Both the position numbers and the translations under genes were made by a program. The notes under the pieces were generated by a model that worked only from the letters and a program-made list of their open reading frames with translations, was not told the origin of the DNA and made no database searches. From an uncultured Methanosarcinales archaeon (GTDB lineage: Archaea > Halobacteriota > Methanosarcinia > Methanotrichales > Methanotrichaceae), in contig CAWJKV010000010.1 of the NCBI GenBank assembly GCA_963843555.1, positions 64,001 through 128,000 on the forward strand: a stretch of DNA of 64,000 nt, read 5' to 3'. This document shows positions 1 to 64,000 of this stretch, one piece after another. The first letter of the stretch is position 1; each line of letters begins with the position of its first letter.

Positions 1-1512
1 GCCTACCTGGGAGTAGGTGCTGGACTTCTTGTGATCTGTGCCGATGATCCCTTCTGCCATTCCTCCCAGAACGAGCAGGACTCCCGGCGTTATGCCCAGT
101 TTGCGTCCATACCATGCCTGGACCCCAGCGACCCCCAGGAAGCAAAAGATATGGCGATCTATGGCTTTGAGCTGTCCGAGAAGTTCAATATCCCTGTCAT
201 GCTCAGGCCCACGACGCGCGTCTCTCATGCCAGGGCGGACGTGGAAGCGGGAACTGTTCCGCCAGTATGTGGAGGCGGCCGCTTTGTCAAGAATCCTGCG
301 CGACGTGTGGCTCTGCCCGGACATGCCCGGGCGCTGCATACGGAACTGATCGCAAAGCAGGCCGCCATAGAAGAGGCTCTGCAGGCCGCCCCCTGGAACA
401 GGATCACGCTGCGAGGGAACACGGGAATCATCGCCTCGGGCATCGCAGGACTGTATGCCGAAGAGGCTATTTCGGACCTGGACCTGGACGTCTCACTGCT
501 TCGCGTCGGTTCCTATCCCCTGCCCACGAAAATGATTTGCAGCATGCTGGAACATGTCATACGGGTCCTGGTGGTAGAAGAGCTGGAGCCGGTAGTGGAA
601 GAACAGGTGGAGAGGCTGGCGAGACTGGTCAATCCAGCGGTTGAGATCCTGGGAAAGGCCGGATCCATCTCCCGCGAGGGTGAGCTCGACTTCTTGCTGG
701 TGAGAAATGCCATCGCCCGAATGCTGGGGATTCCGGAAAAGGCCACCGTGCCGAACACTGCCGCTGGAATCCTGCCGCCCCGGCCTCCGGCGCTATGTCC
801 GGGCTGCAGCCACCGTGCCACCTACTATGCCATGCGCAAAGTCTTCGGCAAGAAGGCAGTCTATCCGAGCGATATCGGCTGCTACACTATGGCCGTGGGC
901 ATGGGGACTGTGGATACCTGCCTGTGCATGGGCGCGAGCATAACTCTTGCCAGTGGAATCAGATTTGGCGGGGAGACGGAGGGCATCTGTTGTTCCCTGG
1001 GCGACTCAACTTTCCTGCATGGAGGCATGACCGGACTTTTGAACGCGGCCTACAACAAGGCCAGAATTACTGTGACCATCCTTGACAACTCCACCACGGC
1101 CATGACCGGCCATCAGCCCCATCCGGGTACGGGAGTCACTGCCACTGGAGAGCCAACGATACAGGTCTCCCTGGAGGCGCTTGTCAAAGCGCTGGGCGCA
1201 GGTTTGGTGGAGACTGTCGACCCCTATGACCTGGAAAAGACTCTGGAAAGCTTCCAGAGGGCGAAGGACTATCCAGGTCTGTCTGTAGTCATCGCCAGGC
1301 AACCCTGCGTGATCAAAGCCCGCCGGAGCGGTGCCCGCCCCAGGGTCTTCCAGGTGGGCGAAGGATGCCAGGGGTGCGGGATCTGTGTGGACTTTGGCTG
1401 CCCTGCCATCGAATTCGAGGGAGATCTGGCCAAGATAAATAATCTGTGCACCGGCTGCGGGGTCTGTGCCATGATCTGCCCCAGCTCCGTAATCACGGAG
1501 GTGGGAAGATGA
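1..1512 (+). CDS. iorA: Indolepyruvate:ferredoxin oxidoreductase alpha subunit (5'-truncated by window edge)
   Basis: ADDP..HSSQNEQDSR, RPPALCPGCSHR, SDIGCY, GDSTFLH (TPP-binding), C-terminal 2[4Fe-4S] CxxCxxC motifs; overlaps iorB start. Confidence 0.95.
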   Translation, partial: AYLGVGAGLLVICADDPFCHSSQNEQDSRRYAQFASIPCLDPSDPQEAKDMAIYGFELSEKFNIPVMLRPTTRVSHARADVEAGTVPPVCGGGRFVKNPARRVALPGHARALHTELIAKQAAIEEALQAAPWNRITLRGNTGIIASGIAGLYAEEAISDLDLDVSLLRVGSYPLPTKMICSMLEHVIRVLVVEELEPVVEEQVERLARLVNPAVEILGKAGSISREGELDFLLVRNAIARMLGIPEKATVPNTAAGILPPRPPALCPGCSHRATYYAMRKVFGKKAVYPSDIGCYTMAVGMGTVDTCLCMGASITLASGIRFGGETEGICCSLGDSTFLHGGMTGLLNAAYNKARITVTILDNSTTAMTGHQPHPGTGVTATGEPTIQVSLEALVKALGAGLVETVDPYDLEKTLESFQRAKDYPGLSVVIARQPCVIKARRSGARPRVFQVGEGCQGCGICVDFGCPAIEFEGDLAKINNLCTGCGVCAMICPSSVITEVGR

Positions 1513-2096
1513 GGACATCTGAATGCGATATAGTAATCGTAGGCGTGGGTGGTCAGGGAGTCATACTGATCTCAGACGTTATCGGCCGGGCTGGGGTTAT
1601 GGCCGGGAAACCAGTGCGTGGAGCTGAGACGCACGGCATGGCCCAGCGAGGCGGCAGCGTCATAAATCACACCCGCATAGGGTGCCGCTTCAGTCCCATG
1701 GTTGCCTCCGGCGGAGCAGATGTGCTGGTAGCCCTGGAGCCTGCAGAAGCCCTGCGCTTTGCCTACTTCCTCTCGCCCAATGGCGTGGCCCTGGTCAACA
1801 CCAGGCCGGTGCTGCCGGTTACCGTGACCACAGGAGTCGCTCGCTACCCTCTTCTGGATGAGATGCTTGCCCCCCTGGAGGGCCTTTGCCGAACTGTGAA
1901 CGCAATGGATGCCACGGCCCTGGCAAAGAAGGCGGGCACAGCTCAGGCCATGAACGTGGTAATGCTCGGTGCCCTTGCCAGGTATATTCCATTGCCAGAA
2001 GACTTTATCATGGGGGCTCTTTGCGATGTGGTGCCGCCCAAATACCTGGAAGCGAATAAAAAAGCCTTCTCTTTGGGAAAAGCTGAAGTAGAATAG
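1509..2096 (+). CDS. iorB: Indolepyruvate:ferredoxin oxidoreductase beta subunit
   Basis: GVGGQGVIL, ETHGMAQRGGSV motifs; ATG at 1509 overlaps the iorA stop (ATGA). Confidence 0.95.
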   Translation: MRTSECDIVIVGVGGQGVILISDVIGRAGVMAGKPVRGAETHGMAQRGGSVINHTRIGCRFSPMVASGGADVLVALEPAEALRFAYFLSPNGVALVNTRPVLPVTVTTGVARYPLLDEMLAPLEGLCRTVNAMDATALAKKAGTAQAMNVVMLGALARYIPLPEDFIMGALCDVVPPKYLEANKKAFSLGKAEVE

Positions 2097-2113
2097 CCGA
2101 GAAATAAAAGGGT

Positions 2114-2764
2114 ATGGAAGAAGAAAATAAAGCAGAAGAGATTACGACAGAAGAGCAGAAAACCGAGGACAAAGCTGTCCCCATAGTCACCCGTTCCATG
2201 GTGGAGGAAGCCTGTCCGACCTGTGGCGCAGAAGCGCCTTCCATGCCCGCGGTGCTCCCCGATCCGAATTGGTCCACAGAGAAGCTGATCGCAGCAACCA
2301 AAGACAAGCACATGCTGGTGCGCTCCAACGCCATCATCCTCCTATCAAAACGCGAAGCCTCCGAGACTCTGGAGGCGCTAATCGAAGCTCTAAAAGATGA
2401 AGAGTATCTGGTCAAGAGCAATGCCATGGTGGCCATCGCTGCATACGGAAAGCAGGTCTCTGAACGCATAATTCAGGCTCTGGGCGATGCGGATAAGGAT
2501 GTACGCGCAGGCGCTGCCTGGATCATCGGAGAGCTCAAGGACAACCGAGCTGTTGAAGCTTTGGAGAAGGTGGCCAAGGACGATTACCCTCTGGCCAGGA
2601 TTCAGGCCAAAGCGTCCCTGGTGGCTATGGGCAAAGGTCCCAAGAAAGAAGCTCGAAAGATAGAAGTCGAGGATGCCGCAGAACCAGTAGAACCAAATAT
2701 GGCAGAACCAGAGGAGGAAAAGAAAGCAGAACCAGAGGAAGTCAAAGAGGAGACCGCGCAATAG
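2114..2764 (+). CDS. HEAT/PBS-lyase repeat protein with CPxCG motif and acidic C-terminal tail
   Basis: Repeated LIEALKD...VRxxAAxxLG-type units; EEACPTCG; repeated AEPEE in the tail. Confidence 0.8.
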   Translation: MEEENKAEEITTEEQKTEDKAVPIVTRSMVEEACPTCGAEAPSMPAVLPDPNWSTEKLIAATKDKHMLVRSNAIILLSKREASETLEALIEALKDEEYLVKSNAMVAIAAYGKQVSERIIQALGDADKDVRAGAAWIIGELKDNRAVEALEKVAKDDYPLARIQAKASLVAMGKGPKKEARKIEVEDAAEPVEPNMAEPEEEKKAEPEEVKEETAQ

Positions 2765-2891
2765 AGCCGCAATCTCCTTTTCTTCAGGTAAGCGTTTCCA
2801 ATCCCTGGCCAGCCGAACTTCTTTTCGAGTTGTATCCCGTGCTCGTCTTTACCGGACAAAATATATCAAGGTGAAGCGCCTCTTGATACAT

Positions 2892-3128
2892 ATGGGCAGC
2901 ATAATTGGCGACAGCGTCTATGATGTGATCGAGTTAGTGGGAACCTCAACAAAAAGCTGGGAAGAAGCAGTTGAGACCGCAATCGAAACCGCAGACAAAA
3001 GGCTGACAAACATGAGGATCGCCGAGGTCGTGGACTTGGACACAAACCTTGCCGAGGGAAAAATAATAGTATATCGGGCCCGGGTCAAGCTCTCCTTCAA
3101 GCATGAGGTCGAGCCTGAGACGCTTTGA
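2892..3128 (+). CDS. Dodecin family flavin-binding protein
   Basis: [24 protein letters not shown]...[10 protein letters not shown] dodecin signature; alternative GTG start at 2871. Confidence 0.9.
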
Positions 3129-3187
3129 ATTCAAACGCGTTATCCTCAGGAAAGGCTTTAACAGATAAAACCATAACGCTAAGAGAC

Positions 3188-4309
3188 GTGCCCAAAATCA
3201 GCTTGATTATCCCCACCAGAAACGAAGCTGAGACCATCTGCGAATGCATTCATAGAGCCAAGCTGGCCTTTGCTAAGAGCGGTCTGGAGGGTGAGGTCAT
3301 AGTTGCAGACAGCTCAAGCGATAAGACTGCCAGTATTGCTGCATCCTGCGGCGCAAGAATTGTCCTGCCCGGAAAGCTGGGATATGGAAATGCCTATCTG
3401 GCTGGATTCGAGGAGGCGCAAGGGGATTTTATTGTTCTTATGGACGGGGATCTGACCTATGATCCCGGAGCCATCCAGAGTATGCTCGCCCTGCTGCAAA
3501 GCGGCAGTTATGACATGGTAATGGGGTCCCGGCTGAAGGGAGAGATTCTTCCCGGGGCCATGCCTGCCCTCCATCGCTATATTGGAAACCCGGTCCTCAC
3601 CTGGGTGCTGAACCAGCTCTTTTCCACAGGCATCTCGGATGCCCATTGCGGCCTGCGTGCCATCACCAGCGAGGGACTGAAAAGGCTGAGGCTCAAGTCG
3701 GGAGGAATGGAATTCGCCTCAGAGATGGTGATCGAAGCGGCTTCCAAGGATCTGAGAATCGCTGAAGTTCCTATCACTTATTATCCACGCAAAGGGGATT
3801 CCAAGCTCCATTCCTTTACTGACGGCTGGAGACATCTGCGTTTTATGATGCTCTACCGGCCAGGGCCTTTTCTGCTCATTCCCGGACTGCTGGCCCTTGG
3901 TTTCGGACTGGTCTTAGCCGTGGGAGTGTATCTGCAGGGAGGATCGAGGATGCATTCTCTGATCCTGGGTGGCCTCTTGCTCATCATAGGGTATCAGATG
4001 CTCTTGGCCGGACTCTATTTCGGGGCATTCGGCGTCACCTATGGCCTTTCCAGCCCGGGGAGAGTTGGAAAGTTGATAAGCTATCATTCACTGGAAAAGG
4101 AGCTGATTTTGGGGCTGGCGCTGCTTGCAGCAGGTGTAATTATTGGGCTGAGTGTCCTGCTGAGGTGGGGAGGGTCCGGCTTTGGGGCCCTGGACGCCGC
4201 CCAGAACGCCATGATCGCCATGATCTTATCGATCCTCGGAATCCAGACCATCTTCTCTGGAATGTTCATCAGCCTGCTCTTGCTTTACAATGAACATCAG
4301 GACGGCTAA
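3188..4309 (+). CDS. Glycosyltransferase family 2 (dolichol-P-mannose synthase-like) with C-terminal membrane domain
   Basis: [22 protein letters not shown] (DxD), SDAHCG; hydrophobic C-terminal helices; GTG start chosen inside ORF 3125..4309. Confidence 0.9.
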
Positions 4310-4315
4310 AGGTGT

Positions 4316-5435
4316 TTGGAATTGGAGATTGCCTACATCTATGACGCCGTCTACCCCTGGGTAAAGGGCGGCGCAGAGAAGAGGATCTATGAGCTCTCGC
4401 AAAGGATGGCCCGGCGCGGGCACATTGTGCACTGCTATGGCATGAAATGGTGGCAGGGAGAGAAAGTGATCCAGAGGGATGGTGTGCACCTGCATGGCAT
4501 CTGTGAACCCATGCCGCTATACTCCGGCGGTAGAAGATCGATGAAGGAGGCGGCCTACTTCGCAGGCAAGGTTCTATCCATTCGCACGGACTGCGAGATA
4601 GTTGACTGCCAGAACTTTCCCTATCTTTCCTGCTTCTCTGCCAAGCTCCTCACCAGCCTTAAGGGACGGGATTTATTCATCACCTGGCATGAGGTCTGGG
4701 GCGAATACTGGCACGAGTACCTGGGAAAGAAAGGCATCCTGGGTGAGTATATTGAGCTGGCTGCCGCCCGGTTGACGGAGTCGAACATCGCCGTCTCAGA
4801 GAGGACCCGCAGGGATCTGGAAAGGCTGGGTGTGAAAGCCGTCCAGGTGGTGCCAAACGGCATCGACTGGCAGAGAATTGAGCAGATAAGGCCCTCGGAG
4901 AAGCAGTCGGATATAATTTGCGCGGGAAGGCTGGTCAAGCATAAGAACGTGGATATTCTCATCCAGGCGCTCGGGATGGTGTTGTCGGAAGTCCCAGATG
5001 TGAGAGCCCTGATAGTCGGAGATGGCCCGGAGATTAGCAGGCTGAAAGCTCTGGTTCGCGAGAAAGGACTGGAAAAGAATGTCGAGTTTTGCGGCTTTCT
5101 GGAGAGCTACGATGATGTCCTGGCCCTCATGAAATCATCCCGGGTGTTCGCCTCGCCGTCCACAAGAGAGGGCTTCGGCATGGCGGCCCTGGAGGCAAAT
5201 GCCTGCGGTCTGCCCGTGGTCACAGTGAGGCACAGGATGAACGCAGTGATGGATCTGGTTACAGAGCAGACGGGGATGGTCTGCGAGCCCACGGCCGGAG
5301 GCTCTGGCGGACGGGCTTTGCCGGGCGCTGCAGGAGAGCGATGCCATGCGAGGGCGGTGCGTGGAGACGGCAAGAAAGTACGATTGGGATGAGATATGCG
5401 ACACGGCGGAGAGGGTTTATGCAGGAGGGATGTGA
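4316..5435 (+). CDS. Glycosyltransferase family 4 (apparent 1-nt frameshift near 5297)
   Basis: YPWVKGGAEKR, REGFGMAALEANACGLPV; the C-terminus ...ARKYDWDEIC continues in another frame to TGA at 5433-5435. Confidence 0.88.
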
Positions 5436-5533
5436 CCGAAAACTCTCCCGCACCGGAGGAATAGGATATTTGGTCCACAATTACCAGATAAGAAGTTTTT
5501 TAACCAAAGTTAACCTAATTTAACATATGGCCG

Positions 5534-5869
5534 GTGCAACGAGACAGAAGGAATCTCAGGGATATGTATATAGGTTCGAAGATAACGCGCAGCGAGCTCG
5601 CGCAGATTCAAGACCTAATTGATGCCGGAGTCTATCTCAATGCATCGGACTTCGTCCGAGATGCAATCCGTGACAAGCTGGCTGCCATAAAAGTGATAAA
5701 ATGCCGTGATGTCGATTACGAGACGGCAAAGAAGGAGATCACAGGGTACTTCCAGAGAAAGCATGAGGCCTATCCCGATGAGATCTCTCAAGATCTGGAG
5801 CTTGATTTTGACCTGGTGCGCAGGATTACTTCCGAGCTGAAGAAAGAGGGCCGCCTGGAGGCCGTTTAA
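5534..5869 (+). CDS. Ribbon-helix-helix (CopG/Arc-like) regulator with C-terminal wHTH-like segment; possible antitoxin
   Basis: IQDLIDAGVYLNASDFVRDAIRDKL RHH pattern; YPDEISQDLELDFDLV HTH-like segment. Confidence 0.7.
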   Translation: MQRDRRNLRDMYIGSKITRSELAQIQDLIDAGVYLNASDFVRDAIRDKLAAIKVIKCRDVDYETAKKEITGYFQRKHEAYPDEISQDLELDFDLVRRITSELKKEGRLEAV

Positions 5870-6048
5870 TGGAGTGCTACGAAGAGGGCGATGCATTACA
5901 CGGTGCAAAGATCTACGCTGAGGCTCGAAAGATTCAAGGCCCAGCAGACATTGTGAAGAGCGGCAGGCATAGGGCACAGAGCATCACACTGATAGAGAAT
6001 GCCCAAGCGGTAATCATCCAGAAGCTGAGATGGATTCCCGAGCATTAA
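5869..6048 (+). CDS. Small hypothetical ORF (59 aa), translationally coupled to the RHH gene
   Basis: TAATG stop/start overlap at 5867-5871; MECYEEGDALHGAKIYAEARK...LRWIPEH; below the ORF-track cutoff. Confidence 0.3.
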   Translation: MECYEEGDALHGAKIYAEARKIQGPADIVKSGRHRAQSITLIENAQAVIIQKLRWIPEH

Positions 6049-6181
6049 ATTGAACCACATTTCCACCACATAGCCCGACGAGCCGGGCCCAGCCTCCACA
6101 TCGACAAAACATATTAACGCCCGGTTACGGGCGCATTTTTCAGTAGGTCAGCCTGCACTCGCACTTTTCGCGGGATACAGC

Positions 6182-6929
6182 CTATCGCTGAGGTCTTGCG
6201 TCCGAGGGCAAAGGCACCCTCTCCTGGCCGTGAGATATTCTCCAGCGAATTCTCTTTATAATGCCCAGAAGGCTGCGCGCCTCTCTTTCGGTCAGTTCGG
6301 CCCTGCCGAAGATGCGCCGCAGCATCAGATCTGCAAAATCCACTTTATGCTCGGGGTAGCAGACCTCCTGGAGCAGCGAATTGGCTCTTTCTTGGAGTAG
6401 ATTTAGGCTCTGCCGGCTGGCCAGCTCTTGCTCCGCTCTCAGACCGGGAGAGTTCATAGAAGAGGATTGCAGCCGCATGAGAGAGGTTCATGACGGGATA
6501 ATCGCTGCTGGTGGGGATGGAGACCAACATGTCGCAGATGGCCAGCTCCTCACTGTTCAGGCCGCAGTCTTCCCGTCCCAGCAGCAGGGCCACAGTCCCC
6601 TCTTTTCCATTCAGCTTCGCGGCGAGCTGTGCGGGCGTCAAGCACGGCACGCGCAAATGCAGTCGCAGGTGGTGCTGCTCACTCTCCAATCTCTTGCCGG
6701 TCGTGCCCACCACCAGGTTGGCTCCCACTACCGCCTCCGGCAGGGATGAGAAGCTTCTGGACATCTGCAGAACGTCCCTTGCATGGGAGGCCATGGCAGA
6801 GCCGTAGTCTTCTATCTTGCAGGGGTTGACCAACATCAGATCATGAAAGCCGAAGTTCTTCATGGCCCGGGCCACAGAGCCCACATTGCCCTCGTACAGC
6901 GGCTCGACCAGGACGACCCGCAGCTTCAT
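6182..6929 (-). CDS. trmJ: tRNA (C32/U32-2'-O)-methyltransferase, TrmJ/LasT family SPOUT (frameshift near 6430)
   Basis: VVLVEPLYEGNVGSVARAMKNFG, GREDCGL, YPVMNLSHA; C-terminal LRRIFGRAELTERE in ORF 6182..6478. Confidence 0.9.
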
Positions 6930-8354
6930 CCTTTGGATACTCCCAGAGGCACAAGCTTGGCGACTTTGGTAGCGATTTTGAGGTTGTGTACCACGTCCAC
7001 CACATCTCCGGAGGGCTTGTAGACCTGGGGAGCCTCCTCCGCCAGCATGGCGGGTGACGTTGCCTTGACCACGATTCCCTGAAAATTCAGGGCAGCCTTC
7101 ACGTCTTTGCCGGTGAACAATCTGGTGGCCCGGCTCCGGCTCATGACCCTGCCTGCACCGTGGCAGGCGGAGCCAAAAGAGACATCCAGGGCATGATCGT
7201 TGCCGCAGAGAACATAAGAGGGCGTTCCCATGCTTCCCGGTATGAGCACTGGCTGGCCAACGTTTCTGTAGGTCTCCGGCACCTCCCTGCGGCTGGGACC
7301 AAAGGCCCGGGTCGCGCCCTTGCGGTGCACGTACAGACGCTCGCGCTTGCCATCCACATCATGCTCCTCGATCTTGGCCACATTGTGAGCCACATCGTAA
7401 ACCAGATCAAGCTTGGAACCGGGGAAGTACCTTTCAAAGACTTCTCGCGTCCAGTGGGCGATGATATGCCGGTTGGCCCAGGCGTAGTTGGCGGCGCAGA
7501 CCATTCCTCCAAAGTAGTGCTCCGCCTCAGGAGAGCCCAGAGGCGCGCAGGCAAGCTGCTTGTCTGGAATATCGATATTGTATTTTCTTACCGCCTGGTT
7601 CAAGACCTCCAGATGATCGGTGCAGATCTGGTGGCCGGCTCCTCGAGAGCCGCAGTGGATCATAATCGTAATCTGGCCTTTGAAGAGGCCGAACTGCTTT
7701 GCCTTTTCCTCGTCGAAGATCTCTTCCACTCGCTGGATCTCCAGGAAGTGATTGCCGCTGCCGAGGGTTCCCAGCTGAGGACGGCCTCTCTTGCGAGCTT
7801 TCACGCTCACCTGGGCCGGGTCGGCTCCCGGCATGTGGCCGTTCTCTTCGCAGTGAGTCACGTCAGCTTCCACACCATAGCCCTGCTCCACCGCCCACTC
7901 GGAACCGGAGATGAAGGCCTCTGTGAGCTGCTGATCGCTGGCATGCAGCCGGCCGGTGGCACCGAGGCCGGAGGGGATGGCCTCGAATAGAGCATCGATG
8001 AGGGTATTCATGAGCGGCTGCACCAGCTTTGAGTCGATGTCGGTGCGGAGAAGGCGTACGCCGCAGTTGATGTCGAAAGCCCACGCCTCCCGGGCTTATG
8101 ATGCCGCCGTCTTCTCGAAAAGCTGCCACGCCGCCGATGGGAAAGCCGTAGCCCAGGTGAGCATCGGGCATGGCCATGGAGTATTTGACAATACCGGGTA
8201 GGGTGGCGACATTGGCCACCTGATCTATCGTTCCCGGCTCCACCATCTCCCGCAGCGCCGCGGAGACGAAGATTCGCCCTGGCACACGCATGCCCGGCCG
8301 GTAGCCTATGGGCACTTCGTAAGTATTATCATCGATCTTGTTGATATCTGCCAT
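6926..8354 (-). CDS. rtcB: RNA ligase RtcB (frameshift near 8077)
   Basis: [18 protein letters not shown](F)DINCG across the shift, [30 protein letters not shown]. Confidence 0.95.
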
Positions 8355-8356
8355 AT

Positions 8357-8776
8357 TCACACGTCCAAAATCACCTGAATGCACCAGTGATCGTTCTTCT
8401 TGATCCGAAACTGGTGCATGGTGATGGCTTTGACCTCGTTCTCGAAGGCATGTCTTTTGAGGTCCATTCTCTCGCCGCCGATTTCAGCTACAAGCTTCCA
8501 GGACCCGTTTTGCCGGAGCAAGACCTCGAAGGTGGCAAAGACTGCTGACTCGGTCTCGAAGAGGAATACGATTTCCGAGAGCCACTTGTAAGCCAGATCC
8601 TCCAGCAATGGTGCCTCCAGCTCCACCTTCCAGGTCTCCAGGATCTGCACTGTGGCCGGGTCCACCATGGTCTTGAAGAGAGCGGCTGCGGCATTGGAGA
8701 GCATCTCGTCCGGGGTTTCACCGTAGGCGCGAAACTTTACATCGGCGGTATGCTCCAGGTACTCGAAAGGAATCAT
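8357..8776 (-). CDS. Archease
   Basis: [11 protein letters not shown]-terminus, VKAITMH, ends ILDV; directly upstream of rtcB. Confidence 0.95.
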
Positions 8777-8803
8777 TTGATTATAATTGGGAGCCGCCGG
8801 GCA

Positions 8804-9689
8804 TTAAAGGATTGCCAGTCCTCGGGTCAGCCCCGCTCGCGCGGCCAGGCGCAGGGCTTCGCTGTACTCCTGGCCGGTGATGGACCGACTCAACTCCGGA
8901 AAGCGGCAGGCATTGTACTCCGGACGGTACTGAGACATGATGTTCAGGTAGGTGTTCGATGAGATCTCCTGAGAGAGGAAGCGAACGACCTCAGCAGTGC
9001 CGGCTAGCGCCCGCAGGGAGCACCAGGTGGCGGACCAGAAGGCCCCGCACTGCGATGCCGTCTTCGTCCAGGACCAGGTCGCCCACCTGGCGGTGCATCT
9101 CCCGGATGGCCGACTTCATGAAATCGCGTATACTGCGGGGCCTGGAATACTTCAGCGCCATCTCGTCCGAGCCGAACTTTGCATCGGGCATGTAGATGTC
9201 GAATATGCCCTCCAGGAGCCGCAGCGTCTCCACTGAGTCGTATCCGCCGCTGTTGTAGACCAGAGGGACGTGGAGGCCCTCTTTTCGGGCCAGCACCAGA
9301 GCCTCCAGGATCTGCGGGACGACGTGCGTGGGCGTGACGAAGTTGATGTTGTGGCAGCCTTTGCGCTGCAGCGCCAGCATCATCCGGGCCAGGGCCCCGG
9401 CAGAGACCTCCGCTCCCCGGTTCTGTTGGCTGATATCGTAGTTCTGGCAGAAGACGCATGACAGATTGCAGCCGGAGAAGAAGATGGTGCCGGAGCCAGC
9501 GCGGCCTACCAGGGGCGGCTCTTCGCCGAAATGGGGCGCGTAGCTGGCCACGCGAGAGAGGCGGCCGGTGCGACAGAAGCCGCGCTCATCCTGCAGACGG
9601 TTCACGCCGCAGCGGCGGGGGCAGAGGTCGCACGACTCCAGGCGCGCCACGGCCGCGCGGGCGCGCTCTTCCAGAATTTCCATGGGCAT
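8804..9689 (-). CDS. Radical SAM protein, PflX-like (frameshifts near 9135 and 9005)
   Basis: CDLCPRRCGVNR, HFGEEPPLVG, GCNLSCVFCQN, LLVRHLVLP; C-terminal NIMSQYRP in another frame, ending TAA at 8804. Confidence 0.88.
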
Positions 9690-9930
9690 GAGGTTATAGC
9701 TGGCCAAGAGAAACCACCTGGGATTTTGGAGGCGAATGTGTGATGAGCCTTTCGGCGGCATTCCTCGGCTTATGGTCCACAAGAAACCCTTTCAGGCGGG
9801 CTGGCTGGTGCAAGAAGGGTCCTCGATGAGACGGTCGCTCGATTTTGTTGCGGATGTGGCGCTTAACATTCGTCCCCGCCACGGATGAGAGCGATTATAG
9901 GGTCTGAGCTATGAAAAATGTGACGACGGC

Positions 9931-10086
9931 TCAGAGCTTGATTCCACGTCTGCGGCAATACTCTTCGAAGGTTATGCCTTGATCTTTGTTTTTGAGCAGA
10001 TATTCGTACTCTTCGTCTACGTGGGCCGCCTCGCTGTAATCTCCTTTCTCTTGATGCTCTTTTACTTCGACGGCATTCATCTTCAT
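9931..10086 (-). CDS. Small acidic protein (51 aa), probable antitoxin partner of the upstream RelE-type toxin
   Basis: MKMNAVEVKEHQEKGDYSEAAHVDEEYEYLLKNKDQGITFEEYCRRRGIKL; TATA-like TATATATTAA about 25-30 nt upstream; missed by the ORF track. Confidence 0.55.
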   Translation of the reverse strand: MKMNAVEVKEHQEKGDYSEAAHVDEEYEYLLKNKDQGITFEEYCRRRGIKL

Positions 10087-10123
10087 GATCACAACTAGAT
10101 TTAGGTATTATTAATATATACTC

Positions 10124-10405
10124 TCATCGGTAATCTGAGTCTCCAGATCTGAGAAATGCGTTAGTGACTGTTACTGTCTTGCCGTTTTCATCGATGAAAT
10201 ATTCCAGCCTGTGCCTTCCGACTCTCAGCCGGTACATAGGAGGTGACTTGAAGCCTCTCAGCTTTATGATATCGACCAGAGGCCGGGACCTGTAGGGATT
10301 CTTCTTCAATTCAGCAATACTTGACCAGATATTCCTTATTGCCCGCTCTTCCAAGGTATCAAGATATCTTTGAGCCTTCGATAGGATAATTACCGCATAG
10401 GTCAT
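10124..10405 (-). CDS. RelE/ParE family type II toxin
   Basis: MTYAVIILSKAQRYLDTL...KNPY...IKLRG...YRLRVGRHRLEYFID; 93 aa from ATG 10405. Confidence 0.85.
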   Translation of the reverse strand: MTYAVIILSKAQRYLDTLEERAIRNIWSSIAELKKNPYRSRPLVDIIKLRGFKSPPMYRLRVGRHRLEYFIDENGKTVTVTNAFLRSGDSDYR

Positions 10406-11083
10406 GTGGCCGCTTCCTGCAACAAACACCTGGATTCCTGCAACATCCTCACGGTTCTTGGACACCGCCCATTGCCAGGTCCCAAAGCCTCCATGCCTCA
10501 TAGATCGCCCTAACTTACTCAAGATAGTTGCGCTTGTTCCTATCTTGCAGGGAATCTCTTTGTTGCCGTCTATCCAACCGCCGGACCTCCCGCGCCCCCA
10601 CGCGCACGTGAGCCCAGTCAGCCGGCCGGCCCCCCGGGCACCTTCAAGTTCTTTGCTCTGGCCCTCCCTGCAACAGACTCCTGGATTTCTGAAAGCCTCA
10701 GCCCGGTTCATCCGTAAATCATTCCAACCGGCTATCCATGGCTGAAAAGTCGAGGTTTGTCCAGACGTTGGGGCTTCCGATCAGTCTGCAGCTTAACCGC
10801 CGTCGTCGCTCGGCCGCCCGCGGCCTGGAGCGGGGCCCCCACAGTAGCGCGGGAGGCCCGCAGGCCGACTCGCGGCACCCCGTAAGAATGCGCTGATGTA
10901 GTCCTTGCCTGCATCTACTCTGTCCAGTCTTCAGTTTAATGACATCAGCAGATTCTATTAAGAGCAAAAGATCTAACAACTACTTCCGGGGTTCCGCGCG
11001 GGTGACACGCGCTGGGGGGACGGGGTCCACATCTGGTCATGTATTCGTGATTTCCGCCAGGATACGGGCCCTCAAAGCAAAGC

Positions 11084-11311
11084 TCACGTATGGCCGTTAA
11101 TGGTAGGGATAGGGTCTCCCATTCTCAGCCTCAAGACGATCCAGCCTTCGATAACGGAGATGAGTTCATTGCGACAATCCTCGAGGGTCTTACCCGTGGC
11201 CCATACACCAGGAAGATCGGGAATATGAGCATAATAGGGCTCAAGCTCTTCGCCGTCCATTATCTCGTACTCCGCGTGTCCTAAGGCTGACGCAATGTAT
11301 TCAGCGAATAT
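11084..11311 (-). pseudogene. HicB family antitoxin with apparently mutated start codon (ATA); internal ATG at 11260
   Basis: IFAEYIASALGHAEYEIMDGEELEPYYAHIPDLPGVWATGKTLEDCRNELISVIEGWIVLRLRMGDPIP; no hicA neighbour seen. Confidence 0.75.
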
Positions 11312-11356
11312 ATTTGATCATATTAGCCAGAGAGGAGTGCTATTGACGGATAGAAA

Positions 11357-11719
11357 TCATACTCGATGTGTCGCTATGGTTATGCGCATGGTTGAATTCC
11401 CGGCAATATTCACCGTTGCCAACCCCTGGTGAGATACAACATTTGGCCGCGCCCGCTCCCATTTCGCAGTCAGTGTGTGCTCACCCATTTGTGCGATGTC
11501 CCCGACCCAGGCATGCCGTCCCAATCCGGCATTATAGGTGGTCGTGCCAATTGGCAGCGATGAATTGTCAAGGTATATTCTGGCGTTATTGACAGTCATT
11601 TTGTGTTCATCTACGACATAAATTACGCATTTTGTAGCGGCTGCACCGTTGGCCAGCAGCAGCATGGCCAACATTAAAATCAGGGATGCATTTCGAAATC
11701 TCATACCCATTAAAGGCAA
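11357..11719 (-). CDS. Secreted hypothetical protein (Ig/PEGA-like beta-rich)
   Basis: Signal peptide (ASLILMLAMLLLANGAAA), beta-strand-rich mature part. Confidence 0.6.
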   Translation of the reverse strand: MPLMGMRFRNASLILMLAMLLLANGAAATKCVIYVVDEHKMTVNNARIYLDNSSLPIGTTTYNAGLGRHAWVGDIAQMGEHTLTAKWERARPNVVSHQGLATVNIAGNSTMRITIATHRV

Positions 11720-11840
11720 TATTGGTACTTAAAGATTTTTGAATTTCATTCTTCCGTAACGAAGAAGGTTTGCCCGAGACAGATTCAGAATAAAACATAA
11801 TCTTTAATTGTTTAGAAGACAATAACAATCAGGGATTCAA

Positions 11841-12539
11841 ATGGCGACAAGGTACCCGGCACTATTGATACTGATTTTACTCCTGGCAGGAACTGCCACC
11901 CTCCTGGGCAGGGGAGAATTGGACATCTACACGACAGGCAGTGGACTAATGGGGCAGGTGGTTGATGTATCTGGAAGAGGCATATCTGGGGCCGGCATCT
12001 GGATAATTGGAAGCGAGGGCCAGGCCACTAACACCACCACCAATGCCACAGGCCACTATGGCATGAATGTGCCACCCGGAAACTACACCATAACGACGGC
12101 GCTTTCCGGATACAGCTTCACATCATCCGCGATGCAGGTTCGGACGGGCACGCTCGCCATCGCTCCGAGGATTACAGGCTATACTGCGGGCACAGTGGCC
12201 ACGGCGCCCATAATTCCCGCGGCCACTGCAGGCTTCGACCAGTATGGGCAGCCGTACACCACGGCCGGTGTGGGATGGGTCCAGGGCAGAGTAGTGGATC
12301 AGAGCGGTGCAGGCATACCTTCTGCAAGCATAACCGTAGATGGTTTCATGTCATCAGGCGCTACCGATGAGCAGGGAAATTACCGGCTTGCGCTTTCACC
12401 CGGATTGCACACAATTGATCCCATGAGTTCAGGCTACGGCATTCCTCCACGCGCGGTCTTCATCACATCCGGGGAGACGACCAATCTCGACATTACTGCA
12501 AAAAGGACTGTTGCTCTGGGAGAAGGACGCTTGCGATGA
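11841..12539 (+). CDS. Secreted protein with two carboxypeptidase-regulatory-like domains
   Basis: Signal peptide; two GxVVDxSGxGIxxA...TxxxGxY...PGxY/HTI repeats. Confidence 0.8.
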   Translation: MATRYPALLILILLLAGTATLLGRGELDIYTTGSGLMGQVVDVSGRGISGAGIWIIGSEGQATNTTTNATGHYGMNVPPGNYTITTALSGYSFTSSAMQVRTGTLAIAPRITGYTAGTVATAPIIPAATAGFDQYGQPYTTAGVGWVQGRVVDQSGAGIPSASITVDGFMSSGATDEQGNYRLALSPGLHTIDPMSSGYGIPPRAVFITSGETTNLDITAKRTVALGEGRLR

Positions 12540-12587
12540 AACTTTTGATTCATTGAGCGCGCGATGAATAAAAATGCAGATCAGGGA

Positions 12588-14090
12588 TCAGAGGAACCTG
12601 ATCCCTTTGGGCATCTCCCCGAAACGCTCCTGGAACTCCAGAGGCCAGTTCGCGGGGTCGAGGCCCTTCTGGCTCAAGAAGGCTGATGCCCAGCGCTCCA
12701 GGCCCACACCGCTGCAGCCCGACCAGAGGGCATCTCCTGATTGAGCTTTTACAGTGAAGCCTTTGGGATACTTCTCCCCATTGACGGACAGATTCTGGAA
12801 CTCGATCCAGTTGCCGTTGTAGGGCAGCACGGCTTCATAGTCCACTGTGCCCGCGCCCGTCATCTCTGAGAGGCCGGTCTTTCCTTCCTGCGCCATGAAC
12901 CAGGGCGTGACCCAGGCCGTCCTCCAGTGCAGCTCCAGGATGTCCTCGAAGATGTGCTTGTAGCAGCTCTTCAGCTTCTCAGCTTCCTCCAGGGCCTGGG
13001 CTTTGGTCCCCAGCCACACGATCTCGATTCTGTGGAACTCGTCCACCCGCTCGATGCCGTGAATTCCGCCGGACTCATAGCGATGGCTGGTGCCGGAGCG
13101 ATCGAAGACCTTAATGGGCATCTCACTCCCAGGCAGAGTCATTCCCTGCAAGAATCCCCAGAAGGTGGGGCACTGCGCGTAGCACATGCCTCCGATGGGC
13201 AGGTCGATCTTATCCTTGATCAGCTCCAGCGGCACCTCATGGGTGACCTTGTAGTGGTCCATGACCTCTTCCCAGTAAGCAGGATCGCGGGTCTTGGGCG
13301 GGCAGACGAAGTAGATCTCCGGGTAGACCCCCTGGGCGTGGCCGCTCTTCTTCCAGACATCCCAGGTATCGAGCTTGGGAAAGATCATCTCCTGATAACC
13401 GAGGGGCCGGATGATCTCCTCCAGAACGATCTGCTCAAAGGTCCTGAAGACATGGGTGGCTTCCGGGCCGTAGATCCACTGGCCCCGGCTGGAGCCGTGC
13501 TTGATCCAGCCCGCCTTTTGCATCTCCTCGGTGGGGTCGCGCGTGAACTTCAGCTCGCGCTCCGGGCTCTCCCAGAGCAGCTCCCAGTGCTCGGTCTTGC
13601 CGCCGTAGCCGCTCTGCAGCTTCTCTTCCAGAAGGCTGATTATCCTATCCGGTATGCGGTTTTCGATCTCAGACTGGCCCAGTGTGCCGCTCGGGCCCAC
13701 ATCCAGGGAGAGCAAAAGCTTGCCGCCTTCGAATTTTATCTCCCGAACATAGGGTATCTTGTGCTCGATGGCCCTCTCGGACTCGACCTCGATCTCGAAC
13801 TTGTTTACATCCAGGCCGCGCACGCCGATGCGGTACTGCTTTCCCAGGAGCTCAGACAGCGGCCGGCGCAGCCTGAGCAATGCATCATGGGCTCGCACAA
13901 ACCTGTCGCTATCAATGACCAGATCGATTCTATTGCCGGCCAGCTTCCACTCGGCTATCTTCGCGCCTTGCCCATCCGGCGCGCCTTTCTGCAGCATTGG
14001 CCCAGCTTCTCTAAAGAAATCGGAAATGGCAGCTTCTGCTGCGCTAGCATCAGCGCTCAGCCGAAAGCTTGCCTCTAAGTGGAATTTCAT
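12588..14090 (-). CDS. serS: Serine--tRNA ligase, methanogen-type (SerRS2)
   Basis: [51 protein letters not shown]. Confidence 0.95.
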
Positions 14091-14308
14091 CTCTCCTCCA
14101 TACAAGATTGTGCATCTTCCGCTATTTTAATGTTCATCAATAGATCGTCAACCGTGGAGAGCAGAGTACCTATCTTTTCCGTCGAAAATTGCAGGCAAAG
14201 GCTGTCGGCATCGATCTGAAGACTCATATTGGGCAGGTTGTCAGGCTCAATGGCTCTTGCCACCTGTCCCGCCTTCTCTCCCCAGAAGACCAGCCTGGCC
14301 CGGATCAT
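14087..14308 (-). CDS. pcc1: KEOPS complex subunit Pcc1
   Basis: AIEPDN...[16 protein letters not shown]; conserved rps15-DHH-pcc1 order. Confidence 0.85.
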
Positions 14309-15659
14309 GTTGCATCACTGTTGGTGGGTGGACAAGGGGCGGGTGCGCCGGGGGCAGGAGCCTCGACTTTTGCAGTTCCATGCAGCTGCTCTCCCACAAT
14401 CTCGTCCAGCAGCGCCAAAAACCTCTCCTCTGCGCCGGGCGGGATAGAGGCACCGCTGGCGATGGTATGGCCGCCCCCCGCTCCTCCTACAGCCTCAGCC
14501 GCCTTTCGCATGGCAACGGAAAGATCCAATCCTTTGGATATGAGCGGCTTGGTTCCGCGCGCCGATATCTTAACCATATCATCTTTGTGATTCAAGGTGA
14601 TGAGAGGCATCTCGCTGTATAGATATCGAATTCCCAGGCCCGATACAATCGCACCCGCTTCCATATTCTCCATCATCAAATAGCGAATGTTCTTCATCAC
14701 CTTATTTTGCTCTCGAAGAATAGTAAGCTCCCGCATGATATGGCCTTTGTATTCCTGGGCCAGCTTCCGGGCTTCACCAAAGGCACTCCGGTCCCGCAGG
14801 CAAAGGGTCAGGCCGAGGCCCGGAACATCTCTATTGCCGCAGGCGTTAAGAAGCTGCACCATCTGCAGTGAGTTCTCCACCACCTCGTGCCGCAGCCGGA
14901 TCACTTCACCCAAAACAGAATCGGCGGCAAAGCTTCCCTGCATAAGCAATTTCAGTGTAAGAGCCGTGCAAATTCTGGCCAGTTCATCCCTTCCCAGGCC
15001 CTCTACATTGCCCTTTATCTTCAAGGTCATCCAAAAATTGGCGGGTCTTTTCCGGATCGCCGGTAAAGTCCAGGAGCGGCTCTATACTGTTTTGAAAAAC
15101 CTCTTCCACAGGACCGTCTTCGGACATCTTCAGGCCTGCGTTCACCTCTACCGCGCCGCTGGCGACGGCCTCATCACAGAATAGTCCTGTTCGCGCCAAT
15201 CATGCCCTGGCGGTCTCCCATGGCACCTACCAGGGCAAGGCCGGCCAGATCGGCATTGTCGCCCATGTGGCGCACCACGGAATACACTGTCCCCGCCGCG
15301 GATAGTTCAAAGGCCCCATCTATGCCATAGAGATGGGGATTGAGATGCATGCAGCTCAATGTGCCCACGGGACGGTGGTGATCCAGGACGAAGCAATCAT
15401 CTTTGACGCGTGAGATCAGCTCCGGCTTGCCGCTGCCCATGTCGCAGAATACTACGGGCCCTGTCAGGCCATTGATCGCGGATTCATCCAGCCGGTTCAG
15501 TAGTGAGGCCTGAAAAGGTATCCCTGCGCGCAGGAGCGCATTGCAGATCAGCCCTGCGGATGTGATCCCGTCCGCGTCGTTATGCGAGATCACACGCATG
15601 CTGTCGCAATGCAGTATCGACTTGGCAATAGCTTCTGCAGCCTTGTCGAGCCGCTTCAT
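14305..15659 (-). CDS. DHH/DHHA1 phosphoesterase (RecJ-like), frameshifts near 15178 and 15025
   Basis: SHNDADG, DMGSG, LDHH, GAMGD, GGGHTIASGA spread over three overlapping frames. Confidence 0.9.
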
Positions 15660-16111
15660 GAGATGAGAATCTCAGCCGTCTCGGGCGAGTAGGTCCAATC
15701 CGGTGCCAGCCGCCCGGAGTCATGATAGTATTTAACCATTCTTCTGATCTTGTTTTCGGTTAGCTGCAGAGCTCTCTTGTTGTGAACATCCTTCTTATTG
15801 GCTTTGATGTGTTTGCGCACGTGAAGAGCTTTTCTCATCAGATTGGTCAGGTCCTCCGGAATATCCGATAGGGCCTTGTTCTCCATCAGGAAGCCGTTCA
15901 TGCTCTTTCCCAGGACCAGCTTGGTGCTGGGCACTCCATACTGGTCTCGCAATGTCAGACCAATGCGGCTTGAGGGCAGCCCGCTGTCGTGCAGTTTCAT
16001 GATTGTCTTTTCCAGCTCCTCTTTGGATATGTCGGACCACGCGGGTGCTTTGGCAACCGTGGGTGGTCGGGATCGGGAGGAACCCTTTTTTCTGCTGTGC
16101 ATTTTTGCCAT
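15656..16111 (-). CDS. rps15: 30S ribosomal protein S15 (uS15)
   Basis: MAKMHSRKKGSSRS, IGLTLRDQYGVP, IPEDL, KDVHNKRALQLTENKIRRMVKYY. Confidence 0.97.
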   Translation of the reverse strand: MAKMHSRKKGSSRSRPPTVAKAPAWSDISKEELEKTIMKLHDSGLPSSRIGLTLRDQYGVPSTKLVLGKSMNGFLMENKALSDIPEDLTNLMRKALHVRKHIKANKKDVHNKRALQLTENKIRRMVKYYHDSGRLAPDWTYSPETAEILIS

Positions 16112-16235
16112 CTTTCAATCCTCATTAAATTTCATAAAGGCGAAGGTATAATGCTCAATGCCAGGTGGGATAAAAAACTTGCGCCGTTTTTCGTCGGTAA
16201 CAGATTTATAAGCCAGGGGATTTGATGATCCAGAC

Positions 16236-16982
16236 ATGTTCCCTGAGTACCTGAACCAGCTATTCTATCTCGTGGGCGAAATCGTGGTCATTACGGCCGT
16301 CATCGTTCTGATTCTCTCGGTTCTGGTGGCTCTGCTCATCCTTTACTCCTTTAAGACGGGCAACTTCTTCGCGGCCGGTATATGCTTTTAGGCATCATTC
16401 TTCTGGAGAGCGTGATAAAAGCTCTCTTCTGGGCGGCCAGGGCGGACGATTCTATGGTGGACGATGTCGGTGTGCGCCTGAGAAATTACATCAACGAGAA
16501 GGAGTTTTCGAAGACTCCTCGTGAGAAGCGTTTCATCTTCATGCCCCAGTGTGTTCGCAGCATAGAGTGCCCGGCCAAGCTCACGCCAGAGGGCATAAAA
16601 TGCGTGAATTGCGGACGCTGCAGTGTTGGTGAGGCCAAGAAATATGCCGAGGGCATGGGCTACAGATTCTTCATCGTTCCCGGCTCCAGCTTCATCAAGA
16701 GGATCATCAAAAAATACCGGCCCGGGGCCATTGTGGGCGTGGGCTGCCATATGGAGATAAAAGAGGGACTGGACCTATGCCAAAGCCATGGCATACCGGC
16801 TCAAGGGAGTGCCACTCTCCAATGCAGGATGTGTAGCGACGACGCTGGATTGGGAGCAATTCTATGAGGCCATAACGGAAAAAGGATCAGCAAAAAGACG
16901 CTGCCGAAAGCCGACGAAGAGAAAAAGAAAGCTGAAAAAGAAATCTAAAAAATGTGCTGAAAGTGCATTCACTCCATGCTGA
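16236..16982 (+). CDS. DUF116 family protein (frameshifts near 16378 and 16800)
   Basis: N-terminal TM helix from ATG 16236; [34 protein letters not shown]...GC. Confidence 0.8.
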
Positions 16983-17145
16983 TGGCTTCAGATGGGCAAG
17001 CCTCAACACATGTCTTGCACTCAGTGCACTTTTCCTTATTTACAACTGCGATTTCCTCGTCGTCCAAGCTGATGGCTTCTTCCGGGCACTCCTCAACGCA
17101 AGTTCCACAGCTTACGCATTCTTCTCTGTTAACAACTGCAGGCAT
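16969..17145 (-). CDS. 2[4Fe-4S] ferredoxin (58 aa)
   Basis: [58 protein letters not shown]; two CxxCxxCxxxCP motifs; missed by the ORF track. Confidence 0.95.
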
Positions 17146-17216
17146 TTATTGAATCCTCCAATTTGCTCACTGGCAAATCCACCTGTAAGTATATCCGATA
17201 TATACCTTTCGTTAGC

Positions 17217-19493
17217 TTATGCCAGTTCGTTGTATCTTTTTCGGTCTTTTAGCTCCTGGCGTTTGGCGCTGTTCCATCCGCTCACAGCCTGCAGATAACC
17301 GGTAATTCGGCTGATGTGGTCTACATCTTCCGATCCGCAGTTGGGACAGTTATCCTCCAGTCCTCCTGAGACCTGGGAGCAGCCGAGGCATACAGTCATA
17401 TCCTTGGTGAAAGTGAAGTAGCCTATTTGAGTCTCTCTGGCCAAACGCATGCCGAAGTCCATCAAGCCTTTGGGGTCGGGAGTGGCCTCTCCCATGAAGA
17501 CATGGAAGATATTGCCGCCATCGACGATGGGGAAGAAGACATGCTCAAGCTTTGCCCTCTCGAAGATGGTTACATCTGCACTGGGCGGCATATGGGTGCC
17601 ATTGGTGTAGTAGACAGGAAGATCGCGTGTCTTATGCACGTTCTTCTTCACGGCATCCAGATCGCCTTTCACAACCCTCTCGGCGCAGTCCCTGAACTCC
17701 TCATGGATCAGGTCTGATACCGCGAAACGCTGGGCTGTGGTCTCTGCGGGCGTTCGCGCCAGAGCGATGGTCATGCCGTGCTGCTGGGAGAGCTTTTTGG
17801 CATAGATCTCCATCTCCGTCATAGCGCGTACGGCGAGCTTCCAGGACTCCCGGGATTCGTGCATCTGCTTTCCAGTATGGAACTGGGCCATCTCATTGAC
17901 ACCCACTACGCCTATGGTATAGACCAGGCCCTCCAGGCCGACGGCGATGGAGCCTTTCTCGCCCGTGCTGGGATCTCGGGGCTGTTGCGTGGCAAAGGGC
18001 ATGCGGTGGTTCTTGATGATCTGGTTCATCCATTCGCGTTTAACCTTGAAGATCTCAACGGAAGTGTCCATCAGCTCTCGCAGGTACTCGAAGAGCAGCT
18101 CGTCGTCGCCGCGGGCGAGATAGGCAGCACGAGGACAGTTGAGGGATACTACCTGCCAGGAGCCCATGGAGAAGTGCTTGCCATCTTTGAAGTACAGCTT
18201 ATCCTCGAACTGGTCATCGCTGTCCGAAGTGGCTGCAAATTGGTACGCGCAGCACTGGTAGCAGGATATTCCTTCCCCTGCACCGCGATAGGCAGGAAGC
18301 TGGTTATCGAAGTAGGGGGTGCCGTATTCGGCTGCCAGCTTGAAAGTCTGGAGGTAGAGGTCCTGATAGGTGGGAATATCCGGGTGGGCGGCATTAAAGG
18401 ACTCGTCCTCTTTCATGAAATCAGGCTCGATGCTGATCTCGGGCTTGGGGAAGTTGAAGGGCTTGCCCCAGTAGTCGCCGGCCAGCATGACCTCCATGAG
18501 GGCCTTAAACGCCAGGCGCACCTCGCGCTCGAACTGGCCGTAGGTCTTCAGCGGTGCTTCAGGAGAAGAGCCGTTCCAGACCTTTCCTGCGTAGACGGCA
18601 GGCTTGTCCCTCCAGAGTTTGGGGACTCCCGGGGTGAGCTGGACCGAAGAGAAGACCAGCTGGCCGCCGCGAGCGACCATCATCTGTGTCATCTCGTAGA
18701 CGAACATCTGCATGAGCTGCACGATCTCGGCGTAGGTGCGGTTTTCGAAATAGGGCGCAATGAAGGTGAGGAAATTGTAGAAGCCCTGGCCTCCGGCAAA
18801 GTTGGTCTGAGCGCTGCCCAGGGCCTTGACGGCATGCAGGATGGCAACCTCCGGTTTCTTGGCAGGCCCGGCCACGCTGGCTTTGGTTCCGAGACCGTCG
18901 GGCATCAGGCCGTAGTAGAGGAAGTAGCGCAGATCCCAATCCTGACAGAATGGTCTGGTTCCAAAGTACTCAAGATCGTGAATATGCAGGTCTCCGGCGA
19001 GGTGGCGGTCGGCCAGATAGGGCGGCAGCAGCAGGAGGTACTGCTCTTTGCTGATCTTGTCCGCCTTCTTCTTGTGGCTGGTTTCGGCGTTCTCCTGGAG
19101 GTTGGCATTCTCCTTGGACTCGAAACCGGTTCCAATGTCGATGAGGTGAGCATCAAAGACAGGCGTCCCGACGCGGGTGCAGATGTTTCGCCACTCCGTG
19201 TGGTGCCTCTCCAGAAGGATCACGTTCATGATCTCCCGGACCAAGGGGCCGCTCAGGTAACGGACATTCATCCACCTCACCCGGCGTTCCACCTCTTTGG
19301 CGATGTCCTTGGCCTCTTCTTCGGTTATACCCGGTTCTTTATAGAATTGTTCTGATAGTTTAGTCTCCTTCAGGAGCTGCTTGGCTATGGCCTCTCTGTC
19401 CCAGTCCAGCAGATGGCCGTCTGTGGTTCTAACCCTGGGCATGGCAGAGACGGCTAAACCTTCCAGGGTCTGCTGCACGATTCTGCTGCTCAA
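17217..19493 (-). CDS. nrdD: Anaerobic (class III) ribonucleoside-triphosphate reductase
   Basis: ATP-cone-like N-terminus, HIHDL, TPAET, YYTNG, Zn-site CxxC...CPNCG, RITGY glycyl-radical motif. Confidence 0.96.
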   Translation of the reverse strand: MSSRIVQQTLEGLAVSAMPRVRTTDGHLLDWDREAIAKQLLKETKLSEQFYKEPGITEEEAKDIAKEVERRVRWMNVRYLSGPLVREIMNVILLERHHTEWRNICTRVGTPVFDAHLIDIGTGFESKENANLQENAETSHKKKADKISKEQYLLLLPPYLADRHLAGDLHIHDLEYFGTRPFCQDWDLRYFLYYGLMPDGLGTKASVAGPAKKPEVAILHAVKALGSAQTNFAGGQGFYNFLTFIAPYFENRTYAEIVQLMQMFVYEMTQMMVARGGQLVFSSVQLTPGVPKLWRDKPAVYAGKVWNGSSPEAPLKTYGQFEREVRLAFKALMEVMLAGDYWGKPFNFPKPEISIEPDFMKEDESFNAAHPDIPTYQDLYLQTFKLAAEYGTPYFDNQLPAYRGAGEGISCYQCCAYQFAATSDSDDQFEDKLYFKDGKHFSMGSWQVVSLNCPRAAYLARGDDELLFEYLRELMDTSVEIFKVKREWMNQIIKNHRMPFATQQPRDPSTGEKGSIAVGLEGLVYTIGVVGVNEMAQFHTGKQMHESRESWKLAVRAMTEMEIYAKKLSQQHGMTIALARTPAETTAQRFAVSDLIHEEFRDCAERVVKGDLDAVKKNVHKTRDLPVYYTNGTHMPPSADVTIFERAKLEHVFFPIVDGGNIFHVFMGEATPDPKGLMDFGMRLARETQIGYFTFTKDMTVCLGCSQVSGGLEDNCPNCGSEDVDHISRITGYLQAVSGWNSAKRQELKDRKRYNELA

Positions 19494-19983
19494 CTCCCAT
19501 CCCCTCTACGATAAAGCGACATGATACAACCTCTCGATAATCAACCTAATAGACTAATATCTCGCCTTGAGTTTATTCGCTTTGCGCTCCAAACACCCTC
19601 AAAATTTTTTAGCAAATATGTATTATCACTAAGTTATAAAGTCAACGCCTGATCTATCTTGGACAGAGTTATTCTGGCAGAGTTTATTAACCATATTCCG
19701 TGCGTGTGGCGAAAGTAATTTTAGTAATCGCGAAAACAAAGACAGATGGGGGCGATCTTCTCTGTCCTTTCTCTGACCTTTTTCAAATCTTGCGCCAGGC
19801 TTTCCACAGATCATTCATATCAAATTCTGCCAAATAGATGATCAAACTCATTTGAGCTTGCTTGATATCTTAATTTATTAAACGGACGTAATTCTGGCGG
19901 CTTCAGATTAAAATTTTATCTTTTGTACCATCATCATATGTCCTTATTATATTTCAGGAGGCTTAAAAAATTAGACTTTAGCA

Positions 19984-20601
19984 TCACTGCTTCAGCGCCG
20001 CCTCCAGCCTCTTGTTCACCTCTTCCCAGTTCACTATGCTCCAGAAAGCCTCTGTGAACTTAGCCCGCTCATTCTTGTAGTCCAGATAGTAAGCATGCTC
20101 CCAGACATCCAGGACCATGAGGATTTTGTAGGTTGGAATTACGTTCACATTATGCTTCTCGATCTGCATGAGAAGGGGCCTCTGGGTGTGGCTGCACCAG
20201 GCAAGAGCTGCCCAGCCTGATCCTTCTGTGCTATTCGCCGCCGCGGTGAAATCCTTTTTAAAGCGTTCAATAGAGCCGAACTCCTTCTTTAGAGCGTCTG
20301 CCAGAGCGCCTTCGGGCTCCTTGAGTGTCTTATTCGCAGGAGCGAGATTCATCCAAAAGAGGCTGTGCAGCTTATGTCCGCCCACCTGGAAAGAGAGTTC
20401 CTTTAGCGTCGCTTTCATATCCACATCCGTTCCCGCCTGGCGGGCCTTATCCAGTTTCTCCAGGATGGCGTTAGCACCGTTTACGTAGGCTGCATGGTGT
20501 TTATCGTGGTGCAAACGTAGCTGACCCTCGGAGATCTGAGGTGCGAGAGCATTGTAGGCATAGGGCAGTTCCGGCAGGGAATAAAATTTCGTATCGGCCA
20601 T
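19984..20601 (-). CDS. sod: Fe/Mn superoxide dismutase
   Basis: [31 protein letters not shown]. Confidence 0.97.
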
Positions 20602-20819
20602 AGTTTCATCACCTTTAGAATAACCTATTTATTTGGGACTGCTGACTATTTATCCTTTTTCGCGAATGGTCAAACCGCTCCGCGCAGATAATAGTCCAGA
20701 GCATTTTGCGATTCTTTTCACTGTACTGATAATAAGTACTTACAAAAAATTCGTAAATCAATTCACCATACGATTCAAGGACTCTCTTGCATCGCCTCAT
20801 CGAATTCGTTCCAGAGCGA

Positions 20820-21185
20820 AGAAGTGCGAAGCGAGGATAGTTCTCCACATGCCCCAGCACGATGATAAAGGACGATTCCAGCTTTTGAGGATCTCTATAT
20901 CCCGCTTGACCCAGGTGCGTGCCAATACCCTGGCGCTGCCATGCGGCAGCACGGCCACGGGCGCCAGGCCCATGCCTTCTATGGTCTTCGCGCTGCCTTC
21001 GATTTTGCAGGGGAGAAGAGGATGTGGCCACAACCTCATCACTGGCAAGGGCGACCAATGATAGCAGGCAGGGGCAGCTCTTACGCAGTTTGTCGACTAT
21101 GCCGGCCTAAGCCGGCTGGCCGAAGGTCTGCACGTTCATTATTCGGATCGCTTCGATATCCTCCGTCCGCTCTTCTCGAACAAGA
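20820..21185 (-). pseudogene. GNAT N-acetyltransferase (YhbS-like) pseudogene
   Basis: Pieces across frames: ERTEDIEAIR..FGQPA*AGIVDKLR, LSLVALASDEVV, GLAPVAVLP, WQRQGIGT, IIVLGHVENYPRF; in-frame TAG plus several shifts. Confidence 0.8.
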
Positions 21186-21191
21186 TCAGCG

Positions 21192-21575
21192 CTACCAGAG
21201 CACAATATACACGTTGTCTCCTTCTTTCCTGCCCTTTAGGAGCTGGCAGTGGCGGAGGATGGCGAACTGGTTCTCCAGCTCCGTCGCCGGCAGCTTGAAT
21301 CTCTCCATTAGTTCTCCCTTGGTGGCTTTTCCTTTCTCCTGGATGTACTCATAAATCTCCTTTTGCAGATCCGTCAGCCCTTCAGTTCCTTCCAGGCCGT
21401 GGCTCTTCCGGAAGATCTTCTTTGACCTTTCTCCCCAGGGATCACAGACCCTGATTCTGTGGCCCACATCGATGTAGCAATCCTCGCAGAGGGTCTTGCC
21501 CTCTGTCGCGAAGACCTCCTCCTCCGAGACCTCTTTGCCGCAGTTCTGGCACTTTATACCTTCCAGCATTTCCAT
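21192..21575 (-). CDS. Hypothetical protein: N-terminal Zn finger plus C-terminal winged-helix-like domain
   Basis: CQNC...LCEDC, CDPW, LTDLQKEIYEYIQEKGKATKGEL. Confidence 0.75.
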   Translation of the reverse strand: MEMLEGIKCQNCGKEVSEEEVFATEGKTLCEDCYIDVGHRIRVCDPWGERSKKIFRKSHGLEGTEGLTDLQKEIYEYIQEKGKATKGELMERFKLPATELENQFAILRHCQLLKGRKEGDNVYIVLW

Positions 21576-21769
21576 TCATCTCTTCATTATGTCTACATCA
21601 TTATTACATTCAGTTCTGCTCTTAAGTTATTGCTCCCTGACTGAAAAGGCATCTCATCTCCGGCAAGATCGTTCGCATATCAATTACTGAATTATTTTGG
21701 CGATATAGTGCCATGATAATGTTTTTAACGAAAAGTTCTAATAGAAAAACCCTACTAAGATAGGAATAT

Positions 21770-22474
21770 ATGCGAGCGTGCTTGATAATAATACTAATTC
21801 TGATCCTGGGATTTGCTAACGCTGCCAAAATAACAGTGGGGCCAAAGGATGCAAACTATTCTGTAATTCAGCAGGCAGTGGATAACGCCAGCGCAGGAGA
21901 TGTTGTTGAAGTTCAGAGTGGAGTCTATCGGGAGAACGTCTACTTCTTCAATATGCCGGTAACACTCTTGGGGGTTGATACCGGCAAGGGATTGCCTGTA
22001 GTGGATGCAGGGGGATCTTCAAGTGCCATCACTATATTATCCAATGACACGACGATTAGTGGCTTCAACCTCACAAACTCGGGCCATTGCGGATGCGGGA
22101 ACGCCGGAATACTGGTGGAGTCATACAATAATACTATCCACAATAACGTCATTTTCAAGAATAAATACGGCATATTTGTCCGGCCTGGAAAGACGAATAA
22201 TACTTTCCTGTCAAACGACCTCCTGGAAAACGAGATATCTGCAAATGACACGAGCGGCAATCGATGGAGTGAAGAGGAGAAGGCAGGGGGCTTGCAGGGT
22301 CTTTTAGAATTCATAACCGGGGCGAAGGTTATAGGAAACCATTACAGTGATTATGATGAGCCGAGTGAAGGCTGCAATGACACCAACAACGATGGATTCT
22401 GCGACCTTCCCAGGAAGATCGGAGACGGTCCGAATGCCGACAACTATCCGTCGGTCTCCCCTCTAAATATTTAG
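21770..22474 (+). CDS. Secreted NosD/parallel beta-helix (cell-surface) protein
   Basis: Signal peptide, IQQAVDNASAGD, GVYRENV, Asn-rich NNTI/YGI repeats, GNHYSDY...DTNNDGFCD. Confidence 0.85.
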   Translation: MRACLIIILILILGFANAAKITVGPKDANYSVIQQAVDNASAGDVVEVQSGVYRENVYFFNMPVTLLGVDTGKGLPVVDAGGSSSAITILSNDTTISGFNLTNSGHCGCGNAGILVESYNNTIHNNVIFKNKYGIFVRPGKTNNTFLSNDLLENEISANDTSGNRWSEEEKAGGLQGLLEFITGAKVIGNHYSDYDEPSEGCNDTNNDGFCDLPRKIGDGPNADNYPSVSPLNI

Positions 22475-22577
22475 CCGCAATCCTTCGGCGGATCCTCCAA
22501 TAATCCTGGGACCGGTTAGATTATACATGTTCGCATGAGTGCATAATACGTCTTCGAATGCAGGTAAATAGGAATCC

Positions 22578-23474
22578 TCATGCCATATCTCCATAAAATT
22601 TTAAGACTGTGTATGCGTTCCCAACAACCTGTATTTCTGATACACCAAAGAACTCCCTATTCCAATTGGTGGGGAGGTATCTTGCGATCGCTAACGCCGC
22701 CCCACTTATTAAAAATGTTATGAAAAAAAACAATCTCTTTTCAATGAATGAAAAAGCACCGACCAGTAAGCAGATCAGGGACACAATCGCCATTGCATTT
22801 CCCCAGCCAACGTGTTTCAGTCCGCCCGTAATCTGGATTGTGCTGTCATCCACTCTCTCTGCAAGCAACATGATACTATTCATGTTAATAGCCATCGATT
22901 CTTCCACTCGATTATTGGTGCCTACAACGGTTGACGGATTTTCAAAATCGAATTGCGCTCCATTGTCTGTCATAACTACCAAAGGAAGATCGAAGCTTCC
23001 CAAGAAGCTTCCACTCGTGTGCTTGCCATCGACTATATACTCAGATACAAGTTCAAGCGGTTTGATTTTGCTGACCAATGCGACTTTTTCCGAGTCGGAT
23101 GGAACTTTGACAAGCCTTGCCAGATTAACCAGGTCGCTGGCAGCTTGAGCGGAGTCAAAAGTTCTTAACCGATTCAAGGCGTCTTTACCGTTGCTGAAAA
23201 TATACTCGTCTACGACCTCTGGGAAAATATTCTGCCCCGGCGTCTTGTAGCGATTCTTAATTGCTTTCTTCAACTCGGCAACGCTCACCAGGAACACTAG
23301 ACCAAGGATTTCTATCTTGTTCTCGACGGTAATAATTTTGGGATTGCGAAGCTTTAAGACTCTCGCAGAAGCTTTTCCGCCAATCTTTCCAGAGGGCAGA
23401 TCTGATGCGGAAGCAAGTGTTATTGCATGAATCTCTTTATCTATCAAATTGGAAATCTCCTGGATTTCATTCAT
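22578..23474 (-). CDS. Hypothetical protein with two C-terminal TM helices
   Basis: About 300-aa ORF with a hydrophobic pair near the C-terminus; no family recognised. Confidence 0.65.
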   Translation of the reverse strand: MNEIQEISNLIDKEIHAITLASASDLPSGKIGGKASARVLKLRNPKIITVENKIEILGLVFLVSVAELKKAIKNRYKTPGQNIFPEVVDEYIFSNGKDALNRLRTFDSAQAASDLVNLARLVKVPSDSEKVALVSKIKPLELVSEYIVDGKHTSGSFLGSFDLPLVVMTDNGAQFDFENPSTVVGTNNRVEESMAINMNSIMLLAERVDDSTIQITGGLKHVGWGNAMAIVSLICLLVGAFSFIEKRLFFFITFLISGAALAIARYLPTNWNREFFGVSEIQVVGNAYTVLKFYGDMA

Positions 23475-23478
23475 GGCT

Positions 23479-23976
23479 TCACCTCTCCAGGATGACAAGA
23501 TAGAACGGACCGCTCATGTACACCGTCCCCGTTTGGCGATATGTCCGATCGTCTATTTGCACTATGTCGGGATCCTTTCTGGGTAGGATCTCTAAAACCT
23601 CCGACCGGGTATCGAGGTCTTTTGTGACATCAGAGTACTTTGCTCCGGTTATTGAAGTCTCACCGCCCTTCACGTAAAGGATATCCGGGTCTCTGGCAGA
23701 CTGCAAAACCATTTCGCTCTCCGCCATATTCACTTCGAGATTTTCTGGATTATCTATGTTGCTGCATGTCAATTGTCTCCCCTCGAAAGAATCGCCGAAT
23801 CCCGAGATTTTTATGGACAGCAATTCGCCGGCCCCGGCAACAATGATTGCTTTCCTTGCAAAAAAGTATCGAATCGGAGAGGACTTAAACTCGAAATCCA
23901 TGCATGCCGCCAATCGTCGAGCCGTTTCCGTATCGATTTGTCCATGTGACGCAAATTCTATTAGCTCTTGCCTCAT
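23479..23976 (-). CDS. Hypothetical protein
   Basis: 165-aa ORF with AGGAGTGA RBS; closely followed by the 22578..23474 gene. Confidence 0.6.
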   Translation of the reverse strand: MRQELIEFASHGQIDTETARRLAACMDFEFKSSPIRYFFARKAIIVAGAGELLSIKISGFGDSFEGRQLTCSNIDNPENLEVNMAESEMVLQSARDPDILYVKGGETSITGAKYSDVTKDLDTRSEVLEILPRKDPDIVQIDDRTYRQTGTVYMSGPFYLVILER

Positions 23977-24189
23977 AGTATCACTCCTTTTCTCTCGTCA
24001 TAGAGGTTATATCTTTCTTTATTGATTCGATAGGGACAACTCCATAGGATAGAACCGGGCCACACAATCGTCAAAGACCTGCCACTGCAGCCCACCAGGG
24101 TCGTCAAATCGCATATCTCTTGAATTGAGATCTTATGAATCGAGAATTATTTGCATAGATTAATAAGTCATAAATGACAATATATTAGT

Positions 24190-25078
24190 ATGTCTGAAGT
24201 CAAAATTTTTTGGGATCCCAATGGTTTCGAATTAGCCACCCTGGGAGACAGGAATTTCCTGAAGACGACTGATGGCGATACACCATCTGTGTCAATCCCC
24301 ATTCGCATGCTCAGCATCGATGCTCCTGAATTGCATTATCCCGACAATAGGCCACCCTCCTCGCAAGATAGGAACCTGGCCCAATTGGCCGAATGGATTT
24401 TAGCTGGGAAGGCCCCCATAAAGAAGGAACTTGGCAAGTATTTATATCCCAAACTTGCCACGGGCACGGCAGGCACTCTACATGAAGAGCAGGGCAAAAA
24501 GGCCAAAGAGCATTTTGAAGAGCTGCTAGACAGGATGTTGGCTTTGCCAAATGGCAAAAAACGAAATGTGTTTCTTCGGGCGGCAGACGAACACTTCGAC
24601 CAATATGGCCGTCTTCTTGCCTACATGGCCCCTAATTACAGCTCCAAGGAATTAGCTACCATGTCCAGGAAAGATCGAGCAACTTTTAATTACTTAATGG
24701 TTGAGTCCGGCTGGTCGGCCACACTTCTCATATATCCGAGCATTCCCAGTTATCTAGATCTGGTTATGCTACAGGAGTCTGCTAAGGATGCCTATCAAAA
24801 GGAAAGAGGGGCCTGGTCCAGATCCGATGACTCTGACCGGCTATGAATACCGTATGTTGGTGAGGTTGTACGAAATCACCAAGCAGATAATTGAGGGAAA
24901 AATTATCTCTTCAAGAGAACAGTACAGTTGGATCGATCGATTCTGTGCAGATATGACTACCAAGGAGATATTCTATCCCCAGGATTACTATCTAGTGGAA
25001 CCTTACAACAGAATTTTCATCTGGCCGGAGGATGTGGCAGAGGCAGTTGGCAGTATGAACCTGGTCCCGCCGTTGTAG
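24190..25078 (+). CDS. Thermonuclease (SNase-like) family protein (frameshift near 24820)
   Basis: TDGDT, IRMLSIDAPE, DQYGRLLAY, FNYLMVESG; continues in ORF 24788..25078. Confidence 0.8.
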
Positions 25079-25184
25079 TTCATAGTCTAACAGCAGATAA
25101 AGACCTTGACCAAAATCGCACGTGGGGATGAAAACGGACCTCAGGATAGGGGCACATTCGTTCCAGACAACCAAAAAGGAAGAA

Positions 25185-25889
25185 ATGCGAATTAAGATAA
25201 TTAAAGACGGTCCATATCGGGTTACAGGCGGATTACCACTATACGAACAGGTAATAGTAACTGATGAGTCGGGCCACACCCGGGAATTGATTGATAAAAA
25301 AGAATACCCCTCGAAGGATACCTATACCCTTTGCCGTTGCGGTGCATCAAAAGATAAGCCCTTCTGTGATGGAACCCACAGGGAGATCGGTTTTGATGGC
25401 AGTGAAACAGCCAGCAGAAAACCCTACCTGGAAAAAGCGGAAGTATTTGAGGGTCCTGAACTCAAACTGACCGATGCCCACGAACTCTGCGACCACTCCC
25501 GTTTCTGTCTCCGGTCTGGTGGGATAAGAAATCTCATACAAAAATCAGATGACCCAGAAGCTCGACAATCCGCTATTGAAGAGGCCATGATCTGCCCCTC
25601 GGGAAGGCTGGTTCTGTGGGATAAGAAAACCGGCAAATCATTTGAGAAAGATTTTGTTCCATCTCTGGTGCTGGTACACGACAAACAAAAAGGCTGTGAA
25701 GGCCCCATCTGGGTTCGCGGCGGTGTTCCCATTGAATCCGCAGATGGCAGCATGTATGAATCCCGCAACAGGGTAACCCTCTGCCGCTGTGGAAAGTCAG
25801 ATAACAAGCCCTACTGTGACGGCAGCCACTGGATGAACAGCCAACAGAAGCTCGAGTTCCGGAAGAAATGGGGGCTGGGCGATCTTTGA
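25185..25889 (+). CDS. CDGSH iron-sulfur domain protein (two CDGSH domains flanking a divergent ferredoxin-like domain)
   Basis: LCRCGASKDKPFCDGTH and LCRCGKSDNKPYCDGSH; CDHSRFC...CPSGRL. Confidence 0.92.
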   Translation: MRIKIIKDGPYRVTGGLPLYEQVIVTDESGHTRELIDKKEYPSKDTYTLCRCGASKDKPFCDGTHREIGFDGSETASRKPYLEKAEVFEGPELKLTDAHELCDHSRFCLRSGGIRNLIQKSDDPEARQSAIEEAMICPSGRLVLWDKKTGKSFEKDFVPSLVLVHDKQKGCEGPIWVRGGVPIESADGSMYESRNRVTLCRCGKSDNKPYCDGSHWMNSQQKLEFRKKWGLGDL

Positions 25890-25994
25890 GCCTCTGCATT
25901 CCTTGCGAAGGGCAACGCAACGCTCATAAGCAAAGTACATAAACATAGAAAATTATGTCATTATGGGCCCCAGATAATACAGCAAAGGAGGCAA

Positions 25995-26255
25995 GAGAGC
26001 ATTTATCCAGTTATAGAGCTAGTTGGATCGTCTCCTAACAGTTGGGAGGATGCGGCTAGAAATGCAATCGACACGGCTTGTGAATCCCTTTGGAACCTTA
26101 GAATAGGCGAAGTCACGGAACTGGACGTCAGGCTGGACGATAAGGGAAATATAGCCTCATATAGGGTTAAGATGAAATTTTCATTCAAATACGACAACTG
26201 GAAGGTAGAACTCGGCTGGAAGGCCGACAGGTGCAGGTCATCTCCGACTTCCTAA
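25995..26255 (+). CDS. Second dodecin family protein; no in-frame ATG found (frameshift or decay at the 5' end)
   Basis: ESIYPVIELVGSSPNSWEDAARNAIDTA...YRVKMKFSFKY; the nearby ATG at 25963 is out of frame. Confidence 0.75.
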   Translation, partial: ESIYPVIELVGSSPNSWEDAARNAIDTACESLWNLRIGEVTELDVRLDDKGNIASYRVKMKFSFKYDNWKVELGWKADRCRSSPTS

Positions 26256-26516
26256 AACATATCGAGTTCCACGACTGACCCTATCTTCCTTCCATTGTCT
26301 TCCTCCATTATGCACGGTCAAGCTTTCAATCGCGGAGATCAAATGAATCTGGACAACGAAGACTCGACGACTTCTGAATTCCCGAAAACCGGGCATGCTG
26401 CATGAAGCATATCCCATCCTTTATGCCGAGATGGCAGCACTTAATATTTGATTGTATCAATTGCCTGGAGGATCTTTGTCTACAGTAGCGGAGGTCTCAG
26501 GAGAGCCCATGCCGGG

Positions 26517-26528
26517 GAAAGTTTTATC
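26517..26528 (+). promoter_or_regulatory. BRE/TATA promoter of tRNA-His
   Basis: GAAAGTTTTATC about 30 nt upstream of the tRNA 5' end. Confidence 0.55.
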
Positions 26529-26556
26529 TCCTCGCAGTAGACTCAAATCCTGGCGT

Positions 26557-26628
26557 GCCGGGATAGGGTAGTGGTTATCCTGAGGGACTGTGGATCCCTC
26601 GAGCTGGGTTCGAATCCCGGTCCCGGCC
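26557..26628 (+). tRNA. tRNA-His(GUG)
   Basis: Acceptor stem GCCGGGA/TCCCGGC, anticodon arm AGGGA-CTGTGGA-TCCCT, T loop TTCGAAT, discriminator C; CCA not encoded. Confidence 0.95.
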
Positions 26629-26710
26629 TAATAGTTTATGTGCAGCGATTGTTTTCTCTTTGATTTCCGGGATGGATAGTTCCCTCATGGATCGTCACTC
26701 TCGGGTCTAC

Positions 26711-27103
26711 TTACATGCTCACCGCTTTCTCGAAGGTGATGTGCTCTCCGGGTCCAAGCCTCATTTTAATACTCTGCCACTTGTTGAGATATTGAGCCAG
26801 ATCGCTCCAGAAGGCAGCCATCCAGATTCGTTGCTCATGATCGCTCCAGCTATCTATTGTCATATCCTGCGTTCGCACCATGGCCTTGACCCGCGATTCC
26901 ATATTGGCCATAGTTTCAATGATCTGCACCACAATGCCCTCGCCGTTTTCATCCTCGGCCACTATCAGCTCGAACTCTCCGATATTGATTATTTCTCCGG
27001 GGCCAAGTCTGCCCGCCCTGGCTTTGAGGGCACCCAAGGCAATGGCCCGGAAGATCTCCTCCTGAGAGAACATCTGCACCGCCTTCTTCCTCAGCTCAAA
27101 CAT
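26711..27103 (-). CDS. Hypothetical protein
   Basis: 130-aa ORF with protein-like composition; TATA-like sequence upstream. Confidence 0.65.
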   Translation of the reverse strand: MFELRKKAVQMFSQEEIFRAIALGALKARAGRLGPGEIINIGEFELIVAEDENGEGIVVQIIETMANMESRVKAMVRTQDMTIDSWSDHEQRIWMAAFWSDLAQYLNKWQSIKMRLGPGEHITFEKAVSM

Positions 27104-27429
27104 GTTCCTTTGCTCCGAAATTTCTTCTTGGGATCGCTAAAAGTATTATAAGCAAGAAAACCAATATAAAATGCGGGGCTGAAGATCTCTGGAGAGGATC
27201 AAATACATGGGCTGCTTTGAGAATTATATGGAGTTTCGCGAGGAAGTGGATAATGTCAAAAAGGAGCGTGCGCACAAAGTGGCTCCACTATCACCAGATG
27301 ATATCTCCAATTTCGCCGCGGGATCATGAAGATATCAATAGAACGCGTTGGTTACGTCAGTTGTACAAAATTGCTGGACTACCGGTCTGGTGAATAGAAT
27401 GCTTTTCGCTCGATATTGGACTCCATGGC

Positions 27430-28479
27430 TCATCTAATATTTCTTTCACTACTCTGATCTGCAGTCAAATTGGTGTCACTTCCAGGAGGATGTGAAACAT
27501 TAACCCAGAGATGAAGGTCTCTGTAAGGTTCTGTAAAATTATCCTCTTTGTAGAGCAGGAGCTCCAGCTTTTGCTGTTCTCCGGTATTATTGAGAATGTA
27601 GGTCACGGGCCGCTCCCATGTCTCGTTGTTCTGTAAGGTCAGATTCATGCTCAGTATAATGCCATTGACCTGAGAATCATCTTCAAGTGATGGCGCCTCT
27701 TCTCTCGAAGAATTATTCCTCGGAATGTCTTGCATCAAAGTGCTGTTCATCGAAGTGTTATTCATTGAATTATCGTCTATCGAAGTATTATTCAATGAAA
27801 TTTGCATAGTGTAATTAACCTCCTCATATTCATGGTTCACCACACCCACAATCAATGTGCTCTTATTGCCTGCCTCGACACTTGTAGGGTAATCGTAGGC
27901 CTTTCCTCCCGCCCCCAGGATATAAAATTCCGTGAACTTCTCGCCCTGCTTGGGGGTTACTATGACGTAGACCAGAGCGGCGATGGAGGTTATTATGGCC
28001 AGTACTAATACTAAAGTCAGTGCTTTATCCAGCCGGCCCTTCTCATCTGCCAAGATCTCTCTTTTCAAAGAGCCAATATTTTCGCTGAATTGGATGGAGA
28101 ATCTTTCATCAGCAGGAAGATTCATGCGTCGCCAATAGGCTGCCGCCGCCATGGCGATGGTAAAGATGACCAGGGAGACGACAACCGGAGTAAGCCTGAT
28201 TCCCCAGGGGGTGTAATTGAGAGCGAGGCCCATGAGTGGGACCACCGCAATGCTCAAGCCAAAGCTCAGGGCAGTCCGCTCAATTCCTTCCAGATCCCCC
28301 ATCCTCGGAAAAAGAGCGGCAATGAGTGTATATCCCGGCACAAAGAGCACCATAACAAGGCCCAGGGGTATGCGCACAGGAAGATCATTCAGGGGCGTAA
28401 GAGTGAAGACCAACGTCGCCAGTGCTAGAACGATTGCCGCCATCAGGTCTGGAGGTACCGCCTCAAATTTCTTTTTCAT
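27430..28479 (-). CDS. DUF1616 family membrane protein
   Basis: FVPGYTLIAALFP, ERTALSFGLSI, TPWGI, EKFTEFYIL, PYRDLHLWVNV; Asn/Thr/Ser-rich insert. Confidence 0.9.
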   Translation of the reverse strand: MKKKFEAVPPDLMAAIVLALATLVFTLTPLNDLPVRIPLGLVMVLFVPGYTLIAALFPRMGDLEGIERTALSFGLSIAVVPLMGLALNYTPWGIRLTPVVVSLVIFTIAMAAAAYWRRMNLPADERFSIQFSENIGSLKREILADEKGRLDKALTLVLVLAIITSIAALVYVIVTPKQGEKFTEFYILGAGGKAYDYPTSVEAGNKSTLIVGVVNHEYEEVNYTMQISLNNTSIDDNSMNNTSMNSTLMQDIPRNNSSREEAPSLEDDSQVNGIILSMNLTLQNNETWERPVTYILNNTGEQQKLELLLYKEDNFTEPYRDLHLWVNVSHPPGSDTNLTADQSSERNIR

Positions 28480-28481
28480 TC

Positions 28482-29603
28482 TTACCTACCGGGCTCAAGG
28501 CCGAGCAACTGCCGGATCCAGTCCAGGAGCATGCTAACGAAGCTCTTCCTCTGTATGGATTCGGATGCCTGGCTGGACGGGCTCTGTTTCGATGGGAGTG
28601 CAGGATGAAGAGTTGAGTTTTTGCTCGAATTATTCAAGGACGAGCCCATCCTTAAGATCATATCCTTCTCTCTGCATACCTTGCAAGCATCAGTTCCTCT
28701 GACCAGGCAATACTCCTCCTGGCAGTCGCCTGCCTCTTCTGTGAGCGGCTGACCCTGGGCTACTATCTCCCAGTAGCCTCCCGAGAGCCTCTTCTTGAGG
28801 AGCTTTTCGGCCATATCATACTGGCTGGAATTCACGACATTGAGGCCTATCTGCCGGGCATACCAATGGATCGTCTTCTGATTGATCTCCACCGGTTTTG
28901 TCCTCTGCCCGGTTGAGAATTCCTCACTCTTCGCCTTTCCGCTTTCCGATTTATTGGCACCGTCACTTCCGAAGCTCTCGGCTTTGCCTGTGAATGATGT
29001 CGATGTGGTGGATGAGTCTCCGCCTCCCAGGCGGATGATCTTCGAGTCCCCTGCCCCCTTGATCCTGTAATCACCGGCCGGAATGCCCGATGTATCGATG
29101 GCCAGATTATATTTTCCTGCCGAGTCGGCCTGAACCTGTGTCTGGGCCTCGACAGTTACGGGAATCTCTGTCGATCCCGGCAGAGCTCTTCCAAACATCT
29201 TCAGGTTGTACCTGCCCGGCGGCACATCGCTCTGAGAGATGCGAGCCGTTCCTCCATCTGCCTTAAAGCTCTTGGTGATCCAGATGCCTAACTTGACTCC
29301 TGCGTTGAAGTCCTCTACATTTCGAGCCGCAACACTGAAGCGGTTCGGCTTCTGAGGGATCTCCACCGTCGTTTCATACTCGTACTTTCCTGCCGTCACA
29401 GGCAGATTCATGGTGAAGCTGGACTGAAAGGAGAGCTGACTGCCTGGCTTCGCGACCCCGGTAAGAAGGATCTCTTGCCCGGGTGATACGCTGGCAGAGG
29501 ACAGTTCAAAAGAATGGCCGGGAGATATAAAAATAGAGGCAAAAATTGCGGCCAGGATGAGGGCGCTCTCCATCACCTTCGGCCAAACTATCCTCACCGT
29601 CAT
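28482..29603 (-). CDS. Secreted/cell-surface hypothetical protein
   Basis: Signal peptide, Ig-like beta regions, S/T-rich linker, Cys-containing C-terminal domain. Confidence 0.75.
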   Translation of the reverse strand: MTVRIVWPKVMESALILAAIFASIFISPGHSFELSSASVSPGQEILLTGVAKPGSQLSFQSSFTMNLPVTAGKYEYETTVEIPQKPNRFSVAARNVEDFNAGVKLGIWITKSFKADGGTARISQSDVPPGRYNLKMFGRALPGSTEIPVTVEAQTQVQADSAGKYNLAIDTSGIPAGDYRIKGAGDSKIIRLGGGDSSTTSTSFTGKAESFGSDGANKSESGKAKSEEFSTGQRTKPVEINQKTIHWYARQIGLNVVNSSQYDMAEKLLKKRLSGGYWEIVAQGQPLTEEAGDCQEEYCLVRGTDACKVCREKDMILRMGSSLNNSSKNSTLHPALPSKQSPSSQASESIQRKSFVSMLLDWIRQLLGLEPGR

Positions 29604-29645
29604 TTGTCCTCTCCGATCTACAGCATAATATTTAATTTGTGGTCG

Positions 29646-30704
29646 TCAGATGGTTTGGTCGTTAAACTCGATCTCATCAAAATTGAAGGATCCATTCAGA
29701 GCTTTGGCGCTGATGGAGTAGCTGCCGGACGGGAATCCTGTGGTGTTTATAACCAGATTGAAGGGACCATCTACGACGAGCTTCTTCACCACAGACATCC
29801 TCAGATCAACCTCCGTAGCATTTTCTGAAGCATCCCCAAAGATCTTGACGTGATAGGATCCCTTAGGAGAGATGAGGTCGGTGTCCGCTCTGGCCAACCC
29901 AGAATTATCTGCTGGAAATTGTGAGCTGATCCAGGTGCGTTCCAGATCCCCCTGCAGCTTCATAAGGCCTACATTGATGTCCTTTACTGGCCTTGCCATA
30001 ACTGTGAAATTGTTGGGCTTCTTGGGCATAAAAATGCCTGGCATGCTGAGATCGTATCCGGTCTTGGAGCCCTTGACAACGACGGGCGTGGATAGAGGTG
30101 GCATGTTCAGTCCCACTATGTCGTACATATATCTTCCAGAAAATACAGGTACGGTGGTTTTGATGGAAAGCGTAAGGAGGAGCTCGCCCTTTCCTGATCC
30201 GGAGAGATTCTTGTCCGTATTCGCCGGGCCAACAAAATCGTGGGCAAGGTAGGGACGGGTCCGGTAAGCATCGTCCATCCTCACGATAGGAATCAGTCCC
30301 ATTGTTGCAGAACCCCATGTGAAGGATAGGTTGCCCAGGCGATACGGGCCATTCAGCAACTTCCTTTCGATGGTCTTGCCGTCAAAGGCCAGCTGCATGG
30401 TATGGTTGCCATAGGTGAGGTTCTTATGATCTGCCGACCACACAACTTCTCTATTATCTCTGTCATAGAGAAATCCGTGAAGGCTGTACTCCCCAGGATA
30501 TATTATGTTCACTCCCACATCGATATTCAGATACTCGAATAGACCATCGCCATTGATGTCCAGGCCGGAATCATTGTATTCTCCCGTCAAGCTGGCAAAT
30601 TCTGCGCCGTCAGGTATTATCTGGCCCGATGCAGCAGGAAGGCAGAATGCCAGCAGGAAGACCAAGGCAAGCCATGCCCCGCATGCAGCAGTAATGGATT
30701 TCAT
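29646..30704 (-). CDS. Secreted/cell-surface hypothetical protein
   Basis: Signal peptide; DSGLDINGDGLFEYL Ca-binding-like motif; C-terminal domain paralogous to the neighbouring gene. Confidence 0.75.
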   Translation of the reverse strand: MKSITAACGAWLALVFLLAFCLPAASGQIIPDGAEFASLTGEYNDSGLDINGDGLFEYLNIDVGVNIIYPGEYSLHGFLYDRDNREVVWSADHKNLTYGNHTMQLAFDGKTIERKLLNGPYRLGNLSFTWGSATMGLIPIVRMDDAYRTRPYLAHDFVGPANTDKNLSGSGKGELLLTLSIKTTVPVFSGRYMYDIVGLNMPPLSTPVVVKGSKTGYDLSMPGIFMPKKPNNFTVMARPVKDINVGLMKLQGDLERTWISSQFPADNSGLARADTDLISPKGSYHVKIFGDASENATEVDLRMSVVKKLVVDGPFNLVINTTGFPSGSYSISAKALNGSFNFDEIEFNDQTI

Positions 30705-30710
30705 CCTCCA

Positions 30711-31331
30711 TCAGGGAGCTTTTGCCTCTTGATACTGTCCTGTGTTTTGACAATAAACAGCACCGGGTGGCAGACCTGGCGTGGTGGAGATCTCCTTAGA
30801 CATCACATTTCCATTCTGGTCTACCTTCGTAGTCAGGGTATTGTCGGTTGCCACTGAAGCATCCTGTACGATTTCCGTCGTTGTGCCATCGGAATTGTTG
30901 ACCTCCGTATACTTCTTCAATCCGAAAGGCTCGAAAGTCTCCAGCTTCGCGACAGTGGTCCCATCCGCGCTATAAGTAATGGTCAGGACAGGCCCATTGC
31001 TTGGGGAGATGGTCAGGCTCTTAACAAGAATTCCATCCGGGCCGAAAAACTCTCTCAATATGGTACCGTCTTTGTTTTCATATGCAGTAACGTTGTAGAT
31101 GATGTCATCCTCTGTCACCTGCATCTTGGTCACATTAGAGCCTGCTCTGTCGAAATTCTCGCTTATTGCAAGCATATCCGCCTGCACGCCTTTCATTCTC
31201 GTTTGTAATTCCTCTAGAGAGGCGACCCTCTCCGTTTGATTCGTAGGCTGATCCTGAGCCCAGGCTAACTGGGTGAGGGCCAGCAGAACCAGGATTGCCA
31301 CGCAAGCACTGATACCCTTAACTCTTGTCAT
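30711..31331 (-). CDS. Secreted hypothetical protein with DG-turn beta-hairpin repeats
   Basis: Signal peptide (AWA), repeated DGT/DGI turns. Confidence 0.65.
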   Translation of the reverse strand: MTRVKGISACVAILVLLALTQLAWAQDQPTNQTERVASLEELQTRMKGVQADMLAISENFDRAGSNVTKMQVTEDDIIYNVTAYENKDGTILREFFGPDGILVKSLTISPSNGPVLTITYSADGTTVAKLETFEPFGLKKYTEVNNSDGTTTEIVQDASVATDNTLTTKVDQNGNVMSKEISTTPGLPPGAVYCQNTGQYQEAKAP

Positions 31332-31409
31332 AATTTTGTCACCTTATTTGATATATTACCAAGTCATCTATATATCTTTATTTGGGCAAACATGTTCACT
31401 CTTGGGCAT

Positions 31410-31938
31410 TGATACGACCCTAATAAATACCTATTACCAGTTACCCAACCTCATTGATATCCATCATGATGCAAACCGCTACCCTCAATAGTGACTGATC
31501 ATTTGGGTACGCCCCTGGTACGCGACTTCTTCGTTTCAGCTCCTTGTTGATTCTCTCCAGGCCGTTCGTAGATCGGATCCTTCTCCAGTGTTGTCTTGGA
31601 AACGATTTGTAATTCCAAAGGTCGAAATCGGAAACTATCAATTGTATCTGCAGACTTTTTGTATCCTTTATCGTCAAGAACAACTGCCAGTTTCTGCATC
31701 TTGGCCTCATCTTCAAGAATATCCGCCAGCATATAAGCAGCCTCCTTTTTATCTTTCTTCGGTATGTTCTTGAGCACGGCAGTCAGATATGTTCATGGCT
31801 CTGTGTCCCCCCTAAAGTTTGGCGACTTGGGGATACAGGGCTACTATATCTCGTGAGAAATAACTAGCTGTTATCTGGTGAACTGCAAGTTGGTTCCTGG
31901 ATATTATTGTGAAATTACATCAAAACTGGCACGCTACC
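31410..31938 (-). mobile_element. IS256-family element, internally deleted remnant
   Basis: Transposase C-terminus HWRRIRSTNGLERINKELKRRSRV..YPNDQSLLR; IS256-like terminus GGTAGCGTGCCAGTTTTGATGTAATTTCAC (minus strand, about 31938-31909); N-terminal coding region absent. Confidence 0.8.
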
Positions 31939-32256
31939 AGGTATACTTGTGGAAACGTTCAGTTCTTTATACGAACATGCCCAAATATACTATCGTCTGA
32001 AATAAGCGTTTGTTGAAGAAGATTTCAGGCATAACTTGCCTTGAACCGAAGGTAAGGCGGATGGGAGATGAAAGATGGCAAAGTAAAGACATGGAGAGCA
32101 AACTAAATCCTCGTGGTGGGGATGCACCGAAGACAAAGCGACAACGACAGCGCTCAGGTTGTGTACATCATTCCGCCGATCGAGAGCCTGTCCGGATTGC
32201 CTATCTCAGGTTAACAAATGACAAGGGACTGGTCCGAGTGATCAATGACCCAAGGC

Positions 32257-32540
32257 CGATATGCTTGCCGCCGCAGGATTGCTACTTATTCTGGCGGAAG
32301 GTAAGTCCTTGCCGGAAATGGATGATACAGTGGCGATGACTGACTCCCTGAAAGCGGACCTGAACCACATGCTTCAGGAGCATAAAAAGATAGTTGCAGC
32401 CCCGGAAATTTGACGGAAGCTGCAAAGCGAGATAGGAAAAGATGAATTCGTGAACTTTGGACGAAAAATTGGCTCTGCATGCTCAGACCAAGGAAGAGGT
32501 TCTCTACCCTGCTTCGATCCTGGTAGGAAATACCTGAAAA
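32257..32540 (+). pseudogene. Hemerythrin-domain protein pseudogene fragment
   Basis: Across frames: LPP.GLLLILAEGK...MTDSLKADLNHMLQEHKKIVAA...KLALHAQT.EEVLYPASILVG. Confidence 0.65.
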
Positions 32541-32584
32541 AAAAAACAAAAATCAAGGATAAAAACAAGAGTAAAGGATGATTC

Positions 32585-33016
32585 ATGTCTACAGAAGAAA
32601 ACAAAGCCATTGTTCGTCGCTTCTTCATGGAAGGGCCTTCCATGGGAGACCTTGGAGCCGCCGATGACCTGCTGTCCCCGAACTTCACCCTGCACATCCC
32701 GTTGCCCTCCCAACCAGGCATCGCGGGCATGAACGATGTGATCACTGCCTGCCGGACGGCATTCGAGCATCTCAATGTCACTGTGGAGGATATGGTGGCG
32801 GAGGGCGATATGATCGCAGCCCGCTTTTCCGCCCGTGGCATGCATAAAGGCATCTTCATGGGAGTGCCTCCCACGGGCAAATCCATAATCATGACGGGAA
32901 TAGAGATATTTCGCATCGAAGAAGGCAAAATCGCTGAACTGTGGGGCGAGGCTAACCTATTGGGACTGATGTCGCAGCTAGGGATCCTGCCGCCCCAGGA
33001 GGAGGTACAGGGTTAG
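32585..33016 (+). CDS. SnoaL-like ester cyclase family protein
   Basis: MSTEENKAIVRRF, VEDMVAEGD, HKGIFMGVPPTGK, GKIAELW. Confidence 0.9.
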   Translation: MSTEENKAIVRRFFMEGPSMGDLGAADDLLSPNFTLHIPLPSQPGIAGMNDVITACRTAFEHLNVTVEDMVAEGDMIAARFSARGMHKGIFMGVPPTGKSIIMTGIEIFRIEEGKIAELWGEANLLGLMSQLGILPPQEEVQG

Positions 33017-33147
33017 AGACATCTCATTCCAATAGGCCTCAAATCCAATATGTCACACTTTGTAGGCCCGAACTATTTCAGGCCCTGGCTTCTGGCTGGA
33101 TTTGAGGATGGCTTTATAATCAGGCTCAGCACTATGCCAGGGCTATC

Positions 33148-34549
33148 ATGAATGACAAACGGATTGTGCTCGTCATCACCTGCATGGCTTCTTTTATTAC
33201 GCCGTTTTTGGCCTCGTCCGTGAATGTCGCCCTCCCCACCATAAACAATGATTTCACATGTCCCGGACCAGGCGCTCCTGGGATGGATAGTCACAGGTTT
33301 CCTGCTTTCGGCGGCGATTTTTGTCGTGCCTTTCGGCCGAATAGCAGATATTTATGGAAGAAAGAAGATTTTTGTGATGGGCCTATCGATCATTGCTGTA
33401 TCATCGCTCTTTTGCGGCATCTCCAATAGCGTGCAGATGCTTATCGGCTCGCGCGTGGTGGAAGGCCTGGGCAGTGCCATGATCTTCGGGACATCCATTG
33501 CCATTCTAACCTCAGTCTTCCCGGCACAGGAAAGGGGCAAGGTGCTGGGCATCAACGTGGCCATCGTATATTTGGGTCTCTCCATGGGGCCGCTCCTGGG
33601 GGGCATCATCACTGCATACGCAGGATGGAGGTTCATCTATGCCGGGATCACGATCTACGCTTTGCTGGCGGCGCTCCTGGCGCAGAGGATGATCAACTGC
33701 GAATGGCGTTGCGCTCAAGAGGGGCGGTTCGACATCTTCGGGACAATCCTTTATGCAGCAATGCTCTCTGCTCTCATGTACGGGCTGGCGCTGATCCCGG
33801 ATGTAAAGGGGGCCTATTTGCTGGGGCTTGCCCTGGCTATAATGGCCGTTTTCTTCCGGTGGGAGCTCAGAAATGAGAATCCCGTCCTGAAGATCAGCGT
33901 CTTTCGTAATAATACCGTATTCCTGTTCTCGAACCTGGCTGCCCTGATCAACTACAGTGCCACGGCCGCCCTTGCATTTCTGTTGAGCCTTTACCTGCAG
34001 TACATGAAGGGCTACGGCCCCGAAGTGACCGGTCTGATTCTGATCGCTCAACCAATAGTGCAGGCGGCCCTCTCCCCACTGGCAGGAAGGCTGTCGGACA
34101 GAGTGGAACCGAGGATCGTGGCCTCCGTTGGAATGGGCCTTTGCGTGGTCGGGCTCACCCTCTTTGCCTTTCTGACGCCGCAGACCCCCATTGAGACCAT
34201 CCTCATCAGCCTGGTCTTCATGGGCCTGGGATTTGCCTTCTTCTCGTCGCCCAACGTAAACGCCATCATGAGCTCTGTTGATAAGTGCGACTTTGGCGTT
34301 GCCTCCGGGATGGTGAGCACCATGCGGCTGATCGGACAGCTGATGAGCCTGGGCATTACCATGCTCATCTTCTCGGTGATCATGGGACATGTGGAGATTG
34401 CGCCCGGGCAGATGGACATGCTCATGGTCAGCATCAAGCTGTCTTTTGGGGTCTTTGCCGGCCTATGCGTTCTGGGCACGATCTTCTCTCTGGCCAGGGG
34501 AAACCTGGGAAGGGATGTGGAGATTGCGGCGGGGCAGCCTGGGAAATAA
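33148..34549 (+). CDS. MFS transporter, DHA2 (EmrB/QacA-like) (frameshift near 33255)
   Basis: SSVNVALPTI, GRIADIYGRKK, ERGKVLG, GPLLGG, GRLSDR; 14-TM pattern. Confidence 0.9.
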
Positions 34550-34586
34550 ACTCAGGAAAATTTTCCAAAGAGATTTCGAATACCCT

Positions 34587-34946
34587 TCACAGAACGCATT
34601 CGCTGCAGTCCTGGCAGCTGCACTCGATGTTTGTGATCTTCCACTTGAGTGCCCATCGCTTCATATCTTTGACGATATCGATGATCTCAAGGCCGCTTTC
34701 CGTCAGCGTATATTCGCTTTTCACAGGGAAGGAAGTGCTGTCCACTCTGTTCTCGACGAGCCCTTCCTTCTCCAGTTCCTTCAGCCGGGCCGAGAGAACC
34801 TTCTGAGTGATGCCGTCCAGGCAGCTCTTCAGCTCTGAAAAGCGCCTGGTGTGCCCGGCACCTTTATAGAGCTCGAGGAGTATGAGAAGGGTCCATTTTC
34901 TGGAGATATACTTCACAGTCAGGTTTACAGTGCATCCTTCCTGCAT
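34587..34946 (-). CDS. HxlR (DUF24) family winged-helix regulator
   Basis: N-terminal Cys (GCTV), KWTLLIL, RFSELK, ITQKVLSARLKELE, VKSEYTLTESG; C-terminal CxCxxCxxC; divergent from hcp. Confidence 0.92.
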   Translation of the reverse strand: MQEGCTVNLTVKYISRKWTLLILLELYKGAGHTRRFSELKSCLDGITQKVLSARLKELEKEGLVENRVDSTSFPVKSEYTLTESGLEIIDIVKDMKRWALKWKITNIECSCQDCSECVL

Positions 34947-34998
34947 GGTATACTTGTGGAAACTTTCTAGGCTATATACTTTAGTATCATAAGTATAC
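34947..34998. promoter_or_regulatory. Candidate HxlR operators and divergent promoters between hxlR and hcp
   Basis: GTATACTT (34948-34955) inverted with AAGTATAC (34991-34998); TATACTT-N9-AAGTATA at 34975-34997. Confidence 0.5.
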
Positions 34999-35037
34999 TG
35001 TGAAGTAGAGTGTACTATGAAGTTGAGGTAATTAAAA

Positions 35038-36348
35038 ATGGCAGCTATTGAGAAACCCGATATGTTCTGCTACCAGTGCTCCCAGACCGCCGGGGGCACA
35101 GGCTGCACAATTAAAGGAGTCTGTGGGAAGGAAGCGATTGTGGCACGTCTGCAGGATAACCTGCTCTTCGCCATCAAAGGCATCAGCGCTTATCTTTACC
35201 ATGCGCGTGAGCTCGGCTATACCGATCCCGAGATAGATGCCTTCATCGAGAGAGGGTTCTTCTCCACATTGACAAATGTCAACTTCGATCCGCAAGAGTT
35301 CCTGCGACTGGCCGTTAGGGCTGGCGAGATGAACATCAAGACCATGCAGCTTCTCAAGAAAGCCCACATAGAGACCTTCGGCGAGCCGACACCGACTAAG
35401 GTGAAGACGGGAACCGTCCGGGGTCACGGCATCCTCGTCACGGGCCACGATATGCATGCTCTCCACGAGCTGCTCCGCCAGGTAGAGGGCACGGACGTCT
35501 TTGTCTACACCCACTCCGAGATGCTGCCTGCTCACGGCTATCCGGGTCTACGCAAGTACAAGAACCTGGCCGGCAACCTGGGTAAGGCCTGGTTCGACCA
35601 GCGCCAGCTCTTTGCCAAATATCCCATGGCCATCCTGGGTACATCCAACTGTTTCCTCATCCCCAGGGAAGAGTACAGGGATCGCATGTTTGCTGCGGGG
35701 CCCGTTTACCTGCCGGGAGTAAAGCATATCGATGGCTACGACTACTCGGAGGTAATCGCTAAGGCCCGAACGCTTCCGGAGTTGCCGGACGCGCCCGGAG
35801 AGTACGAGCTTACCACTGGCTTTTCCACCGCTGTCTTGCTGGGCCATGCTGCCAAGATCAAGCAGCTCGTCCAGGAGGGAAAGATCAAGCGGTTCTTCCT
35901 GGTGGGCGGATGTGATGCGCCCCTGAAGAAGTCTGACTACTATCGCGAATTCGTGCAAAAGCTTCCCAAGGATGCTGTCGTCCTCACACTGGCCTGCGGA
36001 AAATACCGCTTCAATGACCTGGATCTGGGCGATATCGAAGGCATTCCCCGTTTGATCGACCTGGGACAGTGCAACGATGCTATTGTGGCCCTGGAAGTGG
36101 CTCAAGCACTGGCTGGACTCTTCGGTGTGGGAGTGAACGACCTGCCCCTGACACTGGTGGTCAGCTGGATGGAGCAGAAGGCGGTGGCCATCCTCTGGTC
36201 TCTCCTGGCTCTGGGGATCAAGGGCATTTACCTGGGCCCTATTGTGCCCGGTTGGATCAATGAGGATATGCTGAAGATCCTGGTGGAGCAGTACGACATC
36301 CGGCTGATCAGCACACCGGATGAAGATATCAAGAAGATGATGGGTTAG
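35038..36348 (+). CDS. hcp: Hybrid-cluster protein (hydroxylamine reductase)
   Basis: [10 protein letters not shown]...[40 protein letters not shown]. Confidence 0.96.
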
Positions 36349-36509
36349 AAGTACTGGTATAAAATTTTATTTTTCTTATCATAGACATTAAATATTCCCC
36401 GTCATTTTTTTATCTGCAACAAGAAATTAATACTGAAAATAGTATATACATATTGATTACGTTATCTTTATATAACTTGCTGGCAATCCATTTTTGAGGT
36501 TAGTGTGAG

Positions 36510-37292
36510 ATGGAGGGGTACCTGATATGGTTGGTCTTTCTAGCGCTGGCAGTATTTTCCGTCAGCATTATCCATCTTCAGGCGGGCCGTAATAATAAAC
36601 TGCAAAGAGATTGCCGGCAGATACAGATGGATTTGCATAGACTGCAAGATCAGCTCAGGGAGCGTGAGACGAGGCTCGATCACCTCCAACGTGGTTACAG
36701 CCAGTTGCTGAAGTTGAAAACCCGCGCCTCTGATCTGGAAAACGAACTGAAGAGGACGAAGCATACTGCGAAGTTTGAATCGGCAGAGAGGCTGCAATAC
36801 CTGGAGGATTATATCGCCCAGAGGCCTAATCAGGCAGCTCTATTCCTGGGCACCTTTCCGCCTCGAGGCCTTCACTCAATCGAGAGCCAAATATCCCGAA
36901 TGCTGGAGACGGCAAGGTTCGAGGTGGTGGTGGTATCCCCCTGGATAAAAAGGCAGATGTGGGATCGAATTGCAGTGCCACTGCACAGGTTCTCTCGCCA
37001 GGGTGGAAGGCTTGTGGTATTCATGCGCGGCTGCGAGTCCGACTACAGCTCAGGATTAAGCGACAACATCCAGAGTGCGGTAAAAAACCTGGGCGGCGAG
37101 GTGCTGTTCGTACATTCACTTCATGCCAAGATCTACATGATAGATAGGCGTGAAGCGATAGTGACCTCAGCCAACCTCTCCAAAGGAGGAATCAATGACA
37201 ATTATGAGGCAGGCATCTGGTTGAATGATCCCCATGTTCTCAAGGATATCTGCGCCTACATTGACGATCTGCGCCAATGCCGCCAACCTTGA
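36510..37292 (+). CDS. Phospholipase D/Nuc-like protein with N-terminal TM anchor and coiled coil
   Basis: Single HKD motif LHAKIYMIDRREAIVTSANLS, VSPWI, NYEAG; TM helix at residues 4-24; heptad-rich linker. Confidence 0.85.
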   Translation: MEGYLIWLVFLALAVFSVSIIHLQAGRNNKLQRDCRQIQMDLHRLQDQLRERETRLDHLQRGYSQLLKLKTRASDLENELKRTKHTAKFESAERLQYLEDYIAQRPNQAALFLGTFPPRGLHSIESQISRMLETARFEVVVVSPWIKRQMWDRIAVPLHRFSRQGGRLVVFMRGCESDYSSGLSDNIQSAVKNLGGEVLFVHSLHAKIYMIDRREAIVTSANLSKGGINDNYEAGIWLNDPHVLKDICAYIDDLRQCRQP

Positions 37293-37981
37293 AAAATGAC
37301 GGCATCGATCTGGCCCCCAGGCGTTACGGGAAAACCATTTTAAGCTCGACAAAGGATCAAAATCGTGCCCGAATAGGCAATGCAGGAGTTAAAAGCATAT
37401 CCCTACAATTTCGATCTCGGGAGGTCTATACTCCTGAAGAAGATACCTTTCTCCTCCTCAAAGCCGCCCTGGCCGAGGCGAGGCCCGAGGATCGGGCGCT
37501 CGAGGTCGGCTGCGGCAGCGGCTTTATCTCTCTAGAATTAGCTTCGGGGGTTACAAGCCTCCTGGCGACAGACATAAACCCACATGCAGTCCTGGCAACA
37601 AAAGCAAAAGCAACAAATGCAAAGGGAATCGAGGTCATAAGGGCGGACATGTTCCAGGGGATTGGAGGGAAATTCGATCTGATACTCTTCAATCCTCCTT
37701 ACCTTCCCACTGCCCAGGAAGAGAGGAGCGATCAATGGATTAACTACGCCCTGGATGGGGGAGAAAGCGGCAGGGAGACCATCGATCGATTTCTGAAATG
37801 CTTGCCAGATCATCTTTATCCTGGTGGAAGAGCTCTTCTCCTCATATCCAGCCTGACAGGATTAAAGGATGTGCAAGAGATGGCTGTGGCCACGGGTCTA
37901 ACAGCGAATACGGTGGCAAATGCTGGATGCTTTTTTGAGCAGCTTTATGTACTCAGGTTAGAGGTCGCGCATAAACATTAA
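37277..37981 (+). CDS. HemK2/Mtq2-type N5-glutamine methyltransferase (start uncertain)
   Basis: VYTPEEDTFLL, LEVGCGSG, FNPPY, ALDGG. Confidence 0.9.
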   Translation: MPPTLKNDGIDLAPRRYGKTILSSTKDQNRARIGNAGVKSISLQFRSREVYTPEEDTFLLLKAALAEARPEDRALEVGCGSGFISLELASGVTSLLATDINPHAVLATKAKATNAKGIEVIRADMFQGIGGKFDLILFNPPYLPTAQEERSDQWINYALDGGESGRETIDRFLKCLPDHLYPGGRALLLISSLTGLKDVQEMAVATGLTANTVANAGCFFEQLYVLRLEVAHKH

Positions 37982-38036
37982 GGCCTGGGATGTATATGAC
38001 TATGGAATGGAGAGGACATCGACAATTTCCTTTCTA

Positions 38037-38972
38037 TTAGACGGCAACCTCATCCACCAGCATAGAGTCCACCAGTAAAGAGACAAGATTTTCCAGTACT
38101 TCATTGACACCCTGACCCGTTTCGGTGGACATCTCAGTCACTTCTCCATATCTCAGTATGTCTGCCTTATTAGCCACAACCAGCATGGGCAGATGGATCC
38201 AGTTCTTCAGATCTTCTGCAAGACGGAGCTGCGAATCAAGCGGATAACCGCAATGCTCGCTGGGGTCGAGTATGTAAAGCACAACGCCCTGCAGGTGGCT
38301 CAGGGCAGCCACGGTCTGCCGCTCAATCTCATTACGCTCAGACATAGGCCGGTCAAGCAGTCCCGGTGTGTCTACAACCTGGTACTTCTGGTGGCCCCGA
38401 TAAAAGTGGCCCACAAAGATTCCCCGCGTGGTGAATGGATAGCTGGCTATCTCGGGTCTGGCTCCAGTGACACGGATAATGAAGCTTGACTTGCCCACAT
38501 TGGGGTAGCCGGCTATGAGAATGGTTGGCACTTCAGGATCAATTGTGGGCATCTTGCGAAGCCTATTTCGTGCTTCATTAAGGAATAGCAGATCCTTCTC
38601 AATGGATCTCATGACAGAAGAATAGCGCCCGAATGCTGACTTTCTGTCCGGAGTGCTATCCATACCTCGAGCCCGTTTAATCTTGACCACATACTCTCGC
38701 GTGATCAGTCTTATCTGTCTCGCAGCCCAGCGCATACGTGAAAGGCTGATTCGCATACGATCCACGCCCGCGACTATATCCGCCATCTCTCTGTAAAAGG
38801 GCGGAAGATTCTCAAAGGATGGAAATTTCCGGACCAAGTTGGTGAGATTGTCGGAGAGTATATTGCCGGCGTTTTGAACCATGGACTCATTGTCAGTGGC
38901 GCGGGAGGCGCGCCTGAAGGACTTATCAAGAAGTTCCTGCGATGTGGGAACGGTTGGAAGCTGCTCGAACAT
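38037..38972 (-). CDS. NOG1 family GTP-binding protein
   Basis: MFEQLPTV, GYPNVGKSS, YPFTT, DTPGLLDRP, NKAD. Confidence 0.93.
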   Translation of the reverse strand: MFEQLPTVPTSQELLDKSFRRASRATDNESMVQNAGNILSDNLTNLVRKFPSFENLPPFYREMADIVAGVDRMRISLSRMRWAARQIRLITREYVVKIKRARGMDSTPDRKSAFGRYSSVMRSIEKDLLFLNEARNRLRKMPTIDPEVPTILIAGYPNVGKSSFIIRVTGARPEIASYPFTTRGIFVGHFYRGHQKYQVVDTPGLLDRPMSERNEIERQTVAALSHLQGVVLYILDPSEHCGYPLDSQLRLAEDLKNWIHLPMLVVANKADILRYGEVTEMSTETGQGVNEVLENLVSLLVDSMLVDEVAV

Positions 38973-39094
38973 TAGATAACGGTTATCGGCATTAGCAGAT
39001 AAACCTTTAGGCCTCGCCCGGAAGTCTTCATTTAATAAATGGTTTTCGGAAGGCTTAAATACTACTTCCATATCTATATAGATGAGGTGGCCTC

Positions 39095-39379
39095 TTGAAA
39101 AGATTAGGCACCGCGCTTCATGTGGTACAGAACAAATTAATTGTCCAAAGCGAGCAAATTGTTGGAAGCGAGACCAATATCCCCAGAACGAATTCCTGGG
39201 TTGTGGACCAGAAGAGGACCAAGGTCGGAAAGGTTTTCGATATATTCGGCCCCATTGATCATCCATACATCATCGTTCGACCAAATAGAGGAATAGATGC
39301 CGCTGCCCACGTCGGAAAGAAGCTCTATATCGACGAGGCGTCGGGGAGAGATAGCAAGTGGAAGAGATTGAGAAGCTGA
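39095..39379 (+). CDS. gar1: H/ACA RNP protein Gar1/Naf1
   Basis: [23 protein letters not shown]; conserved position upstream of tfb. Confidence 0.88.
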
Positions 39380-40371
39380 GAGAGATAGAGAGGGCAGAGC
39401 CGGAGAAGCTTAAAGAGAGGACCCGGCTCAAGCGCGAGAAAGAGAAGGTAGACGAGTTCGAGAAGTTCACAGTTGAGTGCCCTGAGTGCAAGAGCCACAC
39501 CCTGGTGCGAGACTACGAACGTGCGGAACTGGTTTGCTCCGATTGCGGCCTTGTTATCGACGAGAATTTCATTGACCAGGGGCCGGAATGGAGAGCCTTC
39601 GACCACGATCAGCGTATGAAGAGGTCGAGGGTTGGAGCGCCCATGACGTACACCATCCACGACAAGGGCCTTTCCACCATGATCGACTGGAGGAACAGGG
39701 ACTCTTATGGCAAGACTATCTCCTCCAAAAACAGAGCTCAGCTCTATCGTTTGAGAAAATGGCAGAGGCGTATCCGGGTCAGCAATGCCACGGAACGAAA
39801 CCTGGCCTTCGCATTATCAGAATTGGACAGGATGGCATCGGCCCTTGGCCTCTCTCGAAATGTGCGGGAGACCGCCGCTGTGGTCTACCGTAAAGCTGTG
39901 GACAAGAATCTCATTCGCGGGCGGAGCATTGAAGGCGTCGCAGCTGCAGCGCTCTATGCAGCCTGCCGCCAGTGCAATGTGCCCCGTACTCTGGACGAGA
40001 TCGCTGAGGTCTCCAGGGTCTCCAGAAAGGAGATCGGCAGAACCTATAGATTCGTGTCCCGGGAACTGGCACTGAAACTCATGCCCACCAGCCCCATCGA
40101 CTATATCCCTCGCTTTTGCTCCGGCCTTAATCTGAAGGGCGAGGTGCAGGCCAAGGGAATTGAGATCCTCCGCCAGGCGGCAGAGAAGGAGCTCACCAGC
40201 GGGCGCGGTCCCACGGGCGTGGCTGCAGCCGCGATCTATATCGCCTCCATCCTTTGCGGAGACCGGCGGACTCAGCGCGAGGTGGCTGATGTGGCAGGAG
40301 TAACGGAAGTCACAATCAGAAACCGCTACAAAGAACTGGCAGAAGAGCTGGATATTGAGATAATCCTGTGA
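39358..40371 (+). CDS. tfb: Transcription initiation factor IIB
   Basis: Zn ribbon CPEC...CSDCG, GPEWRAF, two cyclin repeats, [16 protein letters not shown]. Confidence 0.97.
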
Positions 40372-40457
40372 AGGGGTTATCTCCCGGCATTTCTTTTCTG
40401 TGATAGCCTGTCTTCAGTTGTCAATGTCTATAAAGCATAGGCGGCAAAGCATAGATT

Positions 40458-41213
40458 ATGGAAAATGGGCAGACGGATCGTTTCTGGGAGGTGGACTTCC
40501 TGCGAGGAATAGCCATCATCCTGATGGTTCTTTTCCATCTGGCCTTTGACCTCAATTATTTTGGAGTCTACGAGGTTGAATTGGCCTCAGGATTCTGGTT
40601 CTATCTGGCTCGCTTCACTGCCTTGCTCTTCCTCCTGCTGGTTGGGGTCTCCCTCACCCTCAGCCACTCCCGGGCCGTGATCGTGGGCCGAGAAGACAGA
40701 TTTCGCGTCCATCTTTTCAAGAGGAGCCTCTGGATATTGGGCCTGGCAATGGGTGTAACATTGGTCACCTATCTCTTCATCGGAGAAGGCTTCATCGTCT
40801 TCGGAGTGCTGCATCTCATCGGCATTTCTCTCCTGCTGGCCTATCCCTTCCTCCGGCTACATGGAGCGAACTTCATTTTTGGATTATTATTTATACTATT
40901 GGGGTTATACCTGCAGAGCCTCAGCGTCGACTTCCCCTGGCTGCTCTGGCTGGGTTTGGCGCCCTGGAACTTCAGCACAGTAGACTACTTTCCCCTCTTT
41001 CCCTGGTTCGGGGTGATCCTGATGGGTGTGGCCTTCGGCGACTTCTTCTATCGAGACTACCGCCGTAGGATTCGTCTGCCGGATCTTGCAGGGACGCCTC
41101 TGGTGAAGCGGTTAGCGTTCCTGGGCCGAAATTCGCTGGCCATCTATCTCGCCCATCAACCGGTGCTAATTGGTCTAATGTATCTGGTCGGTGTCTCGCT
41201 GCCTGGAATCTGA
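40458..41213 (+). CDS. DUF1624 / HGSNAT-like membrane acyltransferase
   Basis: RFWEVDFLRGIAIILMVLFH, FGVLH, DYFPLFPW, GRNSLAIYLAHQP. Confidence 0.88.
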   Translation: MENGQTDRFWEVDFLRGIAIILMVLFHLAFDLNYFGVYEVELASGFWFYLARFTALLFLLLVGVSLTLSHSRAVIVGREDRFRVHLFKRSLWILGLAMGVTLVTYLFIGEGFIVFGVLHLIGISLLLAYPFLRLHGANFIFGLLFILLGLYLQSLSVDFPWLLWLGLAPWNFSTVDYFPLFPWFGVILMGVAFGDFFYRDYRRRIRLPDLAGTPLVKRLAFLGRNSLAIYLAHQPVLIGLMYLVGVSLPGI

Positions 41214-41322
41214 TGGCAGCAAGCCTGGCTCATAATTGAGACCATCCTCTTATCTCTCGTCCTGAGGCTCGCTCTCGAAAGGATCAAATGCTTGTACATC
41301 TTTAAGCGTCGGAGAAGAAGGA

Positions 41323-42906
41323 ATGCTCATGAAGGTTCTTGTCAGTGATTCTTTAGCAGAAGAAGGAGTAAAGAGGCTGGAGTCGGGAGCCGACGTTGAT
41401 GTTATCACCAACCTCTCTCCTGAAGAGCTCATCCAGAAGATTGGAGAATACGATGCCCTGGTCATCCGCAGCGGGACGAAGGTAACGGCTGACGTCATCA
41501 AAGCCGCAGACCGGCTCAAAGTCATCGGCAGAGCTGGTGTAGGCATCGACAACGTGGATGTGGAGGCCGCCACCAAGAAAGGCATCATCGTGCTGAATAC
41601 GCCCGGCGGAAACACCATCTCCGCCGCCGAGCACACCATCGCCATGATGCTGGCCCTGGCCAGGAACATCCCTCAGGCCAATGCTGCGCTGCATAAGGGC
41701 GAATGGAACCGCAAGAAGTACACAGGTGTCGAGTTCTTCAACAAGACCCTGGGCATCGTGGGCCTGGGCCGGGTGGGAGCCGAGGTGGCCTCCCGCATGA
41801 AGTCCTTCGGCATGCAGATCGTAGCATACGACCCCTTTGTTACCGAAGAGCGGGCCCAGCAGATGGGCCTGACTCTCGCGCCGCTGGAGACTGTGCTGCG
41901 AGAAGGCGACTTCATCACTGTGCATACGCCCCTGACCAATGAGACCCGCAACTTGATCGATGAAGATGAGTTCAATATCATGAAGCCGGGCTGCCGCATT
42001 GTGAACTGCGCCCGCGGCGGAATAATAAACGAAGCTGCTCTGGCCAAAGCCGTAGCGGAAGGAAAGATTGCCGGAGCTGCGGTGGACGTCTTCACCAAAG
42101 AGCCTCCCACCGGAAATCCCTTGCTGGAGCAGGAGAAGGTAATAACCACACCACACCTGGGCGCCTCCACAGCCGAAGCGCAGGTCAACGTGGCTCTGGC
42201 TGTGGCCGACCAGATCCTCACTATCGCCAAAGGCGGCCTGCCCACCAATGCCATCAACATGCCTGCCATATCGCCTGAAACCCTGGCGGTCATGGAGCCT
42301 TTCATGGTATTGGCGGAAAAGATGGGCGCTCTTCTGGGCCAGCTAGTAGGCACCGGTTTCGAGGGCATGGAACTCATTTACAGCGGATCTGTGGCTGAGA
42401 AGGATATCCGGCCTGTGACCATATCTGCCATCAAAGGCCTCCTTGGTTGCCTGATGGGAGAGGGCAGCGTGAACTTCGTCAATGCCCAGAGGACGCTCAA
42501 GGAGATGGGCGTCAAGCTCCTGGAGAGCAAGACAGAGTCAGCTAATGGCTACAGCAATGCCATCACCATGAAGCTGACCAAGAACGGTGCGACGACTGTG
42601 CTGCAGGGCACTGTCTCCGGAAATAAGAAGAAGCAGATTGTGCAGCTCAACGATTACAAAACCTACATTCCCACCGAAGGGGACATGGTGATTGCCATCA
42701 TCGAGGACAAGCCCAATATCATCGGCCCGTGCTGCGTCGTCCTGGGTGAGGGCGAGATCAACATCGGCTCAATGCACGTTGGCCGCATAGATGAAGGTAT
42801 GCCGCAGCTCATGGTGCTGAGCGTGGACCACATGGTATCGGATGATATCATGAAGAAGCTTCTGGAAGTTCCGGGAGTGACGAGCGCCAAGATGGTAGAG
42901 CTTTAA
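41323..42906 (+). CDS. serA: D-3-phosphoglycerate dehydrogenase
   Basis: GRAGVGIDNVD, GLGRVG, NCARGG, TPHLGAST, C-terminal ACT domain. Confidence 0.97.
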   Translation: MLMKVLVSDSLAEEGVKRLESGADVDVITNLSPEELIQKIGEYDALVIRSGTKVTADVIKAADRLKVIGRAGVGIDNVDVEAATKKGIIVLNTPGGNTISAAEHTIAMMLALARNIPQANAALHKGEWNRKKYTGVEFFNKTLGIVGLGRVGAEVASRMKSFGMQIVAYDPFVTEERAQQMGLTLAPLETVLREGDFITVHTPLTNETRNLIDEDEFNIMKPGCRIVNCARGGIINEAALAKAVAEGKIAGAAVDVFTKEPPTGNPLLEQEKVITTPHLGASTAEAQVNVALAVADQILTIAKGGLPTNAINMPAISPETLAVMEPFMVLAEKMGALLGQLVGTGFEGMELIYSGSVAEKDIRPVTISAIKGLLGCLMGEGSVNFVNAQRTLKEMGVKLLESKTESANGYSNAITMKLTKNGATTVLQGTVSGNKKKQIVQLNDYKTYIPTEGDMVIAIIEDKPNIIGPCCVVLGEGEINIGSMHVGRIDEGMPQLMVLSVDHMVSDDIMKKLLEVPGVTSAKMVEL

Positions 42907-43411
42907 AGCCCTATTATATAATTGGATCATCGAATCAGATTTGTTGGCAAGGGCAGGCGAGTTCCTGTCCGCCACTTTTTTATGGCCTTTGCCTTGAAGA
43001 TGCTCAAAATAGAATCCAGCACCAAGTTTCGGAAAAAGTGGTCAATCCGGACGATGATCTTGTCAAGGCTCGTTCCTTGCATATTGATTTATGAAATGGC
43101 ACAGAGTTTTGGCCTTGTTTTTATTTAAAAAAGTTTTATAATCAGGTGGAAAGGTACTTATAATAGAAAATCTTATATCTATAGGTACCTAAATTTAGGG
43201 GGTTCATTGATTATCATAGGCTATTGACACGTAATTTTGGTGCCACGCTATTAAAATAATAGCTATAAGATCGAATATCATTCAACTTATAGTTATCGTA
43301 TTCAATCAATGTGGTAATATATCGAGGATTTTGGTTAGCGACCGAAACAGTGCTTGAAGAAGGAAATAGCGATCGATTGATTCATATGATGATTATCGGC
43401 CTGAACAATGG

Positions 43412-44908
43412 GTGGGTATTTTGATCGTAACTGCTTCACGGTATAATATATTAGTCCCTCTTAAAAGTGGAGGTTGTCTTGCCTACAACTCACTGAATGG
43501 TGGCATGGCACTATGGGAACCGCACGATCTCGAGATATTTGAAAGCATTAGAAGAGGGGTCACGATAGGAGAGACTGATGCCTCTCTGAAGGATTTAATC
43601 AATGGCGGTTTTGCATTTCCGGGATACGTAGACGAAGTTGAGGTTCTCGATCAGCAATACCGCAAGCATCGATTCGATCGCAGCACCATGATCCTCACCA
43701 TCGCCCCTACCGTTGGATGCAACTTTGGTTGTGATTACTGCTTCCAGGGTGAGAAAAAGAATGATGAATCAATGAGCAAAGATATACAGAATCGAATTGT
43801 TGGCCTTATAAAACGTGTATCCCCTGGGCTGAAGCGACTGCATGTGGCCTGGTATGGAGGCGAACCTCTGCTCAGGCTGAAGATAATCGAGAATCTGTCC
43901 GACCATTTCATCTCTTTTTGCGACGGTCACGCCATCCAATACGACTCAATGATGGTCACCAATGGATATCTTCTTCGCCCGAACGTGGCCAGATCTCTTC
44001 ATGTTCACCGGGTAAAGACGGTTCAGATCACCCTGGACGGACAGCAGATCTATCATGACTCCCGCAGGCCTCTGCTCTCAGGCGGGCCGACCTTTGATCA
44101 TATATTAAAGAATATTAAATCGGTAGTGGATGAGGTCCCCATCAATTTCAGCATCCGGGTGAACATCGATTCTCGCAACGTCGCAGGAATCCACGGGCTT
44201 ATCGAGAACCTGGCAGAGATGGGCCTGGGTAACAAGAGAAATTTTAAACTATATTTTGCACCCATAGAGGCGACAACTGAGGCATGTCATAGCATCGCCG
44301 GGGCATGTATGCCCAAGGGGGAATACGGCGCTCTGGAGGCCGACTTATACCGGCTCGGGTTCGAATCAGGTCTCACAGTTCTCCCCTATCCACCAAGGTT
44401 CAGAGGGAGCTGCGGGGCAGTCCGCCCCACGGGTCTGGTGCTGCTTCCTAATGGAGATATTCATAAGTGCTGGCACGCTGCAACAATCAAGGAAAGGCGT
44501 GTAGGTACCCTCTTTGATCTTGATGCTCTTAATCAGGATCAATTGCTGCGAGAGTGGCTGTTATGGAATCCTTTTGAGATCAGTGGTTGTCGGAACTGCA
44601 AAATCCTTCCCAATTGTGCAGGTGGCTGCGGGTATAAATTCCTTTATTCTGAGGATTCCAAGGGAGAAGGGGCAACTCTCCCGTGTATCAGCTGGAAGTA
44701 CAACATCAATGAGATGTTGATCCTCAGAGCAATAAAATTGGGAATTATTAATGCGGATGATTATGATCCGGCAGCCATAGCGACCGATGAATCGATGCTG
44801 CAAGTGGATCTGGAGCATTGCAGATCACTGATAACAACTGACCCAGAGTCAACGGCAACCTGCAATTTGGTGTCTGAATCAGAATGTGAAACTGTATCTC
44901 AGGTATGA
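43412..44908 (+). CDS. Radical SAM/SPASM domain peptide/protein maturase
   Basis: CNFGCDYC (CxxxCxxC), WYGGEP, SPASM GSCG...GDIHKC...CRNCKILPNCAGGC...C; N-terminal SRYN...YNSLNG RRE-like region. Confidence 0.92.
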   Translation: MGILIVTASRYNILVPLKSGGCLAYNSLNGGMALWEPHDLEIFESIRRGVTIGETDASLKDLINGGFAFPGYVDEVEVLDQQYRKHRFDRSTMILTIAPTVGCNFGCDYCFQGEKKNDESMSKDIQNRIVGLIKRVSPGLKRLHVAWYGGEPLLRLKIIENLSDHFISFCDGHAIQYDSMMVTNGYLLRPNVARSLHVHRVKTVQITLDGQQIYHDSRRPLLSGGPTFDHILKNIKSVVDEVPINFSIRVNIDSRNVAGIHGLIENLAEMGLGNKRNFKLYFAPIEATTEACHSIAGACMPKGEYGALEADLYRLGFESGLTVLPYPPRFRGSCGAVRPTGLVLLPNGDIHKCWHAATIKERRVGTLFDLDALNQDQLLREWLLWNPFEISGCRNCKILPNCAGGCGYKFLYSEDSKGEGATLPCISWKYNINEMLILRAIKLGIINADDYDPAAIATDESMLQVDLEHCRSLITTDPESTATCNLVSESECETVSQV

Positions 44909-44944
44909 TTCGTTTTATCAAAAATCTGAAAGAGGTGGAAAGAA

Positions 44945-46006
44945 ATGAAATATATTACGCAGCCTGTAATAGACGGTGCGACAAATTTCCCTGGACAGAA
45001 TGCCCAGAAGATGTACTCCGTGACATGCGTCAATAGTGGATTGGTGGCAAGCCTTAACGGCAATGCTGTGGAGCTGGTCCAGAAGAACTGGAAAGAAGAC
45101 CCGACTCAGCAGTGGAGGTTCGAGCCTCTATCAGGGCAAAACAGCGGCTACTATCGAATTGTCTCTATGGTGAACGGAAAAGTATTGAGCCTGCAAGGAG
45201 AAACAGACGTCATCGTTGATGCCTGGAAGGATGCTCCCTTGGGTCAATGGAAATTGATCAACCTGGGATATGGCAAGTTCAGGATAGAATCCAGGGCGAA
45301 TGGGGGAATTCTGGATGTCATGGGCTCATCCATGAGTGAGGGGGCAAAGATCAATCTTTATAAACCTGTGGCCAAGACCACCCTGAAGGCTGCCATCTAT
45401 GAGCACGCAAACTATCAAGGTCGAAGCCAGGAGCTGGGCCTGGGAAAATATGACATCAATCATCTCACGATAGGCAATGACGTTCTGAGTTCTCTCAAGG
45501 TGCCAAAAGGGTTAAAGGTCACCCTTTACGAGCACGCCGGCTTCCAGGGAAGGATCAAGAGCTTCACAGCGGATACCGCTTATGTGGGCAACGATTTCAA
45601 TGACATAACCTCGTCGATCGTGGTCGAAGAAGACGGAAAAAGCGTTACCATATATGAGCACGCCAATTATCAGGGAAGAAGTCAGATGCTGGGCGTCGGA
45701 AAGCATGATATGGGCAGTCTCTTCGCAAACGACATTTTGAGCTCCTTGAAAGTGCCCACCGGTTTCGTCGTCACGATCTTTGAGCATGCCGGCTTCCAGG
45801 GAAGGAGTAAGAGCTTCACGGCGGATACCGCTTATGTGGGCAACGATTTCAATGACATAACCTCCTCCATAGTTGTCGACTATAAAGAGGGCACCAGCCT
45901 CAGCCAGCAATGGATGCTTGCGGATATTGTTGTTAATAAACTAGAATCCACATACAACAAAAGCGCAATCATTTATGAACATGCAGTTAGTTCTATGTCG
46001 TGCTGA
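44945..46006 (+). CDS. Ricin-type beta-trefoil / beta-gamma-crystallin mosaic protein, C-terminally truncated
   Basis: QQW/GQW ricin repeats; four Greek-key motifs (YEHANYQG...NDVLSS, YEHAGFQG...NDITSS); ends just after the start of a further motif (AIIYEHA). Confidence 0.85.
   Translation: MKYITQPVIDGATNFPGQNAQKMYSVTCVNSGLVASLNGNAVELVQKNWKEDPTQQWRFEPLSGQNSGYYRIVSMVNGKVLSLQGETDVIVDAWKDAPLGQWKLINLGYGKFRIESRANGGILDVMGSSMSEGAKINLYKPVAKTTLKAAIYEHANYQGRSQELGLGKYDINHLTIGNDVLSSLKVPKGLKVTLYEHAGFQGRIKSFTADTAYVGNDFNDITSSIVVEEDGKSVTIYEHANYQGRSQMLGVGKHDMGSLFANDILSSLKVPTGFVVTIFEHAGFQGRSKSFTADTAYVGNDFNDITSSIVVDYKEGTSLSQQWMLADIVVNKLESTYNKSAIIYEHAVSSMSC
45388..45880 (+). repeat. Intragenic tandem duplication of two crystallin domains
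   Basis: Near-identical GAGCA(C/T)GCCGGCTTCCAGGGAAGG...GCGGATACCGCTTATGTGGGCAACGATTTCAATGACATAACCTC at about 45530-45612 and 45782-45864. Confidence 0.9.
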
Positions 46007-46932
46007 CATCGTTCCGAAATTTTGAGACTCTGCTGCCAAAGCTGGAAAGTGATCCCGTGAAGAACGGCATCAAGATATTCTATGAGGTAAAGACCAATCT
46101 CAATCGTCACCAGATCAAGGCTCTGGCGGATGCAGGCATCATTTACCTGCAGCCCGGGATTGAAAGCCTTTCCACTCACCTGTTGCAGCTCATGGGCAAA
46201 GGAACCACTACCATTCAGAACCTCTCTTTCTTGAAATGTTGCCGTGACTATGGAATTTTTGTCTTCTGGAATAACCTCATTCGTCTGCCTGGAGAGAAGG
46301 AAGGGGACTATTTGGAGATGGAGGACTTGATACCGAAGATACATCATCTCTACCCACCAAGCGGAGGCGCAAAAAAGGTCGAATGCCATCGTTTCAGTCC
46401 TTACTTCTCAGGAAGGGCGAAGGGAGCGGAGAATCCACGGCCTCTATCCTGGTACTCTGCCCTTTATCCTGAAGGAAAAATTGACCAAAATCGGGTTGCT
46501 TACTACTTCGATGCCGATTGGACGAATACATTAGGGGATGATGCCTATGAGAGCGTAATCTCAAAGACCGGAGAATGGCTCCAAATCTGGCAAAAGGAGA
46601 TGTTTTTGCCGGAATTGAGGTATCAACTTCAGGCGGACGGAAGTGCAATAGTACTCGATACCAGACAAGGCAATCCCAAAGAAATCAAGTTCGATATTCC
46701 TGAGGCTGGTGTTCTTCAGGCCATCGAGGAACCGGCGAATATTGATACAATCAGCCGAACCTTAGGAGATAGAGCACTTTCAAAAGATGCCGTCGAGGAT
46801 ATCTTGCAGGGTTTCATCGAGTCCAACCTGGCATTTAAAGAGAGGGGGAGATATCTGGGCCTCGCTCTTAAGCATAATGCTAAAGACCTTCCCCATTCCC
46901 TGCGCTGCGGCTTTCTTCCTCAGGAGTATTAG
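45990..46932 (+). pseudogene. 3' portion of a RiPP-maturation cobalamin-dependent radical SAM C-methyltransferase (B12 domain and CxxxCxxC missing)
   Basis: FETLLPKL, FYEVKTNL, QPGIESLS, LMGKG, QNL..LK, WN, PGE, HLYPP, RFSPYF, AYYF motifs typical of this family; no N-terminal half. Confidence 0.8.
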
Positions 46933-48398
46933 TTGCCCCTAAGAGGTTCGGAAATCTTTGTGCATCTCCCCAATGCTATCACTGCCCCAGTGCCAGCCTT
47001 TCCCAGCTCCTCGCGCAGCACCTGTTCCAACTCCTCCTCTGCCACGGGAAGCCCCAGCAAGCGCGTCGGCGCCAGCACCTCCAAAAGGGCAATGAGATCG
47101 GGCGCTTCCTGGCCGCCGGTCATGGCAGCCACCTCGTTCTTAAGCACGATTACCAGAACCTCTCGTTTCTGCCAGACGGCATTGATCAGGGCCTGCAAAC
47201 CCGAATGCGCCAGAGCATAGTCCCCTATAATGGCGATGCCTTTTTTCCGGAAACCTGAGGCCACGCCTATAGAAGAGCCCAGACCGTAGACCACATCCAC
47301 CGATTCGTAGGGCTCTCTTGTGGCGTGAATGGAACATCCCGCATCCCCGGCCACAGCCACATCCAAATTTTTCAGTGCTCGGAAGAGGGGAATAAAGGGG
47401 CAATCCGGGCAGACACCAGCATAGCCGCGCTCCGCCACTGTCTCATAAGCCTGCAGGCCCTTTTCCGGCTCTTCGTCCAGATTCTTCAGAGCCTGCACGA
47501 TATCCGCTTTCTCTACGAGCCCCCGGGGCAGGTGGCCGGTGAGCTTGCCCAACACTTTGGGGCTCATGCCGAGCTGTGACTCGATGAAAGGCTCCGGTTC
47601 CTCTGCGACCAGGATCAAGCGATGGTCCTCGATGAAGCGGCTGAGCATCTTTCGAGGCAGCGGATTGGTGTAGGCTATAGAAAGAAGTGAGACCCCCAAT
47701 TCCTCCGCCAGCGCGGCAGGAAAGCCGCTGGCGATGATTCCTACCTTTTGAGGATTTTCATCCCTGCAGACCTGCATCCGGTTCAGGTTAGTGGACTCGC
47801 TGGCCACTTCTGCCTTGACCAGGATCTGATCATGATGCCTCTGGTGGCGGCCCTGCATGGTAAGCTCCGGGCACGCCTTCTCAAAGGCCTGGCCCGTTCC
47901 GGGAGAAGGCCGCGGCTGAATTGGAGGGCCCTCCATAGACAGAAGGCGTGGCGTGACCCGGACGATGACCGGTATTCTGAGCGGCTCGGAAAGGGCGTAG
48001 GCCTCAAGGATAGAGGCATGAAGGTGCCCAGGAGATCTGGGATCAAGCACCGGCAGTTCGGCCAACGGTCCATAGAATCGGCTGTCCATCTCTGCCTGGG
48101 AGCGCCTGGGCCCCAGATCGTCGCCCGCAATTATAACCAGACCGGAACCAATGGTGTGCGTGGCCGAGATCACCATCGGGTCGGCGAGATTGTTCATGCC
48201 TACCTGCTTGACCAGGACCATGGAACGCAGGCCCGTCGCCGAACCGCCCAGAGCAATCTCCAGGGCTACCTTCTCATTTACTGAGATTTCCGCCTTCAGC
48301 GCTGCAGCGAGATCGGTTATGGGATAGCCGGGAACGTAGGTCCGAACCTTCGCCCCGGCATCATCTGCGGCTAAGAGTACGGCATCCTGACCGTTCAT
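46929..48398 (-). CDS. TPP-dependent IorA-like enzyme lacking the C-terminal ferredoxin domain
   Basis: PGYPIT, NEKVALE, KQVG, GDD...SQ, CPDCPF, GDAGC, IGDYALAHSG, MTGGQ. Confidence 0.85.
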   Translation of the reverse strand: MNGQDAVLLAADDAGAKVRTYVPGYPITDLAAALKAEISVNEKVALEIALGGSATGLRSMVLVKQVGMNNLADPMVISATHTIGSGLVIIAGDDLGPRRSQAEMDSRFYGPLAELPVLDPRSPGHLHASILEAYALSEPLRIPVIVRVTPRLLSMEGPPIQPRPSPGTGQAFEKACPELTMQGRHQRHHDQILVKAEVASESTNLNRMQVCRDENPQKVGIIASGFPAALAEELGVSLLSIAYTNPLPRKMLSRFIEDHRLILVAEEPEPFIESQLGMSPKVLGKLTGHLPRGLVEKADIVQALKNLDEEPEKGLQAYETVAERGYAGVCPDCPFIPLFRALKNLDVAVAGDAGCSIHATREPYESVDVVYGLGSSIGVASGFRKKGIAIIGDYALAHSGLQALINAVWQKREVLVIVLKNEVAAMTGGQEAPDLIALLEVLAPTRLLGLPVAEEELEQVLREELGKAGTGAVIALGRCTKISEPLRGN

Positions 48399-49294
48399 GG
48401 CATCCCGGGAACGATTGCATCATCCGGCCGGGCACAGAAGGGCAATGCCGCTACGGCTCCAATCAGCCCCTGACCGTTCATGAGAATCTGCACGCCCGCC
48501 TCGCCCGCGGCTTGCAGAGCATCCTCGTACTGCACTCTCTCCATCTTGCATCTCTGGCCAAAGGGCAGGAGCTCGGAGGGATCAAAATCCCTGAAGACGG
48601 CCATGCCCGTCTGCTCCGAGACGGAGTACTTGCGGAGCATTGCCTTGAAGTCGGAGAGCATGCCTTCTCCTCTTCCGGGCAGGCAGGCGAACTCCACCAC
48701 TGTTGAGACGCAGTTCTGGGTCTTGGTGGGCACAGGAAAGAGCTGCACCAGGGAATGTGAGAGGTAGCGCGCCTCGGGGCGATCGACTTTGCTCGATATA
48801 TTGTGAATCAAGGACCATGTCGCTCCCAGGGTCTTGGAGTCTGTATCATCCACACCGATGATCAATCTCTCTCTCCTGGGCAGGACTATGGTGCCCCGGG
48901 CGACGCGACCGCCACCGCATTCTGTTACATCATAGCGCAGGACATCGTCCGCCTTTGCCCTGGAGAGGGTAGCTCCCACGCCCCCGCCACCCAGGCCCGC
49001 ATAAGTCACCTCCACTTCCGGACCCAGCACCCTGACCGACTCTATTCCAGCAGATCTCCTGGAGGAGGCCAGATCCAGGTCGGCCTCGCCGGGCGAGATC
49101 ATGTAGCGGAACCATTCACCCAGGTTGCGTGAGCTCTGAACCAGGGGTCCCTTAGAGTAATGGTATCTGGCCCAGGCTGAGCCGCCGTAGCAGCTGGAGC
49201 GCTCCATGAGCTCAACATGTTTCTCCGCCGGATCAACTACGGCATGGATCTGCTTGTAGACCACCACATATGGATCTTCTAATTCTAGTTGCAC
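48395..49294 (-). CDS. mmp11: Methanogenesis marker protein 11 (TiaS N-terminal-like)
   Basis: DPYVVVY, CYGGSAW..YHY, GLGGGGVGA, IGVDDTD, QLFPVPTKTQNC, GLIGAVAA. Confidence 0.85.
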   Translation of the reverse strand: MQLELEDPYVVVYKQIHAVVDPAEKHVELMERSSCYGGSAWARYHYSKGPLVQSSRNLGEWFRYMISPGEADLDLASSRRSAGIESVRVLGPEVEVTYAGLGGGGVGATLSRAKADDVLRYDVTECGGGRVARGTIVLPRRERLIIGVDDTDSKTLGATWSLIHNISSKVDRPEARYLSHSLVQLFPVPTKTQNCVSTVVEFACLPGRGEGMLSDFKAMLRKYSVSEQTGMAVFRDFDPSELLPFGQRCKMERVQYEDALQAAGEAGVQILMNGQGLIGAVAALPFCARPDDAIVPGMP

Positions 49295-49349
49295 GCCTCA
49301 TTCCTTGGCTGAGCTCTCTGATAAGTTCTCCGATGAACTCAACGATGAA

Positions 49350-50684
49350 TCAATCCGTGTTGAATTCTCCGATTGCGCCTCTTGATCCATCTCTGTTGCC
49401 GGCAGTGCCCTTCACGCCCTTCATATATTCTCTCAATACCACTGTGGCGTAGCTTCCTTTGGGTAGCATGAACTCCAGCTCAGCAATATCTCCCTCGACA
49501 CTGATTTGAGGTTGGACGGGACATATTGCAGTCCGCCTTGTGCCTCGCGAGCCAAGATCTGCATTCTCCTCCACCCTGAAGTTCTCCTGGGAGACCCCCT
49601 CTTCCGCGAGGACAGCTCTCTCGATCTCGCCCTCTATGCCTTCTGCCAAAATCGTCTCAAAGCCGATAAGGGGCAGAGTTACAAATGCCCTGCCTCTCCC
49701 GGCCAGTCGGTTGACCGCTTCCAGGTTCTCTGAAGTAACCGCCTGTTGCTTATCCATATCCGGCAAACCCCCTCTGGCAAAGCAGACCACATCGCCCTCA
49801 ACGGCTCTGTCCAACGGCAGTTTTGCATCCAGCCTGCGGCTGAGGATCTTATTGAAGAGATATGACTGGTAAGCGTGCAGAAAGAGCCGCTTCAGATTGA
49901 CGGAAAGAACATCAAAGGATTGAGCATAATCACCGGGGTGCTCCGCCAGGTAGTTGAGCATAGCCATTTCATGGTGCAGGTACGCAGGAAAGCCGTTCAG
50001 GGCGGTTGGGATATCTCGACTCGCCCATAGCTCTTCGCGAGCCACTCTGGTCCTATCTGGCTCGCCGGAAAAGGGCAAGGCCAGATAGATATAAACCGCT
50101 TCTTCAATCTTGCCTCTCGCCAGAGCCTCGCCCACTTTATGGGTCACTGGCCTCGTGTCCCCGAACCTCTGCACGCCGAAGTAGTTGGGAACGCCCTTTT
50201 GCTGCACTATCTCCTCGGTGATGCGGGCCAGAATGGCAGTCGGCTCAGGGCAGGCGAGCTCTCGAATGGTGATGCGAAAACGATTGCCTAGCAGATCTCC
50301 CAGGCCCACAGAGCGGTTCGTCCTTCCCAGCACCCTTATTTTCAGGTCAGGCAAAGTGATCCTCTTCAGCTCCGCTTCATCCAGGTTCATGATGCTGATC
50401 CTCTGGACCGTCACCGCCCGCTTGTCCTTGGTCCCGGCCCAGCCGAATCTCTTCTGGCTGATGCGAAGTCTCCTGGACATCTCCCGGATGAGGTGGTGGG
50501 TATCCCAATCGGTCTTCTCCACTTCCAATACCAGGTACCTTCCGCCTTCGTAGTTCTGCTCCTCGAAGACTTCATCCACCAGGAAGTCTTCTGGACAGCT
50601 TCTGATAACGCCACCACAGCCAGGGCTGTTTGTAATGTAGTAATCCATACCCAGGAATCGATCCTGATCTGTTGCGGGTATCAT
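49350..50684 (-). CDS. truD: tRNA pseudouridine(13) synthase
   Basis: PEDFLVDE, AGTKDKRAVT, GNRFRI, PNYFGVQRFG, LPKGSYAT. Confidence 0.96.
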   Translation of the reverse strand: MIPATDQDRFLGMDYYITNSPGCGGVIRSCPEDFLVDEVFEEQNYEGGRYLVLEVEKTDWDTHHLIREMSRRLRISQKRFGWAGTKDKRAVTVQRISIMNLDEAELKRITLPDLKIRVLGRTNRSVGLGDLLGNRFRITIRELACPEPTAILARITEEIVQQKGVPNYFGVQRFGDTRPVTHKVGEALARGKIEEAVYIYLALPFSGEPDRTRVAREELWASRDIPTALNGFPAYLHHEMAMLNYLAEHPGDYAQSFDVLSVNLKRLFLHAYQSYLFNKILSRRLDAKLPLDRAVEGDVVCFARGGLPDMDKQQAVTSENLEAVNRLAGRGRAFVTLPLIGFETILAEGIEGEIERAVLAEEGVSQENFRVEENADLGSRGTRRTAICPVQPQISVEGDIAELEFMLPKGSYATVVLREYMKGVKGTAGNRDGSRGAIGEFNTD

Positions 50685-50712
50685 ATCGGCTCCAGAGATG
50701 CAAAAGATGATT

Positions 50713-51066
50713 TCAGACGAGCTTGAGCTTGCCTGTTACTTTATCCATCAGCTTATTATGGGCAGGGCCCAGGCCCAGAGCAGTTATGGTGCCGGCAGGA
50801 ATCTCTGTCAAGCCGGCATCGGCAACAATGGCGCTGGGAATGCCGGCCCTTTCCGCATCCTCTCGCAGCCGGAAGAGATCAGGGACCCCAGGCACTTTCA
50901 GGATCACCTTTTTTTGGCCTTCTGCCTTCCAGCTTGAGACCGCCGACTTATCCATTTTTTCTGCCCTCTCCACAGCCATGACTGCGGCATGAGCTACCTG
51001 CACGGCCAGCTTTCCTGCCGAGAGCTTCAGATCCTCTCTAATTACTATGCATTGTTTGAAATCCAT
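50713..51066 (-). CDS. pth2: Peptidyl-tRNA hydrolase Pth2
   Basis: DLKLSAGKLAVQVAHA, GQKKVILK, DAGLTEI, LGLGP. Confidence 0.96.
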   Translation of the reverse strand: MDFKQCIVIREDLKLSAGKLAVQVAHAAVMAVERAEKMDKSAVSSWKAEGQKKVILKVPGVPDLFRLREDAERAGIPSAIVADAGLTEIPAGTITALGLGPAHNKLMDKVTGKLKLV

Positions 51067-51125
51067 AAAAGGATGACCTCACTGTGAATCAGAAACTCTG
51101 AGTGTCGGAAAAAGAGGCGAGAATG

Positions 51126-52460
51126 TTACGCCTCTTTGGTGAGCACCTTGACACAAGAAGGACTCTTGACGATATTGCCCATCTTCGCACCGATGAGGTA
51201 CTCCAGGCCCTTATCGGCTGCAATATCCAGGACGCGCTGCGTCACTACGCCGTCGAAGATCACGCCGTTGACCTCTCCGTTGGATTCCTTCAGCTCTCTG
51301 GCCAGATCCCTAACTGCGACCTCTTTGAGGACGTTCTGGTTCCTGTCCAGGAGCCTGGCACATAGGGTGCCATCCAATTCCTCCATATGCTTTCTGAACC
51401 ATTCCTTCACCGGCTCGGGCTCAGGAATAGGCTCAGGAGCCGCGACAACGATCTCTTCCACGACGGGAACGGGTGCTGCCTTCGGTACGACCTCACGGGG
51501 CATGACCCTGCGTGGTGCGATGGCTTCCGCCCTTTCGGCGGTGGTTCGAACGCATAGGGGCTTCTCGCGGATGAGGCTCTTTCTCTTGGTGGTGATTTCG
51601 CGCCTTCTCTTGGGTTGGTTCTTGATCTTGTATTGATCCAGCACCTGCTCGACAGGGATCTTCTGGCGCAAAGCCCGAACGATCTCCTTCTGAGTCATAT
51701 CCTCTACGCTTTTGCCCTCTGGTGCCCTGGCCACATAATCGATGTCTGCAACCTGGAGAAGCTCTTTTACAATCAGTTCCCCTCCCCTGTCGCCATCAGT
51801 GAAGGCGGTAACGACCTTCTTGGCACAGAGGTCAGCGATAGTGGGAGGCACATTTGTTCCGCCCACAGCCACGGCGTTCTTGATGCCGTACTTGAGCAGA
51901 TTGAGCACATCGGCACGGCCCTCAACCACCAGGATGGCATCCGAGTCCACCACATTGGGACCGGCAGGCAGATTGTCCTTGCCCAGATGGGTTATCTCCT
52001 CCACGCGCACGGACTGCTTTATCTCCTCGGTGATCTCTTCCGTCTCCAGGATGTTCTCATCAAACATCTCCACCAGGATGCGCTTGGCCCTTTCAATGAC
52101 ATACCTCCTCTTGGAGGCACGCACATCTTCGATGCGGTTGACGGCGATACGAGCGATGCAGGGCCCTACGCGGTCTATGGTCTCCAGAGCTGCAGCCAAA
52201 ATAGCCGTCTCGACCTTATCGAAACTGGACGGAATAGAGATGGTGCCGCTGGACTTTCCTCCGCTGGATGTAATCTGGACGTCGATCCTGCCCAACCTCC
52301 CTGTTTTTTGAAGGTCTCTCAAGTCGAGGTCGCTTCCCAGAAGGCCTTCGGTCTGGCCGAAGATGGCGCCGACCACATCCGGCCGCTCCACTATCCCCTC
52401 CGCTGTTATATCCGCATAAATAACATATTTAGTTGTATCAACATTTTGCATGTATGACAC
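51126..52460 (-). CDS. dnaG: Archaeal DnaG (primase-like, exosome-associated)
   Basis: [43 protein letters not shown]. Confidence 0.96.
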
Positions 52461-52860
52461 CTCTTGTTTTAAAATAGTTAGATAAAAGTCACACCAACAC
52501 TCAGAGAGCCAAAGCTATTAGCAGACCAACAGGAGCTGATTCGCGACCTATTGTCGCAATTCGACTACGCCTATAATAAGGCAGGCAGTGAGCAGTGAAT
52601 GATGGTGAATGTGAGTTTATCCAACTATTTCAGTATCCATTTGTCAATATCATGGAATATATGATAGAAATGCCCACATATGAGCGTTCTTTTCTCCATT
52701 TTGCTGGCATTTCATCGCCCCAAGTTTCACTTAGGACTTAATTATCATGTGATGCGAAGCTCAAATGCGTACTTCTACCACTTAAAATTGCACGAAACTA
52801 GTTTATGAACTTTGTGGTGGAGATTGAGGTCTCCAGCTTATTCAAGATATATAAAAGTTC

Positions 52861-53902
52861 CTATAATACTATAAATCCATTTGCTGTTCTTACTACGTCC
52901 ACCTCTTCGCCGGGCTCGACTTGCAGATCCCTGGGCCGAGACGCGAGAGCTGACTTGAAAGTCTCTGGATCCATGATCTCCAGAACGTCGTTATCTTTGG
53001 TGATAACCATCGCTTTCAGGGCGTCGGCTCTATTTCCCAGGATCTCCACGCCCTCGGAGTTTTCTTCGCTCATGCTGGACCTGCGACCCTCGTGAAGTGA
53101 GGTTATTTGCGTTGTTTTGCCATCGAATCCTGACACAAAGGAGAGCGACCCGCGGAAGGATACAATATCTCCTCTCTTCAATCTCGGGAACCTTACCAAC
53201 AGGGTGGAACGGTACACATCGCGGCTATCCTTTTTTCCCACCAGTTTGCATGTTTCCAGGAGTCTGCCGCCGAAACGCTCCTGGAAAACCCTGGCCATAC
53301 GCCTCCCCAGCTGCGTCGAGCCCAGTATTATGTCCAGGCCGCCTTTGACCTCCTTCATCTCCTGGATAAAGGATAGCTGGTCGCCACCATGGTAGCCTGA
53401 ATCAGCCATGGACCGGGCGATCTTCTTGCACTCTTCAATCTCCTGTGCAGACATTGAGCGTATGTTGTTTCCCCGTGAGCTGCACTGTCGACTGGAAATA
53501 CTTGCCGGCCATGCGACTGCAGCGATCGCAGGCTACTAGTTTAATCCAGACAGGAATTTCACATTGCTCATTTATGCTCTGGCCTCTGAAACTGCCATTG
53601 ATATCCATTTTGGCCAGATATCTGGTTGCTCCAATTTTTCTGAGCTTGATCTCGACATCTGGCTGGCAGAACTCCTGATGAAACCAAAGTGCATCGACTG
53701 CTGCTGAAGACGCCAGTTCCTCTAATGGACGATCTTCCGGTAGCTGCCACTTTCCTTTTGTCTGTCGAGAGCTGCAGACAGAGCAGATGACCACCTCGAC
53801 CATATCGGGACAGGTGATCAGTTTTGTCGAATCCCGGGTGCATTGTAGGCACAGCCCCTCTTCCACAGGCATACCGCATTTCGGGCAAACGACCTGCATC
53901 AC
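52861..53902 (-). CDS. nmd3: NMD3 family protein (frameshift near 53475)
   Basis: CPKCG...LCLQC, CSVC, CDRCSRMAGKYF.STVQL, KLVGKKDSRDVYR. Confidence 0.88.
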
Positions 53903-54225
53903 ATTCGCACCATCTGGGCATAGAGAACACCGTCGATGGTGAGGACGTTCTCCCGTTCTACGTAGCCCAGCCGAATGGCATGCTCAACGGCTTTGCAGCC
54001 CACGAAATTGGCCATAGTTGCCCCTTTGAGAGCCATCTCGACCTCAAAACCTGTGGCCTTTTCCTCTCCAAAAAAGTCCGGGCTGACTTCGATACAAAGA
54101 TGGCCTTCTTTGAATTTTACGCCCAGAATATCGCTATCGCAGACGGCTATCAGCGTTTCTCTTCCTTGCTGGTAAGTTTTAAGACACATCTCTTTCCTTT
54201 CAATCTCATCGGACGTCTCGGACAT
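53899..54225 (-). CDS. DUF424 family protein
   Basis: LIAVCDSDILG, FFG, ATMANFVG. Confidence 0.88.
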   Translation of the reverse strand: MSETSDEIERKEMCLKTYQQGRETLIAVCDSDILGVKFKEGHLCIEVSPDFFGEEKATGFEVEMALKGATMANFVGCKAVEHAIRLGYVERENVLTIDGVLYAQMVRM

Positions 54226-54308
54226 GGTAATCGAAGCAAATCATATTTGTTGCTGTTTTTGTTAAGGCTCTATTTCAAATCCAGGGCCTAAATAAGCAGC
54301 GCTAGTAT

Positions 54309-56393
54309 TTAAGGCAGCTTCAGCATTCCCGGCCGTGGCTCGAAGACGTCGCCATCTCTTCTCATGCGATCGATGATCTCTTCCGCTTTAGCTCTTTCTA
54401 TGCCCAGCTCCTCTGCCCTATCCAGGACTGCATCTCTGGAAGCCGGGCCCTGGCTCTCGCGGCTCACGTCTCGGATGATATCTATCACCGATTTGGTTCT
54501 ATCTCTGGTGCTCTTGGTCGTGCCTGAAGCGATGATGTCGGCATCCAGGAAACCTGTCTCGGGGTCCACGCCCACTTTTCGCAGACACGCCTCCAGGATC
54601 TTGACCACCCTCTGGGCGTCGGCAAGAGTCACTTTATCGCTCAGGCGAAGCCGGGCGCTGGCCTCGCCCAAACGTATCAAAGCCTCCAGCTGGCGGGCAG
54701 TGACGGGCACCGGCTTATTTGAGTCCTGGCCCTGGGTCCTCAGGCCGACGTAGTACTTCAGGAAATACTCTTTGGCCTCTTCGGTCAGGGTGGGGAATAT
54801 ATTCTTGCGAGCATAGGCCACATATTTCCTGAGCACCTCAGGCTCGATGGCAGGCATTATCACAGTAAGGGCATTATCGATATCCTCCTGAGATATATCC
54901 GGGTTCCAGGCCTTTTGGGTGGAGAGCTCACCGGCATAGTTGCTCTTCAGGATGTGCTGTGCGATAGCCGAATCCCTCTTGGTGTCCGGATCATCGGTCA
55001 GAACGAAGATCAGGTCGAACCGCGACATGAGGGCTGGAGTGAGATTGATCTGGGGGGCGATGGGCTCGTACTTGTCGAACCTTCCCAGTTTCGGGTTGGC
55101 GGCGGCCAGGAGAGAGCAGCGAGACTTCAGTGTAGCCATAACCCCGGCCTTGGCGACGCTTATCGTTTGTTGCTCCATCGCTTCGTGCAGGGCGCTCTTG
55201 TCCTCGTTGTTCATCTTGTCCATCTCATCTATGGCGGCTATGCCCTTATCTGCCAGAACCAGGGCGCCTGCCTCGATGGTCCAGCGGCCGTCGCCCAGCT
55301 CGTCCTTGACAGCCGTAGCGGTGAGGCCGGCAGAGGTGGAGCTCTTGCCCGAGGTGTAGATGCCGCGAGGCGAGATCTTGATCATGTACCTTAAAAGCTG
55401 AGATTTGGCGATGCCCGGATCTCCCACCAGGAGGATGTGAATATCCCCGCGGATGCGTGCCCCATCGGGAAGATGCTTCTCGAATCCTGAGACCAATTGC
55501 AGGCCCAGAGCCTCTTTTACATCCTCGTAGCCGTAGATGGATGGGGCAATGGAATTTCTTATATTTTCATAGATCTCCGGGTCGCGAGACATCTTCAGGA
55601 TCATCTCCTCATCCTCCGGAGAGATGTCGATCTCTTCGAACTCCTGATCCTTCATCTCCACAGAGATGCCCTTATGGAAGAGGTCAAAGTAGGTGCTCTT
55701 GCCCTGCTGGGGGTTGCTTCGCTGGTAGGATTTGAGAACACCGTTGACGATAACACGGTCTCCGGGGAATATCCTGCCCGCAAGGTCATCCTCCAACTCG
55801 ACATCCAGAGTTTGAGGCTGCTGTCCGCCCCGCAGTTCCTCGGGCGACTCCTGTACCCTGATCTTCTGGGCATCGACGAACTTGGATTGGGCCAGCATGA
55901 GCTTGAAAGGTCCGCCTCTGTCGCAGGCCTGATTCATGCACTTCAGGTTCTGGTCCTCGAACTTGTTGCCCGTCTGCTCCTTGAAGAAGGTGAAGCCGCA
56001 CCTCTGGCACTGGAAGGCGGCAGAGGTGATCTTAGGCCTCACCTCCGTTGCCGTCCTGACCAGGCCGTCAATGGCCAGCAGCTTGCCGATGTGATCCGAG
56101 CGCAGCTCGCGAGTCTTGAAATGGCGGGGCAGCTCCTCGATGCGCACATGTGCCCGATCCATGTAAACATCCATAGGCAGGTCAAGCTCCAGCATGGCAG
56201 CACGCGCAGCTTCCAGAGTCGCTTCCGGGTTTTCCATCAACTCTTCGGCGAAGTCGGGGTCGAACTTGTCAATATCTGAGAAGCGAATCTTCAAGCTGCG
56301 CTCATCAGGGTAGGAGTCAGCCAGCTCCAGAAGATCATCCCAGTAACGAGACCGGAGGAATTCCTCCCATTTGGCGACAGGATCGGCGGGCAT
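54309..56393 (-). CDS. mcm: Replicative helicase MCM
   Basis: Zn finger, GDPGIAKSQ, IDEMDKM, ALHEAMEQQ, SRFD; no intein. Confidence 0.97.
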   Translation of the reverse strand: MPADPVAKWEEFLRSRYWDDLLELADSYPDERSLKIRFSDIDKFDPDFAEELMENPEATLEAARAAMLELDLPMDVYMDRAHVRIEELPRHFKTRELRSDHIGKLLAIDGLVRTATEVRPKITSAAFQCQRCGFTFFKEQTGNKFEDQNLKCMNQACDRGGPFKLMLAQSKFVDAQKIRVQESPEELRGGQQPQTLDVELEDDLAGRIFPGDRVIVNGVLKSYQRSNPQQGKSTYFDLFHKGISVEMKDQEFEEIDISPEDEEMILKMSRDPEIYENIRNSIAPSIYGYEDVKEALGLQLVSGFEKHLPDGARIRGDIHILLVGDPGIAKSQLLRYMIKISPRGIYTSGKSSTSAGLTATAVKDELGDGRWTIEAGALVLADKGIAAIDEMDKMNNEDKSALHEAMEQQTISVAKAGVMATLKSRCSLLAAANPKLGRFDKYEPIAPQINLTPALMSRFDLIFVLTDDPDTKRDSAIAQHILKSNYAGELSTQKAWNPDISQEDIDNALTVIMPAIEPEVLRKYVAYARKNIFPTLTEEAKEYFLKYYVGLRTQGQDSNKPVPVTARQLEALIRLGEASARLRLSDKVTLADAQRVVKILEACLRKVGVDPETGFLDADIIASGTTKSTRDRTKSVIDIIRDVSRESQGPASRDAVLDRAEELGIERAKAEEIIDRMRRDGDVFEPRPGMLKLP

Positions 56394-56487
56394 TTGCGAG
56401 GGGATGTAGGATGGGCAAAGTATCTAAAGGATTTGGAGCGGGGTGAGATTGCATGAAATTTTTTCACGACAGAAAAGCTAAAAGCCT

Positions 56488-56937
56488 GTGCCAGGAGTCC
56501 AGAGTGCGGAGATGATTATATTGAAGATGACGTGGTTAATTGCCGTCTTAATTATGTTCTTTCTAGCCGTTGCACCAGCACTCGGTGAGATGACCGAGTA
56601 TCAGAGAGGGGTGGCGAACGGCCTCAAAGTCGGACTTTTTGTGGGCGAGTACTATGGAAGAGGCCAGTACGTAGTTGATTATGCGGGGCAGTATAATACC
56701 TATCTTGATACGTACAATCAATTTCTATGGTCGTCTTTCAGCACCAACCAGACTCTTAGGAATGAGTTCATGCTCAATCCCATTGCTGTCGCACCCAGAT
56801 CCTCAGGCAGCGGCGGGCCGCTGCCGGATGCTAGCGGCAGAATTTATGGATATCCTGCAGCTTCTTACTATACCTGGACAGGTGCAGTTCCAGGAACCAC
56901 CCCTGAAAATCCCGGGGCCGCTCTGCCTGGTGTTTAG
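56488..56937 (+). CDS. Secreted hypothetical protein
   Basis: Signal peptide (MTWLIAVLIMFFLAVAPALG); Tyr/Gly/Pro-rich. Confidence 0.65.
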   Translation: MPGVQSAEMIILKMTWLIAVLIMFFLAVAPALGEMTEYQRGVANGLKVGLFVGEYYGRGQYVVDYAGQYNTYLDTYNQFLWSSFSTNQTLRNEFMLNPIAVAPRSSGSGGPLPDASGRIYGYPAASYYTWTGAVPGTTPENPGAALPGV

Positions 56938-56956
56938 AAGATAGGGCAATTTCCCG

Positions 56957-57024
56957 AATTTCCCGGGAAATTTGCGCTACCCGCTCTTCCGGGGCCCAGG
57001 TGAATTGTATATTCTCTTTTTTTG
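56957..57024 (+). terminator. Perfect 16-bp palindrome plus downstream T-tract; candidate terminator or binding site
   Basis: AATTTCCCGGGAAATT at 56957-56972; TCTTTTTTTG at about 57015-57024. Confidence 0.35.
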
Positions 57025-57325
57025 TGAAGTCTAGGATGCGCCTTTGCCCAAATCACCGAATATAGGATCATTTGTTGACTAGCATTTTGGTGATCCATAA
57101 ACCGTCCTATTTTGCCAGCTCACTTCGTTGAAAGACGAATACCGAAAACTTTATATTCGTTGATTGTCTAGTATAGATTGGCAAAAGTCCAATTCTCTTT
57201 TCCCTCCTACATCACGACTTTTGCCTCCCTCCTTATCACACCATATGGATGAAGGGCGAACCAAAACGCCAGGTAGCCAGGCAGAGGAGACGAGCAAGGA
57301 TTTTTCGTGAAGACATGGCTGCGAG

Positions 57326-58190
57326 GGTCGTGTCCTCTAATAAGTTCGAGTTTGTAATAGGGATAAGTCAGAAGTTCGCTCAATGACCAGATATGATCGA
57401 TTAATCCTGCTTTTCTTTGCCAGACTGTCAAATCTATTCTTTCCCAATTCATCTTTGTATTTCAAGGATAAGTGCTCTCTACGGTAATTGAAGTTTGCAA
57501 AAGTATAGAATCATTTGTTCATATAGAGGTTAAGCCTTTCGATGTAACTGGTCGATATCATATAGAATCGATATCCTTTGCCATAAATTATTCTCTTGGT
57601 TACCTTTTTGAGAACGCCCCCTTCTCTTTCCTTTATTATCTGGGCATATCTTAATAAATCGCTTATTGCCAATCTTGGCGATCTAGGTCGTCCTCTTTTT
57701 CCTGTTCGTGGAAAGGCTTGTAACTGTCAGTATTGCTTAAGTAGGGCATTTGGATAGCACTTCAATCCATCGGTTACAAATAGCGGCATCGATCCCAGGT
57801 GTTTTAGCGATATTTGCAACAAGATTATCTGCCATTTCCTGTGATCTTTCTCCGATCACATGTGATACCACTAGCCTTGAACTGGTAGCCATGCTTATCC
57901 AGACCCAGGTTCCTTCATCCTCGAATTCTCTGTCTTTCGGCAATTGGTTTTTTCCACAAAGGTCCATAGTTCATCCATCTCTACCTTTTCGGTTACTATG
58001 TCCTTCATGACGACTTCGTCGACCTTCTGACTATGTTCAGCAGCTCTAGAAATCCATTTGCTTACTGCATCGGGTTTAACTTAAGAATCACTTCGATCTT
58101 GCGAAGGCTCATGCCACTCATGGACATCTCTAAGGGTTGAACAACTTTATCGTTACTTGTTCTGAGATCGTAAAAGGCGGTGTTGGTCCT
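57326..58190 (-). mobile_element. IS1-family transposase remnant (degenerate, left end missing)
   Basis: TNTAFYDLRT, EMDELWTFV, A6C slippery motif at 57953-57947, GTWVWIS, GERSQEMA, AGLIDHIWSLSELL; candidate terminus GGTCGTGTCC at 57326. Confidence 0.8.
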
Positions 58191-58408
58191 ATCACAGCCA
58201 AGGCCTATCGCGCCTCCGGCGCATCCGTAGGTCTCTCTGCTGAACACTGCTGTCCTCCCCTCGCGGGCGACTTTGGCATAGAGCCACATGATGCAGCCCC
58301 ATGCAATCCTTCTTGAGTTCGAGTGCACCTTTAGGGTTTTTATCGCTCCATATGAGCGCGACAGGTTCTGTTCTCAAGCCCGGCTGCCCGAGCAATTGCG
58401 CTTGTCAT
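58190..58408 (-). pseudogene. DUF169-like protein N-terminal fragment, truncated at the IS1 remnant
   Basis: MTSAIARAA/GLRTEPVALIWSD/WGCIMWLYAKVAREGRTAVFSRETYGCAGGAIGLG across frames. Confidence 0.65.
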
Positions 58409-58853
58409 TCCCATCTTCCTTCACCTCCGTTCTGTCGAGATTTGTGATGACACGTTCGGCAATCCGGTAGGCGATCTCTTCCTCCTCAGGCGAAAAGCCC
58501 GCGAGAACCTCATCGTTGAGCTGATCGCCGATATTGACAAGTTCGCGCTCGATCGACCATGCCTTCTCAGTTAGCCTCACTATTAGTTTGCGGCTGTCTT
58601 TTTCGTCTTTTTTCCGAACGATATAGCCAGCCGCCTCCAGTTTCCTCACCTCTCTGGAGCAGAGTGCCTTGTCTATCTTCAGATCGGAGGCTATCCGCTC
58701 CTGGCTTGTACCGTCATGCTTGTAGAGATACCTCAGGATTGAGTACTGCGTTATACGAATAAAGTAAGGGCTGATCTTTTCGTTCAGCCAAGCTTGCTGG
58801 AGCCAGTACATCCGCGAGATGTACTTCCCAAAGGGTCCGTCTGTGTCTCTCAC
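58374..58853 (-). CDS. MarR family transcriptional regulator
   Basis: QYSILRYLYKHDGTSQERIA...IDKA...LEAAGYIVRKKDEKDSRKLIVRLTEKA; GTG 58853 preferred because the upstream ORF extension is operator DNA. Confidence 0.9.
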   Translation of the reverse strand: MRDTDGPFGKYISRMYWLQQAWLNEKISPYFIRITQYSILRYLYKHDGTSQERIASDLKIDKALCSREVRKLEAAGYIVRKKDEKDSRKLIVRLTEKAWSIERELVNIGDQLNDEVLAGFSPEEEEIAYRIAERVITNLDRTEVKEDGNDKRNCSGSRA

Positions 58854-58857
58854 AGAT

Positions 58858-58899
58858 TTAGTTGATGAGTCAACTAATATTAATAGTTGATGGGTCAAC
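58858..58899. promoter_or_regulatory. Tandem MarR operator palindromes
   Basis: TTAGTTGA-tgag-TCAACTAA (58858-58877) and GTTGA-tggg-TCAAC (58886-58899) flanking an AT-rich TATA-like spacer. Confidence 0.7.
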
Positions 58900-59012
58900 G
58901 ATAACTGGTTTCTTCAGTTTTACTTTCAAGTTTTTTTTACTGGAAAGCTAAACAAGAAGCTCTGAACGACGCTAAAAAGGATAGGGAAATTTGTGCCCTC
59001 TTACGAGAATTT

Positions 59013-59729
59013 TTAATCAATGCTTTTTCCAAACTGATTGCAGAAGGCAAAATCCCCAATATTCCTGCGTACCCTCAGGTATTTGGGCGGCTGGGAGACA
59101 GGATATCCCAGGCGGACGGCATAGGCGATCTTCATATACTCCGGAATCTTGAGAATTCGCTTCACCTCTTCCTCTACAGAGCCCCCGCCAAAAACGCTCA
59201 GTATATGATAGCCGATCCCAAGGTCCTGGGCCATGAGCCACATATTCTCCATGAGGCAGCCTAGGCTCACGAACCCCAGAGCATCCCCCTCAGATGCAGG
59301 GGCCCTCTTCCTTGAATCATAGACCACTATGAGCAGCACAGGGCTGCCCTGAATTCTGTACCTCAGGGGAGCAGGCCCGCTCTCCCGCGCCACCCTGGTC
59401 CAGTCGCCCGGAGTCCTCCAGGACGGCGGGAACTGGGCGCCCAGGATTCCTACCTTCTTTTTGCACAGCTCTTCCTCAGAGAAGGAGAGCTGTTGATAAT
59501 TCTCCCTGAGGAATTCTTCTGAGATGCCTGACTTGATATTTCCTATTTCATCTAGGATTTTTTTGTCGTCAACGATGACGATATCGAAGTTCTGCATGTT
59601 GTGGGCTGTGGGAGCCCAGCGTGCCGCCTCCAATATTTTCCTCAAATCCTCCTTGGAGGGCGGACGGTTGGAATCAAAGGGTACCCTTGACGAATGCCTC
59701 TCCCGGATAACCTTCAAGACATCGCTCAT
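59013..59729 (-). CDS. Nitroreductase family protein
   Basis: IRERHSSR, ILEAARWAPTAHNMQ, ENMWLMAQDLGIG, LGYP. Confidence 0.92.
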   Translation of the reverse strand: MSDVLKVIRERHSSRVPFDSNRPPSKEDLRKILEAARWAPTAHNMQNFDIVIVDDKKILDEIGNIKSGISEEFLRENYQQLSFSEEELCKKKVGILGAQFPPSWRTPGDWTRVARESGPAPLRYRIQGSPVLLIVVYDSRKRAPASEGDALGFVSLGCLMENMWLMAQDLGIGYHILSVFGGGSVEEEVKRILKIPEYMKIAYAVRLGYPVSQPPKYLRVRRNIGDFAFCNQFGKSID

Positions 59730-59759
59730 GAGATCAAACCTCCATCATATCTTTACCAT

Positions 59760-59998
59760 CCTTAGATCTTTAAATTGCTCTGGAATAAACCTTTCCTGAC
59801 ATCATCCTCTCGTAGGCCAGGGGGCAGTCCTCAGGCGGATATATCTCAACTATGGGCCTAACGACTGTGAGGACGCTGAAGCGCAATGCATCCTTGGATC
59901 TTTCTCCTACCCAATCCTGATGGACCTTCCCCCGCGCAGCAGCAGGGATAACGGGATCTGCAGCAATCTTCTGGGAAGGTAACGATGACCATCTCCCC
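59760..59998 (-). pseudogene. C-terminal fragment of a zinc-dependent alcohol dehydrogenase
   Basis: LLLRGGRSI.../DALRFSVLTVVRPIVEIYP..CPLAYERMMSGK, resembling the C-terminus of MDR/AdhP-type enzymes. Confidence 0.55.
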
Positions 59999-59999
59999 G

Positions 60000-60266
60000 T
60001 TGTTTGCAGCTATCTTTTTCGTCCCTCTTCCTAACGAAAAAGCCTGCCTTCTCCAGTTTCCTCACCTCTCTGGAGCAGAGCGCCTTGTCTATCTTCAGGT
60101 GTGGGGCTATCCGCTCCTGGCTTGTACCGTCATGCTTGTAGAGGTACCTCAGGATTGAGTACTGCATTATGCGAATAGAGTAAGGGCTGATCTTTTCGTT
60201 CAGCCTTGCCTGCAGGAGCCAGTATATCCGCGAGATCTTCCCAGAGGGTCCGTCCGTGTCTCTCAC
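60000..60266 (-). pseudogene. Truncated duplicate of the MarR regulator
   Basis: Near-identical to 58590..58853 up to DEKDS, then diverges into the ADH fragment. Confidence 0.85.
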
Positions 60267-60273
60267 AAACTTC

Positions 60274-60312
60274 GTTGATGTGTCAACTAACATTAATAGT
60301 TGATGGGTCAAC
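60274..60312. promoter_or_regulatory. Second pair of MarR operator palindromes
   Basis: GTTGA-tgtg-TCAAC (60274-60287) and GTTGA-tggg-TCAAC (60299-60312). Confidence 0.7.
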
Positions 60313-60465
60313 GAAAAAAGTAGATGGTTATACGCATCGGCCAATGGGTTACCTTTCGAAAATCAATTCTATTTTGCCTCAAAAAGTTTTATCTAATATA
60401 AGTATTATTAGTGATCAACCATTGGTTGAGTCTTCATGATGCTTCGAGCCATGAGGTAATAGACT

Positions 60466-60648
60466 GTGAAAGAAGAGCTAGATAAGCTCAGGCAGGGTAA
60501 TGGCACCCGAAACTGGCAAACATGTTCTGATGCAAACGTAGGACCTGAGCTGGATTTTGCCGACATCATGAACACAGTCGGTCAAGGATTATTGGTGACT
60601 GGCGAAAATGGCTCATTAAATATGTTAATCCTGCCTTTGCAGTCGTGA
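60466..60648 (+). pseudogene. N-terminal fragment of a PAS-domain sensor protein
   Basis: FADIMNTVGQGLLVTGE followed in another frame by KYVNPAFA (PAS signature); no continuation. Confidence 0.55.
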
Positions 60649-60858
60649 GAAATGACGCTTAACGGCGGGCCGCTTGTTGAAGGAAATAAGGATCTTCAAG
60701 CGCAATTGGGTATCAATTTTTATCCTCGCGATATGCTATTCAGCCGAGATGCGTCGCGCCCGGAAATAGCATGCACCGACAGTCTTTTTAGGAATAGTTC
60801 ATATTTGTTTCGTTCCACCGGCAACCCGTAAATACCAAGCCGTTTCAACTTCATTTGA

Positions 60859-61879
60859 ATGTTGAATGATGTTCGCCTTTCCATCGCGGCAGAATTGATC
60901 AGAGATTACATCTCCCTGGACGGGATTGACTCGTACTGCGCCGAGACGGGAGTAGAGAGCCGGGACTTCGTGGAGGTAGAGCCCTGCGATTTTGAAGGCG
61001 AGATATTCGCAGTAGACGGCTCCAATGCCCCGATATGCAGCTGGTCGGTTGCCAATCTGAATTTCATCCGGGCAGGCTATGCCGTCTACCGGGGAAGGGA
61101 TTGGCAGAGGACGGTCATCACCTACGACGATATCTTCCTGGCCGACCCCAGGATGTGCAGGGAAGCCTTCGATCCCTATCTGGAGCAGATCTTCAACCTG
61201 AAGAGAATCGATCTCAAGGAATCAGATTTGGACAGGCTCTCCAGCTACTTCCGGGAGCTGCAGGAGTATGTGGCCCTGAATGAAGCCATAAACGATGCAA
61301 CCCCTGGAGATCTGGTCCTCTACGACGGCAGCTTCGATGTCTTTGAGCCTTTGCGAGGCGTTCTTTCCACCATATTTGCCCGGGCTAGAGAGAAGCACGT
61401 TGCCCTCCTGGCCATAGCCAAGTCCAGCTCTCTATTCTGGGGCGAAGAGATATCATTGCCTTTTGTGCAGCACACCAGCATTGCCGGCAGCCTGCTTATG
61501 CCAGGAGCTGCCTGGTATCTTAGCCTGAGGGATAAAAAAGTGGACCACGGCCAGGGCAGATGGGAAGGCGAGACCTACATCGTCCGCTTTAGCGGCCGCT
61601 CTGAGAGCGCCTTCCGGGTGGATGCGCCTTTATTTCTTGCCAGCGAAATCGGCCCGACCCTGGGAAAGCTGTCCGCCTACTCCTGTTCCTCCGAATGCCC
61701 GGGATATCCTCATGCCCTCTTCCGGGCCCACCGGGATATCAGGATCACTGCCCAGGAAGGAAGGCACACTGCGCCAGAAGCTGATGGAGCGGCTCTCTGC
61801 TATGGGGCTCAGTCAGTCTCAGGTTAGAGTGCTGATGCAAGACTACCACGACGTCCTGGAGATGCGACAAAGAATCTAA
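60859..61879 (+). CDS. nurA: DNA double-strand break repair nuclease NurA (frameshift near 61760)
   Basis: FAVDGS, LYDGS, IAKSS, GYPHALFRAH; upstream of herA-mre11. Confidence 0.9.
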
Positions 61880-61932
61880 GACGGATAGGAGAAACGAGGG
61901 ATAATTGAGATGAACAAAAGGGAGAGACGAAG

Positions 61933-63526
61933 GTGGAGATAAAAGAAGATGAGAATCTGCCTCACCAAGGCGGCAGTCTGTTGAATCGAATGGTGATAGA
62001 AAAGGGAGATACTACCTACCGCATCGTCTCAAAAAGCGTTACTGAATATCATTTCATAGTGCCCTACGACCAGCCCGAGGAGGATCGAGTGGAGGTTGGC
62101 CAGATCTTCTCCGTCAAAGACCGTGGCTTGACTTTCCTTGCCCGCGTTTTGAACATTGAGCACAGCTCTAACTATGACGGTCACTGGGATACCACCATGA
62201 AGGGGACTCAATTCTTCGACCACGATCAGATCTTCAACCGGGTTATCGCCGAACCCCTGGGTTGCGTTTCTCCTGAGGGCGTCTTCAGAAAGTCCCGAAC
62301 TCTGCCCACCAAATTCGCGCCTGTGATGCGCGCCGAGAAAGAGGAGTTCAAGTTCCTGCGCAGTGTTATGGGAGATATAGAGGTTGGATATCTGAGAAAC
62401 GGCTCCAGGCTGGTGGAAGAGATTCCCGTGGCTTTGCACAGCGAGGCCATGGACCACCACATGGGCGTCTTCGCCACAACCGGCATGGGCAAGTCCAACT
62501 TCATGAAGGTATTTGCCGCCTCGTGCATGAGGCTGGCGGCAAGAGGCAAGTCCAGGTTCGGGCTGCTCATCGTCGATCCGCACGGAGAATACCTGAAAGG
62601 GAAAAGGACCGGCGAAAGGGCTCACCCATCTCAAGAGATACAGGGAAGGTCTTGCCTGCTACTCCACTGACCTGAAGAACGCCTCCGATCCAGGAGTGGA
62701 GGAGCTGGCCATATCCGAGAGTGAGGTCCGACCGGAGGACATCGCCCTGCTCTATGAGTGGTCGCCGCCACAAAGGGACGCTCTGGATGCCATCTCCAGA
62801 ATCCTGGACTCGGGCAACTGGCTGGAGGAGATCCAGCGCCCGGAAGGGCTGGCCAGGATGGTCCAGGAAGGCTTCAAGGACACCACCGTCATGGTTCTGG
62901 TTAGGAGGATCAAGAATGAGCTGGAGAGAAACAAATACATAAAGAAGAGGTCCAGCCTGAACAACATCCTGACCAATCTGCAGAAAGGTTTGGTCGTCCT
63001 GGTGGATATCCCCAGGATGAGCGACCGCTCCGAGCTCTTCTTGCTCTCCGTCATCTCGCGCCATATACTGGAGGAGTACAAGAAAGATGAACAAGAGGGC
63101 CGCAAGAACTGCCTCATCACCATCGAGGAGGCGCAGAGGGTCCTCGGTGCAGACGGCAACATCTCCCGCTTCGAGAGCATAGCCCGGGAAGGCCGCAAGT
63201 TCGGGGTGGGGCTATGCGCCATCACCCAGCAGCCCAAGCTCATAGATAAAAAGCTCCTCTCCCAGTTCAACACCCTGGTGGTCATGGGCCTGGGAGACAG
63301 AAACGACCGCCAACAGCTCGAAGAGTCGGCCAAGCAGGACCTCTCCTCGATGGATATCGAGATTCAGACTCTGGAGAAGGGGGAAGCCGTCGTCTCCACG
63401 CTGAATATCCCCTTCCCGGTGCCTGCCAGGATACACCGCTATGAGGATTACTTGCGCCGTCTGGATAAGGAAGAAATGGAGGAGAGCCTTATAACCAGAG
63501 GAGGCTTCAAACCGTTTCTGGAGTAG
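61933..63526 (+). CDS. herA: DNA repair helicase/ATPase HerA (frameshift near 62615)
   Basis: HMGVFATTGMGKS, DPHGEY, IEEAQ, REGRKFGVGL, TQQP. Confidence 0.92.
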
Positions 63527-63538
63527 GAGAGGGAAGAG

Positions 63539-64000
63539 TTGAAGATAATTCATCTGGCCGATTCGCATTTGGGATTCTCCAGCTACAGCCGTATGGATGA
63601 GCACGGCCAGAACCGGATAGAAGAGATGGTCTACTCCGGATTTGATCAGGCCATAGACAAGATCATTCAAGCCCGTCCCGATGCCGTTGTCCATGCGGGT
63701 GATGTCTTCCACCACGTCCGACCCAAGATCAGACCACTGGTGGTCTTCCAAAGAGGTTTGCATCGGTTGATGGAAGAGGGCATACCTGTGATCATAATCA
63801 GCGGCAACCACGACGCCCCCAAGAGCTTTTCTCTGACCAGCCCCTTCCGGCTCTTCGAGGGCCTGCGGGATGTGCATATTGCCCAGCGTTATAAGTACGA
63901 ACGCTTTCAGGTCGGAGACCACGATTTTCACTGCATTCCCTTCTGCCTGGAACCGCAGGATTACCTGACCGAGTTTGAGAGAATCGAGCGCTCGGGGAAA
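63539..64000 (+). CDS. mre11: Mre11/SbcD nuclease (3'-truncated by window edge)
   Basis: MKIIHLADSHLG, AGDVFH, SGNHD; TTG start at 63539. Confidence 0.92.
   Translation, partial: MKIIHLADSHLGFSSYSRMDEHGQNRIEEMVYSGFDQAIDKIIQARPDAVVHAGDVFHHVRPKIRPLVVFQRGLHRLMEEGIPVIIISGNHDAPKSFSLTSPFRLFEGLRDVHIAQRYKYERFQVGDHDFHCIPFCLEPQDYLTEFERIERSGK

What the first reader, a model, noticed from the sequence alone, without database searches (positions are those of the whole stretch)
43412..46932. Candidate archaeal protein-modification (RiPP-like) cassette: SPASM maturase + lectin/crystallin protein + B12 radical SAM methyltransferase
Seen: three co-oriented genes in an AT-richer block between serA and the mmp11 operon. 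They are a complete radical SAM/SPASM enzyme, a ricin-trefoil/beta-gamma-crystallin protein 36 nt downstream, and the 3' half of a RiPP-type cobalamin-dependent methyltransferase. No short Cys-rich precursor ORF is visible upstream. Known: SPASM enzymes form thioether or C-C crosslinks in peptides. From memory (unverified), one family, TIGR04463, is described as targeting Cys-rich regions of large proteins. Inference: the large sugar/Ca2+-binding protein is the substrate, or carries it on a now-missing tail, and two radical SAM enzymes tailor it. That would be a lectin-targeted modified protein in a methanogen, which I do not recognise as characterised.
Basis: partly seen in the sequence, partly recalled or inferred. 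Interest (0 to 1): 0.8.

Follow-up and report, generated by a model that had tools for sequence, protein, structure and literature searches.

The report
Broken lectin-tail crosslinking gene cluster
This is a damaged copy of a three-gene cluster, intact in related methanogens and several bacterial groups, in which two radical enzymes likely add sulfur crosslinks and methyl groups to the cysteine-rich tail of a large protein predicted to bind sugars and calcium; here the tail and half of the second enzyme are missing, possibly through an assembly error.

Summary
The three genes are real. Gene 1 passes TIGR04463 and folds like CteB (RRE, radical SAM, SPASM). Gene 2 is a ricin/βγ-crystallin protein cut at 45984. 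Gene 3 is the 3′ half of a TIGR03975 B12 methyltransferase.

22 of 45 GTDB loci hold all three genes. About 2.5 kb is missing here. In its place sit 32–34 nt from the iorA end of the cassette-free allele, so the locus is a mosaic of two alleles: an assembly chimera (~55%) or a real lesion.

The system is not uncharacterised. CrpC, a TIGR04463 enzyme from Methanococcus voltae, was shown in 2026 to install thioethers, assigned as ranthionines, on a Cys-rich protein. That paper's supplement already lists a Methanothrix relative of this cluster.

Not found in my searches: a conserved N-terminal tag (36 of 40 substrates, a likely RRE handle) separated from the tail by hundreds of residues of lectin cargo, and the untested methyltransferase partner. 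Verdict: new variant of a known kind; this copy is broken as assembled.

The parts
42951..42984 (+). serA terminator hairpin and T run; the left edge of the inserted block lies just behind it
   Evidence: hairpin 42951-42970. In cassette-free relatives this T run is followed directly, or within about 60 nt, by the iorA end.
43412..44908 (+). Intact radical SAM/SPASM maturase, TIGR04463 family: predicted RRE (aa 1-87), CxxxCxxC (C103, C107, C110), SPASM cysteines C334, C353, C393, C396, C402, C406, C425, plus invariant C292
   Evidence: 554.3 bits, cut-off 525; cysteines invariant in 28 of 28; pLDDT 84.6; three strands then three helices at 12-87; CteB 5WHY Z 27.4, rmsd 4.1, 387 aligned, model 9-441.
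44945..44965 (+). N-terminal tag MKYITQP of the substrate, the likely RRE-binding handle (inferred)
   Evidence: Motif at a possible start in 36 of 40 tail proteins against 44 of 1890 other ORFs (pattern written after seeing the data). Kept where the ricin domain or all cargo is absent. Lies before the first strand of the trefoil.
44945..45984 (+). 5' part (346 codons) of the substrate gene: ricin beta-trefoil (aa ~24-140), two beta-gamma-crystallin domains (aa ~149-313) set before the trefoil's closing QQW (aa 321-323), start of a third crystallin domain. No fascin-like part and no Cys-rich tail.
   Evidence: 64% identical to aa 1-356 of an 863-aa intact relative. A contig of run X1, 155 of 159 letters identical, continues in frame past 45984.
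45985..46018 (.). 32-34 nt filler: the 3' end of iorA of the cassette-free allele (minus strand reads RNDVSTT-stop), standing where about 2.5 kb is missing
   Evidence: aligns at the iorA stop in 3 of 4 close relatives, above 200 of 200 shuffles; a 311-nt contig of run X2 reads terminator, filler, ~45 nt, iorA; 2524 nt missing relative to L026.
46019..46932 (+). 3' half of a cobalamin-dependent radical SAM C-methyltransferase (TIGR03975); lacks the B12-binding domain and the CX7CX2C motif
   Evidence: profile 324-606 of 606; 84-85% identical to the C-terminal half of the 605-aa P0241; motif in 37 of 37 homologues carrying RGCWWG, absent in the fragment.
46929..47003 (-). Replacement 3' end of the iorA-like gene that came with the cassette
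   Evidence: the four closest relatives match only from ~46996-47003 onward and end iorA differently; several more distant genomes of the genus match from ~46950.

Best explanation
This is a broken copy of a three-gene cluster in which an RRE-bearing SPASM radical SAM enzyme likely crosslinks, and a B12 radical SAM enzyme likely C-methylates, the Cys-every-fifth tail of a large ricin/crystallin/fascin-like protein; in this assembly the tail and the front half of the methyltransferase are missing.

Proposed steps in the intact system:
1. The RRE binds the N-terminal M-x-[FY]-[ILV]-[VT]-x-P tag (inferred, ~60%).
2. The enzyme works along the ~150-180-residue tail, hundreds of residues away, and joins each Cys sulfur to a side-chain carbon of the residue three places on, mostly Asp, Ala or Asn (ranthionine type; inferred from CrpC/CrpA, ~80% for thioethers). 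This would give a string of small non-overlapping rings.
3. The TIGR03975 enzyme adds C-beta methyls to tail residues, perhaps the Val/Ile-rich end (inferred, ~60%; site unknown).
4. The protein is probably not cleaved and stays whole: a Ca2+- and glycan-binding head on a stiff, hydrophobic crosslinked stalk (~65%). My preferred role is a surface or coat adhesin/scaffold (~35%).

The lesion is a mosaic of a cassette-bearing and a cassette-free allele (shown). An assembly chimera from a mixed population is slightly more likely (~55%) than a real lesion.
For: Family and fold.

Intact architecture: L026, L027, L033 (Methanothrix) and many bacterial loci. 8 of 8 full-length substrate entries tested pass NF038108 CefA, two of them forms of one ORF. 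Ricin, crystallin and FRG1/fascin domains.

Co-occurrence in 45 GTDB loci: tail ORF 40, lectin+tail 26, close TIGR03975 27, all three 22. 22 of the 26 lectin+tail loci have the methyltransferase.

Tail grammar: Cys spacing 5 (595 times) or 10 (204 times); residue i+3 is D 358, A 345, N 84, E 54, Q 19 of 886. CrpA's repeats carry C-X-X-Q/D, and its modified motifs include CAVD and PCAGD.

Tag: 36 of 40 against 44 of 1890. In CrpA the predicted RRE recognition sequence is also the extreme N-terminus.

Methyltransferase: CX7CX2C in 37 of 37, the motif of the PoyB/PoyC-type C-beta methylases.

No cleavage or export gear: a double-glycine leader appears only in 5 non-lectin substrates; no protease or transporter recurs across the lectin-type loci.

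Mosaic. Run X2 holds both allele types. The retained pieces carry no further stop or frameshift.
Against: No biochemistry exists for any lectin-type member. The window's genome holds no tail and no methyltransferase N-half anywhere (82% complete), so as assembled nothing can be modified.

CrpA's N-terminus does not carry this tag, CrpC's sequence was not compared directly, and deleting CrpC's RRE or CrpA's N-domain did not fully abolish processing. The tag pattern was defined after the fact; 4 of 40 lack it and 5 of the 36 hits are internal starts.

4 of 26 lectin+tail loci lack a TIGR03975 gene (L042, L050, L066, L068), so methylation is dispensable. Two lectin-type loci (L042, L047) hold an ORF that groups with the C39/ABC transporter cluster (not examined).

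No signal peptide is evident by eye or by a crude hydropathy scan, so how a surface protein would leave the cell is unexplained. I can name no assembler behaviour that gives exactly this mosaic, and the source reads were not available (best holder 0.14 of words).
Confidence: 0.7

Rival explanations
1. The break is real. Two illegitimate joints between the cassette allele and the empty allele left a recent pseudogene pair beside an orphaned but intact maturase.
For: The contig is gap-free (no N). The insertions are 3.0 kb and 1.0 kb, large for a polishing error. The right joint shows a short homeologous stretch between filler and methyltransferase gene. No ~94% identical full-length substrate turned up in the longer-protein search, although a 94% maturase exists.
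Against: It needs both alleles in one cell and two rare joints. The filler starts where the two alleles diverge. No other decay is seen. A ~97% identical strain continues the substrate gene intact. No laid contig from the six runs showed the window's joints, though cover was thin.
Confidence: 0.45
2. The lectin domains act as an oversized leader or carrier. The modified tail is cut off and works as a free RiPP.
For: Relatives L056-L060 carry the same kind of tail behind a double-glycine motif beside a C39-type ABC transporter. A Gly/Ser/Ala-rich linker precedes the tail in lectin types.
Against: None of the lectin-type substrates has the double-glycine leader pattern. No protease recurs. Cargo of 300-1000 residues with shuffled binding domains is costly for a disposable leader. 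CrpA is reported as a modified whole protein.
Confidence: 0.2
3. The whole modified protein is a lectin-aimed antagonist: the sugar-binding domains dock on a target cell and the methylated, hydrophobic tail inserts into its membrane.
For: The tail end is hydrophobic (mean Kyte-Doolittle 1.0-1.55 over the last 25 residues in 8 of 8 tested). The methyltransferase is of the polytheonamide type. Cargo domains vary like aiming modules. One tail is fused to DUF4280. Myxobacteria are frequent hosts.
Against: No recurring immunity, export or epimerase gene. The tail carries many Asp residues. No activity data.
Confidence: 0.25
4. The tail is a metal- or mineral-binding array (thioethers plus Asp carboxylates and free Cys), as suggested for CrpA, and the lectin head only localises it.
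For: The Crp genes are up-regulated on pyrite and the authors suggest metal binding. The same CxxD grammar is present.
Against: Thioether formation uses up the thiols that would bind metal best. No metal-transport gene recurs. Hosts include aerobes and phototrophs.
Confidence: 0.25
5. The maturase acts on a separate small precursor peptide and the lectin gene is a bystander.
For: Some TIGR04463 loci have short precursors without lectin domains (L053, L054, L062).
Against: In 26 of 45 loci the Cys-rich tail is part of the lectin ORF. No precursor upstream. No Cys-every-fifth Ala/Gly run in any frame of the genome. The one weak CefA hit in G000 is the antisense reading of a pentapeptide repeat.
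Confidence: 0.03

Closest known systems
Crp cluster of Methanococcus voltae (CrpA/CrpB/CrpC; Dieter et al. 2026, PMC13692751)
   Same: TIGR04463 enzyme with RRE and a seven-Cys SPASM domain; neighbouring protein with C-terminal Cys repeats of CxxD type ending in a hydrophobic, Pro-containing terminus; N-terminal recognition; methanogen host.
   Different: CrpA is 298 aa with one small N-domain. Here the substrate is 475-1213 aa with ricin, crystallin, fascin-like and sometimes propeller domains, has a different N-terminal tag, and sits beside a TIGR03975 methyltransferase, which the three-gene Crp cluster does not list. The window copy has lost the tail.
NCBIfam TIGR04463 (rSAM_vs_C_rich) and NF038108 CefA / NF038107 CefB
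   Same: The maturase passes TIGR04463. [quoted passage not shown]
   Different: The maturase fails CefB (223 of 600 bits). CefA is a 65-position peptide model; here the motif is the tail of a large multidomain protein.
Ranthipeptide synthases CteB and PapB, and QhpD/QhpC
   Same: Best structural match is CteB (5WHY, Z 27.4, RRE included). QhpD also puts Cys-Asp/Glu thioethers into a protein.
   Different: Sequence identity is 15-17%; PapB model 105.7 of 340 bits. Their substrates are short peptides or a small enzyme subunit, with no lectin cargo.
PoyB/PoyC-type B12 radical SAM C-methyltransferases (TIGR03975)
   Same: Intact relatives score 594 of 281.85 bits and carry CX7CX2C.
   Different: Paired here with a thioether synthase and a whole protein rather than a proteusin precursor and epimerase; target residue unknown; the window copy is a catalytically incomplete half.
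Microbial beta-gamma-crystallins (clostrillin, Myxococcus protein S, M-crystallin) and ricin-B lectins
   Same: Sequence and fold matches; four N/D-N/D-x-x-S/T-S sites in the fragment (the motif's link to Ca2+ binding is recalled).
   Different: No radical SAM tailoring of such proteins was found in my searches; binding was not tested here.

Membership tests
TIGR04463 maturase | Score above the curated cut-off | tested here: met
   554.3 against 525 bits, profile 1-438 of 438
TIGR04463 maturase | CxxxCxxC plus seven SPASM cysteines | tested here: met
   C103/107/110 and C334, 353, 393, 396, 402, 406, 425 invariant in 28 of 28; CrpC has seven
TIGR04463 maturase | N-terminal RRE domain | tested here: met
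   Predicted three strands plus three helices at aa 12-87; model 9-441 aligns to CteB 1-448. A prediction, not a solved structure.
Crp-type system (protein ranthionine installation) | Adjacent protein with a Cys-rich C-terminal repeat region, in the window | tested here: not met
   The window protein has 2 Cys; no tail anywhere in G000
Crp-type system (protein ranthionine installation) | Adjacent protein with a Cys-rich C-terminal repeat region, in intact relatives | tested here: met
   40 of 45 loci have a tail ORF; 26 of 45 have it fused to lectin/crystallin domains
Crp-type system (protein ranthionine installation) | CxxD/Q-type acceptor motif | tested here: met
   i+3 is D, N, E or Q in 515 of 886 Cys positions and A in 345; relatives only
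Crp-type system (protein ranthionine installation) | Enzymatic S-to-non-alpha-carbon thioether formation | not testable with these tools
   Needs co-expression and mass spectrometry
Crp-type system (protein ranthionine installation) | RRE engagement of the substrate N-terminus | tested here: inconclusive
Crp-type system (protein ranthionine installation) | Ranthisynthase-like catalytic-proximity residues | not tested
   The six positions are in a figure that could not be read
NF038108 CefA | Score above 30 bits | tested here: met
   8 of 8 full-length substrate entries, 30.2-91.1 bits; the window fragment has no NCBIfam hit
NF038107 CefB and TIGR04334 Clo7bot maturases | Score above 600 bits | tested here: not met
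   223.4 and 263.4 bits
TIGR03975 B12 C-methyltransferase | Full-length match with B12-binding domain and CX7CX2C, in the window | tested here: not met
   261.9 against 281.85 bits, positions 324-606 only; motif absent
TIGR03975 B12 C-methyltransferase | The same, in intact relatives | tested here: met
   L021 enzyme 594.3 bits, with a B12-binding hit below the Pfam cut-off; CX7CX2C in 37 of 37
Classical exported RiPP (double-glycine leader, C39 transporter) | Double-glycine leader before the core and a recurring peptidase/transporter | tested here: not met
   Pattern in 5 of 40 substrates, all non-lectin; transporter cluster in 8 of 45 loci, 2 of them lectin-type and not examined

The most novel reading that the evidence does not exclude
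A distinct class of 'cargo-inserted' RiPP-like proteins. A 5-7-residue N-terminal tag recruits the RRE across 300-1000 residues of shuffled lectin, crystallin and fascin-like domains. Two radical SAM enzymes then turn a ~170-residue tail into a string of up to 25-30 thioether rings with added C-methyls, giving an uncleaved, glycan-aimed crosslinked rod. It is shared by methanogens, cyanobacteria, myxobacteria, clostridia and Chloroflexota, and the tag plus tail would work as a portable module on any folded protein.
Probability: 0.35. Interest if true: 0.75.

Novelty: new variant of a known kind. Interest (0 to 1): 0.45.

Why it matters
RiPP-type radical chemistry on full-size proteins has few verified cases; PMC13692751 names QHNDH, MCR, the E. 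coli ribosome and now CrpA. The lectin-type clusters would extend it to 50-125 kDa multidomain proteins with two cooperating radical SAM enzymes. They supply a concrete, testable recognition tag and a cultured host (Ruminiclostridium sufflavum DSM 19573, L046). If tag and tail are portable, they offer a way to attach a heavily crosslinked rod to a chosen protein. The window copy adds little beyond pointing to the family, and it warns that a gap-free MAG contig can be a mosaic of two alleles.

Tried and rejected
- Filler as IS end or att site: it has a 5-bp inverted repeat, but no second copy in the genome and none within 3 mismatches in 104 other genomes. It proved to be an iorA end.
- Missing half elsewhere in the genome: none.
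- Other CefA hits in the order (9 of 105 over cut-off). I inspected 6 loci (G000's weak hit and G005, G014, G029, G067, G088); all are off-frame or antisense readings of short repeats. G057's summed hit was not inspected.
- G014's 36% maturase has no tail or methyltransferase among ORFs of 100 aa or more nearby; treated as unrelated.
- TIGR03975 over cut-off in the four closest genomes: 0 of 4.
- RRE-tag complex prediction: tool not available, no result. Cluster-member look-up: could not be made.
- Expression: no RNA holder listed; no evidence either way.
- Laying contigs: six of seven runs were laid (X5 not); cover is patchy, so absence of the window's joints proves nothing.
- The fold model did not place the closing QQW strand into the trefoil (pLDDT under 50 from aa 316). 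The domain-insertion reading rests on the alignment only.
- The careful tree did not finish; the quick tree is unrooted, so donor and direction are not shown.
- Earlier scan findings: none.
- Literature searches: TIGR04463 gave 1 paper. CefA terms gave 323 papers holding at least one term; the 20 listed were unrelated. Radical SAM+SPASM+crystallin+RiPP gave 3 (2 listed, reviews, not opened). TIGR03975 gave 3 (2 listed, metagenome surveys, not opened). Searches gave 0. The library lacks most subscription journals.
Full report
1. Observation. Gene 1 passes TIGR04463 (554.3 against 525 bits) and fails Clo7bot and CefB. Its radical SAM and SPASM cysteines are invariant in 28 of 28 aligned relatives. 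Its model (pLDDT 84.6) starts with an RRE-type fold and matches CteB best, over residues 9-441 (Z 27.4, rmsd 4.1, 387 aligned). Gene 2 has a ricin trefoil and two crystallin domains, only 2 Cys, and four N/D-N/D-x-x-S/T-S sites (their meaning as Ca2+ sites is recalled). Gene 3 matches only the last 283 positions of TIGR03975 and lacks the CX7CX2C motif. The host is likely a Methanothrix: the closest named maturases are from that genus.

2. The intact system. In the host's family, 3 of 104 other genomes hold a maturase of 64-71% identity. In the loci fetched from them, and in the named loci L026, L027 and L033, the order is maturase, an 817-870-aa substrate, and one or two full TIGR03975 genes. 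The substrate continues past the window's break with more crystallin, FRG1/fascin-like trefoils and a Cys/Ala/Gly tail that passes the CefA model in 8 of 8 entries tested, two of them forms of one ORF. Of 45 GTDB loci caught by two conserved peptide patterns, 40 have a tail ORF within 6 kb, 26 have it fused to lectin/crystallin domains, 27 have a close TIGR03975 gene, and 22 have all three. Four loci have very short flanks on a relevant side, at least one (L045) is frameshifted and counted as a miss, and the loci are related, so these are not independent draws. Hosts include cyanobacteria, myxobacteria, Bacillota, Chloroflexota, Actinomycetota and proteobacteria. No other gene family recurs in the lectin-type loci; a transporter cluster occurs in 8 of 45 loci, 5 of them the non-lectin group L056-L060. 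A quick tree (58 rows; one duplicate and the partial rows, L033 among them, left out) puts the window, two named Methanothrix rows and three unnamed rows in one group (support 99) beside Bacillota (94) among bacteria. A bacterial origin is plausible but untested.

3. Substrate grammar. In the last 170 residues of 40 tail proteins from 39 loci (L032 left out as cut by its contig end), Cys is spaced by 5 (595 times) or 10 (204 times). The residue three places on is D 358, A 345, N 84, E 54, Q 19 of 886. Most lectin-type tails end in a near-constant hydrophobic stretch, CPADACAADACAIDIIPIIPGI or close. At the other end, 36 of 40 carry x-[KRQEN]-[FYV]-[ILVT]-[VTDSI] at a possible start codon, against 44 of 1890 other ORFs. 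I wrote the pattern after seeing the sequences; 5 hits are internal starts, and L028, L035, L055 and L062 miss. The tag is kept when the ricin domain is absent (L038, L041, L046, L061) and when there is no cargo at all (L053, L054), so it is not part of the lectin fold. The window has it (MKYITQP), ahead of the first trefoil strand. A double-glycine leader pattern occurs only in L056-L060.

4. The lesion. About 2524 nt are missing relative to L026, and none of it lies elsewhere in the genome (82% complete). A contig of run X1 matches the window at 155 of 159 letters up to 45984 and runs on in the crystallin frame; another starts matching at 46019. A 605-aa methyltransferase 85% identical to the fragment exists. 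The 32-34 nt between the breaks are not random. Of the 29 other-genome iorA loci fetched, 4 have serA beside iorA. In 3 of these the gap is 136-204 nt, and the filler aligns at the iorA stop (24 of 31 and 23 of 30 identical in two of them; above 200 of 200 shuffles in all three). In the fourth, which holds another 1.2-kb insert, it does not (126 of 200). A 311-nt contig of run X2 reads serA terminator, filler, ~45 nt, iorA, and the same run holds cassette pieces at 93-99% identity. So the window is serA, cassette left part, empty-allele iorA end, cassette right part, iorA. Mixed populations exist and the retained pieces show no other decay, which favours an assembly chimera (~55%). Against it, the contig is gap-free, I can name no assembler step that gives this pattern, and no near-identical full-length substrate was found. 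Source reads were not available.

5. Mechanism. Shown: families, architecture, co-occurrence, tail grammar, tag conservation, the mosaic. Inferred from CrpC/CrpA: RRE binding of the N-terminus and Cys-to-i+3 thioethers (~80% for thioethers, ~60% for the tag). Inferred from the PoyB/PoyC type: C-beta methylation in the tail (~60%); it is dispensable in 4 of 26 lectin loci. Inferred from the lack of cleavage gear: a whole protein (~65%). The biological role is weakly constrained. I favour a Ca2+/glycan-binding surface or coat protein on a rigid stalk (~35%) over a lectin-aimed antagonist (~25%) or a metal-binding array (~25%). The lack of an evident signal peptide is unexplained for any outside role. 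As assembled, the window copy can do none of this.

6. What is known. PMC13692751 (seen: abstract, Introduction, Results sections 8, 12, 13, Discussion, term passages; supplementary file 2 in full with cells over 400 characters cut; files 1-3 searched by term; figures not seen, and Figures S3 and S25 may bear on these claims) shows that CrpC, a TIGR04463 enzyme of Methanococcus voltae, installs thioethers assigned as ranthionines on the 298-aa CrpA. Its data set lists RQW80219.1 (Methanothrix, 870 aa, locus tag EHM14_05745, the same tag as P0132) with TIGR04463 and two TIGR03975 neighbours as a hypothetical protein, along with LysM-fused and other relatives. The words crystallin and ricin occur in neither main text nor supplements. 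PMC5682303 and PMC2929430 were seen as term passages only; other papers as search listings only. Searches found no description of the lectin-type architecture or the tag; the library lacks most subscription journals. The wording of the TIGR04463 curator comment, the ricin QxW motif, the coat role of protein S and the PAAR-like nature of DUF4280 are recalled, not from calls.

7. Verdict. The chemistry has a published precedent in a methanogen and the cluster is already listed in a supplement, so this is a new variant of a known kind, seen here as a broken or mis-assembled copy. What is worth following is the family: the N-terminal tag far from the core, the shuffled lectin cargo, and the methyltransferase partner. 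Interest 0.45; the boldest reading has probability 0.35 and would deserve 0.75.

Noticed in passing
window 42985-47003; L074 280-1500: The serA-iorA gap takes different inserts: the cassette here, an unrelated 278-aa membrane-type ORF in G080, nothing in G073, G076 and G081. The iorA C-terminus differs with the insert.
   Followed up: partly
window 45389-45913; L026, L027, L033: In the window and both L026 substrates two crystallin domains sit before the ricin trefoil's closing QQW, in L027 one, in L033 and most bacteria none: an apparent domain insertion into a trefoil loop. The fold model did not confirm it.
   Followed up: partly
L055 11501-12484: In Polyangium jinanense the Cys-rich tail is fused to DUF4280 (recalled as PAAR-like) and lacks the N-terminal tag, beside both enzymes.
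   Followed up: no
L056-L060, about 11500-12540: A marine alphaproteobacterial/verrucomicrobial subgroup has the same tail behind a ~170-aa N-domain and a double-glycine motif, with a C39-type ABC transporter, an outer-membrane channel-like gene and a polyketide synthase-like gene nearby; probably an exported-peptide version.
   Followed up: no
L026 16514-20152; L027 4775-8726: One Methanothrix locus has two substrate genes (the second with an extra N-terminal lectin propeller and an internal tag); another has two tandem TIGR03975 genes and a tail with a run of 32 Cys spaced by five.
   Followed up: partly
L015 3-977: A metagenome tail with a run of 36 Cys ends like CrpA, beside a maturase 40% identical to the window's; a likely stand-in for the CrpC-like branch.
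   Followed up: no
window 46951: A run X1 contig has one more A here, which would shift the last codons of the iorA-like gene; variant or homopolymer error.
   Followed up: no
L102, L105, L107, L108, L109, L112: The CefA model rings over or near its cut-off on antisense or off-frame readings of 15-base and pentapeptide repeats in Methanotrichaceae, a source of false calls in six-frame searches.
   Followed up: yes
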